Shown: positions 1-64,000 of the stretch, one piece after another
Numbering within the stretch: the first letter of the stretch is position 1
Layout of the letters: every line of letters starts with the position of its first letter
Notes under the pieces: model-generated
Seen by the model: the letters and a program-made list of their open reading frames with translations, nothing else
What the model was told of the DNA's origin: nothing
The model's database searches: none
Origin: Patescibacteria group bacterium
GTDB lineage: Bacteria; Patescibacteriota; Patescibacteriia; 2-01-FULL-39-33
Direction of reading: 5' to 3'
NCBI GenBank assembly: GCA_041662745.1
Contig: JBAZRV010000003.1
Coordinates: 56,034 to 120,033 of the forward strand
DNA: 64,000 nt
Position numbers and translations under genes: made by a program

Positions 1-552
1 TTGGATAATTTAACTTCCGGCCAATTTTTTTTTAAGGGGCGCGATGTCAGCAATTTGGATGAAGATGAGCTGGCGCGCATCAGGAATGAAGAAGTCGGCT
101 TTGTTTTTCAAGCCTTCCATCTATTGCCCAAGACTTCGGTCTATAACAATGTCAAGTTGCCTTTGCTTTACAGCACGGCCAAAGATGCCGACCAAAAGGT
201 CAGGACGGCGATTAAGGCCGTGGGGCTGGAACATCGCACCAATAATTTTTCCAATCAACTCTCCGGTGGCGAGAAACAGAGAGTCGCCATTGCCCGCGCC
301 TTGGTCAATAATCCGTCAATTATTTTTGCCGATGAGCCGACCGGCAATTTGGACAGCAAGTCAGGCAATGCCATCATGGAAATCTTGGAAGATTTAAACG
401 ACGCCGGCCATACGATTATCCTGGTTACTCACGAAACCGACACGGCTAAGCACGCCAAACGCATCATTAAGATTGTTGACGGTTTAATTGCTGAGGATTA
501 TAATGTCGCCGATCGTCGCAGCGCTAAGAACGGCGGGCAATTAATGAAATAA
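1..552 (+). CDS. ABC transporter ATP-binding protein, MacB/LolD-like (5' partial, starts before window)
   Basis: ABC signature [15 protein letters not shown], Walker [14 protein letters not shown]-loop VTHE; directly followed by FtsX-type permease. Confidence 0.88.
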
Positions 553-553
553 C

Positions 554-1789
554 ATGCGATTTACCGAAACCGTCAAACTGTCTTTTTCTGTTTTGCGCAC
601 CAACCGAACGCGCAGTTTTTTGACTTCTTTGGGAATTATTATCGGTATTGCCGCCGTTATTGTGATTATTTCCGCCGGCGCCGGAGCACAATCGCTTATC
701 GTTAACCAATTCAACGCTATCGGCACTAATTTAATAGGTGTTCTTCCCGGCGCCAGCGATGAGAACGGTCCGCCCGCTTCCGCTTTCGGCATTATTTTGC
801 AGACGCTCAAATACGAGGATGCTCAAGCAATTGCGCAAACAATACCGCACGCCAGCGCCGTCTCTTCCTATAATACCGGGGTGGCCACGGCATCTTATCA
901 GGGCGCTAAAGTGGATACCACTTATTACGGCGTTATGCCCGATTACGTGTTGGTTGAGGATACGGGAGTGGAGACAGGGAGATTTTTCGGGGATGACGAG
1001 GACCGGGGCAGTTCAAAAGTTGCCGTATTGGGCTGGCAGGTGGCGCAGGATTTGTTTGGCGGTCAGGATGCCGTGGGTCGCAAGATAAAAATCGGCAAGG
1101 AATTTTTTGAAGTGATCGGGGTAATGCGCAAGCGCGGCGTTTCCGGCTTCCAAAACAATGATAATATTATTCTAATACCGGCGCAGACCGCGCAAAAAAT
1201 AATGCTGGGCGTGCGTCATGTAAATTTCATCCGCGTTAAGGTTGATCAGCAGGAAAATCTGCCGCAAACCGTAGAAGACATCCGTTTTTTGTTGCGCGAT
1301 CGCCATAACTTACTGGAATCAAAGGTTGATGATTTTAATATCCGCAACACAGCCGATGCTATCAAAACCTTAACCTCCATTACCGACGTGTTGAAGTTTT
1401 TCCTGGCCGCCATCGCCAGCATCTCTTTGCTGGTCGGCGGCGTGGGCGTAATGAATATCATGTTAGCTTCGGTCAATGAGCGCGTTCGTGAAATCGGTTT
1501 GCGCAAGGCCGTGGGCGCCAAGCCCGGTGATATTATGGTGCAGTTTTTGGCTGAATCGGTTACCGTCACGTTGGCCGGAGGGGTTATCGGCATTATTATC
1601 GGTTCACTGATTTCGGCGTTGGTTGCCGTAGTCGCCAAATACCTGGGCTATGATTGGGATTTGGTGGTCTCGCCGCTGTCAATATTTATGGGTTTTGGCG
1701 TGGCTTTTGTCGTGGGTTTGATTTTTGGCATTTATCCGGCCACTCGCGCGGCCAAACTTAACTCCATTGAGGCGCTAAGGTGGGAATAG
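554..1789 (+). CDS. ABC transporter permease, MacB/FtsX family (411 aa)
   Basis: N-terminal TM, large periplasmic domain, C-terminal 3 TM; typical MacB/LolE-family end ...FGIYPATRAAKLNSIEALRWE; 2 nt after ATPase gene. Confidence 0.85.
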   Translation: MRFTETVKLSFSVLRTNRTRSFLTSLGIIIGIAAVIVIISAGAGAQSLIVNQFNAIGTNLIGVLPGASDENGPPASAFGIILQTLKYEDAQAIAQTIPHASAVSSYNTGVATASYQGAKVDTTYYGVMPDYVLVEDTGVETGRFFGDDEDRGSSKVAVLGWQVAQDLFGGQDAVGRKIKIGKEFFEVIGVMRKRGVSGFQNNDNIILIPAQTAQKIMLGVRHVNFIRVKVDQQENLPQTVEDIRFLLRDRHNLLESKVDDFNIRNTADAIKTLTSITDVLKFFLAAIASISLLVGGVGVMNIMLASVNERVREIGLRKAVGAKPGDIMVQFLAESVTVTLAGGVIGIIIGSLISALVAVVAKYLGYDWDLVVSPLSIFMGFGVAFVVGLIFGIYPATRAAKLNSIEALRWE

Positions 1790-1924
1790 GGGAGTTAATG
1801 TTCAGTTGCTAACGGATCGGCTTTTAGTTAATAGATCGCTTATTTTTAGGCGATTTTTTTAATTTAATTTTGTCTAATTTTACGTATTTATTGATAATTA
1901 AATTAGAAAAAGTGGATAAAACAC

Positions 1925-1953
1925 TTGACAAAATATTTAAGGTGTGATATAAT
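1925..1953 (+). promoter_or_regulatory. consensus sigma70 promoter: -35 TTGACA (1925-1930), 17-nt spacer, extended -10 TGaTATAAT (1945-1953)
   Basis: exact TTGACA-N17-TATAAT with TG at -15/-14 read directly from sequence; predicted TSS about 1960, upstream of a GC-rich structured region. Confidence 0.6.
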
Positions 1954-1959
1954 AGTTTA

Positions 1960-2910
1960 TTCAAGATGATGGTTGTGGATAACTGAACAAAATTCAATTA
2001 TTGACAATATCATCTTGTGGCAGTTTAAAAGCTGTTTTAAAAGAGTTCTTCGGAGCTCTTTGTCAGGGCGGCATACGGCTTATGTCGTGTGTCGCCCTTG
2101 ACAAAGGTTTCTGAAAAGCGATGGCTAATTCTTGTTGATGGCTGTTTTTTTGAGTGGACATAGTCCGAACAGTATCGGCGAGAACGGTTGCAACGCAGAA
2201 ATCCAGGGTTCTTGGGTGGTATCGGCTGAAGGTGCCAATCCGACTTCGGGTCGGTCGCAGCTAATGCTTAAATAAAAAAATCGACCGAAGGCCGATGCCC
2301 CCAAGAATCCGACCTAAGAATCAGAAATGCACTTTAACGGCTGACTTAATTACGGTCAGCCCTCCACTTAAGCTCAGGATAAATCATGATCTTAACGGGA
2401 GCTTGAACATTACTAAGCATTCATCTGCGGCAGTTTGTCGCCGCATCGATATGATTAAGGCGTATGCTTGTCCGCCTGATCAAGTCCAAAGCCAAAAGCC
2501 GAGGATTTTGGGAGGAGATTGAGCTGAAGAGGGGGCATGGTTTGAAATTATATATTTACCAATCGCCTTAATTCACTTCTTCAAGTCTTGATTATATCGA
2601 TGCGGTAGCAATGTTTGGCCGTCAAGCAGGCGGGCAAACGCGCGCCGCAAGCACTTTCTTTGAAAGAAGAATTTCCCCACCGTCGGGCCATTATCCCGCC
2701 GGATCGGTAGACTTCCTCCTTTCTCTGGGGAGGCGTCATGTAACCGCATGCGCCTCCCCCACACGCCTCAGACAGTATGGTTCGAGGGCGCATAATCAAA
2801 TCCTCACAAGGGAAGCTTGGTTTTACGCTTACGGCTTAAGTACTGTTTGAGGCGTGTGTTTTAAAACGGCATTTCATTCTACGAGCAATCTCGTGAAGGA
2901 GGGTCTGTCT
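1960..2910 (+). ncRNA. unclassified GC-rich highly structured RNA (long 5' leader of zinc-ribbon operon or independent ncRNA)
   Basis: no credible ORF with RBS over ~950 nt; GC visibly above flanks; many perfect hairpins (UUCG-loop hairpins at 2042-2059 and 2244-2258; 18-bp helix 2760-2777/2841-2858; long-range helix 2207-2225/2292-2310); mutually exclusive hairpins around 2715-2757. Confidence 0.35.
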
Positions 2911-3093
2911 ATGGTAATTCAATGTTGCGTTTGCTCCAAGGTGCGTTCGGCCGGTACTTGGGAAGTCCGGAGCATCCCTCCCGGGGAGCAGGTTTCCCAC
3001 GGCTATTGCCCAGAATGCGCCGAAAAAGTGTTTCAGGGCATAGAGCGGGAGTTGGCCGCGCGACAAAAGAAGGAGGAGACCGTCAATGGCTAA
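2911..3093 (+). CDS. small zinc-ribbon protein (60 aa), CxxC ... YCPxCAE
   Basis: ATG at 2911 preceded by AGGAGGG (2897-2903); Cys pairs CCVC and CPEC; stop overlaps start of paralog (ATGGCTAA). Confidence 0.6.
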   Translation: MVIQCCVCSKVRSAGTWEVRSIPPGEQVSHGYCPECAEKVFQGIERELAARQKKEETVNG

Positions 3094-3286
3094 AGGTAAG
3101 TGTCCGGCTTGCTTCAAAGTTGAAGTAGCGCCGGGACAATGGAAGAATGTCGCCTTGCCGGTCGGCGAGGAAACATTTCCCCAATATTGTCCAAAGTGTG
3201 CCGAACACAACGCTTATGTTCGGGGGAGCATCCTGGCATCCAAGAGGTTGGCGGATGCGGCCCTGGCCTCGGCGTCGGGCAAATAG
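3086..3286 (+). CDS. small zinc-ribbon protein paralog (66 aa), CPAC ... YCPKCAE
   Basis: RBS GAAGGAGGAG upstream; same Cys spacing and shared YCPxCAE motif with preceding ORF; translationally coupled. Confidence 0.6.
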   Translation: MAKGKCPACFKVEVAPGQWKNVALPVGEETFPQYCPKCAEHNAYVRGSILASKRLADAALASASGK

Positions 3287-3293
3287 TTCAATG

Positions 3294-3322
3294 AAGGAGG
3301 AGGCTGCGCGCTTCCTCCTTTA
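3294..3322 (+). terminator. hairpin aaggaggagg-ctgcgcg-cttcctcctt with short T tract
   Basis: 10-bp stem (1 mismatch) immediately after zinc-ribbon operon stop; weak U-run. Confidence 0.4.
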
Positions 3323-3497
3323 AAATTAATTTTGATTTATCCACAGCCAGACTCTTGACACTATATTGTTTTTATAAAAATTTAAGATATAATTTTATAT
3401 TAAGGGATGACACTAAGCGTCAGGCATTTTCAATCGCACTTTCCTAAAAACATTTTTAGGATCACACTTAAGTGTGATTTCGAAAATTCTCGTCGCG

Positions 3498-3526
3498 TCT
3501 TCTCCAAGTCCCGCCCATGTGGCGGG
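3498..3526 (+). terminator. intrinsic terminator-like hairpin gtcccgcc-catg-tggcgggac + TTTTAATT
   Basis: 8-bp perfect GC-rich stem followed by T-run; lies in a hairpin-rich 200-nt intergenic stretch (perfect hairpin atcacact-taa-gtgtgat at 3459-3477). Confidence 0.45.
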
Positions 3527-3555
3527 ACTTTTAATTGGCTGATTTTTTTGATTAG

Positions 3556-3564
3556 TGTTATAAT
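3556..3564 (+). promoter_or_regulatory. extended -10 promoter TGtTATAAT upstream of membrane-protein gene
   Basis: TGTTATAAT 22 nt upstream of ATG at 3586. Confidence 0.4.
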
Positions 3565-3585
3565 TTAATCAAGCAATCAAATCCT

Positions 3586-3963
3586 ATGTCGCTTAAGCAA
3601 TTAATCATCATCGTTGCCATTGCCACATTATTATGCTGGGCCAGCTGGTTGCTGGTCATTTTTGAGGTGGATCCGACGACTGCCGGCTTTTACGGCTTGC
3701 TGATTTTTTATGCCAGCATGTTTTTTTCTTTGCTCGGCTTATTTTTTTTGATCAGTTTCGGTTTCAGGAAGATTTTCAACAAGCTGGAAATGGAATACAG
3801 GCTGGTGGGCATGTCTTTCCGCCAATCGTTTTTCTTTGCCCTGGCAGTCGTCGGTTTCTTTTTTTTGCAAAGCAAGGATTTGCTGACTTGGTGGAATAGC
3901 ATTATGTTGCTGGCGGCTCTGGTGATTTTGGAATTTTTCTTTTTGAGTTATCGGAAAAAGTAA
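3586..3963 (+). CDS. hypothetical small membrane protein (125 aa, 4 predicted TM)
   Basis: long ORF, hydrophobic segments. Confidence 0.55.
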   Translation: MSLKQLIIIVAIATLLCWASWLLVIFEVDPTTAGFYGLLIFYASMFFSLLGLFFLISFGFRKIFNKLEMEYRLVGMSFRQSFFFALAVVGFFFLQSKDLLTWWNSIMLLAALVILEFFFLSYRKK

Positions 3964-4019
3964 GGCAACAGAAGGCGTCCCTTGTCGGGACGTTTTTTTT
4001 ATTTGGCATTATAATGTTT

Positions 4020-4262
4020 CTTGTTATTTTTACTCTCTCATGTCATTCCTGGCTTGACCAGGAATCCAGGTTTTCCTGTCATCCTGAGGCGCACCTGCCT
4101 GCCGGTAGGCAGGGACGGGAATCCAGGTTATTTTTATCCGTCATTGCGAGCGAAGCCGTAATCGGCGAAGAGCGGCAATCTTTCAGTGAACATAAATGTG
4201 GCCTTCAATATTGCTTCGTTCCGCTACGCTACACTCGCAATGACGAAAAGCAATTTGACTAA
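4020..4262. repeat. cluster of 3 tandem MITE-like hairpin units, GTCATTCC...GGAATCCAGGTT family (third unit flanked by inverted repeats gtcattgcgagcg/cactcgcaatgac)
   Basis: units at about 4040-4072, 4078-4130, 4140-4250; each self-complementary; second copy of family at 55866-55945 shares cctgcct-N-ggcagg core and GGGAaTCCAGGTTATTTTT(a/g)TCATT. Confidence 0.6.
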
Positions 4263-4352
4263 GTTAAGATAAAATAGCTATAATATATTCATATTAAGCT
4301 ATTTTTCTCCCCCTTACGAAGGGGGAGATTAAGAGGGAGTTATAGAGAAACT

Positions 4353-5411
4353 ATGAAAGAAAAACTTAGCCAATTAAAGGCGCAATTCACCGAAGAATCG
4401 GCAAAGGTCAAATCAGCCAAAGAGCTGGAGGAGCTGGAGAGTAGATTTTTGAGTCGTAAAAGCGGACTGCTGACCGGTATCATGAAGGAGATCAAGGATG
4501 TGGCCAAGGAAGAGGTGGCGGAAATCGGCGCTTTGGCTAACGAAACCAAGGAATATATCGTTGAGGGACTGGCAGCGCTTAAGGGCAATTTGGCCGGCGC
4601 CGGCTCTTTTAATTTTGATTTTACCGTGCCCGGCCATAAGCCGCCGGTCGGACATTTGCATTTATCAACCATTGCCATCCGCGAAATTGAAAGCATTTTA
4701 GAGCCGTTGGGGTTCAAGCGTGTTAGGCATCCTGATATTGAATGGGATTATTATGCTTTTGAAACCCTGAATATGCCCGGAGATCATCCGGCGCGCGATG
4801 ATTGGGAAACTTTTTTTATTGATGAAGCGCCGATTAAGATGAATTTGCCGGCTAATTCCAAAAAACTGGTCAAAGAGGGGAGACGGCTGCTCACTCCGCA
4901 CACTTCCAGCATTCAGGTGCGTGAAATGGAAAAAGGCGAACTGCCGATTCGGATGATGAATATTTCCAAATGCTATCGCCGGCAGATTGATGTTTCCCAT
5001 GTGCCGATGTTCCATCAGTTTGAAGGACTGGTGATTGACAAGGGGATTAACATCACCCATTTGAAAGGCACGATTGATTATTTTGTTAAGAAATTTTTCG
5101 GCGAAGATCGGGTTATTCGTTTGCGTCCGCATCATTTCCAGTTTACCGAACCGAGTTTTGAGGTGGATATTTCCTGCGGTTTGTGCAATGGCGCGGGTTG
5201 CAAGATGTGCAAAGAGGGCTGGCTGGAACTGGCTGGCGCCGGCATGGTGCACCCCAATGTCCTAAAAGCCGGAGGAATTGATCCGGAGAAGTATTCCGGG
5301 TTTGCTTTCGGTTGGGGTGTGGAGCGATGTTTCTCAATGAAATCGGGACTTAATATTGATGATTTGCGGTTGATGTATAAGAATGATTTGAGGTTTAATG
5401 AACAGTTTTAA
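4353..5411 (+). CDS. pheS: phenylalanine--tRNA ligase alpha subunit
   Basis: class II motifs: FPFTEPS-like region FQFTEPSFEVD, GAGMVHPNVL, FAFGWGVERC; RBS AGAGGGAG. Confidence 0.93.
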   Translation: MKEKLSQLKAQFTEESAKVKSAKELEELESRFLSRKSGLLTGIMKEIKDVAKEEVAEIGALANETKEYIVEGLAALKGNLAGAGSFNFDFTVPGHKPPVGHLHLSTIAIREIESILEPLGFKRVRHPDIEWDYYAFETLNMPGDHPARDDWETFFIDEAPIKMNLPANSKKLVKEGRRLLTPHTSSIQVREMEKGELPIRMMNISKCYRRQIDVSHVPMFHQFEGLVIDKGINITHLKGTIDYFVKKFFGEDRVIRLRPHHFQFTEPSFEVDISCGLCNGAGCKMCKEGWLELAGAGMVHPNVLKAGGIDPEKYSGFAFGWGVERCFSMKSGLNIDDLRLMYKNDLRFNEQF

Positions 5412-5435
5412 GATTAATATCATAATTAGTATTAT

Positions 5436-5984
5436 ATGGGTAACCAAATTAAAAACAACAAATTAAAATATCTATTTTGGCTATCAAGTATAGCCATAAT
5501 ATTTTGGATAATTTTTGGTCTCGGCTTGCAAAGGGATTATAAGAACTGCGGTAGTGCAATCTCTAAAATTTCCTTTTTTGGAATAGTTTTGTATGAGTAC
5601 GATAATCCGTGTCCTGTTACAAATACAAAAACACCAGAATTAAGTGACTTAGATATATTTTCGATAGAAATTAATAGGCATCCAAATTTGAGAGGATTTC
5701 CATTTTCTGAAGTTGTAGATTTTTCTCGTTTTGATAAAAGTAATTTGAAAGCTATTTGGATGATTATATCATTTGTTTCATTATTGAATTTGATTTTTTA
5801 TTTTGTTTTTTTTCAAATACTATTTAAAATTTTAGATAAGGTTAGTAACAATTATAGAAAAATAGTTTTTATAATTTTGATGATTACGATTTCTCTTATA
5901 TTTTTAATTATATCATCTATAAATGCCAAATATTCTTTAAGTTATTTAACTTTCTATTCAATTTTAACAATTTTTAAATTGTAG
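5436..5984 (+). CDS. hypothetical membrane protein (182 aa), strongly AT-rich gene
   Basis: long ORF in markedly AT-rich segment inserted between pheS and pheT; N- and C-terminal TM segments. Confidence 0.5.
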   Translation: MGNQIKNNKLKYLFWLSSIAIIFWIIFGLGLQRDYKNCGSAISKISFFGIVLYEYDNPCPVTNTKTPELSDLDIFSIEINRHPNLRGFPFSEVVDFSRFDKSNLKAIWMIISFVSLLNLIFYFVFFQILFKILDKVSNNYRKIVFIILMITISLIFLIISSINAKYSLSYLTFYSILTIFKL

Positions 5985-6028
5985 GCTTTTTATAAATCTA
6001 AATATTTCAATAACCGACTGAAGTCGCT

Positions 6029-6544
6029 ATGATTAAACCCCTCAAGCAATCAACATACGAAACTTGTTTGACCTGTTGTTTATTAATGCTTGCAGGAAAA
6101 AGCAGAAAAGATGAAATTGAAATTTGGAAGCATGGCTGGAAATTCAATTATCTAATCGGCCAGATTAATTTTGTTAGCAGCAAATACAATAAAAAGGTAA
6201 CCGCTTATATTGAGAATAAGTATTATTTTAATGAACTGAAAAACCAAGGCGGTAAAAATGTCAGATTAATTAACAGCAAAATTAACTTAAAGCTGATTAA
6301 TAAGCTTTTAGAGGAGGGGAGTGTCGGGGTTTATTGTGATGCTTACTATCCTTTTGCCGCCCATTCCGGTTATGTCCATGCTCCGCACTTTATAGTATGT
6401 TTAAGCAGGGATGGGGATTTTATGGAATTAGCCGATCCCTGGGATGGCCAGATCAAAAAGTGGCCGGTCAAAGAAATCAACAAGGCGATAATCAGTTTAC
6501 GTAATCATTTAAAGTATAGCCCAGTTTTGATAACAATTAATTAA
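6029..6544 (+). CDS. putative standalone C39-like cysteine peptidase (171 aa)
   Basis: N-terminal Q-x6-C-L-T-C-C-L-L-M-L resembles C39 Q...DCGxACLxMI catalytic Cys region; C-terminal HFIVCLSRDGDFMELADPWDG matches H-F-V-V ... I-A-D-P-x-x-G His/Asp motif of C39 peptidase domains. Confidence 0.45.
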   Translation: MIKPLKQSTYETCLTCCLLMLAGKSRKDEIEIWKHGWKFNYLIGQINFVSSKYNKKVTAYIENKYYFNELKNQGGKNVRLINSKINLKLINKLLEEGSVGVYCDAYYPFAAHSGYVHAPHFIVCLSRDGDFMELADPWDGQIKKWPVKEINKAIISLRNHLKYSPVLITIN

Positions 6545-6547
6545 TAT

Positions 6548-8920
6548 ATGAATTTAAATATCTCTTACAACTGGCTAAAGTCGTATGTCAAAACCAGTTT
6601 GACACCGCAAGAATTTGCTAAACGGATCTCGCTTTCCGGACCATCGGTTGACCGCATTAATGCCATCAAACCGAATTTCAGCAAGGTAGTCGTCGGGCAA
6701 ATCAAAAAAATAGAACAGCATCCCAATGCCGACAAGCTTCATGTTTGCAAGGTTAATATTGGCAAAGAAGAATTGCAAATAGTTTGTGGCGCGCCAAATA
6801 TTAAAGAAGGTCAAAAAGTGCCGGTAGTTTTGGTTGGCGGTCAAGTCGGTGAGTTTGAAATCAAAGAAGCCAAATTAAGAGGCGTAGAAAGCTTTGGTAT
6901 GATGTGCTCTCAAAAAGAATTAGGGTTAGGCGAGGATCACACCGGAATTTATATTTTGCCGGCAGATGCCAAAGTTGGCGAGCCGTTAGAGAAAATCATG
7001 CCCATGGATGATGCGATTTTGGATATTGAAATCACTTCCAACCGCCCGGATGCCATGAGCGTTATCGGCATCGCCAGAGAAGCGTCAGCAATTTTGGACG
7101 CTAAGTTTTTATATCAAGCCCCTAAGCCTAATTTGGCTGTCAAAGGCGGTAAAAAGGATTTAAAGATTAAGGTGGCTGAAGAAAAATTTTGCCCTCGGTA
7201 TTCCGCTATTGTTATGGGGGAAGTCAAAGTTGAGGCCTCGCCCTTATGGATGCAACAGCGGCTGCTCGCTTCCGGCTTGCGTCCGATCAATAATCTGGTG
7301 GATATCACTAATTATATTTTATTGGAATACGGCCAGCCGATGCATGTGTTTGATTATGATAAATTATCAGGCGCGGAGATTAATGTCCGCAAAGCCAAAA
7401 AAGGCGAGAAGATTTTGGCGCTGGACGGCAAGGAATATGAATTGTTAACTGATCAATTGGTGATTGCGGATGCTAAGGTCCCGGTCGCTGTCGCCGGTGT
7501 CATGGGCGGAGAATTGTCGGCCGCCACAACAGAAACCAAAACCATTGTGTTTGAATGCGCTAATTTTAATCCGGTTTCAGTCAGGAAGACTTCCAGAGCC
7601 CTGAATTTGCGTTCTGAGAGCTCGGCGCTTTATGAGAAGGGAATCAGTCCGGAAAATGTTATCGCCTCAATGTTGCGCGCCATAGAGCTGGCGCAGGAAT
7701 TGTGCGGCGCCAAAATCGCCGGTAGATTAATTGATGAGAAGTCATATAAAATTAAAGATAAGGAAATTGTTTTGGATTTGGATAGTGTTAATTCCGCTTT
7801 GGGTGTTAAAATCAAACCAGCAGAAATCAAAAAGAATTTAGAAGCTTTAGGTTTTAAAGTTTCTTCCACCAAGTCCAAGCGCGATGAATTTATGGTGGTT
7901 GTGCCGTGGTGGCGGGAAAATGATATTGACGGCCAGCATGATTTAATTGAGGAAATCGCTCGCATGCACGGTTATTATAATCTGCCAACTGAGCTTATGT
8001 CTGGCGCTTTGCCAAAAGCCGCCAGCAGCATTAATTTTGGTTTAGAAGATAAAATCAAGGATGTTTTGGTTGGTTTTGGTTTAACCGAAGTTTATACTTA
8101 CTCTTTCATCTCTGAAAAACAAATAACCGCCTGCGGTTTAAAGCCGGAGGATCATATTAAAATCGCCAATCCCTTAAGTGTTGATTTTGAGTACATGCGG
8201 ATTTCACTCTTGCCGGGAGTTTTGCAAATTATTGCTGAAAACGAAGGTTTTTATCCGGCTGGAAAATTGTTTGATTTCAGCCAGGTTTATTTGCCGTTAG
8301 GCGCAAACGATTTAGCCGATGAAAAATTTAAATTATTAATCGCTTGCTATGGCGCTGAAATCAATAAAGTCGCCGGTGATGTCAGGGGATTATTGGATGG
8401 TTTAATGCAACGGCTTTATATTTCCGGTTTGGTTTTTAAAAATACTGCTGATGGCTCAGAGATTTATGTTGGTGATAATAAATTGGGCGAGATCAAAGTC
8501 ATTAATAATAAAATTTTATCCGCTTTCGGCATTAAGAAAGCAGTAACAATCGTAGAATTGGATTTTGAAGCTGTTAGTAAATCAGCCAAGTCCGCGCCGA
8601 CTTACCAGCCGATTCCTAAATTTCCGGCGATTGAACTAGACTTGTCAATGGAAATTGATAATGTCGTGACTTTTGCCGAGGTGGCTAATATCGCGACTGA
8701 CGCCGGCCTGCCTGCCGGTCAGGCAGGCGCGCCATTGGTAGAGAGAGTTGATTTTTTATCAGTATACAGAGGTAATGATTTGCCGGAAGGTAAAAAAGCT
8801 TTAGCGATTAGAATCGTTTATCGTGACTTGAACAAGACGCTGGAATTAGCTGAAGCGCAAAAAGCGCATGATAAAGTTGTAGCGGAATTAAAAAAGAGTT
8901 ATAATATAAGTGTAAGATAA
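6548..8920 (+). CDS. pheT: phenylalanine--tRNA ligase beta subunit
   Basis: 790 aa; N-terminal tRNA-binding (EMAP-like) domain, B3/4, B5, core and anticodon-binding domains; follows pheS. Confidence 0.93.
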   Translation: MNLNISYNWLKSYVKTSLTPQEFAKRISLSGPSVDRINAIKPNFSKVVVGQIKKIEQHPNADKLHVCKVNIGKEELQIVCGAPNIKEGQKVPVVLVGGQVGEFEIKEAKLRGVESFGMMCSQKELGLGEDHTGIYILPADAKVGEPLEKIMPMDDAILDIEITSNRPDAMSVIGIAREASAILDAKFLYQAPKPNLAVKGGKKDLKIKVAEEKFCPRYSAIVMGEVKVEASPLWMQQRLLASGLRPINNLVDITNYILLEYGQPMHVFDYDKLSGAEINVRKAKKGEKILALDGKEYELLTDQLVIADAKVPVAVAGVMGGELSAATTETKTIVFECANFNPVSVRKTSRALNLRSESSALYEKGISPENVIASMLRAIELAQELCGAKIAGRLIDEKSYKIKDKEIVLDLDSVNSALGVKIKPAEIKKNLEALGFKVSSTKSKRDEFMVVVPWWRENDIDGQHDLIEEIARMHGYYNLPTELMSGALPKAASSINFGLEDKIKDVLVGFGLTEVYTYSFISEKQITACGLKPEDHIKIANPLSVDFEYMRISLLPGVLQIIAENEGFYPAGKLFDFSQVYLPLGANDLADEKFKLLIACYGAEINKVAGDVRGLLDGLMQRLYISGLVFKNTADGSEIYVGDNKLGEIKVINNKILSAFGIKKAVTIVELDFEAVSKSAKSAPTYQPIPKFPAIELDLSMEIDNVVTFAEVANIATDAGLPAGQAGAPLVERVDFLSVYRGNDLPEGKKALAIRIVYRDLNKTLELAEAQKAHDKVVAELKKSYNISVR

Positions 8921-8935
8921 AATAATTATATTCCC

Positions 8936-9244
8936 ATGCTTGTCACATCAAAAGACCTATTCTGGGTCGTGTTATCGTTTGTTATTCTCTTTGGCGGTAT
9001 TTGCACCAGCTTCGCTATTTTTTACTTCGCCATGATTCTACGCGACGGCTGGTACATCACCAAGGCCATCAGGCGCAAGGTGGAAGCGGTAGAAAAAGTC
9101 ATGACCGCTTTCAAGTCTAAAGTGGAAAACACCGCCAGCTATGTGCCGCCGTTAATTGACGGCGTGTCCAAATTGGTTGAAGCCATAGCCGAAAAGAAAA
9201 GATCTTCGGCCGCCAAAACCGGCAAAAAATCAAAAAGAAAGTAA
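8936..9244 (+). CDS. hypothetical small membrane protein (102 aa) with K-rich tail
   Basis: ORF with one N-terminal TM. Confidence 0.45.
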   Translation: MLVTSKDLFWVVLSFVILFGGICTSFAIFYFAMILRDGWYITKAIRRKVEAVEKVMTAFKSKVENTASYVPPLIDGVSKLVEAIAEKKRSSAAKTGKKSKRK

Positions 9245-9255
9245 AACATTACAAT

Positions 9256-9486
9256 ATGCTGTCAACAATCGCTTTGATGCCGATTTTCGGCTATCCGGCC
9301 ATCATGTATGGCGGAATTATTACTTTCATTCTTTTCCTCCTTGTTGCTTTCATGGGTTATCGAATAAATAAAGGAAAATGCCGTTTACCTAATCCAATTA
9401 AATGGCATCAGACTATAGCGCTTCTGGCGTTAATTCTGGCCGTAATCCACGGCATCCTGGGGTTATCTATCATGGTAGGATTCTAA
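9256..9486 (+). CDS. hypothetical small membrane protein (76 aa, 2 TM)
   Basis: ORF, two hydrophobic helices; followed by terminator. Confidence 0.45.
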   Translation: MLSTIALMPIFGYPAIMYGGIITFILFLLVAFMGYRINKGKCRLPNPIKWHQTIALLALILAVIHGILGLSIMVGF

Positions 9487-9495
9487 AGATAAAAA

Positions 9496-9522
9496 TAGCC
9501 GGCCTTTGCCGGTTATTTTTTT
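9496..9522 (+). terminator. intrinsic terminator tagccggc-cttt-gccggtta + T7
   Basis: hairpin plus TTATTTTTTT directly after 9256..9486 ORF. Confidence 0.6.
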
Positions 9523-9613
9523 GTTATTGACTTTTTATTGATTTTTTAGTATCATAAGCAATCGTACCTTTAAATCGTTTATTCATTAAGACTATTATAA
9601 AGGAGAATTAATA

Positions 9614-10156
9614 ATGAAGATTATCAGATGGTATTCCGGCAATACCAGATTTGTCTTAGTGATTGGTTTTTTGGCTTTTAAGTTTGCCAAAATCAATCTG
9701 TTTATGGCTTTAAAATGCGAATTCAGGCAATTATTTACGAACAGTCATAATGTGAGACGCTTAGTGAAGAAATATGGTTATGTATGCCCGGTATCGCCAC
9801 TTTATTGGCTGCTCCGCGGAATCACAGCCAATTGGCTGGAATGGCGTTATTATCGGCGCACGCGCTTACCGATTCTTGCTCCAACCTATTTGTCGCTTGG
9901 CTTAGTAAATATCCAGGCGGCCGGCGTTTATCCGCAAGTAACCGAAAAATATTTTAGAAGCCAAATCAGCGCCATCATCGGCCATGATGAGAATAATGAT
10001 GAAGATATCCATGCCGATCCACACACTCTTCGTCAAATGGAAAACTACATCGTCTTTAACGGCAGACTGAAGATCATTGATTATGGATCACCAAAATCCT
10101 GGACGTTTTTGGAGAAATGGGGAAAAAAGATATTTGATGAATTTATCGCTCTGTAA
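9614..10156 (+). CDS. hypothetical protein (180 aa)
   Basis: ORF with GGAG RBS; followed by hairpin agccacg...cgtggct + TTTTAT (about 10166-10195). Confidence 0.5.
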   Translation: MKIIRWYSGNTRFVLVIGFLAFKFAKINLFMALKCEFRQLFTNSHNVRRLVKKYGYVCPVSPLYWLLRGITANWLEWRYYRRTRLPILAPTYLSLGLVNIQAAGVYPQVTEKYFRSQISAIIGHDENNDEDIHADPHTLRQMENYIVFNGRLKIIDYGSPKSWTFLEKWGKKIFDEFIAL

Positions 10157-10233
10157 TCCAGCCACTTAAGCCACGCTTAGTCGTGGCTTTTATATTTGCT
10201 ATTTTTTGCTGATTTTCGTATAATATAAGCATT

Positions 10234-10560
10234 ATGAAGATGGAAAACGAGCCGGTAAATTCGGTTTTAAACGAGCCGGGATTTCAGGAATTCATCAGGA
10301 ATCGCAAGATTCAAGAAGCGGACTTTCCGCTTTTGGAGGAACTGGCGGAAATTCCCAAAGATTTGCTATTTGTTGAATTGCATAATTTTTTTAATTCTAA
10401 TCGAGAAAGAAGCGCCGAGGAATTAGAGCGCCAGCTTTTGACTATGGAAGACGGTGGCAAGAAGCGTTATTTTGAGTTACTGTTGCGTTTTACCCGGGCT
10501 TATGACTGGACAGCTTGTTATAATTTAGAAAGAGTTTTAGAAAGAAGATATGAAAATTAA
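10234..10560 (+). CDS. hypothetical protein (108 aa)
   Basis: ORF overlapping lysS start by 11 nt. Confidence 0.45.
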   Translation: MKMENEPVNSVLNEPGFQEFIRNRKIQEADFPLLEELAEIPKDLLFVELHNFFNSNRERSAEELERQLLTMEDGGKKRYFELLLRFTRAYDWTACYNLERVLERRYEN

Positions 10561-12055
10561 AAATATGCCCCAACAATCAGAAGCTAATCCTTTGGATGAG
10601 AAAGTAATGCGTTTAAAACGTCTTGCTGACATTAAGTCGTCCGGTGTCAATCCGTATCCGGAAAAATTTGATAAATTACAAAGCCTGGCCGAGGCCAAAG
10701 CCGGCAAAGAGGGGACTAAGGTCAAGACAGCCGGCCGAATTATGACTATCAGAAGCATGGGCAAGATTGCTTTTTGCCATTTGTCCGATTGGAGCGGCAA
10801 ATGCCAGGCCGTATTGAACATTACCGAAATCGGAGAGGAAAAATTGCAATGGTTCAAGGACTACGTGGATAGGGGTGATTTTATCGGCGTTTCCGGCGAA
10901 ATTTTTACTACTAAGGCCGGAGAGATTTCCATTTTAGTCAAAGAATATGAATTCTTGGGTAAGGCGCTTTTGCCGTTGCCGGAAAAGTTCCATGGCCTGA
11001 AGGATACGGACACGATTTATCGCCAGAGATACTTGGATTTGATCGTCAATAATGAGGCCAAAAAACGTTTCCAATTCCGTTCGGATTTTATCCGCGCTAT
11101 TCGCGAGTTTTATTGGCAGGAAGGGTTTATGGAAGTGGAAACTCCAACTTTGTTGCATCAAGCGACCGGAGCGACGGCTACTCCCTATGATACGCACAAT
11201 AATGCCCTGGATGTGGATTTGGTTTTGCGGATTTCCCACGAATTACCGCTGAAGGAGTTGATTGTCGGCGGCATGGAAAAGATTTTTGAGTTGGGCAAAG
11301 CTTTCCGCAACGAGGGAGTTGACCCCTCGCATCTGCCCGAGCATACGCTTTTGGAACATTATGCGGCTTATTGGAATTTTGAAGATAATATCAAATATAC
11401 CGAAAAGATGTTTGATCATTTGTTTGATAAGTTAAAATTGCAGAAAGTTTTGGAGGTAGAGGATCGCGAAGGCCAAAAACAAAAAGTTGATTTTACCACG
11501 CCTTGGCAGCGGGTTGATTTTATTGAGATGATCAAAGTTGATACCGGCATTGATATTACTGAATTTGACGAGGCCGCAGAATTATTAAAAGAAATCAAAA
11601 AGAAGAAAATAGAATTTGAAGATATGGATGGGATGAGTTTGACGGGATTAGTGGATAATTTATATAAGAAAGTCAGTCGCTCAAAAATCGTCGGCCCGGT
11701 GATTCTTTATCATTACCCCAAATATATGCAGCCGTTGGCGCGCGTTAATGATAAAGACAAGAATATTGTTGATCAGTTCCAACTCATAGTCAACGGCTGG
11801 GAAATGCTCAAGGCCTATTCCGAATTGGTTGATCCCACAGATCAGAAAGAACGTTTTGAAGCGCAAAGAAAGGCCAAAATCAAAGGCGAAGGCGAAGTGA
11901 TGGAGGGTGATGATGAGTTTATTACCGCTCTGGAGCATGGCGCGCCGCCGATCTCCGGCTGGGGCATGGGCATTGACCGCACCGTGGCCATTTTGACCGG
12001 CCAAAGCAATTTGCGGGATGTAGTGCTGTTTCCGTTATTAAGACCGAAGGAATAA
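10550..12055 (+). CDS. lysS: lysine--tRNA ligase (class II)
   Basis: OB-fold N-domain, class II motifs, C-terminal GWGMGIDRTVAILTG. Confidence 0.93.
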   Translation: MKIKNMPQQSEANPLDEKVMRLKRLADIKSSGVNPYPEKFDKLQSLAEAKAGKEGTKVKTAGRIMTIRSMGKIAFCHLSDWSGKCQAVLNITEIGEEKLQWFKDYVDRGDFIGVSGEIFTTKAGEISILVKEYEFLGKALLPLPEKFHGLKDTDTIYRQRYLDLIVNNEAKKRFQFRSDFIRAIREFYWQEGFMEVETPTLLHQATGATATPYDTHNNALDVDLVLRISHELPLKELIVGGMEKIFELGKAFRNEGVDPSHLPEHTLLEHYAAYWNFEDNIKYTEKMFDHLFDKLKLQKVLEVEDREGQKQKVDFTTPWQRVDFIEMIKVDTGIDITEFDEAAELLKEIKKKKIEFEDMDGMSLTGLVDNLYKKVSRSKIVGPVILYHYPKYMQPLARVNDKDKNIVDQFQLIVNGWEMLKAYSELVDPTDQKERFEAQRKAKIKGEGEVMEGDDEFITALEHGAPPISGWGMGIDRTVAILTGQSNLRDVVLFPLLRPKE

Positions 12056-12058
12056 GAT

Positions 12059-12769
12059 ATGAAAAACAAATATTTGTTAATCGCTTTAATTATTTGCTCT
12101 GTTGCTTTAACCGGTTGCGGGATCCAGAAGGATGAAGTCAAAGAGGCCGTGCCGGCCGGGAGCGTTGCGGTTATCGGTCGGACAGTAACTGAATCGCCGG
12201 CCAGTCCGGCTGATGCCAGTTCCAGCCAAGCAACCTCATCCGCCACAATTATTAATAAAACACTTACTATGCCGGAAATTATTATTGATCAAAGCAAAAC
12301 TTATACCGCCGTTTTGCACACCGACCGGGGCGATATTACCGTCGCTTTAAACGCCAAAGCCACGCCGATCACCGTTAATAACTTTGTTTATTTGGCTAAG
12401 AATAATTTTTATGATAACACGATCTTTCATCGCGTGATTAAGGACTTCATGATCCAGGGCGGCGATCCCAAAGGTGATGGCACCGGCGGGCCGGGCTACA
12501 AGTTTGCCGATGAAAAATTTACCGGCGAATATGCCCGCGGCACGCTGGCGATGGCTAACTCCGGACCCAACACCAATGGTTCGCAATTCTTCATTATGCA
12601 CGCCGATGTGCCCTTGCAGAAAGATTATGTCATTTTCGGCCGCGTTACCAAGGGATTGGACGTGGTGGATAAAATTGCCACCGCAGCGACGACTCTGGGC
12701 GCTGATGGCGCCATGTCCAAGCCGGTTACTCCGGTTAAGGTTAATTCCATAGAAATAATTGAGAAATAA
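12059..12769 (+). CDS. peptidyl-prolyl cis-trans isomerase, cyclophilin type, lipoprotein
   Basis: lipobox LTGCG; FHRVIKDFMIQGGDP, GTLAMANSGPNTNGSQFFI cyclophilin signatures. Confidence 0.88.
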   Translation: MKNKYLLIALIICSVALTGCGIQKDEVKEAVPAGSVAVIGRTVTESPASPADASSSQATSSATIINKTLTMPEIIIDQSKTYTAVLHTDRGDITVALNAKATPITVNNFVYLAKNNFYDNTIFHRVIKDFMIQGGDPKGDGTGGPGYKFADEKFTGEYARGTLAMANSGPNTNGSQFFIMHADVPLQKDYVIFGRVTKGLDVVDKIATAATTLGADGAMSKPVTPVKVNSIEIIEK

Positions 12770-12779
12770 TTTAATAATT

Positions 12780-13250
12780 ATGAAAAAATTATTGTTAATT
12801 TTGCCGATCCTCGCTTTAATTTTAGCCGGTTGCGGCCGGGCCGACCAAGGCAAAGTTACTGTTGGCGATGTGGCCAATACTTATAATGCCGCTCAAGAGC
12901 TTAATCAGGATATGAATGATCCCAATAAGATATCCTCCGAAGATAACGTGGAAAATATTTATACGATTATGAATTATCAGGGTAATGAAGCCAAAGAAAC
13001 AGTTAAAACGGCGATCAGGGCGGGGATAGAAGACGGTAAGGCCCAAGGCGAGCTGGATAAGGAATTAATAAAAACCTCGGCCGCTAATAATAACGACTTA
13101 GGCACCGGTTATATGCTGGGCTATGTTTTTGGCTGCAAGGCCGTTACCGGCAATGAGGATAAGTGCAATGATGATATGGGTGAAAAATACCAAGCGATCA
13201 TGGTGGAGGAGATGCAGAAACAATTCCAAAACATGGGCGTGACCCAATAA
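12780..13250 (+). CDS. hypothetical lipoprotein (156 aa)
   Basis: MKKLLLILPILALILAGCG signal/lipobox; ORF track start at 12759 is a TTG, ATG at 12780 preferred. Confidence 0.5.
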   Translation: MKKLLLILPILALILAGCGRADQGKVTVGDVANTYNAAQELNQDMNDPNKISSEDNVENIYTIMNYQGNEAKETVKTAIRAGIEDGKAQGELDKELIKTSAANNNDLGTGYMLGYVFGCKAVTGNEDKCNDDMGEKYQAIMVEEMQKQFQNMGVTQ

Positions 13251-13276
13251 TATTTTAGATTTTTATAACCAATTTT

Positions 13277-14530
13277 ATGTTAGACATTAAACAGCTCCGC
13301 GAGAATACGGAGAAAATCAAGGAGGCCTTGTTAAAAAGAATGGATAAAAAGGTTTTGGAATCCGCTTTGGACAAGATTTTGAAATTGGACAATGAGCGCC
13401 GTGAAGTTCTGCAGAAGGCCGAGGATTTGAAATCCGAACGCAATAAAGCGTCAAAAACCAAACCCACTCCGGAGATTATTGAACAGATGAAATCCGTAGG
13501 GGAGGAAATTAAGGCCCTGGACACCCAATTGGCGGGGATTGAGGCTGATTTTGAATTGGCGATGGCCGAATTGCCGAATGCTCCGGCCGATGATGTTTTG
13601 CCCGGCGATAAAGAAAACAATAAAGTCATCAGAACCTCCGGCGATAAGCCGAAATTCAAATTTGAGCCCAAGGATCATGTGGAATTGGCGACTGAATTGG
13701 GATTGATTGATTATGAAAGGGGAGTGAAGATGTCCGGTTCCGGTTTTTGGATTTATAAGGGGCAAGGCGCGCTTTTGGAGTGGGCGTTATTGAATTATTT
13801 TTTGGATTTTCACACTAAGAACGGCTATACTTTTATTTTGCCGCCGTATTTATTGACCGAGAAGTCCGCCTATACCTCCGGCCATTTGCCGAAATTCCGC
13901 GACGATCTGTTCTGGACGCAGGATCAGCTTTGCCTTAATGCCACCTCCGAAATGATGCTGGGCAATTATCATCGCGATGAAATTCTGGAAGAAAAAGAAT
14001 TACCGCTTAAATATTGCGCTTATTCCGCCTGTTTCCGCCGTGAAGCCGGTTCTTATCGCAAGGAGGAGCGGGGGATGATTCGCGGGCATCAATTCAATAA
14101 GATTGAAATGTTTCAATTCACCAAGGTCGGAGAGTCCTGGCCGGCTTTTGACGAGTTGACTCGCAATGCCGAGGCGCTGGTGGAAGGTTTGGGTTTGCAT
14201 TTTCAAACAGTCCAGTTGGCGGCCGGCGATGCTTCCGCGGCCATGGCCAAGACCATTGATATTGAGGTGTGGATTCCGTCCATGGGTATCTATAAAGAAG
14301 TCTCCTCGGCTTCCAATGCCCTGGATTATCAGGCGCGCCGCGGCAATATACGCTACAAAGATACCACCACCGGCAAAAATGAGTATGTCCATACTCTTAA
14401 TGCTTCCGGATTGGCTACCAGCCGCTTATTCCCGGCCATTTTGGAACAATTCCAGCAAGCTGACGGTTCAGTGATTATTCCCGAGGTTCTGCGCCAATGG
14501 ACGGGATTTGACAAGATTAAGAAGAGATAA
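13277..14530 (+). CDS. serS: serine--tRNA ligase
   Basis: N-terminal coiled-coil arm, class II core (FRREAGS, GxGxGxDR-like GLATSRLF end). Confidence 0.92.
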   Translation: MLDIKQLRENTEKIKEALLKRMDKKVLESALDKILKLDNERREVLQKAEDLKSERNKASKTKPTPEIIEQMKSVGEEIKALDTQLAGIEADFELAMAELPNAPADDVLPGDKENNKVIRTSGDKPKFKFEPKDHVELATELGLIDYERGVKMSGSGFWIYKGQGALLEWALLNYFLDFHTKNGYTFILPPYLLTEKSAYTSGHLPKFRDDLFWTQDQLCLNATSEMMLGNYHRDEILEEKELPLKYCAYSACFRREAGSYRKEERGMIRGHQFNKIEMFQFTKVGESWPAFDELTRNAEALVEGLGLHFQTVQLAAGDASAAMAKTIDIEVWIPSMGIYKEVSSASNALDYQARRGNIRYKDTTTGKNEYVHTLNASGLATSRLFPAILEQFQQADGSVIIPEVLRQWTGFDKIKKR

Positions 14531-14545
14531 ATAATCGATGGATTT

Positions 14546-15124
14546 ATGGGAAAAATATTTATTGTCAGGCACGGGCAAGATACTGATAATGTAGCCAAGA
14601 TTTTAAACGGCCGCCGGGATACGGAGTTGACCGACTTAGGCAGGAAACAAGCCAAAGAAACGGCTAAAAAGCTTTCCACCGAATATTCCATTAAAATAAT
14701 CTATTCGTCGCCGCTTAAGAGATGCTACGAAACAGCTCGCATTATTGCTGAATTTTTGCATGTTGACGAGATTGTAGTTGACGAGCATTTAATAGAAAGA
14801 GAATTCGGAATTTTAACCGGCAAGCCATTGGCTGACATACCCAAATACAGCAATAAGATTCTGCATAGCGACGGGGTGAATTATTTTTTGGAAGCGGACG
14901 GCGCCGAGGATTTTCCTGCTGCTTATGAGAGAGGAAAAAAGATCTTGGACGAGATAAGAGAAAGGCATCCCCAAGATAATATTTTAATCGTTACTCATGG
15001 CGATACCGGCAAGATGATTCGCGCCGCCTTTCATGATTGGGGCTGGGAGAAAGGATTAATGATGCCATATTTTGATAATGCTTCAGTTTTGGAGCTTTTT
15101 AACACGCAAGATATTATCAAATAA
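14546..15124 (+). CDS. histidine phosphatase family protein (phosphoglycerate mutase-like)
   Basis: FIVRHGQ (RHG catalytic motif) and IVTHGDT second His motif. Confidence 0.75.
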   Translation: MGKIFIVRHGQDTDNVAKILNGRRDTELTDLGRKQAKETAKKLSTEYSIKIIYSSPLKRCYETARIIAEFLHVDEIVVDEHLIEREFGILTGKPLADIPKYSNKILHSDGVNYFLEADGAEDFPAAYERGKKILDEIRERHPQDNILIVTHGDTGKMIRAAFHDWGWEKGLMMPYFDNASVLELFNTQDIIK

Positions 15125-15138
15125 ATTAGGAATGCAGC

Positions 15139-15987
15139 ATGATCAAGGATTATTCTTATTCCGGCGGGAAGGCGGGAGTCAAGAAGGATTACCAAGTCAA
15201 GAATTTCAACAATCCCTATTTCCATCCGGAGAAAAAAAGCCTGACTAAGCACTTCAACACCAAGCTGTATCTGCAGATCCTCTTGGCTCTTTTTTTATTG
15301 TACGTGATTATTTATAGCGATTTGTTTAAGATTGCCGCTGTCGGTATTTCCGGCACTGATTTGATCGATCAGAATGAGATCAGATCCATGGCCGAGAAAG
15401 AACTCAGCGGTTATAAGCTGTTTCTGTTTCCTCGCCGCAATATGATTTTTTTCAACCAGAAAAAGCTGGAGCGGGAAATCAACAGCCGTTATGCCCTGAA
15501 TAAACTGGAAATCAAAAAGAGCTGGCATCGTTTGGACATTAATTTGGAAGAAAAAGTCGCTTATCTTATTGCCACCGACAACCAGAGATCTTATTTTGTT
15601 GATCTGACCGGCACAATCATTAAAGAGTTGTCGCCCCAAGAGGTGATTGACTACTCGCCGCGTTTTCCCAGCTTGATTTTGATGTCAGAAATAAAAATCG
15701 GCGATAAGCCGATCTCCGGGAGATTCGTCAATTATGTTTTGGAATTGGATAATGATTTGCAGAGCCACGGCATTAAGGTTAAGGATTATCAGGGCGGGGG
15801 AGTGGATCAGGTGTTTATGAACGCTGAGGCGGGCTGGCAAGCCAAGTTTTCCATTAATACCAATATCAAGTTCTCTCTTGAGAATCTCTACTTCTTTTTG
15901 GACAAGAAGCTCAAAGGCAAAACATTTCAATATATTGATTTGCGCATCGGGGATCATGTTTATGTTTTTCCGGAGCAGGGAATATAA
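15139..15987 (+). CDS. FtsQ/DivIB-like cell division protein (TM + POTRA-like)
   Basis: single TM then FKIAAVGISGTDLIDQNEIRS...HRLDINLEEKVAYLIA pattern typical of FtsQ POTRA region. Confidence 0.5.
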   Translation: MIKDYSYSGGKAGVKKDYQVKNFNNPYFHPEKKSLTKHFNTKLYLQILLALFLLYVIIYSDLFKIAAVGISGTDLIDQNEIRSMAEKELSGYKLFLFPRRNMIFFNQKKLEREINSRYALNKLEIKKSWHRLDINLEEKVAYLIATDNQRSYFVDLTGTIIKELSPQEVIDYSPRFPSLILMSEIKIGDKPISGRFVNYVLELDNDLQSHGIKVKDYQGGGVDQVFMNAEAGWQAKFSINTNIKFSLENLYFFLDKKLKGKTFQYIDLRIGDHVYVFPEQGI

Positions 15988-16089
15988 TTTTTATTATTTG
16001 CTTTAGTTTACGCCTTTGTTATATAATATATTTAACTTCGTATAACGCAGGATAACCGATGTAGTATTATCAAATAATGCCTAGTAACT

Positions 16090-17058
16090 ATGAAAAAGTC
16101 ATCAGAACCGTTAATTAAACACATTAATGACTTTTTGGATTACGTGGAGGTGGAAAAGGGTCTTTCCCCCGTTTCTGCCAAGAATTACCATAACTTTCTC
16201 AAAGTGTTTATTGTTTGGCTTAAGGATAACAATTTGGCTCAGATTAAGCCTCACGAGTTGGATAGCAAGCATATCTGGGACTTCCGTCTCTATTTATCCC
16301 ATAAAAAGGACCAGCGGGGTCAATATTTAAAAAAGACCACCCAGAGCTATTATTTGAGAGCTTTGAGGCAATTGTTGAATTATTTTGCTGAGAAGGATAT
16401 CAGTTCCCTGCCCGCAGAAAAAATCAAATTGCCGAAACTGACTGATAAAGACAGGCAAATAAAATTTTTGTCTTACAGCCAAGTTGAACATTTATTGTCA
16501 ATGCCGGACTTGAATGACGTTTCCGGATTGCGTGATCGGGTTATCTTGGAAGTTCTCTTTTCTACCGGCATGCGCGTGGCTGAATTAACTTCGCTTAACT
16601 TGAAACAGTTTGATTTGAGAATGATTTTAAATAATAAGATTAAGGATTTGGAATTATCAATAGCCGGCAAGGGCGGTAAGGTCAGGACGATTTATTTTTC
16701 ACCCCGAGCCATTAAATACTTGTCGTTATATTTGAAAACACGCCAGGAGGACATGCTCGCTCCCCTGTTTATCAATTATAGCCGTAATACCGGCGATAAA
16801 GGCGAACGTCGTCTGACTCCCCGAGCAATTGAAAATTTGGTTAAAAAGTATACGGTCATGGCCGGCTTGCCGATTGATGCCACGCCCCACACCCTTAGGC
16901 ACAGTTATGCTACCGATTTATTGGAACAAGGGGCTGATTTGAGATCGGTTCAGGAGTTGCTGGGCCATAGCAATGTGGCCACCACCCAGATTTATACCCA
17001 CGTTACTAATCCTCGGTTAAGGGATGTTTATAAAAAATTCCATAGTGGCAGTAAATAA
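16090..17058 (+). CDS. tyrosine recombinase XerC/XerD family
   Basis: C-terminal catalytic motifs ...HTLRHSYATDLLEQGADLRSVQELLGHSNVATTQIYTHV (R..H..R..Y). Confidence 0.88.
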   Translation: MKKSSEPLIKHINDFLDYVEVEKGLSPVSAKNYHNFLKVFIVWLKDNNLAQIKPHELDSKHIWDFRLYLSHKKDQRGQYLKKTTQSYYLRALRQLLNYFAEKDISSLPAEKIKLPKLTDKDRQIKFLSYSQVEHLLSMPDLNDVSGLRDRVILEVLFSTGMRVAELTSLNLKQFDLRMILNNKIKDLELSIAGKGGKVRTIYFSPRAIKYLSLYLKTRQEDMLAPLFINYSRNTGDKGERRLTPRAIENLVKKYTVMAGLPIDATPHTLRHSYATDLLEQGADLRSVQELLGHSNVATTQIYTHVTNPRLRDVYKKFHSGSK

Positions 17059-17066
17059 ACAGCCAA

Positions 17067-17100
17067 TAAAAAACAACCGGCCATGGCCGGTTGTTTTGTT
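17067..17100. terminator. bidirectional intrinsic terminator, perfect palindrome aacaaccggccatggccggttgtt flanked by A-run and T-run
   Basis: between convergent xerC-family gene (+) and 17117..17341 (-). Confidence 0.75.
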
Positions 17101-17116
17101 AAGACTCAATCTTAGT

Positions 17117-17341
17117 TTACTCCTCATCATCCGTGTTCTCATCTTCCTCTTCCTCTTTCTTTTCATCCCCATCTACTCCCCCAACATCTTCCTCATCATC
17201 GGCATTGGAGTCGTCGATCATGTTGCTGCAGCCGCAAGAGCAGTCCGGGCCGCAAGCGCAACAATGGAAGCAGAGCGAGGTGTCGCAACTGCATTTGCTG
17301 TCGTCACTAACGGGCATACCGCATTTGACGCATGTGTCCAT
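17117..17341 (-). CDS. small Cys-rich protein with poly-acidic C-terminal tail (74 aa; 14 Cys in first 42 residues)
   Basis: MDTCVKCGMPVSDDSKCSCDTSLCFHCCACGPDCSCGCSNM then D/E-rich tail; GAA/GAG/GAT codon usage coherent on minus strand; bidirectional terminator immediately downstream; no obvious SD. Confidence 0.5.
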   Translation of the reverse strand: MDTCVKCGMPVSDDSKCSCDTSLCFHCCACGPDCSCGCSNMIDDSNADDEEDVGGVDGDEKKEEEEDENTDDEE

Positions 17342-17463
17342 ACATTTAAAATGGTTATTTTTATTAGGGTTTTTTTACCCCTTTTAAATTATATCAAAGA
17401 TAATAAGAAAAATAAATATGGCTGTCAACCCCATTAAAAGTATTTTTGGTTTGAGCTTAGATT

Positions 17464-18693
17464 TTATGGCAGATAGTTAAGGGGGTCAACAGGAATGCCA
17501 TTGGCCCTAACCTCAAAATGAAGATGCGGCCCGGAAGAAAAGCCGGTACTGCCTGATAGGCCGATCAATTGTCCTTTGGTGACATATTCATCACTGTCTA
17601 CGTTAATGGAACTTAGATGGGCGTAAAGGGTGGAAATATTGTTGCCATGAATAATCATGATGTAATTGCCGTACCATTTGGTATTCCGACCGATTGTCGC
17701 TACATAGCCGGTGTCGGCGGCCTTGACTGGCGTGCCGGTTTTGATGCCGATATCGATGCCGGAATGTTCAAAGAGATAGCGGTAAGGGTATTCAGGATCA
17801 TGGAAAACGCAAGTTAGCCTTTGGCTGGCCGTCGGCCAATTTAGCGCCGCCGCCCCCAATTGGTTAAAGCGCTCCTTTTCTCCCTTTTTAGCTAATTGAT
17901 CGCGAAGCTTTTTTTCCAGGGTGGCAACCTGAGCGTTGGCCGCGGCTTGCTCCTTTTTTAAATCAGTAATCAGCGTCTGGAATTTTTTTTCTGATTTTTT
18001 GGTTTCCGTAACCAGGTAGTTTTTTTCCTGCTTTTTGTTGTTCAATATGGATTTTTCGTCTTCCAGTTTATTTAGGATGTCGGCTAACCGTTGTTTATTT
18101 TTATCCAATTCTTTTTTTTGATCGATTAGTTTATCGCTTAGCTCTTGCAAGCGATTAAGCGTTTTTTGCAAGTCGCTTCTGATATCCTCGGAATATTTTA
18201 TTTGATCAAAAAATTCAGAGAATGAATTATTGCCTAAAAGTATGGAAATGTAGTCTTTATCATCATACCGGGCTATTAGGCGCAAGACATTGCCTAATTT
18301 ATCCTTTTCATTTTCCATCAAACCCTCATTTTTTTTGATATTGATGTTGGTACGCTCAATTTCCAGCTGGACTTCCTTGGCCTCCTCTTCTTTAATTTGG
18401 ATATCTAAATCTGTTTTGCCGATTTGGTTGCTTAATATGTTTAATTGGTTTTGCAAGCTGACCTGTTCTAAGCGATTGTTTTTTACGTTAGTTTGATATT
18501 CGGTTATTTGTTGAGTCAGTTGGTCTATTTTGGCTTTTTGCGCTTCTATTTGTTTGTTAAGCTCAGCAGTCGCCGCCTGATCATCGGTACTCCCCTGCTC
18601 TGTTGCCGCCTGGACAACTTGAAGAATGCCAAAAACAGCCAAAATAGCCAGGCCTGCGGTTAAGATTATTTTTTTGGTTAGATTATTCGGCAT
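17464..18693 (-). CDS. M23 family metallopeptidase with long N-terminal coiled coil (EnvC/murein-hydrolase-activator-like architecture)
   Basis: signal/TM, ~250 aa Q/K/E-rich coiled coil, C-terminal LytM motif GSTGFSSGPHLHFEV. Confidence 0.85.
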   Translation of the reverse strand: MPNNLTKKIILTAGLAILAVFGILQVVQAATEQGSTDDQAATAELNKQIEAQKAKIDQLTQQITEYQTNVKNNRLEQVSLQNQLNILSNQIGKTDLDIQIKEEEAKEVQLEIERTNINIKKNEGLMENEKDKLGNVLRLIARYDDKDYISILLGNNSFSEFFDQIKYSEDIRSDLQKTLNRLQELSDKLIDQKKELDKNKQRLADILNKLEDEKSILNNKKQEKNYLVTETKKSEKKFQTLITDLKKEQAAANAQVATLEKKLRDQLAKKGEKERFNQLGAAALNWPTASQRLTCVFHDPEYPYRYLFEHSGIDIGIKTGTPVKAADTGYVATIGRNTKWYGNYIMIIHGNNISTLYAHLSSINVDSDEYVTKGQLIGLSGSTGFSSGPHLHFEVRANGIPVDPLNYLP

Positions 18694-18853
18694 TTTCTTT
18701 ATTATATTATAGCAGTCTAGTCAATATTTGACAAAGACCGGCATAAGTATTAAGATGGGCAAATCATGGCACTTTATAAATAAACTGTAAAATAAGTTAA
18801 GATTTGTTGTTGTGAACGGGCAATATAATCAATCAAGTGGAGGACCAAAGACC

Positions 18854-19081
18854 ATGGCGATTTTAGAAGCGGATGGACAAATCATTTGTGATGGCATGAG
18901 AGAGGGCAGGAAGTGCCGGCGACAATTTAATATTATTAGGCCGTCGGCTGCGGCGATTGTCAGAAGTTCATTGGATTATTGGCGTAACGTATTGCAGCAA
19001 GCGCTGGATTGCAATTGGACTTATAACAGGGTGTCAAGGAAAATTTTTTGTCCTAAATGTTCTCAAATCAGACAGCCCTGA
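18854..19081 (+). CDS. hypothetical small Cys-containing protein (75 aa; CDG...KC ... CPKC)
   Basis: ATG with GGAGG 10 nt upstream; possible zinc-ribbon-like Cys pairs. Confidence 0.4.
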   Translation: MAILEADGQIICDGMREGRKCRRQFNIIRPSAAAIVRSSLDYWRNVLQQALDCNWTYNRVSRKIFCPKCSQIRQP

Positions 19082-19108
19082 TTAAAAGACTAAAAGGAGG
19101 CGCCGATA

Positions 19109-19318
19109 ATGGTAATATTTGCCGTTTTATGCTTGTTAGCTTTGACGATTTTCTTCTTTCTTTATGCTTTCGCGGCTTCTTATAATGACGGATTTGAAGA
19201 GGGCGCAGTCTATGCCTTGTTGTTTATCGGCGTATGCTTAACGGTTTGTGATGTTGTACTTTTGGTATTTATAATTATATATTTCGTAACTCTCACGCCG
19301 CCCATTCCAGTGTTATAA
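19109..19318 (+). CDS. hypothetical small membrane protein (69 aa)
   Basis: RBS AAAGGAGG; two TM helices. Confidence 0.45.
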   Translation: MVIFAVLCLLALTIFFFLYAFAASYNDGFEEGAVYALLFIGVCLTVCDVVLLVFIIIYFVTLTPPIPVL

Positions 19319-19374
19319 TTTCCGATCTAACACAGCCGCAACCATTACAATCATTGTTCAATAGGACATTCACA

Positions 19375-19406
19375 AATACAGCGCCCTGCTGAGGCGCTGT
19401 ATTTTT
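19375..19406. terminator. bidirectional terminator atacagcgcc-tgctgag-ggcgctgtat + T-run
   Basis: between 19109..19318 (+) and gltX (-). Confidence 0.7.
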
Positions 19407-19415
19407 TATTGTTTT

Positions 19416-20903
19416 TTAAGATAATTTTTTAATCGCTTCATTGATTCTCTTTAGGGTTTTTTCTTTGCCTAAAATTTCAGCGATTTCAAATGGCGTCGGA
19501 GATTTTTCCTGGCCGGTCAGGGCGGCTCTTAGTGGCCAAAGAACCTCGCCGTTAGTCAACCCAGATTTTTTAATCCAAGCCAATAATGATTTTTCCAAGT
19601 TGTTTTTAGACCAATCAGTCAGTCGTTCTAATTCTTCGGCCGTTAAGGACAGGTTCTTTAGAGTCGTTTGTTGGTCGGATTTTTTCCAAATCAGCAGTTC
19701 GGGGCGGTATTCCAACTTATCCGTAAATAGGAATTTAATCCCCTCTCCCGCCTCAGAAAGTTTGCTTATGCGCTCCTGCTCAATCGCTAATATTTTTTCG
19801 ATTTCGAGGCCTTCGGGCAATGCCCCAATATTCTTTTCTAAGTATGGTCGAGCTAATTGAACAAATTTTGTGTTCGGAAGTTTTTTAATGTATTCGCCGT
19901 TAAGCCAGTCCAATTTTTGCTGGTCAAAGATCGCCCCGGCTTTATGCACCTTAGCCAGGGAGAATTGTTTGATTAACTCGTCTAAGCTGAATATCTCTTG
20001 CTCGGTTCCCGGATTCCACCCCAGCAGCGCTACATAATTTATTAGCGCTTCCGGCAAGTAGCCGGCTTTCATGTAGTCTTCTACGGCCACGTCGCCCTGC
20101 CGTTTGGACAGTTTGGATCTGTCTTTGTTTAGGATTAGCGGCAGATGAGCATAAGCGGGCGCCGTCCAGCCGAAGCATTCAAATAGGATAATATGTTTGG
20201 GCGTGGATGGTAGCCATTCTTCGGCGCGAATAATATGAGTTGATTCCATTAAATGATCATCAACCACGTGCGCCAAATGGTAAGTGGGAAAGCCGTCAGC
20301 CTTAAGCAAGACTTGGTCGTCTAATTCCTTAGTGTTGATTTTGACCTTGCCCCTGACCAAATCATTGAATTCCACTTCTTTATCTTCCGGCATTTTCATC
20401 CTAATAACGTGCTTTTCGCCTTGGGCCAAGCGGTCTTTAATTTCTGTCGCGGACAATTTTTTACATTGGCCGTCGTAACGGGTGGGGCGTTTGAGTTCCT
20501 CTTGCTCCCGTCTCAATTTCTCCAGCCTTTCGGGGGTGCAAAAGCAGTGGTAGGCGTAACCTTGGTCAACCAGCTCCCGGGCGTATTTCTGGTATAAATC
20601 AAGGCGTTTGGATTGCGTGTAGGGGCCAAATTTGCCCTTTTCAGCGGGTTTTCCTGCAGAATCCAGTAAAACACCTTCATCCGGCTCAATACCCGCCCAT
20701 TTTAATACTTTTAACAGGTTTTCTACCGCTCCCGAAACTTCCCGGCTTTGGTCGGTGTCTTCAATGCGCAGAAAAAAAGTCCCGCCGTTTTGTTTGGCGA
20801 ATAAGTATTCATACAGGGCGCTGCGCAAACTGCCCAAGTGCACATAGCCGGTCGGGCTGGGCGCGAAACGCGTGCGGATTTTTGACTTGAATAAATTGAA
20901 CAT
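19416..20903 (-). CDS. gltX: glutamate--tRNA ligase
   Basis: HIGH-type motif PSPTGYVHLGSLRSALY, KMSKS-type KLSKR. Confidence 0.92.
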   Translation of the reverse strand: MFNLFKSKIRTRFAPSPTGYVHLGSLRSALYEYLFAKQNGGTFFLRIEDTDQSREVSGAVENLLKVLKWAGIEPDEGVLLDSAGKPAEKGKFGPYTQSKRLDLYQKYARELVDQGYAYHCFCTPERLEKLRREQEELKRPTRYDGQCKKLSATEIKDRLAQGEKHVIRMKMPEDKEVEFNDLVRGKVKINTKELDDQVLLKADGFPTYHLAHVVDDHLMESTHIIRAEEWLPSTPKHIILFECFGWTAPAYAHLPLILNKDRSKLSKRQGDVAVEDYMKAGYLPEALINYVALLGWNPGTEQEIFSLDELIKQFSLAKVHKAGAIFDQQKLDWLNGEYIKKLPNTKFVQLARPYLEKNIGALPEGLEIEKILAIEQERISKLSEAGEGIKFLFTDKLEYRPELLIWKKSDQQTTLKNLSLTAEELERLTDWSKNNLEKSLLAWIKKSGLTNGEVLWPLRAALTGQEKSPTPFEIAEILGKEKTLKRINEAIKKLS

Positions 20904-20932
20904 ATTAAATTATTATGAAACAATATCTTTAA

Positions 20933-21661
20933 TTATTTTTTTATTTTTTCTTTCAGCGCCAGCCAGCCGAATACGGCTGTCGCTTGCCAGATTCTCTTCC
21001 GTCTCTTGGGTTCTTTGATTAGGCGGAAAAGCCATTCAAAGCCGATGGCTCTAAGCCATTCGGGCGCGCGTTTGATTTTGTCAGCCAGATAATCAAGGGT
21101 TCCGCCAACGCCTATCGCCACTTTGACGCCGGGCATTCCGGCTAGGTTTTCGGCGATCCATTGTTCTTGCTTGACCTGGCCAAAAGCGACTAATAAAATA
21201 TTAGCGCCGGAAGCGTTAATCCTCTCAATTATCGCTTCGTTGTTTTCTAATCGTTTGCCGTCAGAATTTATCTTACCGCCGTCTTCCGCGCCGACAATTC
21301 CGGTGAACACAAATTTTGTTCGCACTGCTTCAGCTATGCCGGGCGCCCCGCCCAACAGATAAATCTTAGCCATTGGCAAGGCGCCTTCTAATAATTTTCG
21401 GCTTAAGTCCGCTCCGGTAACTCGTAACAGTCTGCGGCCATAAAGCAAACGCGCCGCTAAAACCAGACCGAAACCGTCGCAAGTGTTAAGGGCGGTCCGG
21501 TTGAGCAAGTTCTTAAAAGCTTGATTTTTTTGCGCAGCCACGGCAAATTCCGGATTGATCGTAGCAATCTGATATTGTCCTTCAGTGGCCAGCCATTCCC
21601 TTATTTGCGTTAAAACTCGGCTCTGATCAAGTTCATTTATTTTTATTCCTAAGATCTGCAT
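20933..21661 (-). CDS. WecB/TagA/CpsF family glycosyltransferase
   Basis: family-typical size (242 aa) and motifs ...ATINPEF..., ...ALNTCDGFGLV... Confidence 0.75.
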   Translation of the reverse strand: MQILGIKINELDQSRVLTQIREWLATEGQYQIATINPEFAVAAQKNQAFKNLLNRTALNTCDGFGLVLAARLLYGRRLLRVTGADLSRKLLEGALPMAKIYLLGGAPGIAEAVRTKFVFTGIVGAEDGGKINSDGKRLENNEAIIERINASGANILLVAFGQVKQEQWIAENLAGMPGVKVAIGVGGTLDYLADKIKRAPEWLRAIGFEWLFRLIKEPKRRKRIWQATAVFGWLALKEKIKK

Positions 21662-21665
21662 TTAT

Positions 21666-22412
21666 TTATTGCCGGTTTAAGTAATCAACGGTCATTTTTA
21701 TCACGCTGGAGCCGTCGGTGGAAAAGCTGTCGGTTAAGGACATGGCGCCGTCAATGCCGTTTTTGAAAAAGCTCAAGTCTATTTCCGTTGATTGGATTAA
21801 TTCTTCAACCGTAAAACCCTTTGTCTCTAATTGTTTTTTATAATACTCGTATAAATCTTCTTTGGTTTTGTTGATATTGTTCCAAGACAGGGAGACGGTT
21901 TTGATTTCTTTCCTTCCATCGCCGGCAGTTGTTTTAATGTCTTTGACCGTAGGATTCTCCGAGATGTTTTCCGGTGTTTTGTTTTGGGCGATTATTTGGG
22001 TTTTTAGGTCGGGGTATAAGCGGTCGGCGATTATTTGTACGGCCCAGTCAGGCAAGGCCGCTGACAATTGCTCAATCTTTTTTTTGCTTTCCGGCGATAA
22101 AACCTTGATGCTGGCTTGGTTGAGTTGGTAAATGATTAAATCTTTGGGGAAGTCTTCGGGCAGTTCCTCCACGGTTTTAATAATCGGGCCGGAAATATAA
22201 ACGGTTAAAAAAATAGCGCAAGCCAAGACGGCTACGATCATTAAAAAGAAACAGCTGAAAAATTTCAAACAGGAATGATGTCCGGGTGGCCGGTGGCGGC
22301 TGTAATGCCGCGGTTCTTCCGGCTCCACCTCTATTCCCCTGTTTTCCGCTTCGGCTAAAACGTCTTTGGCCGCTTCAATCTCATCCAACGTGATGTTTTT
22401 GTCGCTTTCCAT
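21666..22412 (-). CDS. hypothetical membrane-anchored protein (248 aa)
   Basis: N-terminal cytoplasmic segment, one TM, extracytoplasmic domain. Confidence 0.5.
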   Translation of the reverse strand: MESDKNITLDEIEAAKDVLAEAENRGIEVEPEEPRHYSRHRPPGHHSCLKFFSCFFLMIVAVLACAIFLTVYISGPIIKTVEELPEDFPKDLIIYQLNQASIKVLSPESKKKIEQLSAALPDWAVQIIADRLYPDLKTQIIAQNKTPENISENPTVKDIKTTAGDGRKEIKTVSLSWNNINKTKEDLYEYYKKQLETKGFTVEELIQSTEIDLSFFKNGIDGAMSLTDSFSTDGSSVIKMTVDYLNRQ

Positions 22413-22521
22413 GTGTATAGGATAACAAAAATGGCTGATTTTTGCAATTAAGTTTTATTTGTTGTGCGGCTTATCGGTTTGTGGTATAATATTTATGAAA
22501 GATAAATAACCATCATTAACA

Positions 22522-23940
22522 ATGAAGTTGAAAAAACTCTTTATTTTTGCATTCTGTTTTGTCTTTACCGCTTTAATCGCCGTTAACGCTCGGGCGGCGG
22601 ATTTTACCGCCGATTATTTGATTTCCGACGTTGAAATGAATGACTATAGCGCTATGGATTTAAGCGACATTCAGCGTTTTTTGGAAAAACGCGACGGCAC
22701 TTTGGAGACTTATATTACCTTTGACAAGGAAGGCAATCCTAAGACGGCGGTTCAGACATTTTTTGAAACTTCTCGTAATTGGCAGATCAATCCTAAATAT
22801 CTGTTGGTTTTGGTGCAAAAAGAACAAAGCCTATTGGATGACCCCAATCCCTCGCAGAAACAATATGACTGGGCGACCGGTTACGGGGTTTGCGATAGTT
22901 GCTCTATGGACGATCCTAATATTCAGCGTTTCAGGGGGTTCTATCGCCAAGTCAATTCCGCTGCCGCTCAGACGCGATATTACATGGACAACATTAAGGA
23001 ATTTTCTTTTCAGCCGGGCAAAACCTATAACATTGACGGCCAGACCGTTACGATGAAAAACACAGCCACTGCCGGCTTGTTCAACTATACCCCGCATATC
23101 CATGGAAATCAGCTGTTCTGGAATTTATGGAATAAATATTTTGGCAAATCTTGGCCGGACGGCAGTTTGTTGCAAGTTGAAGATGGCGGTCAGATATACT
23201 ACATTGAAAACGGAGTTAAGCGTTTAATCGCCTCTAAGGCCGTGTTCGCTTCGCGTTTCAATAATAATAGCATCCTGACGGTTAGTCAAAGCGATTTAGA
23301 TACTTATGATGATGGCGCGCCGATTAAATATTTGAATTTTTCCATTTTGCAGAGCACGACTACCGGCGAGATGTATATGATCATTAATGATGTTAAACGT
23401 CGCATTGTCAGTGACGCTGTTTTTAAGAAATTAGGCTTTAGCGATGATGATTTGGCAAAGGTTATTGATTCTGAGTTACAATTATATAAGGCTGGCCCGG
23501 ATATTACCGAATATACTGTTTATCCGACCGGTATTTTGTTGCAGGACAGTAAAGCCAAAATCGCCGACGCCGGCATATATTATGTCATCAGCGGTGAAAA
23601 AAAACCCGTATTAACCAAAGAAATAATGGCGGCTAATTTCCCCGGCATGACCGTCAAGAAAGTTCCTAGCGTAGAATTGGACAAGTATATGCCCGGCTCT
23701 AATGTAACTTTGCCCGACGGTTTATTGGTCAAGATAAATCCTAAAGCTCTAAAAGTCAAAACCAAGGAAGCGCTCGCCGCCGCCAGTACGGTCTATGTTA
23801 TTTCTCATGGCAAGCGTTTGCCTATCATTTCTGGCGCAGTATTCAAACAAATGGGGTATAGCAGCAAGAACATCAAGATCATTTCCGAAGCCACTCTTAA
23901 TGCCCATGATTTAGGCCCCTTCATTACCGGGCAACAGTAA
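22522..23940 (+). CDS. hypothetical secreted protein (472 aa, signal peptide)
   Basis: MKLKKLFIFAFCFVFTALIAVNARA signal peptide. Confidence 0.55.
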   Translation: MKLKKLFIFAFCFVFTALIAVNARAADFTADYLISDVEMNDYSAMDLSDIQRFLEKRDGTLETYITFDKEGNPKTAVQTFFETSRNWQINPKYLLVLVQKEQSLLDDPNPSQKQYDWATGYGVCDSCSMDDPNIQRFRGFYRQVNSAAAQTRYYMDNIKEFSFQPGKTYNIDGQTVTMKNTATAGLFNYTPHIHGNQLFWNLWNKYFGKSWPDGSLLQVEDGGQIYYIENGVKRLIASKAVFASRFNNNSILTVSQSDLDTYDDGAPIKYLNFSILQSTTTGEMYMIINDVKRRIVSDAVFKKLGFSDDDLAKVIDSELQLYKAGPDITEYTVYPTGILLQDSKAKIADAGIYYVISGEKKPVLTKEIMAANFPGMTVKKVPSVELDKYMPGSNVTLPDGLLVKINPKALKVKTKEALAAASTVYVISHGKRLPIISGAVFKQMGYSSKNIKIISEATLNAHDLGPFITGQQ

Positions 23941-23950
23941 TCATAAATAT

Positions 23951-24742
23951 ATGTCACTCGTATTTGCAGCCATTACGCCACATCCGCCGATTTTAATACC
24001 GGCTATCGGCAAGGACAATATCAAACAAATTGAGAAAACAAAATCGGCCATGGAAAAGCTGGAAGAAGAGCTGTATTCGGCTAAACCTGATATTGTCATG
24101 ATTATTTCGCCTCACGGCGAGATGAGCGCCGATTCTTTTACGGTAAACTTAAGCAACGATTATGAAGTTAATTTTGAGTCATTCGGAGATTTTACCACTA
24201 AATTGCAATTCAAGGGTGAGACCGTTTTAATGACTATGGGCAAAGAAAAGATTGCCGCTAAATCGCCTTTGAATATTATTTCTGAATCAGCGCTTGATCA
24301 TGGAGCGGGCGTTCCCTTATTTTATCTGATGCGGCATCTGCCGCAGGTGCCGATTATTCCCTTATCGTTTTCTATGCTGGATAATCAGGCGCATGTGGAG
24401 TTCGGCAAGGGTCTGAAAGAGCTTATCTTAAATACCGATAAACGCGTGGCTGTTATTGCTTCTGGCGATTTATCTCATTGTTTGACTAAAAACGCTCCCG
24501 TGCCCTATAACCCGGCCGGTAATGATTTTGATCAGACGCTAATTGAGTTGGTTAAGAAATGCGATACGCAAGGCATCACTAACATTGATCATAAGTTAGT
24601 CAGTGATGCGGCGGAATGCGGTCTGCGTTCTATCTTGATATTATCCGGCATTATCAGCGATATGAAGTGTCAGCCGGAGGTTTTGAGTTATGAGGGTCCG
24701 TTCGGCGTGGGCTATCTGGTAGCCGAAGTAAAATTTGATTAG
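23951..24742 (+). CDS. LigB-family / class III extradiol dioxygenase subunit B-like protein
   Basis: N-terminal ITPHPPILIP motif, conserved His residues (SPHGEM, DLSHCL) typical of the family. Confidence 0.5.
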   Translation: MSLVFAAITPHPPILIPAIGKDNIKQIEKTKSAMEKLEEELYSAKPDIVMIISPHGEMSADSFTVNLSNDYEVNFESFGDFTTKLQFKGETVLMTMGKEKIAAKSPLNIISESALDHGAGVPLFYLMRHLPQVPIIPLSFSMLDNQAHVEFGKGLKELILNTDKRVAVIASGDLSHCLTKNAPVPYNPAGNDFDQTLIELVKKCDTQGITNIDHKLVSDAAECGLRSILILSGIISDMKCQPEVLSYEGPFGVGYLVAEVKFD

Positions 24743-24757
24743 GATTATTATAAAATT

Positions 24758-24788
24758 ACCTCGGCCGCATAGCCGAGGTGATTTTTTT
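24758..24788. terminator. bidirectional terminator acctcggc-cgcata-gccgaggt + T8
   Basis: between convergent genes. Confidence 0.7.
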
Positions 24789-25062
24789 ATTTTTTTATAC
24801 TGTTGGGATTATCTATCAGTTTGAAAAAATACCGCCATTTTGCTCCGCTGTGGCATAATTCCTTGGTTTCATTGAGCGCTCGTTCCACCAATTCTTTGGG
24901 GTTATCGCGGCAAACCTTAAAAACCGAACTTTTTTTGAAAGCCGGTACGCCTAATTCTTGAATGATTTGTAAAGCCAAGTCTTGCCACTGATAAGCAGGA
25001 GCTTTTCTAAATTGTCTTTTCTGCAACAGCAAACCGATTTTTTGGGGCTGAGTCTTGAACAT
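24787..25062 (-). CDS. hypothetical protein (91 aa)
   Basis: ORF only. Confidence 0.35.
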   Translation of the reverse strand: MFKTQPQKIGLLLQKRQFRKAPAYQWQDLALQIIQELGVPAFKKSSVFKVCRDNPKELVERALNETKELCHSGAKWRYFFKLIDNPNSIKK

Positions 25063-25147
25063 AATGTTATTTTATCAGGGATAGTTGAGTTAGTAAAGTT
25101 TGATTTTTTTCTTGAAATATGTTATAATTTTTTTATAACTTAAAATA

Positions 25148-25609
25148 ATGTTAAAAATACTGACTATACCGCATCCGCTATTAAGGAAAAAAGCCCTGGC
25201 GATTAAGAATCCTTTAGATAAAGAAATACAGAAGCTTATTCCGCAGATGGTGGAGACGATGCTGGAAAAAGACGGAGTGGGCTTGGCTGCGCCCCAGACA
25301 GGCCAAGGCATCAGATTGATAACCGTTCGCCATAAGGACGGTAATTTAGTCATGCTTAATCCCCAGATTGTTAAAAAGTCGTTGATTAAAGAATGGGATG
25401 AAGAGGGTTGTTTGTCGGTGCCTAATATTTACGGCGATGTCAGGCGTTGCAAGAAGATCACAGTTAAGTTTATTGACAGCACCGGCAAGCCCAGGAAGTT
25501 GACCGGCGAAGGATTATTGGCTCGCGTCGTTCAGCACGAAGTTGATCATTTAGACGGCGTATTATTTATTGATAAGGCTAAAAATTTAAGAAAATTGGAA
25601 ACAGCTTAA
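25148..25609 (+). CDS. def: peptide deformylase
   Basis: motifs GVGLAAPQ, EGCLSVP, QHEVDHLDG. Confidence 0.92.
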   Translation: MLKILTIPHPLLRKKALAIKNPLDKEIQKLIPQMVETMLEKDGVGLAAPQTGQGIRLITVRHKDGNLVMLNPQIVKKSLIKEWDEEGCLSVPNIYGDVRRCKKITVKFIDSTGKPRKLTGEGLLARVVQHEVDHLDGVLFIDKAKNLRKLETA

Positions 25610-25613
25610 TAAA

Positions 25614-26558
25614 ATGAAACCGCTTAAGATAATTTTTGCCGGCACGCCGGAATTCGCCGTTCCTTATTTGCGCGGCCTGTTGGCTGATGCGGATTTTGAA
25701 GTCATCGGCGTTATCACTCAGCCGGATCGGCCCAGCGGGCGCAAACAAGAGCTCACTCCCCCGCCGGTTAAGGTTTTGGCAACGGAAAATAATCTAAAGA
25801 TTTGGCAGCCGGAAAAATTAAAAGGCAACGAAGAATTATTGCAGGAGTTGAAAGCTTTGGAATTTGATTATTTGGTGGTTACCGCCTACGGTCTGATTAT
25901 CCCCGCTGAATTTTTAGCTTTGGCTAAGAATGGCAATATTAACGTTCATCCCTCGCTTTTGCCTAAATATCGCGGCGCCTCCCCGATTCAAAGCGCCATA
26001 CTTAGCGGTGAGCAAGAAACCGGAATAAGCATCATGCTAATGGATGAGAAAATGGATCACGGGCCGATTTTGGCGCAAAAGAAAGTCGCTTTGACCGGCG
26101 AGGAAACCAATGAATCCTTGCATTTTCAACTGGCTGAATTCGGCGTGCCTTTATTGGTTAAGACGATTAAGGGTTTTTTTGCCGGAGAAATAAAGCCGCA
26201 AGAACAAGACCACGGGTCGGCGACATTTTGCACTACAATTGATAAGGAGCAGGCGCGGATTGATTGGATTAGACCGGCTGAAGAAATAAAAAGAAAAATC
26301 CATGCTTTTTATTCTTGGCCGATAGCTTGGACTACTTTAGACGGTTTACGGCTCAAAATTTTACCGCCGGCGGAAGCGGTTGATTCGGATGATGCGTCTG
26401 AACCGGGGAAAATAATCATCACCCCGGACGCTGTAACAGTTAAGTGCGGCGAAGGAGGCATAAAGTTGAACCAGTTGCAATTAGAAGGGAAAAAAACTAT
26501 ATCAGCGTCGGATTTTGTCCGAGGCTATAAGGATTTGGCTGGTAGGGTGTTGAAATAA
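25614..26558 (+). CDS. fmt: methionyl-tRNA formyltransferase
   Basis: formyl transferase N-domain (HPSLLPKYRGASPIQ) and C-terminal domain; follows def. Confidence 0.9.
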   Translation: MKPLKIIFAGTPEFAVPYLRGLLADADFEVIGVITQPDRPSGRKQELTPPPVKVLATENNLKIWQPEKLKGNEELLQELKALEFDYLVVTAYGLIIPAEFLALAKNGNINVHPSLLPKYRGASPIQSAILSGEQETGISIMLMDEKMDHGPILAQKKVALTGEETNESLHFQLAEFGVPLLVKTIKGFFAGEIKPQEQDHGSATFCTTIDKEQARIDWIRPAEEIKRKIHAFYSWPIAWTTLDGLRLKILPPAEAVDSDDASEPGKIIITPDAVTVKCGEGGIKLNQLQLEGKKTISASDFVRGYKDLAGRVLK

Positions 26559-26618
26559 TTTTGACGATATTAAAATAAGATGCCGCAAACCCATCTGTTT
26601 ACGGTATCTTATTTTGTT

Positions 26619-27950
26619 TTAATTTTTGGCAATAATCGTCTCAGTGTTGATTTTAGTTAATTTGCGCCTCTTTTTTGTTATCAGATAAATACATAGCAGA
26701 GCAATCAGATCCATAAACAGCTCCTCCCGCTGGAAGTAGTTAGTATAAATAGACATGATACAGACAAAGGAAAAATAAGCGAATAACATGCTAGTCAGAG
26801 GGTTGGGCCGTCGCTGGGCAAAAGCGTAGATTGTTCCCAGCAGCGCTCCCCAACCGATGCCGGCCAGCGCAATCCCCCACCAGCCGAAGTCTAGGAAATA
26901 TACAAATAAGAAGGTGGCGGTGATCCACCAGGGCAGAAATATCGCCGACCAATCAACTGGAGCGTGGAATTGCGGCAGATGGAAAATTTTTAAAGCCGAA
27001 TTAAAAACCGCTAATTCGGCTTGGCCGAGATAATGTTGTTCCGTGTGCAATTCCACTCCTCTGTCCAGTGCTTGCAGATTGAACGCCGGTATCAGATAAA
27101 TCGGCGTTAAAAATTGCAGGTAGGGCGGCAAATTAACTTGAGAAATGGTTGTTAAATAAGAAAATGGGTTATACTCGCCTTGGTAATTGTAATCGCGATA
27201 AGTGATAAATTGCCGAAAGGCCGGTATGGCGATGGAGACGCTTAAAATGGCTGTCAGGGCTAAAAGGGTGCTAACTATCAATCTTTTTAATTTAATGGTT
27301 TGCGAGTTTATTATAAGATAACCAAAGTAGCATAATAACACGGTAATTACGATAATCAGGCGTGAAGCGTATAAAGACAGAATGATAAAACCAATAACTA
27401 TTACCAGCCAATAAAAAAATTTTTTTGCCCGGGTTAAATTTTGTTTGTCTAGAACCAATTCCAAAAAGGCCAGCGGAATGAATAAGCGCGGTAAAAGCGA
27501 TAGCCATTCAAAAATACCGAAAATCTCCTTATTGATAATAAAGCGCATTTTATCGGGAATGGAGGACAGAATGGGCAGGGTGCCGAATCGGCTGAAGATA
27601 TAAAGATTAGCCGCAATACTGGCTAAGGCCATTAGGCCGATTAAAATAGCCATCAGACGGTTGTTTATTTTGGGCCTTTTTTCTGTAACTGCCAGCTTTT
27701 TAGCGGTTAAACGTTTAACAAGATAATACGTTATGATAAAGGGCGGGAAGAATAACCCCAATATCAGCCACAAACGCCAGCTTAAAGGCCGTTCCAGCGG
27801 GCTTAGGCGCAATTGGCTGACAGCCAGAGCAGCCGACCACAGCGAGGCGAGAAGCAGGGCCGGAGAAAATTTTTCTTGGCCCAAAAAATAAAACCAGCCG
27901 AGGGCGGCTGCGGCTAGGAAAAAAATAAAAAATAAAAACCAAGTCAGCAT
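26619..27950 (-). CDS. polytopic membrane protein, O-antigen polymerase/ligase (Wzy)-like
   Basis: ~11 TM helices with one large loop; adjacent to GT2. Confidence 0.4.
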   Translation of the reverse strand: MLTWFLFFIFFLAAAALGWFYFLGQEKFSPALLLASLWSAALAVSQLRLSPLERPLSWRLWLILGLFFPPFIITYYLVKRLTAKKLAVTEKRPKINNRLMAILIGLMALASIAANLYIFSRFGTLPILSSIPDKMRFIINKEIFGIFEWLSLLPRLFIPLAFLELVLDKQNLTRAKKFFYWLVIVIGFIILSLYASRLIIVITVLLCYFGYLIINSQTIKLKRLIVSTLLALTAILSVSIAIPAFRQFITYRDYNYQGEYNPFSYLTTISQVNLPPYLQFLTPIYLIPAFNLQALDRGVELHTEQHYLGQAELAVFNSALKIFHLPQFHAPVDWSAIFLPWWITATFLFVYFLDFGWWGIALAGIGWGALLGTIYAFAQRRPNPLTSMLFAYFSFVCIMSIYTNYFQREELFMDLIALLCIYLITKKRRKLTKINTETIIAKN

Positions 27951-27961
27951 AAGAAATTAGT

Positions 27962-28831
27962 TTAAGCCTTTTTTAGGAAGTACAACAAGGCTGATTTGAA
28001 AAATCGCCATTGGTTGGTTACGACTTTTTGCTGGCCGAAACTTTTTCCGCCGTGGTGGATGATTTTTGTTTCCGGCGTATAGATTATTTTGTAGCCGGCT
28101 CGGCTGACGCGGCGGCAGAAATCAACCTCCTCAAACCAAACGAAGAATCTTTCATCCAATAATCCGACTTTATCTAAAACCGGACGCGGGATAAGCATAA
28201 AAGCGCCCATTACTTGCTCTACCTCCTGTTCTTTAGCATAATCAAGGTCCTCAGCCAGATAGCGGCTGATTGATTTTAAATGAGGCAGAAGCTTAGGCAG
28301 TTTTAGAAGCATTAAGATTACGGGCCACCGGGTCGGCAATCGCCTGACCGAGGGCTGCAGCCGGCCGTCGGGATAAATCATTTGTACGCCCAGAATGCCG
28401 CAAGCGGAGTGGCGTTTGACGGCTGCCACTGACTTGCTTAGGGTGTCCGGGAATATCTCGGTATCCGGATTGAGCAGTAGGATATATTCCCCAGTTGCTT
28501 GCTTGATGGCCAGGTTGTTGGCTTTGGCAAAGCCCAGATTCTTATCACTGGCAATTAACCGTGATTGAGGAAACTTTTTTTTAATCAGCTCGGCCGTGCC
28601 GTCACCGGAAGCGTTATCTACGACAAAAAGTTCCATCGTTAAATTGCCTTGATTCCGATAGATTGAATCAAGGCATTTTTCTAATAAATCCTTAACTTTG
28701 TAGGATACGATGATAATGGAGAGCTGCGTTTTCATAACTATTACAATTATATCATGCTCCGGCATAAGAGCAAACAAAACGCCGCCCTCTTTGCGGGAGA
28801 GCGGCGAGAAGAAAAAATTAAATTTTTTCAA
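27962..28831 (-). CDS. glycosyltransferase family 2
   Basis: SIIIVSYK...VVDNASGDGT, DxD region. Confidence 0.8.
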   Translation of the reverse strand: MKKFNFFFSPLSRKEGGVLFALMPEHDIIVIVMKTQLSIIIVSYKVKDLLEKCLDSIYRNQGNLTMELFVVDNASGDGTAELIKKKFPQSRLIASDKNLGFAKANNLAIKQATGEYILLLNPDTEIFPDTLSKSVAAVKRHSACGILGVQMIYPDGRLQPSVRRLPTRWPVILMLLKLPKLLPHLKSISRYLAEDLDYAKEQEVEQVMGAFMLIPRPVLDKVGLLDERFFVWFEEVDFCRRVSRAGYKIIYTPETKIIHHGGKSFGQQKVVTNQWRFFKSALLYFLKKA

Positions 28832-29123
28832 TCATGATTTCGGTGAAACATTGGCGATGGCCGAATTTCTTGCGGTATCTGGTTTTTCTCTTGTACTTAA
28901 TGCCGGTAACCTTGTCAGCGCGGCCTTGGCCCAGGATTTTAGCCATAACTTTAGCGGCTAAGGTCGGTTCGCCCATCTCAACTTTTTCGCCATCGGCGAC
29001 AAGCAGGGTTTCCAGTTCAATCTTGGATCCGTCGGCCTCCGCTAATTTTTCCACCTTAATTTTATCGTTTTCTTTAACCAGGTATTGTTTTCCACCGGTC
29101 TTAATAACAGCAATTTTTACCAT
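28818..29123 (-). CDS. rplU: 50S ribosomal protein L21
   Basis: MVKIAVIKTGGKQYLVKENDKIKVEKL. Confidence 0.9.
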   Translation of the reverse strand: MVKIAVIKTGGKQYLVKENDKIKVEKLAEADGSKIELETLLVADGEKVEMGEPTLAAKVMAKILGQGRADKVTGIKYKRKTRYRKKFGHRQCFTEIMIEKI

Positions 29124-29249
29124 ATTTGTTTGTTTTGATATTTACTTAACTATTTTAGCTCAATTGGCGTCTTTTGTCAAGGTGGTTGGCGGGAAGATAA
29201 AAAAAGAGCGTTTTTTGTCCGAATTGGAGCAAAAAACGCCCAAAATGTG

Positions 29250-30443
29250 CTAACGAACCATTGATAATTTAACATCCGAACGAACGGTGTGGCGGTAGCT
29301 CACGCTATATCGTTTTCGCAAATACTCATCCAAAATATTGCAACATTCTTGGTAGTGCCTCTCCCACTCCCTAATTTTTTGGGCGCTGAATTTTTCCGGA
29401 TCTTTGCCTTCTCGCAAAGCTTTGGCCTTAAGCCGGGCAAGAGTCGGGCCGTAAGGCTTTAGGGGGCCGATATGGACGCGCAAAGCGAAGTTCTCAATAT
29501 GTCTTTCAATCATCTCTAGCCATTTTTTCAAGCTGGCCGGATTCGGATTGTACATTTGCGGGAAAATATCCAGCCCTGCTTCCACTAATGTGCGCAGACA
29601 GAAAACCTGATCGGAAATAGTGGCGTTGGCTTGGACATTGTCTTGCAGATTGGCATTGTCCGTACCCTTAATGGCGGCTAAGACTTTAACCGGAAAAACT
29701 GCCAGATGACGGTAATAATCAATCGGCCACAAATGAGGCGTGGAGAGATTGGTGTCCACTTGTCCGACCATATCCTCTCCCCGTTCTTCAATTCGGCGCC
29801 AGAGTTTGATAATCCAGTCCAGCACTACGGTCGGCTCGCCGCCGGAAACGCGCAGGACTTTAATATTCAGATCAATCCCGGTTTGTTTTTTGTAAATTTC
29901 CCGCACCTTATCCCGAGCCATTAAGAAGCTGTCAATAACATCGTCAACCTCAACCAGCCATTTATTTCCGGTTTGACGCAGGCCGTCATTGAGTTTGTTA
30001 TCCACAAAACAGTAGAGACAACCGCCGTCGCAGGTTCCGGAATGGAAATTGCAGCCGGCGACCTGGAGGATAAATGGCGCATTATAATCTAAGGCGCGGG
30101 ACAATTCATAGCCTGCGATATGCTTGTACCACAAGGCAAAATCAAATTCTTGCTGCTTGAGATAGTCTTCAATTACTCCCGGAGACATCTTGCCGATGTC
30201 AATGAAGTCCTTGCCGTAAGCCTTGGCCGCCAAGGGATCAACATCTTTGGCATTGAATTTGAACCGGAAAACGCGTCGGCCGTCCCGGTTAGGCATCAGG
30301 TCTATAACCTTGCTTGTGTCTTGGCCTTGCAGCGAATCGGAAAAATCCGCTACCAGTAGCCGTCCCCCCGGCGTGATTACGGTTTGGCGCAAGGCGGTGG
30401 CGCGATCTAATGGACTTTGGACATACGACGGATTTTTAGACAT
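29250..30443 (-). CDS. radical SAM protein, uncharacterised subfamily (397 aa)
   Basis: cluster motif C-D-G-G-C-L-Y-C (Cx3Cx2C) preceded by extra Cys (CNFHSGTC); SAM-binding VSGGEPTV; ~130-aa N-terminal extension; overlaps upstream ORF by 8 nt. Confidence 0.7.
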   Translation of the reverse strand: MSKNPSYVQSPLDRATALRQTVITPGGRLLVADFSDSLQGQDTSKVIDLMPNRDGRRVFRFKFNAKDVDPLAAKAYGKDFIDIGKMSPGVIEDYLKQQEFDFALWYKHIAGYELSRALDYNAPFILQVAGCNFHSGTCDGGCLYCFVDNKLNDGLRQTGNKWLVEVDDVIDSFLMARDKVREIYKKQTGIDLNIKVLRVSGGEPTVVLDWIIKLWRRIEERGEDMVGQVDTNLSTPHLWPIDYYRHLAVFPVKVLAAIKGTDNANLQDNVQANATISDQVFCLRTLVEAGLDIFPQMYNPNPASLKKWLEMIERHIENFALRVHIGPLKPYGPTLARLKAKALREGKDPEKFSAQKIREWERHYQECCNILDEYLRKRYSVSYRHTVRSDVKLSMVR

Positions 30444-30900
30444 AATGCTTTTCTCCCTCCTTTAAGAGTTTTGCGAATTCTTCAGCTAGGACTTGCAATT
30501 TTTGTTTGTCTTCCTCTGTCAGTCCGGCCAGAATCTGTTCTCCTCGGAAATGCAATTTTTGTAACAAAATGTAGGCTGATTTAGCGGCGATGTTGATTTC
30601 AGTTATCAATTCGGCAACTTCCATGCACCACAAAGCAGTACCTACTGAATCCTCATACCAATCGCCGGTATTTCCGCAATAACGGTAAAATCGGCAATCC
30701 CGGAAGAAAACAGCAAAAGCTTTCTGCTTGCTTAATTCTTTTAGGATATTGCATATCCTGCCTATGCGATTATCAATGATAATCTGACAATCGATTAGGC
30801 GGCTGATCAGTCCGGGTCCCGAGAGATGGAAAATTACGATGAGCAAATTTAGCATGTCAAGTTTTCCAGCCGGTGTTCGGTTGCGCGCTGTTGTCGGCAT
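30436..30900 (-). CDS. hypothetical protein (154 aa) translationally coupled to radical SAM gene
   Basis: ATG at 30900 with GGGAGG 8 nt upstream; overlaps downstream gene; several Cys (DCQ, RIC, DCRFYRYC, LWC). Confidence 0.55.
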   Translation of the reverse strand: MPTTARNRTPAGKLDMLNLLIVIFHLSGPGLISRLIDCQIIIDNRIGRICNILKELSKQKAFAVFFRDCRFYRYCGNTGDWYEDSVGTALWCMEVAELITEINIAAKSAYILLQKLHFRGEQILAGLTEEDKQKLQVLAEEFAKLLKEGEKHYV

Positions 30901-30957
30901 ATCTGTTACCTCCCTCGGTTATCGCTGGCTTATTAAGTTTTAATGTTCGGTTGAGTT

Positions 30958-30986
30958 ATCTTACTATATTGGGGGAGAAATGTCAA
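30958..30986 (-). promoter_or_regulatory. sigma70-like promoter for the 154-aa/radical-SAM operon: -35 TTGACA (plus 30981-30986), 17-nt spacer, -10 TAAGAT (plus 30958-30963)
   Basis: read on minus strand; located between secF terminator and operon RBS. Confidence 0.4.
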
Positions 30987-31026
30987 ATAAAAAATATCCT
31001 CGCAAACCTGCTTTGCGAGGATATTG
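30986..31026 (-). terminator. intrinsic terminator for secF: atatcctcgcaaa-cctg-ctttgcgaggatat + T-run on minus strand
   Basis: 13-bp perfect stem; A-run on plus = U-run on minus. Confidence 0.75.
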
Positions 31027-31035
31027 CCGTATGAA

Positions 31036-31941
31036 TTATTTTTTCAATTTTTTGTCCCAGATATTCCAGTCTAACAGCAAACAAGAAGCGATAAAAATCG
31101 AGGAGTAAGTGCCGATAAAAATACCTACCAGAAGCGCCAGAGTAAAGTTTTTAGTGCTGGCCCCGCCAAATAAGTAGAGGCAAAATAGAACCAGTAACAC
31201 CGTTAAAGAAGTGTTGATGGAGCGCGTTACGGTTTGGTTGACTGAATCGTTAACCACCTCATCAAATTTTCCGGTATAGAATCTGCCTAAATTTTCTCTG
31301 GTGCGGTCAAATACTACGATAGTGTCATGGACGGAAAAACCCATAATGGTTAGCAGCGCGGTAATGAATAAACCGTCAACTTCCACGCCGGCAAAGCGTC
31401 CCAGAACGGCAAATAAGCCGACGACAATAGTAACGTCGTGGATTAGGGCTAAAATAGCCGAAACGCCGTATTTCCAGGAAGCGACCGGTTTGGAGACTTT
31501 GCGAAAAGCAAAAGCAATGTAGATAATAATGCACAGGGAGGCTACCAGAATAGCCAGCCAGGCCTTTTTCTGCAGTTCTTGGCCGATTACCGGACCGATT
31601 GATTCAAATCTTAATTCTTGGCTTTGGCCGGGGAATTTATCATTGATAGACTGCAGAATTTGCTGATGCTGGTCTTCATTGACGTTTTGAAATTTTAAGA
31701 TGACATTTCTGTCCCCTGACGGCTGGATAATCACCTCACCCAAATCAAGCGATTTAGTTGCTTCTTGGATTTCCGTATTTTGCGGTCGGTTGTCGGTAAA
31801 AGATAATTCCAAGAGCGATCCGCCGGTAAAATCCAGGCCGGGTTTTAGTCCCCAGGCAATAATAGCCAAAACGGAAGCAACAAACAGGAAGCCGGACACC
31901 AGGTAGTAATATTTGCGATTCTTGATGATTTGTAGTTTCAT
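31036..31941 (-). CDS. secF: protein translocase subunit SecF
   Basis: 301 aa, 6 TM, typical SecF N-terminus ...GLDFTGGSLLEL. Confidence 0.9.
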   Translation of the reverse strand: MKLQIIKNRKYYYLVSGFLFVASVLAIIAWGLKPGLDFTGGSLLELSFTDNRPQNTEIQEATKSLDLGEVIIQPSGDRNVILKFQNVNEDQHQQILQSINDKFPGQSQELRFESIGPVIGQELQKKAWLAILVASLCIIIYIAFAFRKVSKPVASWKYGVSAILALIHDVTIVVGLFAVLGRFAGVEVDGLFITALLTIMGFSVHDTIVVFDRTRENLGRFYTGKFDEVVNDSVNQTVTRSINTSLTVLLVLFCLYLFGGASTKNFTLALLVGIFIGTYSSIFIASCLLLDWNIWDKKLKK

Positions 31942-31968
31942 ATTTTCTTTATAAATGAGAATCGTTGA

Positions 31969-33840
31969 TTAAATTTTTTTCTTGATGCCGTACAGCCATT
32001 TGTTTTGCGTCCATTTCCATTTAGCGGTTAATAGCAAGAATTGCCGGCTGATGATAATAGCCGAGAACATGGAAACGGCAATGCCCAAGGCCAGAGTAAA
32101 AGCAAAACCGCGGATAATGCTGGAACCGAACCAGAATAAAATGGCGCAAGTGATTAAAGAGGAAAAGTTGGAGTCGCGGATTGAAGTCCAGGCGCGACCA
32201 AAGCCCTCATCAATGGCTTTCATTATGTCTTTGCCGGCGCGTAGTTCTTCTTTCAGGCGTTCAAAAATCAGGATATTGGCGTCTACGGCCATGCCGATGG
32301 ATAGAATGAAACCGGTAATGCCGGCCAAGGTCATGGTTACATGGATGATTTTAAACAAAGCCAGGGAGATGGCGGTATAAATTATCAAAGCGATAACTGA
32401 CAGTAAACCCGGTAAGCGGTAAAAGCCGATCATGAATAAGGCCACGGCCAATAAGCCGATAAAGCCGGCAAATAAGCTTTTCTGCACTGCTTCTTGGCCC
32501 AAGGTGGCTCCGACGGTGGTTTGGGAAACTAATTTGATCGGTACGGGCAAGGCGCCGGCATTTAAGCGCTGGGCCAATTTTTTGGCTTCATCCTGGGTAA
32601 AATTACCTTGAATTACGGCTTGGCCGCCCAAGATCGGTTCATTGACTTTGGGAATGGAAATAGCGGTGCCATCTAGGAATATGGCGACCGGTTTACCTAC
32701 GTTTCTGGTGGTGATATCGGCAAATAGTTGAGCGCCCTCATTGTCAAATTCCAAGGATACTTGCGGTACTAAGGCAGTCTGATCGTACTCTACTGAGGCC
32801 TTTTTTAAATTTTTTCCGGAAAGTTTAGTATTAATCCACTCCGGCTCTTGAGCGATACCCAAATCAACCGAAGTCTTGGTTTTTAGTAGGATATGGCGGA
32901 CACTAACCGTACGGCCATCGCCCGTCCCCTGATCTCCTTCCAGTTTAATGATGTGATAGCCGAAAGCAGTTTTGACCAGATCATTATAAACTTCGCCGAC
33001 TTTTAGTTTATTAAACGCAACATCGTCAAATTCGGTGACGAATTGGCCTTTTTTTACGCCCTCATATAATCCCCCGTTGTCTTTACTGCCGGGATCCTCG
33101 CTATATTGCTTGGCCAAAGCGGAAAAATCGGCTCCATTCTTAATCTGTTGCAAAATGTTCACAGCTTGCTTGCGCACCGTCAAATTCATATCATCCAATT
33201 GTTTCTGTTGTTCCGGGGTTAGTTGTTGCGCTTGCGGATTTTCTTCTTTGAATTCCAGAAGCGGTGTTTCGCCGATCATTTTGATGGCGGAATTAATGTC
33301 ATAAACGCCGGCCAATTCCACGCTAATACGCGGTTTATCGCCGGACATTGACGTTTGGACAATCGGCTCGGAAACGCCTAAGGCATTAACGCGCCGCTCA
33401 ATAACGTCTTTAGCTCCGGCTAAAGCGTCATTCCTGCCGGCCAGAGGAATTTGTGATAAGTCAGCGTCATAAGTCAACTGGGCTCCGCCAAGCAAATCAA
33501 GGCCAAGACGAAACGGCAGGCCGTAAGATGATAATTCAATTTGTTTAATATTGCGCCAAACCAGCCGACTACTGTTGTCGGAAACGTTTTTTTCCATTTT
33601 AGGGAAAATGTTCAAGTTAGAAATGACGGGAACGGCGGATAACCCGGCGTCCATAGCGTCAGCCGCTTTATTTTTGAAGCCGATGATGTCAATATAGGCG
33701 GCAATCAAAAACAAAATGGCAATACCGAAAAGCACCCAGCGGAGTCGGCCTCTTTGACCGGGTTTTAGCAGTTTTTCAAAGAAATTTTGCTGCATGTGTT
33801 TCTGTGGATAATAGTTAAAATGATGGATAAATCTTAACAA
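31969..33840 (-). CDS. secD: protein translocase subunit SecD with embedded PpiC/parvulin-type PPIase-like domain
   Basis: SecD motifs LGLDLLGGAQ, C-terminal 5-6 TM bundle; periplasmic insert ...GADFSALAKQYSEDPGSKDNGGLYEGVKKGQFVTEFDDVAFNKLKVGEVYNDLVKTAFGYHIIK... matches parvulin signature. Confidence 0.85.
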   Translation of the reverse strand: MLRFIHHFNYYPQKHMQQNFFEKLLKPGQRGRLRWVLFGIAILFLIAAYIDIIGFKNKAADAMDAGLSAVPVISNLNIFPKMEKNVSDNSSRLVWRNIKQIELSSYGLPFRLGLDLLGGAQLTYDADLSQIPLAGRNDALAGAKDVIERRVNALGVSEPIVQTSMSGDKPRISVELAGVYDINSAIKMIGETPLLEFKEENPQAQQLTPEQQKQLDDMNLTVRKQAVNILQQIKNGADFSALAKQYSEDPGSKDNGGLYEGVKKGQFVTEFDDVAFNKLKVGEVYNDLVKTAFGYHIIKLEGDQGTGDGRTVSVRHILLKTKTSVDLGIAQEPEWINTKLSGKNLKKASVEYDQTALVPQVSLEFDNEGAQLFADITTRNVGKPVAIFLDGTAISIPKVNEPILGGQAVIQGNFTQDEAKKLAQRLNAGALPVPIKLVSQTTVGATLGQEAVQKSLFAGFIGLLAVALFMIGFYRLPGLLSVIALIIYTAISLALFKIIHVTMTLAGITGFILSIGMAVDANILIFERLKEELRAGKDIMKAIDEGFGRAWTSIRDSNFSSLITCAILFWFGSSIIRGFAFTLALGIAVSMFSAIIISRQFLLLTAKWKWTQNKWLYGIKKKI

Positions 33841-33913
33841 AATTGAGAAAAAAAGGCAAGAACGGCTAAGAACTCACCTTTTAAATCGCGGCATTAATCG
33901 GTTTATCGGTCGG

Positions 33914-34912
33914 TTATATGGCTATCGCCATTTCCACTAAACGGTTGGAATAACCCCATTCATTGTCATACCAAGCCAGAACTTTGACCAGATTGCCGTC
34001 AACTACGCGAGTGTATTTTAAATCCACAATAGCTGATTCGGTGGTGCCGATAATGTCGGAAGAAACCAGTTCGTCATCGCCATCAGCAATGCCTAAGATA
34101 TTTTTGTATAACGGATGTGAAGCCATTTTGCGGAAAGCATCGTTAACTTCCTCCGCAGTAACGTTTTTTTTGAGAACGGCGGTGATATCTGATAATGAAC
34201 CGCAGATAACCGGCACGCGAATGGAGATGCCGTCAAATTTGTCTTTAAGCGTCGGGATAACAAGAATGGTGGCTTTGGCGGCGCCGGTGGATGATGGCGC
34301 CATGTTGGCGGCGCCGGCTCGGCCTCGCCTTAGGTCTTTGGCATCGGGACCGTCAACCAGGCGTTGGCTGGCGGTGTAAGCATGGATCGTAGTCATAATC
34401 GATTTGACAACGCCGAATTTTGATTCCAAGATCTGCATAACCGGAGCGATGCAATTGGTGGTGCAGGAGGCGTTGGAGATTATGTTGTCGTGGCCGATTA
34501 ATTTCTTGGTTAATTCCGTGCCGAATACCAAAGTTGTCACTTCATCCTTGGCCGGCGCAGACAAGACGACTTTTTTAGCTCCGGCCAGGGCATGCTTTTT
34601 TAAATCCTCAGCCTTCTCAAAAACGCCGGTGCATTCTAAAACAACATCAACTTTGTATTTTTTCCAGGGCAGTTTAGCCGGATCTTTTTCGGCAAAGACC
34701 GGTATTTTTTTTCCGTCAACAATAATATTCTGTTTGTCATAAGTCACCTTTTTGCCATAACGGCCATAAACCGTATCGTACTTGAGCATATAAGCCAAGG
34801 TGCGGGTATCGGTCAGATCATTGATGGCAACAATCTGCGCCCCTCTTTTTTCCAGGGCGATTTTAAACGCACAGCGACCGATGCGGCCAAAGCCGTTAAT
34901 GGCTATTCTCAT
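33914..34912 (-). CDS. gap: glyceraldehyde-3-phosphate dehydrogenase
   Basis: NGFGRIGR NAD-binding, active site SCTTNC. Confidence 0.93.
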   Translation of the reverse strand: MRIAINGFGRIGRCAFKIALEKRGAQIVAINDLTDTRTLAYMLKYDTVYGRYGKKVTYDKQNIIVDGKKIPVFAEKDPAKLPWKKYKVDVVLECTGVFEKAEDLKKHALAGAKKVVLSAPAKDEVTTLVFGTELTKKLIGHDNIISNASCTTNCIAPVMQILESKFGVVKSIMTTIHAYTASQRLVDGPDAKDLRRGRAGAANMAPSSTGAAKATILVIPTLKDKFDGISIRVPVICGSLSDITAVLKKNVTAEEVNDAFRKMASHPLYKNILGIADGDDELVSSDIIGTTESAIVDLKYTRVVDGNLVKVLAWYDNEWGYSNRLVEMAIAI

Positions 34913-34942
34913 AGATTTGTGTTAGTTAGCTTGATTCGTTGG

Positions 34943-34951
34943 TATTATAGC
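34943..34951 (-). promoter_or_regulatory. extended -10 element TGcTATAAT on minus strand upstream of gap
   Basis: plus-strand attatagca (34943-34951) = minus TGCTATAAT, 31 nt upstream of gap ATG. Confidence 0.35.
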
Positions 34952-35060
34952 ACAAAAATAAAAAATTAAGAAAATAATTGACCGAGGCGGTGATGGCGGA
35001 AAAAAATTAAAACCGCCAAGTGCATGGAGCGCGAGGCGGTGACAAGGTGCGTGTATTCAG

Positions 35061-35273
35061 TTATTTATCGGACGGTTTTATTTCTGATTCTAATTTTTGC
35101 AGTTCTTGGCGTAATTGTCGTGTTATTCGCCGATCCTTGGCGATTAAATCCTTTAGACGCTGGCGAAAACTCGCAGTAATCGGTTCATTCAGCAGTTCTT
35201 CCCATTGACGATTGGCCAAAGCCAGCTGTGCCAAGGTCTTTTTTATCTGTTTGATGCGGCGTTTGGCGCACAT
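35061..35273 (-). CDS. hypothetical small coiled-coil protein (70 aa)
   Basis: ORF; R/K/Q-rich helical; hairpin accgcc...ggcggt + U-run on minus downstream (about 34995-35040). Confidence 0.4.
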   Translation of the reverse strand: MCAKRRIKQIKKTLAQLALANRQWEELLNEPITASFRQRLKDLIAKDRRITRQLRQELQKLESEIKPSDK

Positions 35274-35361
35274 TTTGTCCTCCGTTTGGATTTTAAAATC
35301 ATTCGCTTTGTCCAGGTTGGCAATATAACAATACGGAAACCGATTAAAATAGCATCTGGCG

Positions 35362-36165
35362 TTAGTCTTTGATTATCGGAATTTCTACGATTACCGCTTT
35401 ATCCTGATCGCGTTCTTTGTCTAATTCCACATCAACGCTGCAACGCAAAACATGCCAACCGACGACTACGCCGCGGCCATGTTTAGTCTTGACTTTGGTG
35501 CCTAAAGCCGGCAATTTGGCTATTAAATCCTGATAGTAGGATTCTTCGTAGGCCAGGCAGCATTTGAGGCGGCCGCAGATGCCGGATAAACGCTCGGCTC
35601 CGCGATGCACGATTTGCTGGTCTTCGGCAAAATCGGAAGACACATTGCCGAGTTTTTTCAGATGTCCGCGGCAGCATTGCCCCAGTCCGCAAGAACCGAC
35701 ATCGCCTACCAGCTTAGCTTCATCCCTAACGCCGATTTGTTGCAAGCGTATCACGCGATTGAATGTCCGGCTCAGTTCCTTGACTAATTCGCGGAAATCA
35801 ATGCGGCCGTCGGCAATAAAAGCAAAAGACAGGCGTTGACCGTCCAAGGAAAAATGCGCGTCAACAATCTTCATTTCCAAGCCGTAGCGTTTGACTGCTT
35901 CCCGGCAGTCACGGATTACGCCTTCTTTATCTTGCCGGTTTTTTTCCAGCGCTTCCCAGTCGTCGGCCTTGGCCAGACGTTCAATATTATTGGCGATGGC
36001 TTTGGCTTCTTCTTCGTTCGCCTCTCTAAGCTCTGTGATTTTCCCCGCTTCTTCGCCGTATTCGGTGTTAATAATGGCAAAATCGCCGATAGACAAAGTC
36101 AGGCCGCCAGGATTGGCGGCGCTGATTTTTTCCCATTGGTTGATTTCAACTGTGGCGATAATCAT
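35362..36165 (-). CDS. PSP1 domain protein (YaaT/RicT-like)
   Basis: PSP1 signature Cys pairs ...GSCGLGQCCRGHL... and ...GRLKCCLAYE... Confidence 0.85.
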   Translation of the reverse strand: MIIATVEINQWEKISAANPGGLTLSIGDFAIINTEYGEEAGKITELREANEEEAKAIANNIERLAKADDWEALEKNRQDKEGVIRDCREAVKRYGLEMKIVDAHFSLDGQRLSFAFIADGRIDFRELVKELSRTFNRVIRLQQIGVRDEAKLVGDVGSCGLGQCCRGHLKKLGNVSSDFAEDQQIVHRGAERLSGICGRLKCCLAYEESYYQDLIAKLPALGTKVKTKHGRGVVVGWHVLRCSVDVELDKERDQDKAVIVEIPIIKD

Positions 36166-36183
36166 ATTTACCGATAACTGGCA

Positions 36184-36972
36184 TTAACAGCTGGGCGCGC
36201 TTTCCAAAGCGTACTTGGCCCAGTCGGAGATCTTGGCTTCACCTAAGAGATCTTTAATTTTTTTGCTATCATCCTTAATGAAAATTTGATTAAGCAGGCA
36301 ATTTTCTTCGTAAAATTTATTCAGTTTGCCTTCAATAATTTTGTTCCAGATTTGTTCCGGTTTGCCTTCGCCTTTCAGCTGTTCGCGATAAATTTCTTTT
36401 TCTTTTTCTATTACGGCGGCATCAACGGCAGACGGCTCTAACCAGCGCGGGCTCATAGCCGCAATCTGCATGGCGATATCATTAGCCAGAGTCTCGTTGC
36501 CGCCGGTTAAAACGCAGATGCCGGCGACTTTGCGATTGGCATGGATATAGCGTCCCACGATTTCGCCTTCATAAACGCCAAAGCCGGACAATTGCATATT
36601 CTCCCCTACTTTCATCACCAGCTCTTTAAGTCGGCCTTCCGCCCAAGCTCTGAATTCTTCCGGCTGGGAAACCAAAAGCTTTTCCGCAAAAGTTTGAACG
36701 GTATTGCGGAAATCTTCGGTGCGGGAGACAAAATCTGTTTCGCAAGCCAAAGCCACGATAGCGGCCTTTTTACTGTCGCCGGAAACGGCGATAACGCCTT
36801 CTTTGACGGCGCGGTCGGCTTTTTTAGCGGCTTTAATCTCGCCTTTTTTGCGCATGATTTCTACCGCTTGTTCCAGATTGCCGCCCGCTTCTTCCAAGGC
36901 GGTTTTGCAATCATTCAAGCCGGCGCCGGTTCTTTCGCGAAGTTGGGAAATGAGCTTAACGTCGATGGACAT
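36184..36972 (-). CDS. tsf: elongation factor Ts
   Basis: N-terminal UBA-like LRERTGAGLNDCKTALEEAGGNLEQA; downstream of rpsB. Confidence 0.92.
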   Translation of the reverse strand: MSIDVKLISQLRERTGAGLNDCKTALEEAGGNLEQAVEIMRKKGEIKAAKKADRAVKEGVIAVSGDSKKAAIVALACETDFVSRTEDFRNTVQTFAEKLLVSQPEEFRAWAEGRLKELVMKVGENMQLSGFGVYEGEIVGRYIHANRKVAGICVLTGGNETLANDIAMQIAAMSPRWLEPSAVDAAVIEKEKEIYREQLKGEGKPEQIWNKIIEGKLNKFYEENCLLNQIFIKDDSKKIKDLLGEAKISDWAKYALESAPSC

Positions 36973-37060
36973 ATGGTAAAGAGTTAAAAGGTTTATAAAG
37001 TCAAAGCCATGAAATTAATAACGATTTTGTTTATAATTTTTATGGACTTTAAATTTTCGG

Positions 37061-37762
37061 TTAGGCCGTTTCTTTTTTTTGTTTTACCTTGCCGAAATTA
37101 ATAGCTTCGGCGATAACGCGGGTGATTAAATCAACCGAGTTGATGGCGTCGTCATTGGCCGGAATCGGATAAGTGAATAAATCAGGATTGATATTGGTAT
37201 CGCACGGTCCGATAATCGGAATTTTTCTTTTTTTGGCTTCCAAAACCGCGGTTTTTTCGCGTTTGGCATCAAGGATGAAAACGGCATCAGGCAAACGGCT
37301 CAGGTTTTCCAATCCGCCGACCATCTTGTCTAAGCGTTCAATTTCTTTGCTGATCATCACCTGTTCTTTCTTGGTGTATTTTGCCAGGGCGCCGGAATCG
37401 CGTTGTTCCTTCAGCGAACGGTATTTTTTTATCAGTTTGCCGACATTGACAAAATTAGTGAATAATCCGCCAACCCAGCGTTCCTTAATATAGGGCATGC
37501 CGGCTTGCTTGGCATATTTTTCAATTAACGGCTTGGCTTGGCTTTTGGTGCCGACAAAAAGAATGTTACCGCCGTTTTCGCCGATTTTTTCGGCAAACTC
37601 GGCCGCCTCTTTCAGTTTGGCTAATGTTTGTTCCAGATCAATAATGTGGACCCCGTTGCGTTCGGCAAAAATGAACGGTTTCATTTTGGGGTGCCAGCGG
37701 CCTTTTTGATGGCCGAAGTGGACTCCTGCCTGGAGGAGCTCCATTAATGTTGGTAAATTCAT
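37061..37762 (-). CDS. rpsB: 30S ribosomal protein S2
   Basis: MELLQAGVHFGHQKGRWHPKM. Confidence 0.93.
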   Translation of the reverse strand: MNLPTLMELLQAGVHFGHQKGRWHPKMKPFIFAERNGVHIIDLEQTLAKLKEAAEFAEKIGENGGNILFVGTKSQAKPLIEKYAKQAGMPYIKERWVGGLFTNFVNVGKLIKKYRSLKEQRDSGALAKYTKKEQVMISKEIERLDKMVGGLENLSRLPDAVFILDAKREKTAVLEAKKRKIPIIGPCDTNINPDLFTYPIPANDDAINSVDLITRVIAEAINFGKVKQKKETA

Positions 37763-37985
37763 AATTTTCCTTTCTTTCTTGGCAGTCCCTAATCCGCGGA
37801 TTAACCGCAGATTGGCCCGATTTTAGTTAATTAAAGCTACGGGCAAGGATTAATTCAGGGCTGCTGTTTATTAATAAAATGTATTAAAAGATTATCATAA
37901 ATCAACGGATAAGTCAAATCCCTAATTAAAATATAAAAGCCACTCCTGGGGAGAAGTGGCGATAAATGAGCGATTTTGGCCTTGG

Positions 37986-39359
37986 TCAGCTGTTGGGCCA
38001 GTACTTGCCGACTGGCCATTCGGCGATAGAAACATTGTCAATCATGACGCCGGCTTCGCTTAAACGCAATTGCGTGTTTGCGGAGATGACGTCAATAATG
38101 TGTTTCTTATGTTGCGCCAGTTCTTCCGACATGCCGGCCAGGATGCTGCCAGCGCTTGCTATTCCCGGATTGGCGAAAATAGAACAGGTTGTTTCCGTCG
38201 GCAAGCATTCGGTTAGCGCCACTATCGTCTCTCTTCTGACAACATCAGTGAGATATTCCTCAAGCCCTTCCTGTTGATGAAAGGTTTGAAGGTTTTTCAG
38301 ATAGCTTTCATTGCTGAGCAGAGTGTAGCCAACAGCCAATCTCAACTCATTCCCGTCAAGTGACGCTTCAACCGCTAAACCGTCTTTGGCGGCGGCGATG
38401 CCCCGAGTGTACTTTTTGGCGAATAAATTTACAAAGCGATGATCATAGGCCAGCAGCGTATCCTTATCATCAATGGCAAAACGTTTGTAAAATTCTCCGT
38501 CGGATCGGTTAATAAGGATAATTGAACTGTTTTTGCTTAATAAATATGACGGAGTTTTAAAAGTAAACAAAGTTGACACGACAAGGGCTGTGATAAAGAA
38601 TGCCATGATTACTGGTTTATCGTGTTTGTAAGTTGAGGTATCATGCACTATCGTAGCCGCTATTATCGCCGGTACCATAACGCAGGTAAATATGAACATT
38701 ACCGCAATAACCGCGTTCGGCAAGAAAATTACCGACAAGTAATACAGATAGACTGTCATGGCGACGGCGGCAATGATTATGCTGCAAGGTATCATAAATA
38801 CCGTAACGATATCTGTCAGATCATCGCCGTGTTCGCAGAACCAATTTTTTGTCCCCTTGGCTATTCGGACAAAACCGCAGAACAACCAGCCCAGGATTAG
38901 ACTGACCGGACTGATGATCTTCTTTAATGTTTGTATCTTTTTGTTGGGCGGTTTTAGCAGGATCCTGGCCTGCGACAAACTGACGATCCTGTTGGATATC
39001 AGTGAGATGATCAGTTTTTTATATTGCGAGTTTAAGGTCGGCAGGAATTCCGGTTGCCAGTCCATTCCCGTGGCTAAGCGGAATAATGTGAGACCCAGCT
39101 GATGGAAGGCTTCGCGTACGTCCTTGACCGGAGTTGTCGAGCCGTAATCGACTTTATTATTATCATCAATAAAAATATTTCCCGCTTCATACTTCACCAA
39201 TTCCCCTTTTTCTTTCAGACGCGCTTCCAGATCCTCCAGCAGTTCCGAGGCGATGGCATATAACAGACCATCTCCTAATTTGATTTCGTAGCGTTTTTTC
39301 ATGGTCACGTTCTCCTTTATGGTTGCGGTAACTGTTGTTTTGGTTAATTTTAAGGCCAA
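37986..39359 (-). CDS. membrane protein with N-terminal degenerate Ser/Thr-kinase C-lobe-like domain (457 aa); paralog of next gene
   Basis: N-terminal ...LVKYEAGNIFIDDNNKVDYGST...HQLGLTLFRLATG... resembles kinase subdomains VIb-IX (HRDLKPENILI..VKLADFG / DxWSLGxxLYExxTG) without N-lobe; then ~6 TM; shared architecture with 39480..41027. Confidence 0.5.
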   Translation of the reverse strand: MALKLTKTTVTATIKENVTMKKRYEIKLGDGLLYAIASELLEDLEARLKEKGELVKYEAGNIFIDDNNKVDYGSTTPVKDVREAFHQLGLTLFRLATGMDWQPEFLPTLNSQYKKLIISLISNRIVSLSQARILLKPPNKKIQTLKKIISPVSLILGWLFCGFVRIAKGTKNWFCEHGDDLTDIVTVFMIPCSIIIAAVAMTVYLYYLSVIFLPNAVIAVMFIFTCVMVPAIIAATIVHDTSTYKHDKPVIMAFFITALVVSTLFTFKTPSYLLSKNSSIILINRSDGEFYKRFAIDDKDTLLAYDHRFVNLFAKKYTRGIAAAKDGLAVEASLDGNELRLAVGYTLLSNESYLKNLQTFHQQEGLEEYLTDVVRRETIVALTECLPTETTCSIFANPGIASAGSILAGMSEELAQHKKHIIDVISANTQLRLSEAGVMIDNVSIAEWPVGKYWPNS

Positions 39360-39479
39360 AATTGTAAGGTGCTTGTTATCTGCATAACAATATGGCAGAT
39401 TAGCATTATGTTATGAAAATGTCAAATAATCAATAAATGAAAAGCCACCTCCTCATGGGAAGTGGCAAAAATGAACTAG

Positions 39480-41027
39480 TTATTCAGTTTCCTGTTCGGC
39501 CGTTACTTTGGCCGGCGGATTGGCCGGCTGGGATGGCGTTTGCTTTTCAGCCGTTTCTCCCGGCTTTTTCGGCTCTTTGACTTCAATGTAGTTATACTGA
39601 TTCTTGAATTGTTGGCGCAATTGGCCTTGAATATTGTCCATGATTTGCCGGCGTTGTTTATCAATGACGGCCTGCTGACGCGACAACAGTTCGTTTCTGA
39701 CTAGGCGGACGGTAAGCTCGCGCAGGACCTGATAATCATTTTTTGACAGCGTGCCGTCCGCGCCCTTAGCTTCAACGGTTATTTCTTTAAGCTCCTGCTC
39801 AATTGCCAGGCGGGACTTAATGGGGACAACGCTTTCAGCTAGAGCTTTTTGAACCGCGACTTGACCGGCGTTAATCAGCTCTTGTTCTAGATCGGCTTGC
39901 GTTTGCTTATTCTCCGTCATCCGTTTCCAGTCGCTTTCAAATGTCGCCTGGTCGGTGATGGCATACTTGATCCAGAAGCAGAACTTTTCTCCGTTTTTAT
40001 CCTTATCCAGCGGCGCTTCCACCGGGATGCCTTCATGCTGAATGAGTATGCCCGGCGCATAGCTTTTGGTGAATAAATTGACATACGCAGCTTCGTAATG
40101 CGGGATGTAATGTTTATCTTCGCCGTCGGCGATTCGGCCGATCAGGTTTCCGCTGGAGCGATCAATTACTACTAAGGGAGGACAAAAGCCAGTCGTTGGA
40201 GTCTCAAAGATTTCATAAATTGAAAGCGAGGCAATCAGGATTAAAAAGGCAATCCAGCCCCTGAAGATGCAATCATCCTCCCGCAGATCGGTGAGCATGG
40301 CTGATATCACAGTTATTATGACCCCTAAAAAGAAGGAGAAAAATACAATTAGAAAACCGCAAATTACAGCCATAGCGATACTAAAATAAATAGCATTAAC
40401 AGAAGCCAGGCAAATGAACGAAGCGCCGGCGATGATAATCAGCATTACGTGGGCGATAAGCGAAAATTTACGTTTTATAAACCTCAGCAGTTTCAACAGT
40501 TTGGCCGCTGTTTTTTTTGTTTGCGGATAAATATTGCCAGCTTGAGCTCCCAGCCGTTTAAAAGCTGAGACCGCTCCCTGGCCGATCAGCGTAATCAGCC
40601 AGCAGAGCGGGTTTAACAGCAATTTGGTTTTACGTGCCAGCTTTTTGATTCGGCTGGGTCGGATCAGGAGTTCTTCCACTTGCTTGAAGTTGACCGCTTG
40701 GCCGGATAGCAATAATTCCACTAACGGCCAGAGGTCAGAGTCAAACGGTTCATAGCCGGCATCGGCGGCGCGCAGGGCTGAATCGTTTATTTCCGATTTG
40801 CCCGTGGCCACATGATACAAGGTAACGCCTAAATAATAGAGCGCTTCGCGAATATTTTTGATCTGCGAAGTCGGCAGGGTGTCGCAGACAACCTTTCGGC
40901 TGTCATTGATGAATACCGTATCCGGGTCAAAACGCAATACGACGTCGTTGTTTGCCGCTTCGCGCAACCTGTTAGTCAGGGTTTGGGCGATAAGAAAAAG
41001 ATCTTCTTCCCGTTGCCAGGTTCTCAT
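39480..41027 (-). CDS. membrane protein with N-terminal degenerate Ser/Thr-kinase C-lobe-like domain (515 aa); paralog
   Basis: ...VVLRFDPDTVFINDSRKVVCDT...ALYYLGVTLYHVATGKSE...PLVELLLSG... aligns to kinase catalytic-loop/subdomain IX-XI; TM block; C-terminal coiled coil and Q/P-rich tail. Confidence 0.5.
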   Translation of the reverse strand: MRTWQREEDLFLIAQTLTNRLREAANNDVVLRFDPDTVFINDSRKVVCDTLPTSQIKNIREALYYLGVTLYHVATGKSEINDSALRAADAGYEPFDSDLWPLVELLLSGQAVNFKQVEELLIRPSRIKKLARKTKLLLNPLCWLITLIGQGAVSAFKRLGAQAGNIYPQTKKTAAKLLKLLRFIKRKFSLIAHVMLIIIAGASFICLASVNAIYFSIAMAVICGFLIVFFSFFLGVIITVISAMLTDLREDDCIFRGWIAFLILIASLSIYEIFETPTTGFCPPLVVIDRSSGNLIGRIADGEDKHYIPHYEAAYVNLFTKSYAPGILIQHEGIPVEAPLDKDKNGEKFCFWIKYAITDQATFESDWKRMTENKQTQADLEQELINAGQVAVQKALAESVVPIKSRLAIEQELKEITVEAKGADGTLSKNDYQVLRELTVRLVRNELLSRQQAVIDKQRRQIMDNIQGQLRQQFKNQYNYIEVKEPKKPGETAEKQTPSQPANPPAKVTAEQETE

Positions 41028-41215
41028 GGTTTCTCCTTTGGCTTTTTGGCCGGTTGGCTGTCTGTAAACTTAATGTTTTTTAAATTTTAATGTGCTTGTC
41101 CGGTTATTCCAGAATATGAAATCTTAGCATATTTTAGATAAAATGTCAATATGTTGACATTTTGGCTAAAATCGGATATAATTAGGCATATTATCAATTA
41201 ACGTATTAAGCGTTT

Positions 41216-41518
41216 ATGAAAAAAGAAGTCCATCCTCAGTATTTTCCCCAAGCCAAGGTGATCTGCGCCTGCGGCAATGTTTTTAATGTCGGATCAACCC
41301 GAGAGGAAATCCAAGTTGAAATCTGTTCCGCTTGCCATCCGTTTTATACCGGCAAACAAAAATTACTGGATACGGCCCGTCGCGTTGATAAATTCGTTAA
41401 ACGTTCCGAGGCTAAATCCGTTAAGATTGGCGGTAAAAAAGTCAAAAAAGAAAAACAGAAAGCTATCAAGGCCGCCAAGAAAGCCGAGCAAGAGGGAGTG
41501 AAAATCGTCAAAAAATAA
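41216..41518 (+). CDS. rpmE: 50S ribosomal protein L31 with lysine-rich C-terminal extension
   Basis: MKKEVHPQY...CxC...[10 protein letters not shown]; 100 aa vs ~70 typical. Confidence 0.88.
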
Positions 41519-41594
41519 CTGCGATATAAAAAAGAATCCGGACATCTTAAGCGGTGGCGGATTCTTTTTATTTAAGGTATAATGGAAGAAAGTT

Positions 41595-42665
41595 ATGCAG
41601 GATAAATTGCAACAATTGCAAATCAGGTTTGAAGAGTTAGAGCGTCTGCTACAGCAAGACGCCGTGATTAATGATCCCGCAAAAATCAAGGAGGTATCGC
41701 AGGAATATGATGACCTGAAAGAAATCATCGCCGCTAAGAAGCGGCTGGATAAGGTTAGTACGGAGTTGGTTGAAGTAGAGAAAATGCTTTCGGACAATAA
41801 AGACGATCAAGAGTTATATAAGATATCCTTGGAAGAAAAAACCGCTTTGATGCGTCAGAAAGAAGAAACGGAAAAATTAATCAAGTCATTGTTGATCCCT
41901 AAGGATCCGGCTGATAAGAAGAATGTTATCGTGGAAATTCGCGCCGGCGCCGGCGGCGATGAAGCGGCATTGTTTGCGGCTGAGTTGTTCCGCTTGTACA
42001 ATCGTTATGCGGAGAAGCATAATTGGAAAATTAAATTGATTTCCGACAGTCGCATCGGCATCGGCGGGTTCAAAGAAGCTATTTTTGAAGTTGTCGGCAA
42101 TGGCGTTTACGGCCGGTTGAAATTTGAGAGCGGCGTGCACCGTGTCCAGCGCGTACCGGAAACCGAGAAAAAGGGCCGTGTTCATACCTCCACCGTTACC
42201 GTCGTTGTTTTGCCGGAAGTGGAAGAAGTGGATATGAGGATTGAACCGAAAGACATTCGCATTGATACTTTTTGCGCCGGCGGCCATGGCGGACAGTCGG
42301 TTAATACCACTTATTCGGCCGTGCGCATCACCCACTTGCCTACTGGTTTGGCTGTTTCCTGCCAGGATGAGCGCAGTCAATTGCAGAATCGCGAAAAGGC
42401 CATGTTGGTATTGCGTTCCCGCTTATATGACCTGAAACGCCAAGAAGAAGAAACCAAGCTCTCTGCCACCCGCAAGTCGCAAATCGGCACGGGCGATCGG
42501 AGTGAGAAAATTCGCACTTATAATTTCCCCCAGGACCGTATCACCGACCATCGCATTAATGAGAACTTTTCCAATATTCCCGGAGTTATGGGCGGCGATT
42601 TGGACAGAATCTTGGATCAATTGAAGGAATTTTATGACGCTCAGGCCATCAGCGGCCAAGAGTAA
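41595..42665 (+). CDS. prfA: peptide chain release factor 1
   Basis: GGQ motif [11 protein letters not shown] (RF1-type NTT), [10 protein letters not shown]. Confidence 0.9.
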
Positions 42666-42717
42666 TCGCCGATAGAAAAAAGCGTTCCCGTTTGGGAGCG
42701 CTTTGTTAGTAAGGTGC

Positions 42718-43317
42718 TTAATAGCGGTCGCCGGGACCGTCAGGCAGCTTTTTATGCGGTCGGAGCTGGACGGCGTCTTCCAGCTTGAAGCGTTTACGGG
42801 TGGCTTGGTAGTAAGCCAGCAAGAGCAGGGCCTGTTTGGTTTCTAATTGCCTGCCCCAACGCAATTTACAGAGCCCGATAAGGTATTCGGCGTGGCCGTC
42901 CTGAAACGCCGGTGACTCGTGGATGGCGCGAATCGGTTGCCAGTTTTCATTAGTCAAGATTAGAACCATGTTTTTGTAAGGCGAAACGCGGAAAAGACGA
43001 ATAAGATAATTGATTTTGCCGGTATAGTGCATAAGCGAGAATAACCACATCCAGTATAGACTGGATTCGTTATCCTGAATGGGCTCGCCGCTCAGGCGAC
43101 AGGTCATGGCCACAGATGGCGGCAACTTGAATTCTTTAATGAGAACTGAACGCGGAATTTTGGCATAATCCATGCTGGTAAAGCATAGAGCCGCTCTGAC
43201 AGCCTTGTCCGGCAGTTGGCCGGTTGCCTTGGCTTCCCAAAATTCAACTATGGCCCTCAGATAAGCATCAATGATTTGCCTGTATTCTTCCAGAGCGTCG
43301 CTACAGCCGCAGGACAT
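42718..43317 (-). CDS. hypothetical protein (199 aa)
   Basis: ORF between prfA and prmC on opposite strand. Confidence 0.45.
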   Translation of the reverse strand: MSCGCSDALEEYRQIIDAYLRAIVEFWEAKATGQLPDKAVRAALCFTSMDYAKIPRSVLIKEFKLPPSVAMTCRLSGEPIQDNESSLYWMWLFSLMHYTGKINYLIRLFRVSPYKNMVLILTNENWQPIRAIHESPAFQDGHAEYLIGLCKLRWGRQLETKQALLLLAYYQATRKRFKLEDAVQLRPHKKLPDGPGDRY

Positions 43318-43403
43318 GGTTGATTCCTCCTTATCGTTGTCCTATCGTCGTTTTTGTCAAAGTTCTATTTTGTAAATAATATGTTATCATTTTTACTTAT
43401 CTT

Positions 43404-44258
43404 ATGTCAATAGCTCAAATATTGCAGCTGGCCGTCAAAAGATTAAAAAATCGGAATATTGTCTCGACCGAGTTGGATGCGGAATTGCTTCTGGCTTCCG
43501 TTTTGGCTTGTCCGCGCGAATATGTTTTAGCGCATCCGGAATTTAAGCTGAGCGCCAGACAGTTAAGCAAGTTTAAAAACCTGTTGAAACGCCGGATTAA
43601 CTACGAGCCGATTGCGTATATTTTGGGCAAGAAAGATTTTTTTGGTTTGGAACTCAAGGTCAATAAAAACGTGCTTATCCCCCGCCCCGAGACCGAGACG
43701 GTTGTAGAGACGGCCTTGGATTTTATCCGCTCCAATCGCCTTAATAAAATCATTGATGTTGGTACGGGGTCAGGCGCCATTGCCTTGGCCTTGAAGAAAG
43801 TCCGGCCTCGAGCTGATGTTCTGGCCGTAGATGATTCGGCGTCGGCTTTAATTATTGCCAAACAAAACGCCCGGCGCTATGAATTGAAAATAAAGTTTAT
43901 AAAAAGCGATTTACTCAGCCGGGTTAGCGATGCGGAGTTGCAGGATTCGGTAATTGTCGCTAATTTGCCTTATTTAAGTCCGGCAACGATTAAGCGGTAT
44001 AGCCCCGTTTTAAAAAGACAATTGGCTTATGAACCGCAAGCGGCGCTTTATGCCGGTCGTTATGGCATCGATGCCTATGAGAATTTGTTTCAGCAATTGG
44101 CTAAGCGTTTGGCTAAACCGCGCGCCGTGTTTTGCGAAATCGGCCCTTGCCATTGGCGAAAGTATTATCAGACGGCGAAAAAGTATTTTGTCAGGCAAAA
44201 AGTGGAAGTTAAAAGCGATTTGGCGGGCAAGAAAAGGTGTTTGATTATTTATTATTAA
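43404..44258 (+). CDS. prmC: release factor glutamine N5-methyltransferase (HemK/PrmC)
   Basis: SAM MTase motif IDVGTGSGAIA; IVANLPYL (NPPY-type) motif. Confidence 0.85.
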   Translation: MSIAQILQLAVKRLKNRNIVSTELDAELLLASVLACPREYVLAHPEFKLSARQLSKFKNLLKRRINYEPIAYILGKKDFFGLELKVNKNVLIPRPETETVVETALDFIRSNRLNKIIDVGTGSGAIALALKKVRPRADVLAVDDSASALIIAKQNARRYELKIKFIKSDLLSRVSDAELQDSVIVANLPYLSPATIKRYSPVLKRQLAYEPQAALYAGRYGIDAYENLFQQLAKRLAKPRAVFCEIGPCHWRKYYQTAKKYFVRQKVEVKSDLAGKKRCLIIYY

Positions 44259-44332
44259 TATCGCCTCGGTTTGCTAAATAAGCATCACAAAAAAACAACC
44301 CGCTAATGCGAGCTGTTTTTTGTATTTGAAGA

Positions 44333-45007
44333 TTATTTTTTATCTTTGCTTTCCTCGGTTGCCGCAGTTTCGCCTTCAGCGGGAGCGGCCTCGCCTTCAG
44401 CGGGAGCGGCCTCGCCTTCAGCGGTAACGGCTGGGACTTCTTCCGTCTCAACTTTCGGTCGGGCCACATTGGCTACTGCATCTTCAAGATGATGATGCAG
44501 GATTTCCAGGGTTGCGGGAATCTTGAGATCGGCCAAAGTGATAACATCATCAAAAGTGTTTAAGGGGGTGATATCCACTACAACTTCATGGATCAAGTCA
44601 GTTGGCAGACAACGCACTTCCAATTCGGAAATGTTATGCACTAACACGCCGGCGTCTTCCTTAACGGCGCGGGATTCGCCGATAAATACCAGCGGAATAG
44701 TGGCATGCATCTTCTCTTTCATATTGATCCGATGCAGATCGGCATGGGTAACGCGCCCCTTAACCGGTTCAAATTGAACTTCAGAGATGATTGCCTTAAT
44801 CGGCGCAGCGTCGTCAACACTCAAGTCAATGATGGTGCTTTCGCCAGCCTCTTTTAACACTTTCTCAAATTCAACGTAATTGAATTCCAGGTTTTGATTG
44901 GTTTGGCCGTGGCCATAGATTACCGCCGGGACAGAGCCTTGAGATCTTAGGGCTTGGACTTTTTTGCCCAATTCTTTACGGGTTTTAGCTTTTAGATTCA
45001 ATGTCAT
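44333..45007 (-). CDS. rplY: 50S ribosomal protein L25/general stress protein Ctc, with C-terminal AAPAEGE x3 repeat
   Basis: N-terminal ...VPAVIYGHGQTNQNLE...; 3 x 21-nt DNA tandem repeat at 44350-44412. Confidence 0.88.
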   Translation of the reverse strand: MTLNLKAKTRKELGKKVQALRSQGSVPAVIYGHGQTNQNLEFNYVEFEKVLKEAGESTIIDLSVDDAAPIKAIISEVQFEPVKGRVTHADLHRINMKEKMHATIPLVFIGESRAVKEDAGVLVHNISELEVRCLPTDLIHEVVVDITPLNTFDDVITLADLKIPATLEILHHHLEDAVANVARPKVETEEVPAVTAEGEAAPAEGEAAPAEGETAATEESKDKK

Positions 45008-45111
45008 ATATGGATGTTAATTCGTAATAACCAGGTTACTTTAGCATTAAATTATTTTTTTGTCAAATTGGCATTACCTGATTGCCATAGGGCGAATAGA
45101 CTGTTTCCGGA

Positions 45112-45140
45112 TAAGAAAAAAGCTCCCACTAATTGGAGCT
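45112..45140 (-). terminator. intrinsic terminator agctcccact-aattggagct with U-run on minus strand
   Basis: downstream of 45167..45709 (-). Confidence 0.65.
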
Positions 45141-45166
45141 TTATTTGGTTTGGCCAAAGGTGCTGG

Positions 45167-45709
45167 TTAATCGGCGGGAGCGGAAAGTTCGGCGTTGGCA
45201 TCTGTAGCCGGGAAGGCTCCATATCTAACTAAAGCTGTCCCCGGGCTTTCAGGGAAACCTCCATAAAGAGTCATCATGTTTGAATCGTCCGGAGAGTCCG
45301 GAAAAGAGGGTAATCCATCATTTCTATTGCGGTTTAGTTGATCAATTAGCGCTCGTTCCGCCGTTTTAAAGACCACCTCTTGTTTTTCGGGATCATAATC
45401 GGCGAACAAGCGATTAAAAGCAAAAATAATTTGCAGATCTTCATTAAGCAGGACGCCGTAGTCGCAAACAGTTTCTTCAGTACCAAAAATTCTATTGGCT
45501 AAATTAACCATCCCGGTTTCTTCGGAGTAAACGGCCATAAACTCCTCGGCTGGCTTGGTCTGGCCCCGCATAATGATCAAATAATAATTCTGCGCCGCTT
45601 CATCCGGGGAAGCCTGTTCTTGGGGGTTTGACAATTTTACTTTGACTTGATGCCTTTGCAAATCACGACGTAAAAAAGAAAGAACATTGCCATGCATCGG
45701 ATTGCTCAT
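45167..45709 (-). CDS. hypothetical protein (180 aa), downstream partner of SPASM radical SAM gene
   Basis: ORF; 37-nt gap to radical SAM gene, same strand. Confidence 0.5.
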   Translation of the reverse strand: MSNPMHGNVLSFLRRDLQRHQVKVKLSNPQEQASPDEAAQNYYLIIMRGQTKPAEEFMAVYSEETGMVNLANRIFGTEETVCDYGVLLNEDLQIIFAFNRLFADYDPEKQEVVFKTAERALIDQLNRNRNDGLPSFPDSPDDSNMMTLYGGFPESPGTALVRYGAFPATDANAELSAPAD

Positions 45710-45746
45710 TTTTTCTCTCCTTATCGGTTGCCGATTGATTTTTAGG

Positions 45747-46763
45747 TTAGTTAATCAAACTGTGCAGACAACAGAATGGCGCCTGTCCGAATCTATCAAA
45801 ATGAGCTAAGGCCATGGATTTGCATCCGCCTTGGCACCAGGAATATTTTTTGCAGTTTTGGCAGATCCCCCCCGGTTGGCAATCGTCTCTAAATAACCTG
45901 ATAATCTTGTTGTCTTGTTGCCAAATTTCTTTTAATGTTTTTTGCCGTACATTACCCAAGATAAAGCGTTCATCCATTAACGATAAGCAGGGCAAAACAT
46001 TGCCGCAAGCATCAATTCCGACGGTCTGTTTGCCGGCGGTACAACCCGGCCAGCCTCGACCGCGCAAGAGAGTATAGTCATAACCGAAACAATCAGCCGC
46101 CCTGATATCCAAGCAGGATTGGTAAATGTTACGCAGTTTTATCAGGGCAAAGCAAGTTTCTCGGAATATTTCTTCGTTGATTGCCAACTCGCTATTATCT
46201 TTGGCCCGCCCGATAGGCGAAATCAGCTGAACTTGCCAGCCGGAAGCTCCGACTTTACGCAGGAGCTCGGCTAATTCAGGCAGTATTGCGTAATTCAGGC
46301 GACTGACGGTGGTAATGGCAATAGCTCGCAAGCCGATAGCCTTGGCTGTAGCGATAGCGTTTAAGGCCGTTAGCCAGGAACGGCTATGGCCACGGATATG
46401 ATTATGTATGGCTGAGTCGCCGTCAACGGAAACGCCGATAGTATGGGCGCCGGCGTCTTTAAGCCGCTGCGCCAGGCTGTCAGTCATGGTTAAGCCGTTA
46501 GTGATCAGGGCGAAGCTGATCTGCTCCTTTTGCAAACCGTCAAGCAGTTGCGGAAAATCATGTTTAATAGTCGTTTCGCCGCCGGATAATGCCAGTTGAT
46601 TCAAGCCCAGTTCTTGCAGTTGGCCAAAAACCCTTAGCCATTCCTCGGCTGTTAACTCGTCATCCTTAGGTTTTTTTACGCAATCGGAGCCGCAGTGCCG
46701 GCAATTGAGGTTGCAACTCGCGGTGGTTTCTATCACTGCGTTAGTGATTTTTTCATACAACAC
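45747..46763 (-). CDS. radical SAM/SPASM domain protein (338 aa)
   Basis: N-terminal CNLNCRHC (Cx3Cx2C) at residues 17-24, GGE motif LSGGETT; C-terminal SPASM Cys cluster ...CGNVLPC...C...GGICQNCKKYSWCQGGC. Confidence 0.8.
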   Translation of the reverse strand: MLYEKITNAVIETTASCNLNCRHCGSDCVKKPKDDELTAEEWLRVFGQLQELGLNQLALSGGETTIKHDFPQLLDGLQKEQISFALITNGLTMTDSLAQRLKDAGAHTIGVSVDGDSAIHNHIRGHSRSWLTALNAIATAKAIGLRAIAITTVSRLNYAILPELAELLRKVGASGWQVQLISPIGRAKDNSELAINEEIFRETCFALIKLRNIYQSCLDIRAADCFGYDYTLLRGRGWPGCTAGKQTVGIDACGNVLPCLSLMDERFILGNVRQKTLKEIWQQDNKIIRLFRDDCQPGGICQNCKKYSWCQGGCKSMALAHFDRFGQAPFCCLHSLIN

Positions 46764-46847
46764 CCCGCCCTCCTTTGTTTGCTTGTAAAATCATTTAATT
46801 TTTAAGGAACTCTTGATGTTTTATCTTATTTTAAAAAATTAAGATTG

Positions 46848-47957
46848 TCAAGTGGCGCGTCGGCCGTATCTGGCAATGGATAGATTGATGCCGATAAGTA
46901 TCATCATAGTCAATAAAAAGCTTCCGCCGTAAGAAACCAAAGGTAAGGAAATTCCGGTTACCGGCAATAGGCCGACGCACATGCCGATATTAATGAAGAC
47001 ATGGGAAAATACCAGGGCGGCGGTCAGTAGCGCAATAAACATACCCAAATCATCGGGCGCGCGCGTGGCAATGCGGTATAAGCGGAAGAAGAACAGACCG
47101 AATAATCCTAAAACCAGGCAGACGCCGACAAAACCGATTTCTTCGGCTATGACGGAGAAAATAAAATCAGTCTGGCTTTCCGGAATGAATTTCAATTGGC
47201 TTTGGCTGCCGAAACCCAATCCCCGACCCATCAATTTGCCGGCGCCGACGGCGATAATTGATTGGCGCACGTTATATCCCCTGCCCTGCGGATCCAGGGA
47301 GGGATTAATGAAGGTGAAGATGCGGGCTTGTTGATAATCTTGGAAAATAAAAAACCAAGCGAAAAGCAATGAGGTTATAATTAAGCCGAAAATTAAAAAA
47401 ACTTGCCAGCGTTTTTGGACGATTAATAAGAAAGCCGCCAGCCAAATGAAAAACAATACCATGGCCGATCCGAAGTCCGGTTGCAGGGCGACCAAGCATA
47501 ACGGCATAGCCACGATTGCCCCTAAGAATATCAAATGCCAGAATTTGTATAAAGTGCGGCTGTAACGGCTGCAGATATCGGCCAGGACGATAATCAAGAA
47601 TATCTTGGTTAGTTCTACCGGCTGAAAACTCATAAAGCCGAAGTCAAACCAGCCGCGAGCGCCATTGACCACCCGGCCCAGAGGGGTCAGTACTAAAATT
47701 AATAACACGATGGACACGGCATAGCCGATCCAACCGATGTAACGGAAAACGCGGTAGTCCAAAAAAGAGATTCCGCCGGCCGCGCCTAAGGAAATGAATA
47801 ACCAGAGGATTTGCTTGCGGAAATTATCAAATTCGCCCAAACCGCGGCCTAAGGCAACGCTGTAAATAGCGGCTAAGCCGAAAAACATTAAAAAAATCGA
47901 GCTGGCCAAGAGCCACCAATCGATTTTTTTGAATAAATTTGTGATTAACGTTTGCAT
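46848..47957 (-). CDS. SEDS-family peptidoglycan glycosyltransferase FtsW/RodA
   Basis: 10 TM, conserved SEDS motifs (FQPVELTKI..., ...GLLPVTGISLPLVSYGGSF...). Confidence 0.88.
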   Translation of the reverse strand: MQTLITNLFKKIDWWLLASSIFLMFFGLAAIYSVALGRGLGEFDNFRKQILWLFISLGAAGGISFLDYRVFRYIGWIGYAVSIVLLILVLTPLGRVVNGARGWFDFGFMSFQPVELTKIFLIIVLADICSRYSRTLYKFWHLIFLGAIVAMPLCLVALQPDFGSAMVLFFIWLAAFLLIVQKRWQVFLIFGLIITSLLFAWFFIFQDYQQARIFTFINPSLDPQGRGYNVRQSIIAVGAGKLMGRGLGFGSQSQLKFIPESQTDFIFSVIAEEIGFVGVCLVLGLFGLFFFRLYRIATRAPDDLGMFIALLTAALVFSHVFINIGMCVGLLPVTGISLPLVSYGGSFLLTMMILIGINLSIARYGRRAT

Positions 47958-47958
47958 T

Positions 47959-49197
47959 TTACTCGTGTCTTAGGGCCGCAATAGGGTTCATATTGGCCGC
48001 ATGGCGTGCCGGGTAATAGCCAAAAATCAGGCCGACGGCGCCACAGAAGCCGAAAGCGATGACAATTGATTGGGGCGGCAGAATGAATTGCCAGCTATAG
48101 CCCAAAAGGCCGGCGGCAAAACTGATAAAATAGGCAAAACCGATGCCGGCAATTATGCCCAAAGCGCCGCCCAGCAGAGTGATTATAATCGCTTCATAAA
48201 GAAATTGCCAGAGGATTTGGGCTTTTTTAGCGCCGACAGCCTTGCGCAGACCGATTTCAAAAGTGCGTTCTGAAACAGACACATACATAATATTCATGAT
48301 TCCGACGCCGCCGACGATTAGCGAGATTCCGGCAATGGCGATTAGAAGCAAAGTAATGCCGTTAAAAATAGTGTTAATCATGTCTCGGGCTTCTGTCATG
48401 GTGGTTACGGCAAAGTCATCATACTGGGGATCATCAATTTCGTGGCGGGTGCGTAATAAATAAACAATATCGTCAGCCGTTTGATCTTCTTTAGCGGTGT
48501 CAATAATATTTGCGGTAACAGTCTGAATGTAATCAATGCCCATGACTATTTTTTGCAAAGTCTTGACTGGCACGTAGGCTAACTGATCAAAATCAAAACC
48601 GAAAGTGGCTCCGGCTTCATCCATCACGCCAACAACGCGGAATTTATTCTTGCCGATTTTTATTTCTTGTCCCAGCGGATCCTGATTGCCGAATAATTTT
48701 GCTGACAGTTTGCTGCCCAGAACCACCACGCGAGCCAGCTCGTTGTTTTCATCGTCCGTAAAGAATCGTCCAATTTTGGTTTTGGTTTTGCCCATCTCCA
48801 CATAAGCCGGCATGGTGCCAATCAGGTTGACTGATTTTTGCTGATCAAGATAGGAAACCACCTCTTGATCCATAATCATAACATAATAATTTTCAATGTT
48901 GGGCAGTTTGCCTATGGCCTCAGCGTCTTCCAGGGTGAAGGTGGTGACGGCCACTCCTTGCGCCATGGTGCTGGCGTTTTGAGTGGAATTCTTTCCCGTG
49001 GTCGGCACCTTAATTTCAATCTGGATTATTTTGGAGCCAAACGCCTCCAGTTGCCCTAAGATTTCTCCTTTAAGACCTTCCCCCGCCGACATTACGATAA
49101 TGACTGCGGCAATGCCGATAATAATGCCGATCACCGTCAAGACGGTGCGGAGTTTGTTATTTTGCAGTGATTTTAAAGCAATGTTAAGCGATTGCAT
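47959..49197 (-). CDS. ABC transporter permease, MacB/FtsX family (412 aa), no adjacent ATPase
   Basis: same architecture and ~40% similarity by eye to 554..1789 product; ends ...GYYPARHAANMNPIAALRHE. Confidence 0.8.
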   Translation of the reverse strand: MQSLNIALKSLQNNKLRTVLTVIGIIIGIAAVIIVMSAGEGLKGEILGQLEAFGSKIIQIEIKVPTTGKNSTQNASTMAQGVAVTTFTLEDAEAIGKLPNIENYYVMIMDQEVVSYLDQQKSVNLIGTMPAYVEMGKTKTKIGRFFTDDENNELARVVVLGSKLSAKLFGNQDPLGQEIKIGKNKFRVVGVMDEAGATFGFDFDQLAYVPVKTLQKIVMGIDYIQTVTANIIDTAKEDQTADDIVYLLRTRHEIDDPQYDDFAVTTMTEARDMINTIFNGITLLLIAIAGISLIVGGVGIMNIMYVSVSERTFEIGLRKAVGAKKAQILWQFLYEAIIITLLGGALGIIAGIGFAYFISFAAGLLGYSWQFILPPQSIVIAFGFCGAVGLIFGYYPARHAANMNPIAALRHE

Positions 49198-49270
49198 ATA
49201 ATGGCTGGTTTATGGCGTATAGCTTGCAGTTTATACTAATTATAATTAAATATCCGGTAATAAGCCATGC

Positions 49271-52200
49271 TTAAGCGCGGAAATCACAGATGCCGTTGTA
49301 ATCGCACCACTTGCAGGTGTTCTCTGACGGTTGAGGCGGGAATTTGCCGCGTTTTATTTTGGTTACGGTATCAATTATTTTTTCTTTCATTTTTTCCAGT
49401 TCTTTGGGCGTGCCCAGGAAGGAGAGTTCCGAATCGTTGTCAAAATAATAGTATGCCAGTTCTTTGACCGGTTGCCGCAATATTTGTTCGGCGGCCAGCT
49501 GATAAATCAATAATTGGTCCTTATCGTCAGCCTCCAGTTTTTTCTTCGGACTGCCTGTTTTATAGTCAATCAGCCGCAAGCCGCCGTTAACTTCATCAAT
49601 GCGATCAATGGCGCCGCGCACCGACACCTCCGGCGCCAGTTTGACGGTGAAGCCTTTTTCCAATTCCAGGGCCACAGCCGGCGCTTGTCGCCAGCGATCA
49701 AAAAACTTCTTCAGGCAATCCAATCCGTGGTCGCGGTATTTGCGCTTGGTTAGCGCATCCGGATACCATTCGTCCACAAATGACATTTCGTAAAGCTCCT
49801 TGACTTCCTCCCAGGATATTTCCAACGAATCACCCGTTTCACCGAAGAGGTTTTTTTGTTTGGCCTCGGCTTTGGCGCGCGCCAGAATAAAGAATTTTTG
49901 CATGGTTGAATGCATGGTTTTGCCGAAAGAAAATACGGGCTTGCCTTTTATGGGCAAACGCAGAATATGGGCGAAACGATACTGGTAGGGGCAGGATTGA
50001 AAAGACTTCAGCTGGGTGAAAGAAATGGTGGGTAATAGCGGTTTACTGCCGGTTGGCAGGGTTTCGTCAGTATTTTTGGCTTTGGTCGCGGTTAGCAAAT
50101 CAGAGTCGGGTATGGCTAACGCCGTCGCAGCCAAAGCAAAACCGTCCTCACTAAGTTCTGACAGGAAGCGAGAAAGTTTTTTGGCTCTGGCGCCCCCGTA
50201 GTCTTCGGCCGAAGATAAATATAAGCCCTGCTTGGCTCGCGTCATAGCGACATAAAATAATCGCCGTTCTTCCTGCAGATGCGCATCGCCTTCGGGCAAG
50301 ATTTCTTTCGTCAGCGCCGTCGGCAATTCCAGCCGGTCACTCTTGTTGCCCGAGGGGAATTTTCTGTCCACCAGATTGGCGATAAAAACGTATTTAAATT
50401 CTAAGCCCTTGGCTGAATGGACAGTCATAATTCTGACTGAATCGGGGCTTAAGTCTTCCAGATTCGGCGCCAAAGCGCCTTCCTCCCCCGCTTCCGCTTC
50501 CAATTCCATCAGAGCGCGAAAATTATTCAAACTGTGATCCAGATTATCTTTTTCAAACATCTGCATCTTGCGATAAAACTGATTTAGGTAATTGAGTTCC
50601 TGGCGGTTTTCCAAATTGTCTTTGGCGGTCAGGCGCTTGAGATAGCCGGTGGCCTCCAGAAAATCCTGGCAGAGTTCCGTGGGCCGGGCGCCGGCTTGGG
50701 CGCGCGCGGTTTGTGTTTCAATCAGTCCGGCGATTTTAAGCATTTTTTTTCTGCCCTCGGCGGACAATCCCGGCAACAAGGAGTTTTGCTTAGCGGCCTC
50801 AAATAACGACCAGGCTCGTTTGCCCGCCTGGTAATTAAGCGTGCCGAAATCAGTCAGGCCGATTTGCCAGGCCGGCAAGCTTAGAATGCGGAACATGGCG
50901 ATGTTTTCCCTATAATCATCCAACACTTTGAACCAATTCATGATATCCAGAATGATTTTTTTGCCGTAAAGGCCGCGCGAAGCCATGAACATGTAAGGAA
51001 TATCGGCTGATTCCAAAACATAGCAGAAATCGTCCGCGGAAGCGTTGGCGCGCACCAGAATGGCGAAATCCGACCAGTTGGTTTCTTTATCGGCATTATA
51101 TAATTCAATAATTTTATCCGTTACCGCTTTGACTTCATCGGCGATAGTCTGGCCATGCAGGTGGCTGATCTCTCCGGCGCAATTCAAGTGAGCGGCGAGT
51201 TTTTTGGATAATTTTTTTTGTCCTTGGGATAATTTCGCTTCCAAGCGATCAGGATTGTTGCGTTGGATAAAATTATAGGATAAATCTAAAATATTCTGGC
51301 AAGAACGGTAATTGTCGGTCAACAGTATTTCTTTGGCGCCGGGAAAATCATCTTTGAACTGCAAAATATTGGACACCGACGCGCCGCGGAATTTGTAGAT
51401 GGACTGGTCGTCGTCGCCGACCACGGTCAGATTGTTTTTCGGCTCGGCTAAAAGTTTGACTAATTCGTATTGCGCCCAATTGGTGTCTTGAAATTCATCC
51501 ACTAAAATATATTTGAATTGCGAGCGGTATTTGTACAACACCGCTTTCCTGGTTTTAAATAATTTGAGAGTGTAATTGATCAGGTCGCCGAAATCCAAAG
51601 CATTGTTTTCTAACAGTAATTGCTGATAGGTATGGTAAGCGTCGGCGATTTCCAGTTGTTTGGCGATCTCTTCCGTTTTCAGCTCGGCGATTTCCGTCGG
51701 CGACAGGTTTTCTTGATCCTCTTCCTTGATGATTGATTTGAGAAAATCAGCCGAGTCGGAATTTAATTTTAAATTTTCCGCATATTCCAAATAAGCGTCG
51801 GCGGAGATTTCTTCGTCTTTGGCGCGAGAAAACAGCTTTAACAAATCGTGAATGAATTTGGTGGGGTTGCCCAAGGGGCGATAATGCTTAAGATTGAAGC
51901 GATCAAGATTCTGGCGCACTAAAAGCCATTGTTCGGTTTGGGTGAGCAAACGAAAATCAGCCGGCAAGCCGATTTCTAACCCGTATTCCTTAAGGATGCG
52001 TTCGCAAAAAGCATGAAAAGTGGAAATCCATAAGTCATTGTAGCCCAAGGGCAAAAGCTGATCTACGCGTTCTTCCATTTCAGCGGCGGCTTTTTCGGTA
52101 AAAGTCAGGGCTAAAATCTGTTCGGGGAGAATCCCTTGCTCAGTCACCAGCCAGGCGATTTTAGAAGTGATGACCGTGGTTTTGCCCGTGCCGGCGCCGG

Positions 52201-52285
52201 CGATAATCAACAGCGGGCCGTCCCGGTGGGTAACGGCTTGCTTTTGGGCTTCATTCAGGTTTTTTAGCAGTTCAGAATTCGGCAT
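49271..52285 (-). CDS. UvrD/PcrA-family helicase fused to C-terminal PD-(D/E)xK Cas4/RecB-like nuclease with Cys cluster (AddA-like)
   Basis: Walker A IIAGAGTGKTT near N-terminus (start placed at ATG 52285; track start 52336 is TTG); helicase motifs; C-terminal ...CKWCDYNGICDF Fe-S-type Cys. Confidence 0.8.
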   Translation of the reverse strand: MPNSELLKNLNEAQKQAVTHRDGPLLIIAGAGTGKTTVITSKIAWLVTEQGILPEQILALTFTEKAAAEMEERVDQLLPLGYNDLWISTFHAFCERILKEYGLEIGLPADFRLLTQTEQWLLVRQNLDRFNLKHYRPLGNPTKFIHDLLKLFSRAKDEEISADAYLEYAENLKLNSDSADFLKSIIKEEDQENLSPTEIAELKTEEIAKQLEIADAYHTYQQLLLENNALDFGDLINYTLKLFKTRKAVLYKYRSQFKYILVDEFQDTNWAQYELVKLLAEPKNNLTVVGDDDQSIYKFRGASVSNILQFKDDFPGAKEILLTDNYRSCQNILDLSYNFIQRNNPDRLEAKLSQGQKKLSKKLAAHLNCAGEISHLHGQTIADEVKAVTDKIIELYNADKETNWSDFAILVRANASADDFCYVLESADIPYMFMASRGLYGKKIILDIMNWFKVLDDYRENIAMFRILSLPAWQIGLTDFGTLNYQAGKRAWSLFEAAKQNSLLPGLSAEGRKKMLKIAGLIETQTARAQAGARPTELCQDFLEATGYLKRLTAKDNLENRQELNYLNQFYRKMQMFEKDNLDHSLNNFRALMELEAEAGEEGALAPNLEDLSPDSVRIMTVHSAKGLEFKYVFIANLVDRKFPSGNKSDRLELPTALTKEILPEGDAHLQEERRLFYVAMTRAKQGLYLSSAEDYGGARAKKLSRFLSELSEDGFALAATALAIPDSDLLTATKAKNTDETLPTGSKPLLPTISFTQLKSFQSCPYQYRFAHILRLPIKGKPVFSFGKTMHSTMQKFFILARAKAEAKQKNLFGETGDSLEISWEEVKELYEMSFVDEWYPDALTKRKYRDHGLDCLKKFFDRWRQAPAVALELEKGFTVKLAPEVSVRGAIDRIDEVNGGLRLIDYKTGSPKKKLEADDKDQLLIYQLAAEQILRQPVKELAYYYFDNDSELSFLGTPKELEKMKEKIIDTVTKIKRGKFPPQPSENTCKWCDYNGICDFRA

Positions 52286-52376
52286 AATTAAGTCTATATT
52301 TAAGTTAATTTTACCAGAAAACCGGGGATATTTCAAAGCCTGTGATTTTTCGTTAAAATTTTATTTGAAAATAAAA

Positions 52377-52398
52377 AACCGCCGTTATTCGGGCGGTT
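52377..52398 (-). terminator. intrinsic terminator aaccgcc-gttattcg-ggcggtt with U-run on minus
   Basis: downstream of 52451..52969 (-). Confidence 0.65.
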
Positions 52399-52450
52399 TT
52401 GGGCGTTTTGGTTGCAAAGAGCCGATGCGAAGGGCCGGTTGGCGCTGGCA

Positions 52451-52969
52451 TTAAAGCTGAAACCCGAGGCGCTTGGCCTGTTTTTGCAGTTCCTGAAGGC
52501 GTGTTTGGCACTCCTGTTCTTCCAGCTTTTTATCCAACTTCCGTTCCTTGGCTTTCCTGTAATCGGCAATCACTTGATCCGGTTTGTCAACCAGCAAATC
52601 AAGCGGTGTTCGCCAAGCGCCGGTGTCTATGAAAACCTCAACCTTGGGATCGTCATCATGTTGCCAATAGACATCAAAAACCTTTATGGATTCCCCCGGC
52701 AGGCAAAACCAAATTTCAATATTGTTGCCTCCGAAACAGGTCATGCCGAAAATGCCGCGAAATTCAAAATTATCAAAGCCTTTGAACTTCCAGGTTGTTT
52801 TGATATGATCGCTCGAAGTATCCCGCGACACCAATTCCCCTATTCCCGTGAGTATTTTTGCGGCGAATCTTAAATATTTTAGTACCAGTTCTTTCCTGTC
52901 TTTAATCTGTTTTTCCAACGCCGCGATTTCTTGCTCAATCGTTTTTTCTGCGACGGCTGCTTTTGCCAT
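52451..52969 (-). CDS. hypothetical protein (172 aa), coiled-coil ends
   Basis: ORF. Confidence 0.45.
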   Translation of the reverse strand: MAKAAVAEKTIEQEIAALEKQIKDRKELVLKYLRFAAKILTGIGELVSRDTSSDHIKTTWKFKGFDNFEFRGIFGMTCFGGNNIEIWFCLPGESIKVFDVYWQHDDDPKVEVFIDTGAWRTPLDLLVDKPDQVIADYRKAKERKLDKKLEEQECQTRLQELQKQAKRLGFQL

Positions 52970-53176
52970 TAGTCAGTCCTCCCTCGGTTTTTTGGTTGCA
53001 AGGATTTAATGTAATGAACACTAAAGTATTATAACGGATTGGGATAAAAAGTCAAGGTGTTATAAAACCTCGACATTTTCCAATTTTGCTCATATCTCGC
53101 TTCTGACTTGTTCCCGCCCCTTAATATTGTTATGACTTTTGTCAGAAAAAAAGCAAAACAAAAATCACGTCCATAG

Positions 53177-53247
53177 CTCGGGGACAGGGGCTCGAACCCC
53201 GATTAACGGCTTCAAAGGCCGCTGTCCTACCATTAGACGATCCCCGA
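53177..53247 (-). tRNA. tRNA-Gln (anticodon UUG)
   Basis: cloverleaf folded by hand: acceptor TCGGGGA/TCCCCGA, D-arm GTCT-AATGGTA-GGAC, anticodon stem GCGGC/GCCGT with loop CTTTGAA, T-arm CGGGG-TTCGAGC-CCCTG, discriminator G; CCA not encoded. Confidence 0.85.
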
Positions 53248-53559
53248 GTTATAGACGCGATTTTTCGTTAACTAACGTCTTACTTGATTTGAATTATTTA
53301 TATTTTTACTTATTATAAGGCCGGCCGGTCACCTTGGCCTCAAACTTCTTTTTTCTGGCGCTTTTCTTGTCTTCCTGTTTGACTAAGCGAGGCACCTTGA
53401 TCTTCGGATCCCTTTTTCTTTTTGCCATATGTTTATTATTGCTGGGGCAAAACCGAACTAATCTCAAATTAGAAAGTCGTCGGTTTTGCTGTTCTTTTAA
53501 TTAATCTATGTTTTATTCTAACAAATTTATCGCTGTTTGGCAAGATTTTGCCAAAAAAA

Positions 53560-54350
53560 AGAGCCCCCGTAACTTTGGTCGCACACCCATGAAACATTAC
53601 TATTTATTGGTGTGTGGCTAGTTGACGGGGGTCAAAATTAAAGGTGCTTTCGAATGGCGGGGATCGGAGCGTTTTTAGACGCTCTTTTCGGCCGGGTCCG
53701 GAAGAGGCTCCATCACAAAATTCCTGAGCCGCTAATGCGAGAGCTCCGCTAAACAACGCCGCGCTAACGCCCATTTCCATTACACTTTGGCAGCGCGAAC
53801 GATCAATGACCGATGGCGGACCTCATGGCAACAAACAAATCCGGATATTCGGGCCGCATCCTGCGCCCCGATCCCCAAATTCAGCCGGTTGGTGTTTATT
53901 CCTGAGGGGCCCGGCTTGCCCCTAAATACATCGTTGTGTATTTGGCATGTTTGGTTTCCTTTGGCGGCCGGGATTAACGCACCCCTTTCATTAACTGGTC
54001 GGTGCGCCTAACCACCTGGCAACAGGGCCGGGGCGCTGTCCAATATAGCGATCCCCTGCTATGCTTTTATCTACAAGTTGCCAGTTCGTTAACCCTCGTA
54101 ATTACACAAACCCCACGGGATAACGACTCATTAGGAGCCCTCCAGTTTTGTTTGGCCGATAGTTGGCCATGCCCGTTTTAACTATCCAGATGTTCGCCAA
54201 CGGGCGAGACTCTGGAAAAAACGATACTACTGCTGACTGTCAATGAGCTTGGTGAGCGCGAGACGGAAGCGGCCCTTAAGCCTAGGAATGGAACGAATAT
54301 GTTGGTTCCCCCACTTTCCGTCTCGCCTCACCTTTGAGCTTCAATCATAT
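53560..54350. ncRNA. unclassified GC-rich structured noncoding region next to tRNA-Gln (candidate large ncRNA or decayed element)
   Basis: ~1.3 kb without credible ORF; GC clearly above flanks; long-range helix 54253-54269/54317-54334 and many local GC hairpins (53903-53918 gaggggc-ccggctt-gcccc; 53622-53635). Confidence 0.3.
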
Positions 54351-54552
54351 CACATCGTTAATATTTTGTCAATAGCTTTATCCACAGGCAAATTATTAAT
54401 AATAAAAAATTAGTGTAAATTTAGCTAAAATAAATTAATTTATTTTATGATTAAAATGGCGATAATCCGCCATAGGCGGTTTTGCCGGAAAACAAACTTA
54501 AATAAAACTATAGACTTGCCCCAAGAGCGTCTATCAGTTAGAATGAAGTTGT

Positions 54553-55149
54553 ATGTCAGAATCAAATATCAAAAACCTTGTTGATAAATTTGCCAGATTT
54601 CCCTCAATTGGCCCAAAAACCGCCGAACGAATGGTGTATTACCTGCTCAGACAATCGCCGGAAAAAATGGACGAATTATCTTCGGCAATTCATCAACTAA
54701 AAAATAGCATTACCGCTTGCAATATTTGCTTTAATTTTAGCGAATCTAATCCTTGTCCAATCTGTTCCGATCTCCGGCGCGATCGTCGGATTATTTGTAT
54801 TGTGGCCAAACCGCAGGATATTTCAGCCATTGAGAAAACCGGCTCATATAACGGCGTTTATCATGTCTTAGGCGGCAATATCAATCCGCTGGAAAATATT
54901 ATGCCGGAGAATTTGCGGCTTAAAGAACTCTTGGCGCGCATCAAGGATAATGAAGCTTGCGAACTTATCCTGGCTTTGAATCAGGATATGATCGGTGAAA
55001 CCACCGCTTTGTATCTGTCTAAATTATTAAAGCAATTTTCTCAAGTGACGGTAACGCGTTTGGCGCGCGGCTTGCCCATGGGCGCTGATCTGGAATACGC
55101 CGATGAAGTGACTTTGGAAAGCGCTATTTCCGGACGCAGGGAATTATAA
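54553..55149 (+). CDS. recR: recombination protein RecR
   Basis: HhH N-terminus, C4 zinc finger CNICFNFSESNPCPIC, Toprim domain. Confidence 0.92.
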   Translation: MSESNIKNLVDKFARFPSIGPKTAERMVYYLLRQSPEKMDELSSAIHQLKNSITACNICFNFSESNPCPICSDLRRDRRIICIVAKPQDISAIEKTGSYNGVYHVLGGNINPLENIMPENLRLKELLARIKDNEACELILALNQDMIGETTALYLSKLLKQFSQVTVTRLARGLPMGADLEYADEVTLESAISGRREL

Positions 55150-55196
55150 AATAAAACAGCCGGCTCGGCCGACTGTTTTTTAATCACAATAAGAAA

Positions 55197-55871
55197 TCAC
55201 ACTTCTTCGGGAGTTATTTTTTTACACTCCCCCTCTTTTAGGTCTGCCAACTTTAGCTTGCCTATCCTGATGCGTTTTAAATCTTCAACTTTGTAATCTA
55301 ACTGTTCGGCCATGCGGCGGATTTGGCGGTTGACGCCCTCTTTAAGAATCAGGGTCAGCCGGTTGCCTCGCTGTTTAATAATCCTGACCGGTTGGAGTTT
55401 TTTGCCGTCCAAGATCAATCCCCGCTCTATTTTTTGCGCGTCGGTTTTGGCCAGGGCGCGATCCAGTTCCACTTCATATTCCTTTTCGTGGCCGAATTTG
55501 GCCTGGGTCAGGCGATAGGCAAAATCGCCGTCATTGGTTAATATCAGCAAGCCCCGTGAATCTTTATCCAGCCTTCCCACCGGATAAATTCGCTGTTTAA
55601 TTTTAATCAAATCCAAAACCGATTTGCCTTGCGAACCGCTTGAGGAAGTGATATAGCCCCTGGGCTTGTTAAGCGCCAGATAGATTTTTTGCGTTTCTGT
55701 TTCCAGTTTCTTGCCGGCTATTTCTACGGCAGCGTTATTTTCATCAATTACCAGTCCCAAATCTTGGGCGGCCAAGCCGTTTACCTTCACTTTACCGGCT
55801 TTAATTAGCTCATCGGCTTTGCGTCTGGAACAGACTCCGGCTTGAGCAATGTATTTATTCAAACGAATCAT
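55197..55871 (-). CDS. rRNA pseudouridine synthase, RsuA/RluB family
   Basis: S4 domain (RLNKYIAQAGVCSRRKADELI), catalytic GRLDKDSRGLLILTNDG. Confidence 0.88.
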   Translation of the reverse strand: MIRLNKYIAQAGVCSRRKADELIKAGKVKVNGLAAQDLGLVIDENNAAVEIAGKKLETETQKIYLALNKPRGYITSSSGSQGKSVLDLIKIKQRIYPVGRLDKDSRGLLILTNDGDFAYRLTQAKFGHEKEYEVELDRALAKTDAQKIERGLILDGKKLQPVRIIKQRGNRLTLILKEGVNRQIRRMAEQLDYKVEDLKRIRIGKLKLADLKEGECKKITPEEV

Positions 55872-55945
55872 ATTTTGTCATTCCCGCGTACCTTGCCTAC
55901 TGGCAGGTAGAGGCGGGAGTCCAGGTTATTTTTGTCATTCTGAGG
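55866..55945. repeat. second copy of GTCATTCC...GGGAGTCCAGGTTATTTTTGTCATT MITE-like hairpin element
   Basis: shares core with 4078-4150 unit (cctgcct-N-ggcagg inner hairpin; cccgc/gcggg outer stem). Confidence 0.55.
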
Positions 55946-55992
55946 CAACGTCGAAAAATCTCAAATATAATTTTTTTTAATATTAAATTAAA

Positions 55993-56676
55993 CTAAATAC
56001 TATGTTTTTCTTGAACAATTTTTTTCCATTTCTCGTACTTGTCTTTGGTTTTAAGTTTCAGCCAAGGCAGTTTATAGGCAAACGAGGGCAGCCATTGACT
56101 CATAGTCCCGCCGGTTGAGACCTTGAACAATACTTCGGGAATGAACACTCCCCGATCGCCGCATTCGGCCATAGTTAAAAACAGGTCCCAATCTTGGAAT
56201 TTTTTCAGTGTTTCATCAAAACCGGGAAATTTTTCCCGCCTAATCAGCGAGCAGGTATGGATGTATGGTTGTTGTTTTAATTTTTCCGCAGCAAACGGCC
56301 AGAGTTTGAATTTTTTCCAACCCCAGCGGAATTGGCTGTAGGCAAAACTAGCTTCGGACACGGTCTTAAGCGCTAAATGCATCTTTTCCAAGGCTTGAGG
56401 CCTTAAGATTACATCGGCGTCAACGAAGATAACTTCCGATCCGGAAGATTGGCTGAAGCCGTAGTTGCGCGCCGCCGGAGCCCCCTTATTTTCCTGGTTT
56501 AAAATAGTCAGACGATGGCTGCAAGTGGTTAGGGCCAAAAGCAAATCATCGGTAGAGCCGTCGTTGACTACGATGATCTCGTAATCCTTGAGAGTTTGAT
56601 TAAAAATACTGTTCAGACAGCGGCTGATGGTTTTGGCAGCATTATAAGCGGGAATGATGACGGATATTTGCGGCAT
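55993..56676 (-). CDS. glycosyltransferase family 2
   Basis: ISVIIPAYNAAKTISRCLNSIFNQTLKDYEIIVVNDGSTDD. Confidence 0.85.
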   Translation of the reverse strand: MPQISVIIPAYNAAKTISRCLNSIFNQTLKDYEIIVVNDGSTDDLLLALTTCSHRLTILNQENKGAPAARNYGFSQSSGSEVIFVDADVILRPQALEKMHLALKTVSEASFAYSQFRWGWKKFKLWPFAAEKLKQQPYIHTCSLIRREKFPGFDETLKKFQDWDLFLTMAECGDRGVFIPEVLFKVSTGGTMSQWLPSFAYKLPWLKLKTKDKYEKWKKIVQEKHSI

Positions 56677-57792
56677 TTAATTGTTGATTATGTTTTTAAT
56701 TTTTTCTGCTTGTTTGCTCCAATCAAATTCTAACGCTCGTTTTTGGCCGGCTTCAGCCAAGCGCCGCCATAATTCGCGATCCGTGGCGATTTTTATGATT
56801 GCCGATTTTATTTCCTCGTTGATTCGCGGATCAACCAGAATGCCGGTTACCCCGCCCAGCACCGCCTCCTTGGAACCGCCGAATTTAGAGGCGATAACCG
56901 CGGTCCTGGTCGCCGAGGCCTCCAGATAACCGATGCCAAAACCCTCGGGCTTTAATGATACTGTGATATAGATATGCGCCAATTGCAAATAAAACGCCTT
57001 GGCTTCCGGAATATTAGCCACCTCCCCGGCAAAAATAACATTATATTTTAATCCTGATTGTTGAGCTAAATTTTTTAATTTTTCTTCCTGCGAGCCGCCG
57101 CCGACAATGATATATTTAAGCTCCGGCACGAGGGACAATAATTCCGGCAGCATTTTAATGACCGTTTCAATATTTTTTTCCGGTTCCAGACGGCACATGG
57201 ACAGCATGACAACATCGTTGTCAGCTAATCCCAATAGCTTCTTTTTGCCGGCAAAATCTTCGTCCGGCTTGTTAAGCGCTTCATAATCAATGCCCGGGTA
57301 TATTATTTCAATTTTGGTTTTGTCTTTGGTCAGCTTGAATATTTCTTCGGCTAAGTAATCGCTATTGGCAATAAATTTGCGGCATAAGGGATTGCCATAA
57401 ACTTGCTTTAGCAGCCGTTTTTGCCACCAGCTGTCTTTGGCTTGGGTAATATCTGTACCGTGGGCAAAAACATAAAACGGCAGTTTTATTTTTCCGGCCA
57501 GGGAATTATAAGGATGAAAATGGCCGAAGGCCAATCGTTCCACTCCCTCCGTTTTGACGATGTCGTTAATTTCTTTAATTAAAGGACGCCAACGGGGCGG
57601 GATTTTTCCGCTGAAAAAATCCGTGCGGTAAATATGATAAGGTTGGGTTTGATCAAATTCTTTTTCTCCCGCCTGAGTTTGCGCTAAGACGCAAATCTCG
57701 GCCGGCTCCAAACGCGACAGCAGGTTAAGGTAATAATTTTGTATTCCCCCGGCTTGCGGCGGGAAAAAATTGGTAATCAGTAGTTTTTTCAT
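56677..57792 (-). CDS. glycosyltransferase family 4 (GT-B)
   Basis: C-terminal EGFGIGYLEASATRTAVIAS (E-x7-E region). Confidence 0.8.
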   Translation of the reverse strand: MKKLLITNFFPPQAGGIQNYYLNLLSRLEPAEICVLAQTQAGEKEFDQTQPYHIYRTDFFSGKIPPRWRPLIKEINDIVKTEGVERLAFGHFHPYNSLAGKIKLPFYVFAHGTDITQAKDSWWQKRLLKQVYGNPLCRKFIANSDYLAEEIFKLTKDKTKIEIIYPGIDYEALNKPDEDFAGKKKLLGLADNDVVMLSMCRLEPEKNIETVIKMLPELLSLVPELKYIIVGGGSQEEKLKNLAQQSGLKYNVIFAGEVANIPEAKAFYLQLAHIYITVSLKPEGFGIGYLEASATRTAVIASKFGGSKEAVLGGVTGILVDPRINEEIKSAIIKIATDRELWRRLAEAGQKRALEFDWSKQAEKIKNIINN

Positions 57793-59249
57793 AATTGGCT
57801 TTCTTCCTTATTAATCCCCCCCTTAAAATCTTTCATTAACTCTTTAAACGATCTTAGGCGGAACAAGCCCAGGATGTAAGCCAGGATAAGATAAGTCACT
57901 ATTCCGCCGGCAATCGCCACAATAAAATGGACTCGTTCCTTGAGCAACCGGACCGCTAAATACATTATCAGACAGGCCAAGAGCATTTTTGCGGCCGACC
58001 AAATCAAAAACTTCCAGTCGTATTTGATTATTTGGCCGACGACAGTAATGCCCAAAACAAACAGCAAGGCGTAACTGGCGATATTGGCAATGGCTGAACC
58101 GTTATAACTCCAAATCGGGATCAGGATAAGGTTGGCAACAAAAGAAAACCCGGCCACAACGCCCAAATGAATCGTGTTTCTGGCCTGTCGATCGCAAGCG
58201 TTAAGCATGGCGCCAATAGGGAAACAAAGGAAGACAAAAACCAATGACAGCATTAGGATATCCAGGGGTAAAACGGAAGCCGCATAATGATTGCCGAAAA
58301 CCGGACCGATTATCTTATCGGCAATAGAGATTACGCCAATAGATATCGGCAGGGAAAAAAACATCAGCCAATACATGGATTTGACGAAAAGCTTGGATAA
58401 TTTTTCTTGGCTGTGAGCGAAGTAATTGGCAAACGCCGGATAGATGGAGGCGGAGAAAGCCAAGGCGATGAATTGCAAGGCAAAGGCCACCTTAAAGGCC
58501 ACGGAGTAAATGCCTACGGCATAGTCATTGGCGAGTTTTGACAATAAAACAATATCAATAGCCGAAAAAATACGATTGAAGATTCCGGCCAAGGCAAAAG
58601 GGATGGAGATAAGCACTAATTGCCTGATTGTCAGCCAGTCAAAGGAAAAAGCTATCGGTATTTGATATTTGCGGCGCAGATTAACCGCAGACCAGATAAA
58701 GTTTGTCAGACTGCCCAAAATATAAACAGCCATTACCCAGGTCAGTGGCGCGCCAAAAAATAACAATCCCCCGCCGGCAATTAAAACTATTGATTGATTG
58801 ATGATAACGCCCAGGCTTTCATACGCCAGATTTTGATGGCCGCGCAAAGCGCCGTAAACGCTTAGGGAGAACGAGTCTAACAGCATGACAAAGCCGGAAA
58901 TGTATACTAGCGATTTAGTTAGTTGCGGGTAGCCCAGAATATTAACTAAAACTATGATGATTAAATAAACTAAGGCCGAAGCGGCCAGTTTATAACCGAG
59001 GATATTGGCGAGGTATTTGGCGGAATGTTCGCGGTCCTTGGCTACTTCGCGAATCAATACTTGAGTCAGGCCCAAATCTAAAAACATGGCAAAGATGGAG
59101 GTAAAACTGAGGGCGAAAGTAAATCGTCCTTGATCGGCCACGCCGACGGAACGCGCCAGGATGATGAAGTATAAAAACGACAGCGCTTTTTGGGCGGCTA
59201 ACGAAGCGCTGTAAAAAAAAGTGTTTTTAGCCAAGTTTCTGTTGGACAT
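57789..59249 (-). CDS. oligosaccharide flippase (Wzx / polysaccharide biosynthesis protein family)
   Basis: 486 aa, ~14 TM, in GT cluster. Confidence 0.7.
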   Translation of the reverse strand: MSNRNLAKNTFFYSASLAAQKALSFLYFIILARSVGVADQGRFTFALSFTSIFAMFLDLGLTQVLIREVAKDREHSAKYLANILGYKLAASALVYLIIIVLVNILGYPQLTKSLVYISGFVMLLDSFSLSVYGALRGHQNLAYESLGVIINQSIVLIAGGGLLFFGAPLTWVMAVYILGSLTNFIWSAVNLRRKYQIPIAFSFDWLTIRQLVLISIPFALAGIFNRIFSAIDIVLLSKLANDYAVGIYSVAFKVAFALQFIALAFSASIYPAFANYFAHSQEKLSKLFVKSMYWLMFFSLPISIGVISIADKIIGPVFGNHYAASVLPLDILMLSLVFVFLCFPIGAMLNACDRQARNTIHLGVVAGFSFVANLILIPIWSYNGSAIANIASYALLFVLGITVVGQIIKYDWKFLIWSAAKMLLACLIMYLAVRLLKERVHFIVAIAGGIVTYLILAYILGLFRLRSFKELMKDFKGGINKEESQL

Positions 59250-59331
59250 AATGCCTATATTATACTATAAAATACGAGTAAAATAAAGCCCGCTAAAAAT
59301 AGTGATAGCGGGCAAAAAAGTGCAGAAGCGA

Positions 59332-59664
59332 TTACGATTTTATTGGTGTGCCAATCGTGGCCTTATATAATCGCCAGTCAATAGCAGACAATAAAATAGA
59401 AGTGGAAGAGTTGCCGCAAATTAAGGCGAAAACCGGAAAGAGCCGCGGCAATTCTTCGGGGCAATGCTTGAGGCAACCGCAGTAAAGTTCCGATATAATC
59501 TTTTGCAAGCAACCGACACAGATTCGGTTGTCTTTATCCACTAACTGGGCGCGTTTAGCCATTAAGGAGGACAATAATTCCTGCAGGATTATTTGCCGTT
59601 CATGCGGTCTGGCGGATTGTTCCGCCGCCCTGGCCAGCAAGGCGCAGATTTTTTGTTCTTCCAC
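59332..59664 (-). CDS. hypothetical protein (110 aa) with CVGC ... CGCLKHC
   Basis: ORF. Confidence 0.4.
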   Translation of the reverse strand: MEEQKICALLARAAEQSARPHERQIILQELLSSLMAKRAQLVDKDNRICVGCLQKIISELYCGCLKHCPEELPRLFPVFALICGNSSTSILLSAIDWRLYKATIGTPIKS

Positions 59665-59826
59665 GATGATACCTCCTAAGGTTAATGACCTAATTTAACC
59701 TTAGCAGATTAAAATCTTGGTGGCAATTAAGTTATCCCCAAAAGAAAAATTTGTAAGTTTTTAGACTTTTTGTGAAATAAAAAACCGCATAACGTTGAGT
59801 TAGCGGTTTTTTAAAAAAATATAATA

Positions 59827-60288
59827 TTAGCGTTTAGACCATTGCGGGGCGCGACGGGCGCGTTTCAAGCCCGGCTTCTTTCTTTCCTTGACTCTGGGAT
59901 CGCGAGTCATCAGCCCCTCGGCCTTCATGGCCGGTCGCAATTCAGGATTTAGCTGTTCCAGGGCTCGGGCAATGCCATGACGGCAAGCCGCGGCTTGGCC
60001 GTTTTTGCCGCCGCCAACCACATGAATGGAGACGGTGGTATTCTTATCGTGATCAGTCAGAACTAACGGCTTTAAGACAATATCTTGCAGATCTTTAGTG
60101 GGAAAATAAACCTTATAATCAAGATCATTGACTATGATTTCTCCTTTGCCCTTCAGGTATAAGCGGACATTGGCAGATGAGGTTTTTCGGCCGCCTCGGC
60201 CATAAAAAAACTTGCCTTCCGGTTTGACAATCTCGACTTCTTTGATTTCTTTCTTTTTGGTAACCATAATATATTCTTGCGAAAACAA
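59827..60288 (-). CDS. rpsI: 30S ribosomal protein S9 (N-terminal extension; may start at internal Met)
   Basis: ...GGGKNGQAAACRHGIARAL...KKPGLKRARRAPQWSKR. Confidence 0.9.
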   Translation of the reverse strand: MFSQEYIMVTKKKEIKEVEIVKPEGKFFYGRGGRKTSSANVRLYLKGKGEIIVNDLDYKVYFPTKDLQDIVLKPLVLTDHDKNTTVSIHVVGGGKNGQAAACRHGIARALEQLNPELRPAMKAEGLMTRDPRVKERKKPGLKRARRAPQWSKR

Positions 60289-60648
60289 TTAGTTAGTGGT
60301 TTTCAACCGCTTAATCATCTGATCGCGCAGTTTATTTTTAGGCAACATGCCCCAAACGGCTCGTCTGAGGACCTCGCCGGCATTGTCTTTCATGACCACG
60401 CTGGTTTTTTTGATTTTTAATCCGCCCGGATGGGTAGTGTGCCATTTGTATTCTTTTTGTTCCAGTTTCTTGCCGGTTAGTTTGAGCTTGGAACAGTTAG
60501 CGACCTCTACAAAATCTCCGGCATCAATATTGGGCGTAAAAGTGGCTTTATTTTTGCCACGTAAAATAATGGCGATACGCGTGGCTAAACGTCCGACCGG
60601 TTGGCCAGTAGCATCAAGCTGATGGGTTTTTCTTTCTATTTCTTTCAT
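60289..60648 (-). CDS. rplM: 50S ribosomal protein L13
   Basis: ATRIAIILRGK...; immediately upstream of rpsI. Confidence 0.9.
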   Translation of the reverse strand: MKEIERKTHQLDATGQPVGRLATRIAIILRGKNKATFTPNIDAGDFVEVANCSKLKLTGKKLEQKEYKWHTTHPGGLKIKKTSVVMKDNAGEVLRRAVWGMLPKNKLRDQMIKRLKTTN

Positions 60649-60661
60649 AAAATAAATTTAA

Positions 60662-61012
60662 TTAAATAAACTCAATGATAGCCACTTCCGCTCCGTCATT
60701 GACGCGTGGAGCTAATTTGACGATTCTGGTGTAGCCGCCTTTGCGATCTTTGTATTTCGGACCCAAAACTTCAAACAGTTTTTTGACCGCGCCTTGGGTG
60801 TAAAGCACCTTCAGGGCTTCACGGCGATTATGCAAAGTGTCGTTCTTGGCCAAGGTGATCAATTTTTCCACTTTGGGACGGGTTACCTGAGCTTTGGCCT
60901 TGGTGGTTTTGATTTTTTCGTAGACCACAAGAGAAGTAACCAAGCTGCGCAATAACGCTTCCCTTGGCGCCTTTTCACGACCCAATACTTTTCCTTTTCT
61001 GTTATGTCTCAT
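60662..61012 (-). CDS. rplQ: 50S ribosomal protein L17
   Basis: MRHNRKGKVLGREKAPREALLRSL. Confidence 0.92.
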   Translation of the reverse strand: MRHNRKGKVLGREKAPREALLRSLVTSLVVYEKIKTTKAKAQVTRPKVEKLITLAKNDTLHNRREALKVLYTQGAVKKLFEVLGPKYKDRKGGYTRIVKLAPRVNDGAEVAIIEFI

Positions 61013-61106
61013 AATATGTTAGTCATAAAGTCTAAAGCCGAAGGTCTGGAAAGTTTAAAGAAAATCATTTAAACTCCGGGCTTGCGGTTTTTTGACTCAG
61101 TTCTGT

Positions 61107-61973
61107 TTATTCTTCAATCTTTTTGGGGCGGCCGCGCTTTTTGGGCTTAGGCTCTTCCGTTGATTCTTCCCCAGCCCCTTCGGCGACTTCCGCGTTCTCT
61201 TCCAAAACTTCCTCAACCTTTTCTTCAGCGGCGACTTCCGGCAGGATTATCGGCGCCTCAATATCAATTTCTTCTATTTCCCTGGTGCCGCCTTCCATAA
61301 TCCAGCTAAACTGGTTGGTCAGGATTTCCGCCGCTTTTTTAACGGCATCTTCCGGGGAGATGGTGCCATCGGTTTCAACAGTTAAGATTAATTTATCATA
61401 ATCGGTGCGTTGACCGACGCGAGTCGCCTCTACCTCTAAGCCGACATTGATAACCGGCGTAAAAATAGAATCAGTCAAAATCGTGCCGATCTCGCCCTTG
61501 CCTTTATTCTGATCTTCCACCGGAACATAACCGATGCCTTTGGCTACGGTCAATTCCATTTCTATTTCGGCGTTTTCTGCGCTCAAGGAAGTGATGACGG
61601 CGTCTTTATTGACTACCTCGGCATCAACTGACTGCTGGATATCGGCGCCGGTAACTTTCTTTTTGCCTTCAGCTTTAAGTTGCAAGGTAACCGGTTCGTC
61701 GGAGTAAACCTTAAATCTTAAGGTTTTCAAATTAAGGATGATTTCCAAGACGTCTTCCGGCACATTCTCCATGGCTGAACATTCGTGCTTGACGCCTTTG
61801 ATTTTAACGGCAGTAACAGCGCCACCCGGCAGAGACGACAGTATGATGCGTCTTAGGGCGTTTCCTAATGTCAGGCCATAACCGGGAAAGCAGGGCTCAA
61901 TTACAATTTGAGCTGATTTGCCCGGAACCGATTCTTCAACAATGAATTTTTTAGGCAAAGGAATGTGTTTCAT
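61107..61973 (-). CDS. rpoA: DNA-directed RNA polymerase alpha subunit, NTD only, acidic linker ending in AT-hook (KKRGRPKK); alpha-CTD absent
   Basis: alpha-NTD fully recognisable (~228 aa); last 60 aa E-rich then PKPKKRGRPKKIEE; no helix-hairpin-helix CTD; 288 aa vs ~330. Confidence 0.88.
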   Translation of the reverse strand: MKHIPLPKKFIVEESVPGKSAQIVIEPCFPGYGLTLGNALRRIILSSLPGGAVTAVKIKGVKHECSAMENVPEDVLEIILNLKTLRFKVYSDEPVTLQLKAEGKKKVTGADIQQSVDAEVVNKDAVITSLSAENAEIEMELTVAKGIGYVPVEDQNKGKGEIGTILTDSIFTPVINVGLEVEATRVGQRTDYDKLILTVETDGTISPEDAVKKAAEILTNQFSWIMEGGTREIEEIDIEAPIILPEVAAEEKVEEVLEENAEVAEGAGEESTEEPKPKKRGRPKKIEE

Positions 61974-62043
61974 AATATTTCCTCCTTGGCTGCCGGAACT
62001 TTAGCGCCGACAGCCTGTTAACTTAAAATAATTAAATTATTTA

Positions 62044-62682
62044 TTATTTGCTGTAGTACTCAACAATAGTTCGCCAATCAATATTAACGGCGATATCTCC
62101 TAATTTGGGCTGGCTGGTCACTTTTCCTTCAATCTTATCCGAGTCAATCGTCAGCCAGGCAGGAATGTTTGTCAGTTTGCTCAGTTTTTGTTTGATTTCT
62201 TTATAGCCGGAGCTTTTTAATATCTTGTCGGACAAAGCGATGACATCGCCGGTTTTGACTTGGTAAGAAGGAATGTTGACTTTTTCGCCGTTAACCCTGA
62301 CATTGCCATGGCCGACCAACTGGCGGGCGGCGCGGCGGGAAGCGGCAAAACCCAAACGATAAACCGTATTATCCAAGCGTCCTTCCAAAAATCTAAACAG
62401 CCATTCGCCGGTATTGCCGACTTTGCTCAAAGACTTTTTAAAGTAAATTAAGAATTGCGCTTCATAAATGCCATACATGCGCTTGGCTTTTTGTTTTTCT
62501 GCCAATTGCTTGCCGAAATTGGTTTTTTTACCAACACGTTGCAACGGGCCGTGCATGCCGGGAGGAAAATTGCGTTTAACCATCGGGCATTTGGCAGAGT
62601 TGCATTTTTCGCCTTTCAAAAATAATTTTTCACCGGCGCGGCGGCAAGATTTGCATTGAAGATTTCTAGTAAAGTTAGACAT
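62044..62682 (-). CDS. rpsD: 30S ribosomal protein S4
   Basis: Zn-binding CKSCRRAGEKLFLKGEKCNSAKCP; S4 domain. Confidence 0.92.
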   Translation of the reverse strand: MSNFTRNLQCKSCRRAGEKLFLKGEKCNSAKCPMVKRNFPPGMHGPLQRVGKKTNFGKQLAEKQKAKRMYGIYEAQFLIYFKKSLSKVGNTGEWLFRFLEGRLDNTVYRLGFAASRRAARQLVGHGNVRVNGEKVNIPSYQVKTGDVIALSDKILKSSGYKEIKQKLSKLTNIPAWLTIDSDKIEGKVTSQPKLGDIAVNIDWRTIVEYYSK

Positions 62683-62709
62683 AAGGGATTAAGAATAGAA
62701 AAATAAAAA

Positions 62710-63186
62710 TTAAACGCGGCGCGGTCTGGGAGCGCGGCAGCCATTGTGAGGAATCGGGGTAATGTCTTTGATGCTGGAAACGATAAAACCATTGGCATTA
62801 ATGGCGCGGACAGCTGATTCGCGGCCGCCGCCGATGCCACGGACAAATACCGAGACTTCCTTTAAACCGTATTTTTTGACTTTTTCCGCAGCCGTTCTGA
62901 CAATAATCGTCGCGGCATAAGGAGTGGCCTTTTTGGGCCCCTTGAAACCGCATTGGCCGGCTGAACACCAGGACAACACATTGCCGTTTTGATCAGTGAA
63001 AGTGACAATGGTGTTGTTGTAGGTGGACTTAACGTAAGCCCGGCCGCTGGCTACCTGGCGGGCAGCGACGGTTTTTTTGACTTTCTTTTTCGACTTGTCG
63101 GCCGGTTTGGCGGCTTCGGCTTCAGCGTTAGCTTCTGCCGGAGCGGTCATAATGGTCGGTTCGTTTGTCAACAATTCTTCAGACAT
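62710..63186 (-). CDS. rpsK: 30S ribosomal protein S11 (A/E/K-rich N-terminal extension)
   Basis: ...[26 protein letters not shown]... Confidence 0.92.
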
Positions 63187-63216
63187 AATTATATTGGTAT
63201 TTGACTATTATATTGA

Positions 63217-63612
63217 TTAAGTTTTTTGGCTGGTGTCTTTTCTGCCCGAACCCATGGTTTTTCTAACATTGCCTCGCACGGTGCGGTTATTGGTTTTGGT
63301 GCGTTGGCCGCGAGCCGGCAAACCTTTCATGTGGCGGATTCCGCGATAAGACTTGATTTCTTTCAGGCGTTTGATATTGCTCATGACTTCTCGGCGCAAA
63401 TCGCCTTCAATGTTAAAACCGCCTTTTTCCACGGCCGTTCTTAAGGCGATCACCTGTTCTTCGGTCAAATCATTGACTCTGGTATCGGGATTGATTTTAA
63501 CGCCGGCCAAAATTTTATTGGCGCGCGGCTTACCGACGCCAAAAATATAAGTTAAAGCGATTTCTACTCTTTTATTGTTGGGGATAACGACTCCCGCGAT
63601 TCTAACTGCCAT
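63217..63612 (-). CDS. rpsM: 30S ribosomal protein S13
   Basis: [27 protein letters not shown]. Confidence 0.92.
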
Positions 63613-63632
63613 AATTATGTATAGTTTATAAA

Positions 63633-63749
63633 TTATTACCCTTGGCGTTGTTTATGCTTGGGATTTTTGCAAATAACAACCAGACGCTTTTTGCGCCTGA
63701 TGACTTGGCAATCCTTGCAAATTTTTTTAACTGAAGCTCTAACTTTCAT
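63633..63749 (-). CDS. rpmJ: 50S ribosomal protein L36
   Basis: hand translation [37 protein letters not shown] (38 aa, not in ORF track because <60 aa). Confidence 0.8.
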
Positions 63750-63845
63750 AAAGATAAAAATTGAGAAATAAGAAATTAAGGTAGGCAAAACTCACTCTTG
63801 GCTTTTAGCCATTAGCTGTATGCTATGTGCCATAAGCTACTGTGT

Positions 63846-64000
63846 TAATAACGATAAGTGATGCGTCCGCGAGTCAGGTCATAGGGCGTCATTTGGACTT
63901 TGACTTTGTCTCCGGGCAACAGGCGGATGTTAAACATTCGCATCTTGCCGGATAAATGAGCCAAAATCTCATGGCCATTCATTAACCGGACGCGGAAGTT
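63846..64000 (-). CDS. infA: translation initiation factor IF-1 (3' portion; 5' end beyond window)
   Basis: hand translation ...[32 protein letters not shown]. Confidence 0.8.

What the first reader, a model, noticed from the sequence alone, without database searches (positions are those of the whole stretch)
1925..3322. Consensus promoter driving a ~950-nt GC-rich, highly structured noncoding RNA followed by two zinc-ribbon mini-proteins
A textbook sigma70 promoter (TTGACA-17-TGaTATAAT, 1925-1953) is followed by roughly 950 nt with no credible ORF. That stretch is clearly GC-richer than the AT-rich genome and packed with perfect helices. These include UUCG-loop hairpins at 2042-2059 and 2244-2258, and a long-range helix 2207-2225 with 2292-2310. 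There are also 7-bp hairpins at 2339-2361 and 2416-2439, a 9-bp inverted repeat 1962-1970/2009-2017 just after the TSS, and an 18-bp helix with one G.U at 2760-2777/2841-2858. Only then do two RBS-bearing small ORFs follow (2911, 3086), then a terminator-like hairpin (3294-3322). A leader of this size and order is far beyond ordinary riboswitches. It could be an independent large ncRNA with the Zn-ribbon genes downstream, or an elaborate cis-regulator. I checked by eye for RNase P (a GGGAAGUCCGG at 2956 lies inside the ORF, so it is not CR-I), tmRNA and SRP RNA signatures and found no convincing match.
Basis: seen in the sequence. Interest (0 to 1): 0.72.

Follow-up and report, generated by a model that had tools for sequence, protein, structure and literature searches.

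The report
New large structured leader RNA
A strongly promoted, about 950-base, tightly folded and conserved non-coding RNA of no known family sits in front of two tiny zinc-binding protein genes in an uncultivated Patescibacteria genome; it is probably a new regulatory or scaffold RNA and was found here in only seven distinct environmental sequences.

Summary
A perfect sigma-70 promoter (1925-1953, 12/12 plus TG) is followed by about 950 nt with no conserved reading frame. This stretch folds far better than shuffles (z = -12.7; minus strand -7.4). Two overlapping, paralogous Zn-ribbon mini-ORFs (2911-3093, 3086-3286) and a hairpin (3293-3320) follow.

No Rfam 15 family matches. Six other distinct homologous loci were found, all in Patescibacteria-like contigs and all behind the same promoter. 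In syntenic genomes the RNA core is 87-90% identical, while flanking genes are 82-86% identical and the mini-ORFs 70-78%.

Two modules are shared by the divergent members and show compensatory changes:
- a 50-nt hairpin, H1 (7 of 25 pairs);
- a three-way-junction domain, D2 (14 of 49 pairs).

The 3' half is specific to the window's subgroup, and 280 nt (2114-2392) occur only in this genome.

My best reading is a new cis-acting leader that controls translation of the mini-proteins through Shine-Dalgarno sequestration by a mimic of the 16S rRNA tail (2712-2724). The main rival is an OLE-like ribonucleoprotein RNA. That the RNA is real is well supported. The mechanism is inferred.

The parts
1925..1953 (+). 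Consensus sigma-70 promoter with extended -10 (TTGACA-17-TGaTATAAT); the transcription start near 1960 is inferred
   Evidence: 12/12 match. It is one of two perfect promoters in 64 kb. The same promoter precedes the RNA in all 7 homologous loci.
1962..2017 (+). 5'-proximal long hairpin, variable among relatives, containing a conserved perfect DnaA-box sequence (TGTGGATAA, 1974-1982)
   Evidence: MFE and alifold; 9-bp perfect base verified; DnaA box found and conserved.
2042..2059 (+). P0 UUCG hairpin; its 3' strand can pair instead in the outer extension of H1
   Evidence: Verified. Compensatory changes in L081. The competing outer helix covaries across 7 sequences.
2050..2114 (+). H1: conserved long hairpin (UUGUYAGGGCGnCA..UUAU loop..UGUCGCCCU(A)UGACAA) with an invariant central stem and covarying outer and apical stems; family-wide module
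   Evidence: Alignment A6 of 7 loci: 7 of 25 pairs have double changes, 0/500 shuffles reach this. CM R1 scores 68-97 bits in all 7 loci and hits nowhere else.
2114..2392 (+). Expansion of about 280 nt specific to this genome (hairpins about 2106-2203, 2206-2310 including the UUCG hairpin 2240-2254, 2339-2361, about 2363-2400); it replaces a 40-55 nt linker hairpin of relatives
   Evidence: Absent from L081, L085 and L100. No similar sequence in any other locus or elsewhere in the window. Local folds.
2427..2444 (+). GCGGC/GCCGC hairpin; its GCCGC arm can pair instead with GCGGU 2602-2606 as an extension of P1
   Evidence: covarying P1-extension pairs (columns 59/217 and 61/215).
2446..2600 (+). 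D2: three-way-junction domain closed by a long helix P1 (2446-2460 with 2587-2600). Invariant junction strings are AAGGCGUAUGCUUGUCCGCC, GGAGG, AAGCU and UCACUUCUU. It is the second family-wide module.
   Evidence: CM R2: 175-185 bits in the window's subgroup, 74.6 bits in L120, 26.9 bits in L086. 14 of 49 pairs have double changes against 4.5 in shuffles (0/500), and 96.6% of cells are paired.
2613..2710 (+). Middle helices of the window's subgroup (hairpin 2613-2640; CCGUCGGG/CCCGCCGG region); the most variable part within the subgroup
   Evidence: L100 diverges here and L085 carries an 18-nt loop insertion.
2712..2724 (+). Anti-Shine-Dalgarno mimic CUUCCUCCUUUCU; CCUCCUUUCU equals the canonical 3' tail of bacterial 16S rRNA (recalled from general knowledge, not checked here)
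   Evidence: Pairs with the ORF1 RBS in the alifold consensus and in the partition functions of L081 and L100. CTTCCTCCTTT occurs only twice in 64 kb, both in this unit (expected 0.01).
2727..2759 (+). Hairpin GGGGAGGCG / CGCCUCCCC (an SD-like arm paired with an anti-SD-like arm)
   Evidence: L100 reads GGGGAAGCG / CGCUUCCCC, which by hand is a compensating G-C to A-U change; the tool's alignment A7 offsets this stretch and scores it as unpaired.
2760..2858 (+). 3' domain closed by an 18-bp helix (2760-2777 with 2841-2858), invariant in sequence on both strands in 4 genomes; a possible RNase III-type processing site (inferred)
   Evidence: (helix 15: 18 of 19 pairs never vary).
2881..2903 (+). 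Small hairpin (ACGAG-CAAU-CUCGU) abutting the ORF1 Shine-Dalgarno sequence GAAGGAGGG (2895-2903)
   Evidence: In L100 a hairpin of different sequence (AUAU/AUAU) appears to take its place (read from the sequence; the tool's alignment scores these pairs as broken). The SD is predicted paired with P about 0.8-1.0 in 5 of 6 loci.
2911..3093 (+). ORF1: 60-aa Zn-ribbon mini-protein (CCVC...W...SHGYCPxC family), NCBI locus tag WC668_02745
   Evidence: The family has 143 cluster representatives. AF2 model pLDDT 92.5: four strands plus a long C-terminal helix.
3086..3286 (+). ORF2: 66-aa paralogous Zn-ribbon mini-protein (WC668_02750), overlapping ORF1 by 8 nt, which suggests translational coupling
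   Evidence: Differences from L081 by codon position are 7/10/24, which indicates purifying selection on a protein.
3293..3320 (+). Terminal hairpin GAAGGAGGAGGC...GCUUCCUCCUU (an SD-like arm paired with a second copy of the anti-SD mimic); the likely terminator of the unit
   Evidence: Conserved in L081 but not in L085. The U-tract is weak (AAAAUUAAUUU).

Best explanation
This is a genuine, previously unclassified structured RNA. It forms the long 5' untranslated part of a strongly transcribed operon for two translationally coupled Zn-ribbon mini-proteins.

Anatomy. Two modules are shared by the divergent members: hairpin H1 and the three-way-junction domain D2. Lineage-specific helices have been added around them, much like expansion segments: a 3' half of about 260 nt in the window's subgroup, plus 280 nt only in this genome.

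Proposed mechanism (inferred). The RNA acts in cis. H1 and D2 are the sensing part, for an unknown ligand that could be the mini-proteins themselves or a metal ion. The 3' part is the expression platform. There a mimic of the 16S rRNA tail (CUUCCUCCUUUCU, 2712-2724) and a local hairpin compete for the ORF1 Shine-Dalgarno sequence (2895-2903). This would set translation of ORF1 and, by coupling, of ORF2.

Shown: promoter sequence, non-coding nature, strand-specific structure, conservation above the neighbouring genes, covariation in H1 and D2, and absence from Rfam.
Inferred: transcription start, co-transcription with the ORFs, SD sequestration, and the existence of a ligand.
For: Real RNA:
- Fold z = -12.7 on the + strand against -7.4 on the - strand. 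G.U pairs make up 12-16% of pairs.
- The core 2427-2870 is 90% (L081) and 87% (L085) identical. Against the same genomes, macB is 83% and 82% identical with 38-40% of third codon positions changed; against L081, pheS is 86% and the upstream spacer 75%, and ORF1 and ORF2 are about 70% and 78%.
- There is no 3-periodicity, and frame-shifting indels occur.
- Covariation: D2 has 14 of 49 pairs with double changes (shuffles 4.5, 0/500; slid controls 1-3). H1 has 7 of 25 (0/500). The 3' half has 8 of 157 (1/500).

Cis-acting leader:
- In all 7 loci the RNA starts directly after the same consensus promoter. In 6 it is followed on the same strand by a small ORF; in L086 this is a called 59-aa gene of doubtful reality, ahead of the mini-protein gene.
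- No + strand intrinsic terminator lies between 1954 and 2911 in the window.
- The downstream gene is not always the same. In L120 it is a 107-aa protein of unknown family, and in L098 an 84-aa ORF follows H1 directly. A shared RNA in front of different genes is the usual pattern for riboswitch-like elements.
- The ORF1 SD is predicted paired (P about 0.8-1.0) in 5 of 6 loci. The partner is the homologous anti-SD segment in L081 and L100, and also in the consensus fold.
- The anti-SD 11-mer occurs only twice in 64 kb, both in this unit.
- Alternative pairings (P0 against the H1 extension; the 2427-2444 hairpin against the P1 extension) are kept across relatives.
Against: - Only 7 distinct sequences are known and 4 of them are close relatives, so most helices of the 3' half never vary and cannot be tested.
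- Alignment A11 was fitted to the model, which favours the structure.
- SD pairing partners differ between loci: local in the window and L085, long-range in L081 and L100. L120's SD is mostly unpaired. SD occlusion is therefore not a conserved, demonstrated feature.
- A conserved leader of 650-950 nt is several times larger than known riboswitches or protein-binding leaders.
- The 18-bp helix is invariant on both strands, and the RNA is more conserved than the ORFs it would regulate. Both fit an RNA with a function of its own.
- A perfect promoter, otherwise seen here only before rpmE, fits a stable abundant RNA at least as well as a regulated mini-protein operon.
- No expression data exist.
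Confidence: 0.45

Rival explanations
1. A stand-alone large non-coding RNA that works as a ribonucleoprotein, in the manner of OLE RNA. The RNA is the functional product, possibly released by cleavage in the invariant 18-bp helix. The co-encoded Zn-ribbon mini-proteins are its protein partners.
For: - The RNA is more conserved than the mini-ORFs and than the flanking genes compared (macB, pheS).
- The promoter is of the strength seen before the r-protein gene rpmE.
- Peripheral helices expand in a modular way, as in stable structured RNAs.
- Long helices invariant in sequence suggest specific recognition.
- 5 of the 6 loci whose sequence extends to the gene after D2 carry a CCVC Zn-ribbon gene there.
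Against: - L120 has H1 and D2 but a different downstream protein, and no CCVC gene on its 2.8-kb contig.
- CCVC mini-protein genes in other Patescibacteria (L088, L089) and other phyla (L122, L124, L126) have no such RNA.
- ORF1 is acidic to neutral by residue count, which is not typical of RNA-binding proteins, and it evolves fast (57% aa identity to L081).
- There is no terminator or obvious 3' end before the ORFs.
Confidence: 0.3
2. A multi-gene operon of very small ORFs separated by structured spacers, so that part of the 'leader' is translated.
For: In the L086/L098 subgroup, the stretch between H1 and the CCVC gene contains called or plausible small ORFs with RBSs. These are 59 aa in L086 and 84 aa plus another in L098.
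Against: In the window's subgroup no ORF is conserved. There are stops in all frames, frame-shifting indels and non-periodic substitutions. The window-specific ORF 2295-2522 begins inside the 280-nt insert that relatives lack.
Confidence: 0.07
3. A feature at the DNA level rather than an RNA: a decayed gene, a mobile-element remnant, or protein-binding inverted repeats such as DnaA-related sites.
For: Conserved perfect DnaA boxes flank the unit. Several stems are invariant in sequence, including the H1 centre and the 18-bp helix.
Against: - The fold is strongly asymmetric between strands, with many G.U pairs.
- Compensatory changes keep the helices.
- The locus is single-copy and syntenic in three genomes.
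- Neither the H1 nor the D2 pattern was found in viral contigs, and the RNA 2036-2870 has no blastn match in phage records.
- DnaA boxes are not enriched in the window as a whole, and there is no GC-skew turn.
Confidence: 0.05
4. A known housekeeping or catalogued RNA (RNase P, tmRNA, 6S, SRP, OLE, GOLLD, ROOL, raiA, group I/II intron) too divergent for the covariance models.
For: CPR RNAs can be divergent. Only 64 kb of the genome was available, so the genome's own rnpB, ssrA and similar genes could not be located for comparison.
Against: - There is no Rfam hit at gathering score in the window. There is none credible at E <= 10 in 1700-3700 or at E <= 5 in the minimal L120 copy.
- ARAGORN (the tRNA/tmRNA finder) was not run.
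- A housekeeping RNA would not shrink to 290 nt, lose its 3' half or gain 800 nt among relatives.
- The H1 pattern scan found only 6 true contigs among 241 million metagenome records, so its exact-sequence form is rare.
Confidence: 0.02

Closest known systems
OLE RNA and its Oap protein partners (Rfam OLE)
   Same: A large (about 600 nt), ornate, highly conserved bacterial RNA with a narrow phylogenetic range. It is co-transcribed with a small protein gene immediately downstream, and that protein is its partner (general knowledge; abstracts of PMC9723947 and PMC10898510).
   Different: No sequence or structure match. The adjacent proteins are soluble Zn ribbons, not membrane protein OapA. The host is Patescibacteria, not extremophilic Firmicutes. 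The core is smaller and the periphery far more variable.
Riboswitches and long cis-regulatory leaders (M-box, T-box, ribosomal-protein leaders)
   Same: Sits directly after the promoter and before an ORF. Has a junction domain with invariant junction nucleotides and covarying helices. Offers alternative pairings. The SD can be paired by an upstream anti-SD. The same RNA precedes different genes.
   Different: Three to five times longer in the window's subgroup. No terminator-type expression platform. No match to any Rfam cis-regulatory family. No ligand known. Only one copy was seen in the 64 kb of this genome that could be searched.
Phage Mu Com protein and the mom mRNA leader
   Same: A Zn-ribbon protein of about 60 aa that, as I recall, activates translation by binding a hairpin that occludes an SD. 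It is a precedent for a Zn-ribbon mini-protein acting on an mRNA leader.
   Different: No homology: Pfam's Com zinc-finger family, if I recall it correctly, is not among the hits. The Com target is a single short hairpin. Whether the mini-proteins here bind RNA is untested.
GOLLD, ROOL, raiA and HEARO large bacterial ncRNAs
   Same: Large structured bacterial RNAs of unknown or recently emerging function, found by comparative genomics.
   Different: No covariance-model match. Those families are widespread or phage-associated, whereas this RNA was not found in viral contigs or phage records.

Membership tests
Any Rfam 15 family (RNaseP_bact_a/b, tmRNA, 6S, SRP, OLE, GOLLD, ROOL, raiA, HEARO, group I/II introns, riboswitches) | Covariance-model score at or above the family's gathering threshold | tested here: not met
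   Whole window: only one tRNA, at 53177-53247. Region 1700-3700 at E <= 10: the best hits inside the RNA score 16-24 bits against thresholds of 42-100 bits and are unrelated families. Minimal copy L120 at E <= 5: nothing credible.
OLE-type ribonucleoprotein | Adjacent gene for an OapA-like membrane protein partner | tested here: not met
   The adjacent genes are soluble Zn ribbons. The 125-aa four-helix membrane protein further downstream (3586-3963) has no Pfam hit at E <= 1 and follows a separate terminator and promoter.
OLE-type ribonucleoprotein | Physical RNA-protein complex | not testable with these tools
   Needs binding assays or co-purification.
Riboswitch / cis-regulatory leader | Conserved aptamer-like domain with covarying helices and invariant junction nucleotides | tested here: met
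   D2: 14 of 49 pairs have double changes, 0/500 shuffles reach this, and the 20-nt junction string is invariant in 5 sequences. H1: 7 of 25 pairs.
Riboswitch / cis-regulatory leader | Expression platform: a terminator or a conserved SD-sequestering helix that alternates with the aptamer | tested here: inconclusive
   No intrinsic terminator in the leader. The SD is predicted paired in 5 of 6 loci, but with different partners. The anti-SD/SD helix appears in the alifold consensus of the window's subgroup.
Riboswitch / cis-regulatory leader | Specific ligand and ligand-dependent switching | not testable with these tools
   Needs in-line probing or reporter assays.
Zinc-ribbon proteins | Two CxxC-type knuckles on a small beta-sheet | tested here: met
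   C5, C8, C33 and C36 are invariant in 40 family members. The AF2 model has pLDDT 92.5, with four strands and a helix. Which metal is bound is not tested.
Phage Mu Com-type translational activators | Sequence membership of the Com zinc-finger family | tested here: not met
   No such Pfam hit at E <= 10. No significant PDB fold match; best E = 1.6.
Sigma-70 promoter | -35 and -10 hexamers at 17-nt spacing | tested here: met
   12/12 plus extended -10 TG, conserved in 7 loci. Promoter activity is not testable here.
Intrinsic terminator (3293-3320) | GC-rich hairpin followed by a U-tract | tested here: inconclusive
   The scan reports a 13-pair stem, but the tail is AAAAUUAAUUU and the hairpin is absent in L085.

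The most novel reading that the evidence does not exclude
A new class of large, ornate bacterial RNA (0.3-1.2 kb, with a conserved H1 + D2 core and helices that grow like expansion segments), restricted to a Buchananbacteria-like branch of Patescibacteria. It would act as a functional RNA in its own right. It might be a ribonucleoprotein with the co-encoded Zn-ribbon mini-proteins. Alternatively, its two copies of the 16S-tail mimic and several SD-like boxes might interact with ribosomes or mRNAs in trans. In this reading it is not merely a leader.
Probability: 0.27. Interest if true: 0.8.

Novelty: new variant of a known kind. Interest (0 to 1): 0.62.

Why it matters
Patescibacteria have tiny genomes with little non-coding DNA. 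Even so, this lineage keeps 0.65-0.95 kb of untranslated, tightly folded RNA behind one of its strongest promoters, and conserves it better than the neighbouring aminoacyl-tRNA synthetase gene. That implies an important function that no catalogued RNA family accounts for.

If it is a leader, it would be among the largest conserved cis-regulatory RNAs known in bacteria. It would also give a handle on a widespread Zn-ribbon mini-protein family that has no Pfam or NCBIfam model. If it is a stand-alone RNA, it adds a new member to the short list of large bacterial RNAs of unknown function, in a phylum where none has been described in the literature searched here.

The H1 and D2 covariance models built here make a full survey directly possible.

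Tried and rejected
1. Synteny search with the upstream MacB permease in GTDB representative genomes. None of the 80 loci, including the closest Buchananbacteria (64% aa identity), contains the RNA or the mini-ORFs. This used the only genome-contig scan.
2. Word-indexed protein search with ORF1 alone found only itself. Adding the paralog found L081's gene. The exhaustive profile search opened up the family.
3. Known RNA families: rejected by three Rfam scans.
4. Protein-coding or recoded gene: rejected.
5. Replication origin. Perfect DnaA boxes flank the unit, but boxes are not enriched in the window (20 found, 13.8 expected). There is no GC-skew inflection and genes stay on one strand. Rejected as an origin and kept as a side observation.
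6. Phage or mobile origin. Neither RNA pattern occurs in viral contigs and the RNA has no blastn match in phage records. There is no repeat of the region or of the 280-nt insert elsewhere.
7. A long structured leader as a general property of CCVC mini-protein genes: rejected. L088, L089, L122, L124 and L126 lack it.
8. Fold search with the mini-protein model found no significant match; the best were the Zn(Cys)4 sites of Fur/PerR at E > 1.
9. The 18-bp helix arm has no other target in the window.
10. Literature searches for the protein motif and for structured RNAs in Patescibacteria found nothing relevant.
Full report
**What is in the sequence**

The macB-type permease gene ends at 1789 and is followed by its own terminator-like hairpin (1833-1856). 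At 1925-1953 lies TTGACA-17-TATAAT preceded by TG, a 12/12 match. On both strands of the 64-kb window there is only one other perfect match, at 41154, and it drives rpmE (ribosomal protein L31).

From about 1960 to 2910 there is no credible ORF. The first good RBS, GAAGGAGGG at 2895-2903, precedes a 60-aa ORF (2911-3093). A second RBS and a 66-aa ORF (3086-3286) overlap it by 8 nt. A hairpin at 3293-3320 closes the unit.

The two products are paralogs (44% identity, E = 3e-8). They share the pattern CxxC...W...PxGE...YCPxC. NCBI annotates them as hypothetical proteins WC668_02745 and WC668_02750 of a 'Patescibacteria group bacterium'.

**Is the structure more than chance?**

The + strand 1960-2905 folds to -397.4 kcal/mol. 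Shuffles average -283.6 +/- 9.0, giving z = -12.7. The reverse complement reaches only z = -7.4. About 70% of bases are paired, and 12-16% of pairs are G.U, which would be A-C mismatches on the other strand.

Four other features are real but misplaced by up to 11 bases. GC content (0.45-0.58) resembles that of coding genes. It is higher than in other spacers (0.16-0.35) but is not exceptional for the genome.

**Known families**

cmscan against all 4227 Rfam 15 models finds only one tRNA in the window at gathering score. It finds nothing credible at E <= 10 in 1700-3700. It finds nothing in the minimal homolog either. The mini-proteins have no Pfam or NCBIfam family.

**Homologs**

Synteny through MacB in GTDB representative genomes gave nothing. 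The route that worked ran in steps:
- A profile of the mini-proteins was run against 1.84 billion representative proteins. It revealed a family of 143 clusters, with consensus MxVQCCVCxKVRxxGxW...VSHGYCPxCA.
- Members occur in many phyla. The motif also forms the C-terminal domain of longer proteins such as P0053 and P0231, the latter with a PAS domain.
- Looking up the closest members gave syntenic loci L081 (MAG WC473) and L084/L085 (Candidatus Buchananbacteria). It also gave a non-syntenic locus, L086/L087 (Buchananbacteria).
- A DNA pattern from the one hairpin shared by all of them was scanned over 241 million metagenome records. It returned 29 stretches, of which 6 are true: three re-finds plus L098, L100 and L120.
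- Viral contigs and phage records gave nothing.

In total there are 7 distinct sequences. All lie behind the same promoter, TTGACAA.AT......T.TGATATAAT.

**Conservation**

| Comparison with the window | L081 | L085 |
|---|---|---|
| macB gene, nt identity | 83% | 82% |
| Third codon positions changed in macB | 164/412 | 158/412 |
| RNA core 2427-2870 | 90% | 87% |

Further values against L081: pheS 86%, the spacer upstream of the promoter 75%, ORF1 about 70% (57% at the protein level), ORF2 about 78%.

The RNA is therefore the best-conserved element of the locus. Its substitutions are not 3-periodic (14/15/13), and 1-2-nt indels are common. ORF2 shows the coding pattern, with differences of 7/10/24 by codon position.

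**Architecture**

The family is modular. Two modules are shared by the divergent members (D2 could not be checked in L098, whose contig ends too soon).

- **H1 (window about 2050-2114).** A hairpin of about 50 nt with an invariant central stem, a UUAU loop, and covarying apical and outer stems. 7 of 25 pairs carry double changes. This is reached by 0 of 500 shuffles, and slid controls give 0-4.
- **D2 (2446-2600).** A three-way junction closed by a long helix, with invariant junction strings. A covariance model built from it scores 74.6 bits in L120 and 26.9 bits in L086. On the model-fitted alignment, 14 of 49 pairs carry double changes, against 4.5 +/- 1.6 in shuffles (0/500) and 1-3 in slid controls. 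96.6% of cells are paired. The caveat is that this alignment was fitted to the structure.

The other loci differ around these modules:
- L120 is a minimal version. The order is promoter, H1, D2, then a 107-aa protein of unknown family, with a leader of about 290 nt.
- In L086 and L098 the stretch between H1 and D2 holds about 800 nt, including possible small ORFs.
- The window's subgroup (window, L081, L085, L100) adds a 3' half (2607-2870). It contains an 18-bp helix that is invariant on both strands.
- The window alone has 280 extra nucleotides (2114-2392). They expand a small linker hairpin into several helices.

Neither model finds a second copy in the window or in other Patescibacteria loci.

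**How it may work**

No + strand intrinsic terminator lies inside the leader, so transcriptional attenuation is unlikely.

The 3' half contains CUUCCUCCUUUCU (2712-2724). Its last ten bases equal the canonical 3' tail of bacterial 16S rRNA; this is general knowledge, and the rRNA of this organism is not in the window. In the consensus fold this segment pairs with the ORF1 Shine-Dalgarno sequence, while the adjacent GGGGAGGCG/CGCCUCCCC hairpin forms. L100's version of that hairpin reads GGGGAAGCG/CGCUUCCCC, which by hand looks compensatory, but the tool's alignment offsets this stretch and scores it as unpaired.

In partition functions the SD is paired with P about 0.8-1.0 in 5 of 6 loci. The partner is the anti-SD in L081 and L100 but a local stem in the window and L085. 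L120's SD is largely free.

The 11-mer CTTCCTCCTTT occurs exactly twice in 64 kb (expected 0.01). Both copies are in this unit, and the second forms the terminal hairpin.

Mutually exclusive pairings are kept across relatives: P0 against the H1 extension, and the 2427-2444 hairpin against the P1 extension.

Taken together with the different downstream genes in L120 and L098, I favour a cis-acting translational regulator, with H1 and D2 as the sensor.

Several points fit a functional RNA product, possibly an OLE-like RNP with the mini-proteins, almost as well:
- the size of the RNA;
- the r-protein-grade promoter;
- conservation above that of the ORFs;
- the helices that are invariant in sequence.

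I give the two readings 0.45 and 0.30.

**The mini-proteins**

AlphaFold2 with a 40-sequence alignment gives a confident model (pLDDT 92.5): a four-stranded Zn ribbon followed by a long helix. No PDB chain matches significantly.

In other Patescibacteria and in other phyla these genes stand alone, next to unrelated neighbours and without the RNA. The association is therefore specific to this lineage.

**Limits**

- Only seven sequences are known and four of them are close. Most helices of the 3' half never vary and so say nothing about structure.
- The transcription start, co-transcription with the ORFs and any processing are inferred.
- E-values from the home-made covariance models are rough.
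- The pattern scan required an exactly conserved H1, so more distant relatives were certainly missed.

Noticed in passing
window 3355-3538: A second candidate small RNA lies just after the unit. It has a promoter-like TTGACA (3355) and TATAAT (3388), then about 135 nt that fold strongly (-50.8 kcal/mol, z = -6.8). It ends in a clean intrinsic terminator (GUCCCGCC..GGCGGGAC-UUUU, 3509-3535). It is highly conserved across L081 and L085 (about 89% to L085 by blastn), and L085 has a 150-nt insertion right after the terminator. No Rfam match.
   Followed up: partly
window 1974-1982 (-) and 3337-3345 (+); L081 5154 and 6244; L085 4261, 4324 and 5525; L100 182; L098 216; L086 5926: Perfect 9-mer DnaA boxes (TTATCCACA) flank the RNA/mini-ORF unit. 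They are conserved at the same places in the syntenic genomes. One lies at about +15 of the main promoter and one just upstream of the second promoter. This is not an origin: boxes are not enriched in the window and there is no skew turn. DnaA-dependent control of both promoters is possible.
   Followed up: partly
window 2911-3286 and proteins P0004-P0238: The CCVC...SHGYCPxC Zn-ribbon mini-proteins form a widespread family with no Pfam or NCBIfam model (143 clusters at 50% identity). Members occur in Hydrogenedentes, Desulfobulbaceae, Thermodesulfobacteriota and Patescibacteria. The same module forms the C-terminus of longer proteins, one of which has a PAS domain.
   Followed up: partly
window 4070-4140 and 55870-55936: A palindromic element of about 45-70 nt (GUCAU.C...UGCCUGCCGGUAGGCAGG..CGGGAAUCCAGGUUAUUUUU) occurs twice in the window at about 80% identity, both times in spacers. 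The first copy lies in the 390-nt gap upstream of pheS.
   Followed up: partly
L086 4079-4330 and 4593-4675; L098 895-975: In the L086/L098 subgroup the long stretch between H1 and D2 carries repeated long-range helices built on CCAAAACUAUCUUG / CAAGAUAGUUUUGG, together with small ORFs that have RBSs. The L086 unit continues into a second Cys-rich mini-ORF (5249-5437) and feoA.
   Followed up: no
window 41154-41520: The only other perfect consensus promoter in the window drives rpmE (ribosomal protein L31, Zn-ribbon form with CxC...CxxC). It serves as a benchmark for how strong the promoter at 1925 is likely to be.
   Followed up: yes
window 3586-3963: A 125-aa protein with four predicted membrane helices and no Pfam family lies between the unit and pheS. 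Its position is conserved in all three syntenic genomes, and it has its own promoter (3535-3564).
   Followed up: no

What the first reader, a model, noticed from the sequence alone, without database searches (positions are those of the whole stretch)
2715..2860. Mutually exclusive hairpins and an 18-bp helix immediately upstream of the zinc-ribbon ORF RBS (switch-like architecture)
Segment ggggagg (2727-2733) can pair either with cctcc (2715-2719) or, as ggaggcg (2729-2735), with cgcctcc (2751-2757). The adjacent 18-bp helix 2760-2777/2841-2858 ends 38 nt before the AGGAGG of the first Zn-ribbon ORF and is followed by TGTTTTAAAA. This looks like an anti-terminator/terminator or RBS-sequestering switch at the 3' end of the long leader. 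Alternatively the 18-bp inverted repeats could be TIRs of a ~100-bp MITE inserted in the leader.
Basis: seen in the sequence. Interest (0 to 1): 0.5.

Follow-up and report, generated by a model that had tools for sequence, protein, structure and literature searches.

The report
Conserved 3' domain of new RNA
The flagged hairpins are real, but they are the fixed 3' domain of a previously undescribed, roughly 950-base structured RNA of Patescibacteria that is co-transcribed with small zinc-ribbon proteins, not a two-state switch or a transposon remnant.

Summary

- **The helix.** The 18-bp helix 2760-2777/2841-2858 is the base of a ~95-nt irregular hairpin, "E". E is conserved in 11 related lineages. 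95% of aligned pair cells form standard pairs, against 32-42% in slid controls, and 16 of 37 pairs carry compensatory changes. G·U outnumbers A·C 55:6. One copy occurs per locus.
- **The adjacent hairpin.** Hairpin 2727-2759 abuts E and forms with probability ~1.
- **The proposed alternative.** The CCUCC:GGAGG pairing has equilibrium probability ~0 and costs +15.7 kcal/mol. It is predicted only as a nascent-transcript intermediate.
- **The SD.** CCUCC is instead complementary to the Shine-Dalgarno sequence of the first zinc-ribbon ORF, which would close a three-way junction. This prediction depends on the sequence context folded.
- **The transcript.** E belongs to an RNA starting from a consensus promoter (1925-1953). 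The RNA folds at z = -20.7 and has three covarying modules (A, D, E). It matches no Rfam family and is more conserved than the neighbouring protein genes.
- **Gene linkage.** Module D precedes a zinc-ribbon ORF in about 15 of 22 lineages. Seven lineages carry the RNA without that ORF.
- **MITE reading.** Not supported.

Function is unknown. My best guess is a 3' end, leaky-terminator and translational-gate domain.

The parts
1925..1953 (+). Sigma-70 promoter TTGACA-17-TATAAT with a TG extension, 12 of 12 matches. The transcript should start near 1960.
   Evidence: The motif TTGACAAAAT...TATAAT is conserved in L006, L007, L009, L010, L011, L013, L017, L105, L120, L123 and L127.
1962..2017 (+). 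5' hairpin of the transcript. It contains the DnaA-box-like 9-mer at 1974-1982.
   Evidence: MFE structure. GUUGUGGAUAAGU is kept as sequence in most of the E-bearing lineages.
2020..2116 (+). Module A: a short hairpin (2020-2024/2031-2035), the CUGUUUUAAAAG motif, and a long hairpin (alifold pairs 2053-2111) with conserved GGGCGG/CGCCC.
   Evidence: Alignment A5 of 14 sequences. 14 of 30 pairs have compensatory changes. G.U:A.C = 81:9.
2115..2392 (+). Optional structured insert of about 280 nt. It is absent from the closest relatives L006 and L007 but partly shared with L010.
   Evidence: Pairwise alignment. nhmmer aligns L010 3442-4177 across it. It includes helix 2206-2216/2300-2310.
2435..2606 (+). 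Module D: a multi-branched domain closed by a helix of about 22 bp (2441-2459/2587-2605), with the near-invariant GGCGUAUGCUUGUC.
   Evidence: Alignments A3 and A6. 15 of 31 pairs are compensatory. Covariance model R1 scores 145.5 bits here and detects unseen members L021, L022, L014 and L020.
2607..2706 (+). Clade-specific structured spacer between D and the E module, present in the window, L006, L007 and L105. Other relatives carry small ORFs or almost nothing here.
2707..2721 (+). Element 'a', a pyrimidine-rich anti-SD (GUAGAC UUCCUCCUU).
   Evidence: It pairs with 2896-2903 and 2907-2912 at P 0.76-1.0 in the 236-, 331- and 511-nt contexts, but only about 0.09 in the full-length fold. An equivalent pairing is predicted in L006, L105 and L028 in full-length context.
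2727..2759 (+). Pre-E hairpin (b:c), GGGGAGGCG...CGCCUCCCC with a 5-bp apical extension. It sits flush against the base of E.
   Evidence: P about 1.0 and -26.4 kcal/mol. L105 has a G-C to A-U compensation, and L006 has a GNRA loop. Unrelated GC hairpins occupy the same position in L028, L123, L086, L010 and L009.
2760..2858 (+). Module E: a ~95-nt irregular hairpin whose basal helix of 18-19 bp is the reported inverted repeat.
   Evidence: Alignment A4 of 10 sequences. 95.4% of cells are paired against 32-42% in slid controls, 16 pairs have double changes against 1-4, and 0 of 500 shuffles reach the observed values. Model R2 scores 112.9 bits on + and 45.2 on -.
2859..2866 (+). Tail UUUUAAAA directly after the helix, giving a weak terminator-like U tract (4 of 8).
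   Evidence: Read. The promoter/terminator scan does not list it. The tails are richer in U in L009 and in L028, L123, L086 and L120.
2881..2894 (+). Small hairpin ACGAG-CAAU-CUCGU immediately 5' of the SD.
   Evidence: Conserved in L006 and L007 but not in L105.
2896..2913 (+). Element 'd': SD AAGGAGG (2896-2902) and the start codon ATG (2911-2913) of zinc-ribbon ORF 1.
   Evidence: The SD is predicted to be paired in all contexts, with probability 0.32-1.0 per base.
2911..3093 (+). Zinc-ribbon ORF 1 (60 aa; MxxQCCVCxKxR..W...SHGYCPxC).
   Evidence: phmmer finds 474 cluster representatives at E<=1e-3. Invariant residues are C5, C6, C8, W17, H30, C33 and C36. The AlphaFold model has pLDDT 94.
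3086..3286 (+). Zinc-ribbon ORF 2 (66 aa), whose start overlaps the stop of ORF 1.
3292..3322 (+). Canonical intrinsic terminator at the end of the transcription unit.

Best explanation
The region is the 3' module of a long structured RNA, not a switch.

Shown:
- A consensus promoter at 1925-1953 lies upstream of about 950 nt without a conserved ORF. This stretch folds far better than shuffled sequence.
- It contains three independently covarying modules: A (2020-2116), D (2435-2606) and E (2760-2858).
- Hairpin 2727-2759 and hairpin E are two constitutive hairpins that abut each other. The 18-bp inverted repeat is the base of E.

Inferred:
- During transcription the pyrimidine stretch 'a' (2714-2721) first pairs with GGGGAGG.
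- 'a' is displaced when CGCCUCCCC is made. It then becomes free to pair with the SD and AUG of zinc-ribbon ORF 1 (2896-2912), about 175 nt downstream.
- That pairing closes a three-way junction around the two hairpins and hides the ribosome-binding site.
- The base of E followed by UUUU acts as a leaky terminator and 3'-end protector.
- As a result most transcripts end as a stable non-coding RNA. The read-through fraction carries zinc-ribbon ORFs that are translationally damped until a factor opens the junction. That factor could be a protein, possibly the zinc-ribbon protein itself, or an RNase III cut in the long helix.
For: Structure:
- z = -20.7 for 1955-2915.
- E: 95.4% of cells paired against 32-42% in slid controls, 16 compensatory pairs, 0 of 500 shuffles.
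- D: 15 of 31 pairs compensatory. A: 14 of 30.
- G.U:A.C = 55:6, 79:12 and 81:9.
- The E model scores 68 bits better on the + strand.

Conservation: the RNA modules are 90-92% identical to L006 and L007. macB and pheS are 82-88% identical and the zinc-ribbon ORFs 66-80%.

Constitutive hairpins: b:c and E have P about 1 in four contexts.

Anti-SD:
- P 0.76-1.0 in contexts of 236 to 511 nt.
- An equivalent pairing is predicted in L006 (0.64), L105 (about 0.75) and L028 (0.7-1.0) in full-length folds.
- In local folds it is also predicted in L120 and partly in L123.

Nascent a:b hairpin: predicted in all four close relatives.

End-forming role:
- In L009, E is followed directly by UUUUAUUUUUUU, with no ORF.
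- U-rich tails (5-6 of 8) follow E in L028, L123, L086 and L120.

Linkage: a CxxC ORF follows E within 25-75 nt in 9 of 11 E-bearing lineages.
Against: - In the full-length fold of the window, the a:SD pairing drops to about 0.09 and the SD pairs with 2872-2878 instead.
- That shift depends on a long-range helix 2027-2042/2859-2874, which by inspection of the L006 and L007 sequences is not conserved.
- L007, L086 and L011 do not show the upstream anti-SD pairing.
- An SD is purine-rich, so it will find some pyrimidine partner by chance, and it cannot covary.
- The U tract after E is poor in the window (4 of 8) and in L006, L007 and L105 (2 of 8).
- L010 has its own terminator right after E, so E is not sufficient or not meant for termination there.
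- E's internal sequence (GGUUCG...ACGGCC, with many invariant bases) is more conserved than a terminator or gate would need. That hints at an unidentified binding partner.
- There are no expression data.
Confidence: 0.45

Rival explanations
1. A genuine two-state regulatory switch. GGGGAGG would pair either with upstream CCUCC or with downstream CGCCUCC in response to a ligand or protein, changing termination at the 18-bp helix or access to the RBS.
For: The complementarities exist. a:b (7 bp) is the predicted fold of the nascent transcript in the window, L006, L007 and L105. In L105 the G-to-A change in b is matched by C-to-U in both a and c.
Against: - a:b has equilibrium probability 0.0, and forcing it costs +15.7 kcal/mol.
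- In the forced state c pairs with the SD, so both states hide the RBS.
- Nothing competes with the 18-bp helix (P = 1 in all contexts).
- Other clades replace b:c by unrelated hairpins without an a-like partner.
- No Rfam riboswitch matches.
Confidence: 0.08
2. E is simply a large, leaky intrinsic terminator. It defines the 3' end of the non-coding RNA and has no translational role.
For: The base helix is GC-containing and is followed directly by U's. UU is invariant at the first two tail positions. L009 has a strong U run and no downstream ORF. The L028 clade has 5-6 U in 8.
Against: - The window has 4 U in 8, and L006, L007 and L105 have 2 in 8.
- The consensus terminator scan does not call it. 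That scan requires a loop of 3-8 nt, so it could not have recognised a hairpin of this size.
- L010 adds a canonical terminator 10 nt after E.
- A 95-nt hairpin with conserved internal loops is far more than termination needs.
Confidence: 0.2
3. E, with the rest of the RNA, is a binding platform for the co-encoded zinc-ribbon proteins. This would be either an autoregulatory operator or a stable ribonucleoprotein.
For: - The RNA and the zinc-ribbon gene are linked in about 15 of 22 lineages, including distant ones where the ORF directly follows D (L018, L019, L021, L127).
- E has many invariant unpaired bases.
- The zinc-ribbon fold is predicted with confidence.
Against: - The zinc-ribbon family (474 representatives) is much wider than the RNA and occurs without it (L125, L126 and L129).
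- ORF 1 is not basic.
- There is no informative fold match.
- Seven lineages carry the RNA but no zinc-ribbon ORF in cis.
Confidence: 0.15
4. The long helices are RNase III processing sites. Cleavage would separate the stable RNA from the zinc-ribbon mRNA and might activate its translation.
For: E has 19 + 5 bp of near-continuous duplex. The D closing helix is about 22 bp and the A hairpin about 30 bp, all at or above the usual substrate length.
Against: Inference from helix length only. There is no cleavage-site information, and strong sequence conservation within the helices is not required for RNase III.
Confidence: 0.1
5. The 18-bp arms are terminal inverted repeats of a ~100-bp MITE inserted in the leader.
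For: E is restricted to one clade. Outgroups have D followed directly by the ORF, so E did arise as an insertion at some point.
Against: - No second copy exists in the window.
- Each of 11 lineages has one copy, always at the orthologous site, in about 0.98 Mb searched.
- The arms change by compensatory substitutions, and the whole interior is paired too.
- G.U:A.C = 55:6 shows selection on the + strand RNA.
- The flanks CCCC|CACACG...CGTGTG|TTTT show no target-site duplication.
Confidence: 0.02

Closest known systems
Large 'ornate' bacterial non-coding RNAs of unknown or recently emerging function (OLE, GOLLD, ROOL, HEARO, raiA)
   Same: Several hundred nucleotides long, with multiple covarying domains. 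Narrow phylogenetic range. More conserved than neighbouring genes. Found in uncultivated or metagenomic lineages.
   Different: None of their Rfam models matches at E<=10. The conserved modules here are separated by lineage-specific inserts, including small ORFs. The RNA is co-transcribed with a specific small protein family.
Dual-function RNAs (S. aureus RNAIII/hld, SgrS/SgrT, SR1/SR1P)
   Same: A highly structured RNA and one or more small ORFs lie on one transcript, and the RNA part appears to have a life of its own. Here seven lineages keep the RNA without the zinc-ribbon ORF.
   Different: No evidence of trans base-pairing targets. The size and module architecture are unrelated. The ORFs lie 3' of the structured part rather than inside it in the window.
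RBS-sequestering 5' leaders and translational operators (ribosomal-protein leaders, thrS operator, type I toxin mRNAs such as hok and tisB)
   Same: A long-range anti-SD:SD helix is predicted to close a structured junction just upstream of the start codon. Translation would need remodelling or processing.
   Different: The partner of the SD depends on context in silico. No ligand or protein is known. The leader is 5-10 times longer than typical operators.
Intrinsic terminators and transcription attenuators
   Same: A stable stem is followed directly by U residues, upstream of an ORF.
   Different: The hairpin is about 95 nt with conserved internal loops. The U tract is weak in the window. No alternative antiterminator pairing exists, and a canonical terminator lies at 3292-3322.
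MITEs and REP-like palindromic elements
   Same: Two 18-nt inverted arms about 100 bp apart in an intergenic region.
   Different: Single copy, orthologous, with compensatory evolution and strand-specific G.U pairs.

Membership tests
Intrinsic (Rho-independent) terminator | Stable GC-containing stem ending immediately before the tail | tested here: met
   The base helix 2760-2777/2841-2858 has P about 1.
Intrinsic (Rho-independent) terminator | U-rich tract (about 5 or more U in 8) right after the stem | tested here: not met
   The window has UUUUAAAA (4 of 8), and L006, L007 and L105 have UUGCAAAA (2 of 8). The feature is met only in L009 and the L028 clade. The scan does not list it.
Riboswitch or attenuator expression platform | Two mutually exclusive structures of comparable stability, one of which frees or forms the terminator or RBS | tested here: not met
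   a:b has P = 0.0 and a ddG of +15.7 kcal/mol. The SD is paired in both states.
Riboswitch or attenuator expression platform | Match to a described aptamer or leader family | tested here: not met
   Rfam 15 at gathering and at E<=10 gives only noise.
MITE | Multiple dispersed copies in the genome | tested here: not met
   One copy in the 64-kb window and one per related locus. The rest of the genome could not be searched.
MITE | Terminal inverted repeats flanked by a target-site duplication | tested here: not met
   The flanks CCCC / TTTT show no duplication. The arms covary as RNA pairs.
Known large ncRNA families (OLE, GOLLD, ROOL, HEARO, raiA, RNase P, tmRNA, SRP, 6S) | Covariance-model match at or near the gathering score | tested here: not met
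   ARAGORN finds no tmRNA.
RBS-sequestering translational operator | SD and start codon base-paired in the predicted ensemble | tested here: met
   Paired probability is 0.89-1.0 per SD base in local contexts and 0.32-0.93 in the full-length fold. The pairing is seen in relatives too.
RBS-sequestering translational operator | A specific, conserved anti-SD partner | tested here: inconclusive
   An upstream partner next to the pre-E hairpin is predicted in the window (local folds), L006, L105, L028 and L120. It is not predicted in L007, L086 or L011, and it shifts in the full-length window fold.
RBS-sequestering translational operator | Regulated change of translation | not testable with these tools
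   Needs toeprinting or reporter assays.
Dual-function RNA | Structured RNA with conserved secondary structure plus a translated small ORF on the same transcript | tested here: met
   Covariation in A, D and E. The zinc-ribbon ORFs have a conserved protein family. No terminator is called between the promoter and 3292.
Dual-function RNA | Independent trans-acting function of the RNA part | not testable with these tools
   The only indirect hint is that the RNA is kept without the ORF in L009, L010, L013, L017, L020, L083 and L112.

The most novel reading that the evidence does not exclude
The A-D-E transcript is a new class of large (0.3-1 kb), modular, ornate RNA specific to Buchananbacteria-type Patescibacteria. 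In this reading it works together with the small CCVC...SHGYCPxC zinc-ribbon proteins encoded on the same transcript, as a ribonucleoprotein or an autoregulatory pair. Its transcription would be tied to DnaA through the conserved DnaA-box-like sites that bracket the unit. Hairpin E would be the clade-specific protein-binding or processing arm of this particle.
Probability: 0.2. Interest if true: 0.8.

Novelty: new variant of a known kind. Interest (0 to 1): 0.6.

Why it matters
Patescibacteria (CPR) have tiny genomes of about 1 Mb, yet this lineage keeps up to about 950 nt of non-coding sequence. That sequence sits under a perfect consensus promoter and is conserved more tightly than housekeeping genes, which argues for an important RNA function nobody has described. 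Large structured bacterial RNAs without a known job are rare and have repeatedly led to new biology.

The family also gives a first genomic handle on a widespread, unannotated small zinc-ribbon protein family with at least 474 clusters. It further shows an unusual architecture in which conserved RNA modules tolerate insertion of whole small genes between them.

For the finding itself, the practical result is that a plausible-looking switch is better read as a fixed structural domain.

Tried and rejected
- **Rfam.** Searched at gathering score on the whole window, and at E<=10 on 1790-3600, on the simplest homolog (L009) and on 3385-3545. Only a tRNA elsewhere and hairpin or terminator noise came up.
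- **ARAGORN.** No tmRNA.
- **Literature.** Three full-text searches found nothing on this RNA or on the SHGYCP motif.
- **Zinc-ribbon protein.** No Pfam, NCBIfam or PHROG family. No PDB sequence match. No significant fold match, with the best E = 1.7 to Fur/Zur Zn(Cys)4 domains.
- **Word-indexed protein searches.** These found only the self cluster and one relative. An exact-sequence look-up of ORF 1 found nothing.
- **Replication origin at the DnaA boxes.** GC skew is positive on both sides, genes upstream are co-oriented, and box counts in the window are not enriched (20 observed against 13.8 expected). I dropped this as an origin but kept it as a note.
- **D-like motif outside Patescibacteria.** GCRYAUGCUUGU-like strings occur upstream of zinc-ribbon genes in L126 and L129, but the D covariance model does not hit them.
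- **Long-range helix 2027-2042/2859-2874.** It is seen in the full-length MFE, but by inspection it is not conserved in L006 or L007, so I treat it as fortuitous.
- **Pair counting on the a/b/c/d elements.** A formal count on the four-sequence alignment A8 was abandoned because a 1-nt register shift in L105 misaligns the pairs. I used per-sequence folding instead.

Full report
**Observation.**
- The inverted repeat 2760-2777/2841-2858 is 18 nt with one G·U.
- It has no other copy in the window, where 0.03 are expected by chance.
- It is one of only five long spaced inverted repeats in 64 kb, and a second one (2441-2459/2587-2605) lies in the same intergenic region.
- The local 216 nt fold at z = -8.85.

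**Setting.**
- The region lies in an ORF-free stretch of about 1.1 kb. On one side is a MacB/FtsX permease gene (554-1789). On the other are two overlapping small zinc-ribbon ORFs (2911-3093 and 3086-3286).
- A 12/12 sigma-70 promoter with an extended -10 sits at 1925-1953. The terminator of the upstream gene is at 1833-1856, and the next canonical terminator is at 3292-3322.
- The predicted untranslated transcript 1955-2915 folds at -400.9 kcal/mol, against -288.3 ± 5.4 for shuffles, z = -20.7.
- No Rfam family matches.

**Relatives.**
- The organism is a Patescibacteria MAG.
- Identical copies occur in four other assemblies.
- A PheS-anchored scan of GTDB species gave 79 loci. A motif scan of metagenomes gave 39.
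- nhmmer and covariance-model searches found the RNA in about 22 distinct lineages, mostly labelled Candidatus Buchananbacteria or Patescibacteria. In most of the PheS-anchored loci the order is macB, RNA, a 125-aa membrane protein, then pheS.
- Against L006 and L007 the RNA modules are 90-92% identical. macB and pheS are 82-88% identical, and the zinc-ribbon ORFs 66-80%.

**Architecture.** Three modules are conserved and covary independently.
- **Module A** (window 2020-2116): 14 of 30 pairs have compensatory changes.
- **Module D** (2435-2606): 15 of 31 pairs are compensatory. A covariance model built on 18 sequences recovered four members it had not seen, at E from 1e-9 to 1e-16.
- **Module E** (2760-2858): see the next section.
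- **Strand.** G·U exceeds A·C by 55:6, 79:12 and 81:9 in the three modules, so the + strand RNA is what is selected.
- **Variable content between modules.**
  - A ~280-nt structured insert (2115-2392) is present in the window and L010 but absent from the closest relatives.
  - Between D and E there is a structured spacer in the window clade. L028, L086, L123, L010 and L022 carry small ORFs there instead.

**The flagged helices.**
- Across 10 distinct sequences E is a single irregular hairpin of 37 pairs.
- 95.4% of cells form standard pairs, against 32-42% when partners are slid by 1-3 columns.
- 16 pairs have changes on both sides, against 1-4 in the slid controls. 0 of 500 shuffles reach the observed values.
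- The 18-bp repeat is helix 1 of this hairpin. It has 19 pairs, 8 of them with double changes.
- The E model finds exactly one copy in the window (112.9 bits on +, 45.2 on -) and one per locus in 11 lineages. It finds nothing in about 70 other loci.
- Hairpin 2727-2759 (b:c) has probability about 1 in contexts from 236 nt to full length.
- L105 carries a G-C to A-U compensation in b:c.
- Unrelated GC-rich hairpins occupy the same position, flush against the base of E, in L028, L123, L086, L010 and L009.
- Both hairpins are therefore constitutive and probably stack on each other.

**The proposed switch.**
- The a:b pairing (CCUCC 2715-2719 with GGAGG 2729-2733) has equilibrium probability 0.0.
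- Enforcing it costs +15.7 kcal/mol, and then c pairs with the SD.
- a:b is nevertheless the predicted fold of the nascent RNA, before c exists, in all four close relatives. It is therefore a plausible folding intermediate rather than a regulated state.
- In contexts of 236 to 511 nt, 'a' (2714-2721) pairs with the SD (2896-2903) at P 0.76-1.0. In the 236-nt fold 2707-2712 also pairs with the start-codon region (2907-2912) at about 0.97.
- In the full-length fold the a:SD pairing falls to about 0.09 and the SD pairs with 2872-2878. The shift depends on a long-range helix that by inspection is not conserved in L006 or L007.
- Full-length folds of L006, L105 and L028 keep an SD partner just 5' of the pre-E hairpin, at P 0.64-1.0. 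L007 does not.
- I regard SD occlusion as likely and its exact partner as unsettled.

**Terminator reading.**
- The tail after E begins with an invariant UU. It is U-poor in the window clade, U-rich in the L028 clade, and a full U run in L009, where no ORF follows.
- L010 has a separate canonical terminator 10 nt after E.
- E may therefore help form or protect a 3' end, but it is more than a terminator.

**Link to the zinc-ribbon gene.**
- ORF 1 belongs to a family of at least 474 clusters of proteins, mostly about 60 aa long, with seven invariant residues: C5, C6, C8, W17, H30, C33 and C36.
- The family has no annotation and no informative structural neighbour.
- In distant members of the RNA family the ORF follows D directly (L018, L019, L021, L127) or after a short insert (L014, L022). 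E is absent from all of them.
- E is thus a clade-specific addition between D and the ORF.
- Seven lineages keep the RNA with no zinc-ribbon ORF (L009, L010, L013, L017, L020, L083, L112).
- The protein family also occurs without the RNA (L125, L126, L129).

**Verdict.**
- The switch and MITE interpretations are not supported.
- What is there is the 3' domain of an undescribed, modular, strongly conserved structured RNA co-transcribed with small zinc-ribbon proteins.
- Its function is unknown. My working model is a 3'-end or leaky-terminator domain that also clamps the downstream ribosome-binding site.

Noticed in passing
window 1911-1919, 1974-1982 (- strand) and 3337-3345 (+ strand); also 1961-1987 / 3332-3358: Perfect DnaA-box 9-mers (TTATCCACA) sit about 15 nt downstream of the predicted transcription start and just after the operon terminator, with a one-mismatch box upstream of the -35. 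They lie inside a 27-nt, 78% complementary inverted repeat that brackets the whole transcription unit. The boxes are conserved in the E-bearing clade (L006, L007, L010, L011, L028; L013 has the 3' box only). They are absent from outgroups L127 and L017. GC skew and box counts do not indicate a replication origin.
   Followed up: partly
window ~3350-3540: A second conserved small non-coding unit lies right after the DnaA box. It has a promoter-like CTCTTGACA...TATAAT and then a ~140-nt RNA. That RNA folds as a ~100-nt rod plus the terminator 3505-3535 (z = -6.76). Homologous sequence is visible in L009, L013 and L112. Rfam gives only terminator-driven sub-threshold hits.
   Followed up: partly
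window 4040-4255: A cluster of palindromic repeat units lies in the pheS upstream region: GTCATTCCTGG...CCAGGAATC and GTCATTGCGAGCGAAGC...GCTACACTCGCAATGAC. Together they read as a spurious 82-aa ORF. The intergenic region is about 170 nt longer than in L006. This is the kind of small palindromic insert the MITE hypothesis had in mind, but it lies elsewhere.
   Followed up: partly
window 2115-2392; L010 ~3660-3990: An optional ~280-nt structured domain sits between modules A and D. It is missing from the two closest relatives but shared with a more distant one, which implies repeated gain or loss of a whole RNA domain.
   Followed up: partly
L028 5320-5530, L086 ~2344-2423, L123 (rc) between D and E, L010 4194-5049, L022 after 5205, L127 2371-2550, L112 after D: Small ORFs are inserted between conserved RNA modules in relatives. 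Some are related to each other, for example the ...LCxxFGL peptides in L086 and L123, and the 60-aa EVDPxQ ORF in L010 and L022. L010 and L112 carry short hydrophobic peptides. The RNA locus behaves as a landing pad for small genes.
   Followed up: no
L125, L127/L128: Outside the window's clade the zinc-ribbon gene sits next to metal-transport genes: CorA upstream in L125 and FeoA downstream in L127/L128. This may hint at a metal-related role.
   Followed up: no
window 5436-6544: A very AT-rich block (16-33% GC) carrying two ORFs (5436-5984 and 6029-6544) interrupts the pheS-pheT pair. Its composition differs sharply from its surroundings and may mark a foreign insertion.
   Followed up: no

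What the first reader, a model, noticed from the sequence alone, without database searches (positions are those of the whole stretch)
2911..3286. Tandem, translationally coupled paralogous zinc-ribbon mini-proteins (60 and 66 aa)
Both ORFs have strong AGGAGG sites. The second start overlaps the first stop (ATGGCTAA). Both share C-x2-C ... (E)...Y-C-P-x-C-A-E spacing (CCVC/CPEC and CPAC/CPKC). A third similar small Cys protein lies at 18854-19081 (CDG..KC...CPKC). Duplicated Zn-ribbon mini-proteins behind a giant structured leader suggest a regulated small-protein module, for example nucleic-acid binding or antitoxin-like.
Basis: partly seen in the sequence, partly recalled or inferred. Interest (0 to 1): 0.5.

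Follow-up and report, generated by a model that had tools for sequence, protein, structure and literature searches.

The report
Zinc mini-protein pair behind conserved RNA
Two overlapping genes for ~60-residue zinc-binding proteins are real and conserved, and they end a transcript whose ~950-base structured leader is conserved better than the proteins: an undescribed RNA-plus-small-protein unit in a clade of Patescibacteria.

Summary
ORF1 (2911-3093, 60 aa) and ORF2 (3086-3286, 66 aa) have AGGAGG sites, overlap by 8 nt and are paralogs (44% identity, E=3e-8). The pair recurs, always overlapping, in five related Patescibacteria loci. dN/dS is 0.14-0.52.

ORF1 belongs to an unannotated family: 213 clusters of 50-80-aa proteins with the motif MxxQCCxCKKVR..G.W...SHGYCPxC. 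It has no qualifying Pfam, NCBIfam or PDB match. The same module ends PAS, receiver and membrane sensor proteins. AlphaFold models (pLDDT 92-93) show a Cys4 knuckle/beta unit plus a long helix. That is closer to a treble clef than to a classical zinc ribbon.

The Cys protein at 18812-19081 is unrelated. Nothing supports an antitoxin.

The leader is a consensus promoter followed by ~950 nt. It folds with z=-11.6 and is 83-93% identical between genomes whose synonymous sites differ at 51-61%. Covariation is strong (95-98% of cells paired against 31-47% in slid controls). It has no Rfam match. In every locus with enough downstream sequence except L023, a family member follows it.

Best reading: a dual-function RNA plus small zinc-protein module. 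The proteins are binding modules that probably act on or with their own RNA. That mechanism is inferred, not shown.

The parts
1925..1953 (+). Sigma-70 promoter: TTGACA, 17-nt spacer, TATAAT, with TG extension
   Evidence: 12/12 consensus match. Positions 1916-1960 are 98-100% identical in L005 and L004. A similar promoter is present in 8 of the 9 other loci whose sequence covers this position; L013 has TTGACA but TATACT as its -10.
1974..1982 (-). TGTGGATAA on the + strand (DnaA-box consensus TTATCCACA on the - strand), about 20 nt after the -10
   Evidence: Exact match. Conserved at the same relative place in L004, L005, L012, L015, L016, L017 and L021.
1960..2910 (+). Long structured non-coding leader (approximate 5' end inferred from the promoter)
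   Evidence: MFE -400.9 against -288.4 for shuffles, z=-11.6. No + strand terminator inside it. Indels of 2 nt between relatives argue against coding. No Rfam match.
2020..2121 (+). Leader module A: two conserved hairpins
   Evidence: Helix 1 of alignment A5 has 27 pairs, 10 with compensatory changes, 95.5% of cells paired. It is also detected in L006 (nhmmer E=2e-8).
2122..2397 (+). Window-specific 276-nt structured insertion between modules A and B
   Evidence: Absent from L004 and L005. Unique, with no repeat elsewhere. MFE -94.9. No Rfam hit.
2398..2612 (+). Leader module B: a long closing helix around the invariant 20-mer AAGGCGTATGCTTGTCCGCC (2457-2476) and a conserved UAGGAGG
   Evidence: Helix 2 has 24 pairs, 10 compensatory. 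Helix 5 has 7 pairs, 5 compensatory. The 20-mer is exact in 11 metagenome contigs.
2613..2757 (+). Leader region C, variable between lineages
   Evidence: 88-90% identical within the close group. Replaced or absent in L012, L013, L015, L016, L018 and L021. L012, L013 and L018 carry extra small ORFs here.
2758..2866 (+). Leader module D: a 16-bp closing helix plus inner helices, just upstream of ORF1
   Evidence: Alignment A6: 34 pairs, 98.4% of cells paired against 31-43% when slid. 11 pairs show compensatory change against 0-2 when slid.
2896..2902 (+). Shine-Dalgarno site AAGGAGG of ORF1
   Evidence: Read directly from the sequence. GGAG-type sites precede ORF1 in most relatives; none is evident upstream of the start inferred for L015.
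2911..3093 (+). ORF1: 60-aa Cys4 mini-protein, a canonical member of the CCxC...SHGYCPxC family
   Evidence: AF2 pLDDT 91.7. dN/dS 0.26-0.35. NCBI locus tag WC668_02745.
3071..3076 (+). Shine-Dalgarno site AGGAGG of ORF2, inside ORF1
   Evidence: Equivalent sites are seen in L005, L015 and L016.
3086..3286 (+). ORF2: 66-aa divergent paralog (CPAC...YCPKC; lacks the Ser-His of the SHGYCP motif)
   Evidence: AF2 pLDDT 92.6 with the same fold. Orthologs P0002 and P0007. dN/dS 0.14-0.52. NCBI locus tag WC668_02750.
3292..3322 (+). Intrinsic terminator: 13-bp stem, then a T-rich tail
   Evidence: The stem is conserved in L005 and L004.
3337..3345 (+). TTATCCACA (DnaA-box consensus) just past the terminator. 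It is the inverted partner of 1974-1982.
   Evidence: inverted repeat I2: 27 nt, 78% complementary. Conserved in L004, L005, L012, L015, L016 and L018.

Best explanation
Shown: the unit is one transcription unit of about 1.37 kb, conserved in a clade of Patescibacteria (Ca. Buchananbacteria and relatives). It has four parts in order.
- A consensus sigma-70 promoter.
- A 650-950-nt non-coding RNA with at least three conserved, covarying structural modules.
- Two overlapping cistrons, so translation is probably coupled.
- An intrinsic terminator.

The cistrons encode paralogous ~60-aa proteins. Each is predicted to hold one metal, most likely zinc, through CxxC...CPxC. The fold is a small knuckle/beta unit followed by a long C-terminal helix. 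ORF1 is a standard member of a widespread, unannotated small-protein family. ORF2 is a lineage-specific divergent copy.

Inferred: the same module forms the C-terminal end of PAS, receiver and membrane sensor proteins, so it is probably a binding (output) module and not an enzyme. The two paralogs probably pair through their helices. Their most likely partner is the RNA that carries them. On that reading the unit would be a dual-function RNA: its structured 5' part works with, or is controlled by, the two small zinc proteins encoded in its 3' part, either as a ribonucleoprotein or through autoregulatory feedback.
For: The genes are real:
- Paralogy at E=3e-8.
- 213 family clusters at E<=1e-3, nearly all 50-80 aa with the domain at the N-terminus. 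Of the 151 sequences held, 149 carry CxxC...CxxC.
- Invariant C5, C8, C33, C36; near-invariant W17, H30, Y32, P34.
- dN/dS 0.14-0.52 while synonymous sites of neighbouring genes differ at 51-61%.
- The pair recurs in L005, L004 and L017 (partial). It is probably also in L015 and L016, whose second ORF matches the family only weakly (E=0.02). The stop/start overlap is 4-23 nt in all of them.

Fold:
- AF2 pLDDT 91.7 (ORF1) and 92.6 (ORF2), with the same strand/helix layout.

Output-module reading:
- The long form ...CCxCKKIR...W.PIE.YI..HSE..FSHGYCPEC ends PAS_3 (P0213), receiver-like (P0211), 7TMR-DISM (P0212, P0208) and other membrane proteins.
- Some sources name relatives 'response regulator'.

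One transcript:
- 12/12 promoter, no internal + strand terminator, and a terminator after ORF2.

The leader is functional:
- z=-11.6.
- 83-93% nucleotide identity, against 69-73% for ORF1 and 59-78% for ORF2.
- 95.1% of cells paired against 38-47% when slid; 25 compensatory pairs against 3-8 when slid; 0 of 500 shuffles reach the observed value.
- Module D: 98.4% paired against 31-43% when slid.

RNA-protein link:
- The leader 20-mer is exact in 11 metagenome contigs, 7 of them new and 4 duplicating loci already held.
- In nine of the eleven leader-bearing loci, window included, a family member starts 350-760 nt downstream of the 20-mer. L021 is cut off after the start of a different Cys-rich ORF, and L023 is the exception listed below.
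- A divergent copy of the leader also precedes the family member of L006 in a different genomic context.
Against: - No experiment shows transcription, translation, metal content or any binding.
- In L023 a short form of leader modules A+B precedes an unrelated 107-aa gene. The RNA core can therefore work without a family member directly downstream.
- Family members in other phyla (Hydrogenedentes-like, Desulfobulbaceae) are single genes with short leaders that are not clearly structured (mononucleotide-shuffle z -0.9 to -2.9). The Hydrogenedentes-like ones have a sigma-54-type promoter. The protein therefore does not need this RNA.
- Heterodimer formation is pure inference.
Confidence: 0.5

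Rival explanations
1. The leader is purely a cis-acting sensor, such as a very large riboswitch or a protein- or metal-responsive leader. It sets expression of whatever lies downstream. The zinc mini-proteins are simply its usual cargo and have an unrelated cellular target.
For: - The A+B core also precedes an unrelated gene in L023.
- The core has invariant single-stranded-looking segments.
- A conserved SD-like UAGGAGG is paired to invariant CCGCC/UCC, and an alternative local hairpin is possible.
- The cargo proteins bind metal. In L006 the unit sits next to feoA.
Against: - No conserved expression platform was found. There is no + strand terminator in the leader, and the sequence just before the SD is not conserved between lineages.
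- The conserved RNA (230-950 nt) is far larger than known riboswitch aptamers.
- Variable region C, which in some loci holds extra ORFs, separates the core from the regulated start by 300-560 nt.
Confidence: 0.28
2. The leader is an independent, trans-acting non-coding RNA gene. The two small genes merely share its promoter and terminator, with no functional link between RNA and proteins.
For: - The leader is more conserved than the ORFs.
- The protein family occurs without the RNA in other phyla.
- The RNA core occurs without the protein in L023.
Against: - RNA and protein are adjacent in nine of the eleven leader-bearing loci, and again in the differently placed L006 locus.
- No terminator or second promoter of quality lies between leader and ORF1.
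- No complementary target for the invariant 20-mer was found in the 64-kb window.
Confidence: 0.15
3. The metal site is redox-active iron (rubredoxin-like Fe(Cys)4, or a Bfd-like [2Fe-2S] site using the C-x-C of CCxC). On this reading the proteins are small electron carriers or redox/iron sensors, not zinc structural modules.
For: - The CxxC...CPxC spacing resembles rubredoxin.
- There are weak sub-threshold rubredoxin-type hits.
- One source names a relative 'bacterioferritin-associated ferredoxin'.
- feoA is a neighbour in L006.
Against: - No rubredoxin or Fer2_BFD Pfam hit reaches threshold.
- The second Cys of CCxC is not conserved: ORF2 has CPAC and other members have CAWC or CSFC.
- The second knuckle opens a long helix, unlike rubredoxin.
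Confidence: 0.1
4. The pair is an antitoxin-like or defence module.
For: Some antitoxins (MqsA type) carry zinc ribbons. There are three sub-threshold MqsA hits among 58 family members.
Against: - There is no toxin-like partner and no HTH domain.
- There are no PADLOC or PHROG matches.
- The unit sits in a fixed housekeeping neighbourhood (MacB-type ABC operon ... pheS/pheT) in nine of the eleven leader-bearing loci.
Confidence: 0.03

Closest known systems
Pfam DUF2197 (YlaI-like small Cys4 proteins of Firmicutes)
   Same: About 50-60-aa stand-alone bacterial proteins with an N-terminal CxxC and a later H-x-Y-x-C-x2-C-type knuckle. One family member (P0074) aligns over the whole domain (residues 1-48 to profile positions 1-49 of 56), and JGI names it YlaI.
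   Different: Scores stay below the Pfam cut-off: 17.5 bits against 22.2. Only 5 of 58 members give any hit, and ORF1 and ORF2 give none. DUF2197 itself has no known function.
One-domain zinc-finger micro-proteins of Haloferax volcanii (HVO_2753 and others; PMC6562870)
   Same: Very small stand-alone CxxC...CxxC proteins with regulatory or stress phenotypes. There are weak sub-threshold hits to HVO_2753_ZBP and HVO_0649 models.
   Different: They are archaeal, with no significant sequence relationship and a different cysteine spacing. They have no associated structured RNA.
ZAD and PHD treble-clef zinc modules (eukaryotic)
OLE RNA with its Oap proteins (from my own knowledge, not tested here)
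   Same: A large (~600 nt), highly conserved structured bacterial RNA encoded next to genes for small partner proteins and a small membrane protein. Here a conserved 125-154-aa membrane protein gene follows the unit in the syntenic loci.
   Different: No sequence or structure match to OLE or any Rfam family. Here the proteins are translated from the same RNA. RNP formation has not been shown.
Dual-function RNAs such as RNAIII or SgrS (review PMC12612679)
   Same: One transcript combines a conserved structured RNA part with small-protein coding.
   Different: Known examples are 100-500 nt, act by base pairing, and encode peptides mostly under 50 aa. Here the non-coding part is 650-950 nt, two Cys4 proteins are encoded, and no target is known.

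Membership tests
Unnamed CCxC...SHGYCPxC small-protein family (defined here from the HMMER hits) | 50-80-aa protein with the N-terminal motif M-x-x-Q-C-C-x-C-K-K-[VI]-R, then G-x-W, then [VI]-S-H-[GT]-Y-C-P-x-C followed by a helix | tested here: met
   ORF1 carries every element and scores 3.4e-27 with the family profile. ORF2 keeps CxxC, W, Y and CPxC but lacks Ser-His. It scores 7.2e-17, so it is a divergent member.
Classical zinc ribbon fold | Two CxxC knuckles | tested here: met
   C5/C8 and C33/C36 in ORF1, C6/C9 and C35/C38 in ORF2. All four are invariant in 58 sequences.
Classical zinc ribbon fold | Both knuckles sit on beta-hairpins of a three-stranded sheet | tested here: not met
   In both AF2 models the second knuckle (CPxC) opens a 26-28-residue helix (H34-59 and H36-63). 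That is the treble-clef arrangement. This rests on prediction only.
Classical zinc ribbon fold | Binds one zinc ion | not testable with these tools
   Needs metal analysis of purified protein.
Pfam DUF2197 (YlaI) | Score at or above the Pfam gathering threshold (22.2 bits) | tested here: not met
   No hit for ORF1 or ORF2. The hit shown for a family member (P0074) is 17.5 bits, and the best E-value among the 58 members is 8.7e-4.
Zinc-ribbon antitoxin / toxin-antitoxin pair | Adjacent toxin gene, a DNA-binding (HTH) domain, and a match to TA or defence models | tested here: not met
   The neighbours are a second Cys4 paralog, an sRNA-like unit and a membrane protein gene. There are no PADLOC or PHROG hits. 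MqsA hits occur only at E>=0.068 in 3 of 58 members.
Zinc-ribbon ribosomal proteins (L33, L44e and similar) | Match to the NCBIfam or Pfam model above its cut-off | tested here: not met
   Only fragmentary hits at E>=0.02, covering the CPxC-plus-helix stretch alone.
Rubredoxin | CxxCG...CPxCG knuckles and a match to the Pfam or NCBIfam rubredoxin model | tested here: not met
   Only two members hit rubredoxin-like models, at E about 0.02-0.03. No Gly follows either knuckle in ORF1 or ORF2.
Any Rfam 15 RNA family (for the leader) | Covariance-model score at or above the gathering score | tested here: not met
   There is nothing in the leader at gathering score. There is nothing relevant at E<=5 to 10 in the window leader, nor at E<=0.5 in the leaders of L012, L013, L017, L023 and L006.
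Riboswitch-type cis-regulatory leader | Conserved structured domain in the 5' UTR, supported by covariation | tested here: met
Riboswitch-type cis-regulatory leader | Expression platform: a terminator/antiterminator or an SD-sequestering helix next to the regulated start | tested here: not met
   There is no + strand terminator between 1953 and 3292. The 40-50 nt before the SD differ between lineages. This is a simple scan, so a non-canonical platform is not excluded.
Riboswitch-type cis-regulatory leader | Binds a specific ligand | not testable with these tools
   Needs in-line probing or ITC.
Dual-function RNA | The same transcript is translated and also has a non-coding function | tested here: inconclusive
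   Coding is supported by dN/dS and family membership. Constraint on the non-coding part is supported by conservation and covariation. A single transcript is inferred only from promoter and terminator scans.

The most novel reading that the evidence does not exclude
The ~650-950-nt leader and the two zinc mini-proteins translated from its 3' end assemble into a previously unknown ribonucleoprotein specific to a clade of Patescibacteria, comparable in kind to the OLE RNP. The CCxC...SHGYCPxC module would then be a new RNA-binding zinc domain, which free-living phyla also use as the output domain of PAS, receiver and membrane sensors.
Probability: 0.2. Interest if true: 0.8.

Novelty: new variant of a known kind. 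Interest (0 to 1): 0.58.

Why it matters
Patescibacteria have tiny genomes, yet they keep almost a kilobase of non-coding RNA here under stronger constraint than the adjacent proteins. Large structured bacterial RNAs of unknown function are rare, and each one found so far has opened new biology.

The encoded proteins define a Cys4 module with no Pfam or NCBIfam model and no related solved structure detected. The module occurs in several phyla as a free mini-protein and as the C-terminal end of sensor proteins. A function found for it here would carry over to hundreds of uncharacterised signalling proteins.

The unit is compact: one promoter, one RNA, two 60-aa proteins. It is therefore easy to test in vitro, even though the organisms are uncultured.

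Tried and rejected
1. A word-indexed search with ORF1 alone found only itself. A full HMMER scan with a two-sequence profile was needed.
The downstream membrane protein served as the anchor instead and gave only two genome loci.
4. Pfam, NCBIfam, PDB sequence, PADLOC and PHROG searches gave no qualifying hit.
5. Rfam at gathering score and at permissive E-values matched nothing in the leader, either in the window or in five homologous loci.
6. The idea that the unit is a mobile element bounded by the 27-nt inverted repeat was rejected. Nine of the eleven loci share the same flanking genes, and there are no copies in viral contigs.
7. Coding potential inside the leader was rejected. The ORFs there on either strand are broken by 2-nt indels between relatives.
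8. The window-specific 276-nt insertion is not a repeat or MITE.
9. No complementary target for the invariant 20-mer was found in the window. The single 3-mismatch site is the same strand sense and not complementary.
10. Literature searches for the motif strings and for CPR structured RNAs found nothing relevant.
11. A first z-score script timed out. It was redone with mononucleotide shuffles, which is a weaker control.

Full report
**1. The observation**

ORF1 (2911-3093, 60 aa) and ORF2 (3086-3286, 66 aa) are present as described.
- ORF1 is preceded by AAGGAGG at 2896-2902, with an 8-nt spacer.
- ORF2 is preceded by AGGAGG at 3071-3076, with a 9-nt spacer.
- The ORF2 ATG lies inside the last codons of ORF1 (ATGGCTAA, 8-nt overlap).
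- A 13-bp terminator hairpin follows at 3292-3322.
- BLASTP of the two products gives 16/36 identities (44%), E=3e-8 for that single comparison. Both CxxC motifs, a Trp, G-E, and Y-C-P-x-C-A-E are aligned.
- The 'third' Cys protein (ORF 18812-19081) is not related. A profile of the family scores it at E=2, against 3.4e-27 for ORF1 and 7.2e-17 for ORF2.

**2. Source organism and conservation**

- The exact proteins are on record as hypothetical proteins WC668_02745 and WC668_02750 of a 'Patescibacteria group bacterium' MAG.
- Two other samples hold identical DNA.
- Syntenic loci were found in a Ca. Buchananbacteria MAG (L004), a JGI contig (L005) and further metagenome contigs (L012, L013, L015-L018, L021).
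- The shared order is HlyD / ABC / FtsX (MacB type), then the unit, then a 125-154-aa membrane protein, then pheS ... pheT.
- L005 and L004 carry both ORFs.
- ORF2-type proteins are also found in L017 (partial). L015 and L016 carry very divergent second ORFs (E=0.02).
- In every case the second start overlaps the first stop: 4, 4, 8, 14, 20 and 23 nt. This is the arrangement expected for translational coupling.
- Between the window, L005 and L004, the neighbouring genes have synonymous differences of 0.51-0.61 per site with dN/dS 0.03-0.07. ORF1 has dN/dS 0.26-0.35 and ORF2 0.14-0.52.
- Both ORFs are therefore protein-coding and under purifying selection, though looser than their neighbours.

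**3. The protein family**

- A full HMMER scan of 1.84 billion cluster representatives, using a profile of the two domains, found 213 proteins at E<=1e-3.
- Of the 151 sequences then held, 149 carry CxxC...CxxC. Almost all are 50-80 aa with the domain at the very N-terminus.
- The consensus is M-x-[IV]-Q-C-C-V-C-K-K-V-R-x(2-3)-G-x-W-x(8-14)-[VI]-S-H-[GT]-Y-C-P-x-C-A followed by a helix.
- The four Cys are invariant. M1, W17, H30, Y32 and P34 are nearly invariant.
- ORF1 is a typical member. ORF2 (CPAC ... FPQYCPKC) has close relatives only in the sister genomes (P0002, P0007).
- Named sources include Ca. Buchananbacteria, Hydrogenedentes, Desulfobulbaceae and Victivallales.
- No Pfam, NCBIfam or PDB sequence match reaches threshold.
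- The nearest family is DUF2197/YlaI. One member aligns end to end at 17.5 bits, against a cut-off of 22.2.
- A longer form of the module (...CCxCKKIR...W.PIE.YI..HSE..FSHGYCPEC) closes PAS_3, receiver-like, 7TMR-DISM and other membrane proteins. It also exists as 57-105-aa proteins, again without Pfam coverage.
- Some Patescibacteria ORF1 orthologs carry an extra ~100-aa C-terminal domain of unknown type (P0033, L012, L015, L016).

**4. Structure**

- AlphaFold2 with the family alignment gives confident models: ORF1 pLDDT 91.7 and ORF2 pLDDT 92.6.
- Both have the same layout: a short strand, the first knuckle, a beta-hairpin, another strand, then the second knuckle opening a 26-28-residue helix.
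- This is the treble-clef arrangement and not a classical zinc ribbon.
- Foldseek against the PDB is not significant.
- Metal identity and any dimerisation are inferences.

**5. The leader**

- A perfect promoter (TTGACA-17-TATAAT with TG) sits at 1925-1953. No + strand terminator occurs before 3292. The ORFs are therefore probably the 3' end of a ~1.37-kb RNA.
- The + strand of 1958-2915 folds at -400.9 kcal/mol, against -288.4 +/- 9.7 for shuffles (z=-11.6). This is 78 kcal/mol better than the - strand.
- Across the window, L005 and L004 the leader is 83-93% identical and the promoter 98-100%. ORF1 is 69-73% and ORF2 59-78%. Indels of 2 nt rule out coding.
- The window alone has a unique 276-nt structured insertion at 2122-2397.
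- An invariant 20-mer (2457-2476) occurs exactly in 11 metagenome contigs, 7 of them new.
- On ten distinct sequences, modules A+B give 68 predicted pairs.
  - 95.1% of cells are paired, against 38-47% when the partner is slid.
  - 25 pairs show compensatory change, against 3-8 when slid.
  - No shuffle out of 500 reaches the observed values.
- Module D gives 34 pairs, 98.4% paired against 31-43% when slid, and 11 compensatory pairs against 0-2 when slid.
- Rfam 15 has no match in the window or in five homologous loci.

**6. The link between RNA and proteins**

- In nine of the eleven leader-bearing loci, window included, a family member starts 350-760 nt after the 20-mer. L021 is cut off after the start of a different Cys-rich ORF, and L023 is the exception below.
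- A divergent leader precedes the family member of L006 in a different neighbourhood (UvrD-like ... feoA). It has the same promoter type, module A at nhmmer E=2e-8 and a recognisable module B. A different small Cys-rich ORF follows the family member there.
- The exception is L023. A short A+B core precedes an unrelated 107-aa ORF in another context.
- Outside Patescibacteria the protein occurs alone.
  - In five Hydrogenedentes-type loci it is divergent from an ABC_tran/ABC2_membrane/ABC_transp_aux operon.
  - Those loci have a conserved sigma-54-like TGGCAC-N5-(A/T)TGC element 40-70 nt upstream and only weakly structured leaders.
  - In a Desulfobulbaceae locus it lies next to ptsH-ptsI and an ECF sigma/anti-sigma pair.

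**7. Interpretation**

Shown:
- The unit is a conserved transcription-unit architecture.
- The leader is under selection for both sequence and structure.
- The two proteins are under selection as proteins.

Inferred:
- The Cys4 module is a binding module and not a catalytic one. The reasons are its small size, the absence of catalytic motifs, and its use as the C-terminal end of sensor proteins.
- The paralogs act together.
- Their partner is the RNA that encodes them.

The main rival is a purely cis-acting sensor leader. The L023 case favours it. The absence of a conserved terminator or SD-sequestering platform, and the sheer size of the RNA, count against it. An antitoxin or defence role is not supported. 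A redox-iron site cannot be excluded by sequence, but no model supports it.

**8. Novelty**

- Small zinc-finger proteins and mRNA leaders are both known kinds.
- This protein family has no model in Pfam or NCBIfam.
- The RNA has no family in Rfam.
- Searches of the paper library for the motif strings and for CPR structured RNAs found nothing.
- I rate it a new variant of a known kind, with a moderate chance that it is a new RNP.

Noticed in passing
window 3395-3540 (+): Candidate ~145-nt small RNA between the zinc-protein unit and the membrane-protein gene. It has its own TATAAT and its own terminator (GTCCCGCC...GGCGGGAC TTTT). It is conserved in L005, L004, L012, L015, L016 and L018. 19 of 46 predicted pairs show compensatory changes. 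Only sub-threshold Rfam hits to its terminator hairpin. It contains a conserved CUUCUCC stretch.
   Followed up: partly
window ~53550-54345 (- strand): A second long ORF-poor structured region (796 nt; MFE -294.3 against -264.5 for shuffles, z=-6.5). It is driven by a promoter almost identical to the leader promoter (TTGACAAAATATTAACGATGTGATATGAT), with TGTGGATAA just upstream of the -35. No Rfam hit at E<=1. A terminator-like end lies near 53560, upstream of tRNA-Gln.
   Followed up: partly
window 1974-1982, 3337-3345, 29998-30006, 33803-33811, 54378-54386: Five perfect DnaA-box consensus 9-mers (TTATCCACA) against 0.42 expected. Two of them bracket the RNA/zinc-protein unit in inverted orientation, and both are conserved at the same places in most related loci. 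Whether they bind DnaA, serve another factor, or pair in RNA is unknown.
   Followed up: partly
window 2122-2397: A 276-nt highly structured insertion in the leader (MFE -94.9), present only in this organism and its identical copies. It is not repeated elsewhere and has no Rfam match. It also contains a - strand terminator-like hairpin at 2304-2285.
   Followed up: yes
L023:501-730 and the ORF at L023:773-1096: A short version (~230 nt) of leader modules A+B, with the invariant 20-mer, precedes an unrelated 107-aa protein with no family match. The genomic context is different.
   Followed up: partly
L008, L009, L010, L026, L028 (about 40-70 nt upstream of the family gene): Hydrogenedentes-type family members carry a conserved sigma-54-like element (TTGGCACGG..ATGCT). 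They are always divergent from an ABC_tran / ABC2_membrane / ABC_transp_aux operon, while their other neighbours differ.
   Followed up: partly
L012:1306-1584, L013 ~2290-2390, L018 ~290-500, L006:4249-4437: The variable part of the leader, or the position after the family gene, carries other small ORFs in some lineages. Several are Cys-rich, for example a 92-aa protein with CKGC...CDEC in L012 and a 62-aa protein with CEVC-x8-CVGC in L006.
   Followed up: no
L012:1765-2208, L015, L016 (P0033 type): Some ORF1 orthologs are ~146-149 aa. The Cys4 module is fused to a ~100-aa C-terminal domain that has no Pfam, PADLOC or PHROG match.
   Followed up: partly
It is unrelated to the family (E=2). Its reality as a gene was not examined.
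   Followed up: partly
window 3586-3963 (+): The 125-aa multi-pass membrane protein that follows the unit in the syntenic loci is 89-94% identical between genomes (dN/dS 0.03-0.07). It has no family match. Whether it is functionally tied to the unit is open.
   Followed up: no
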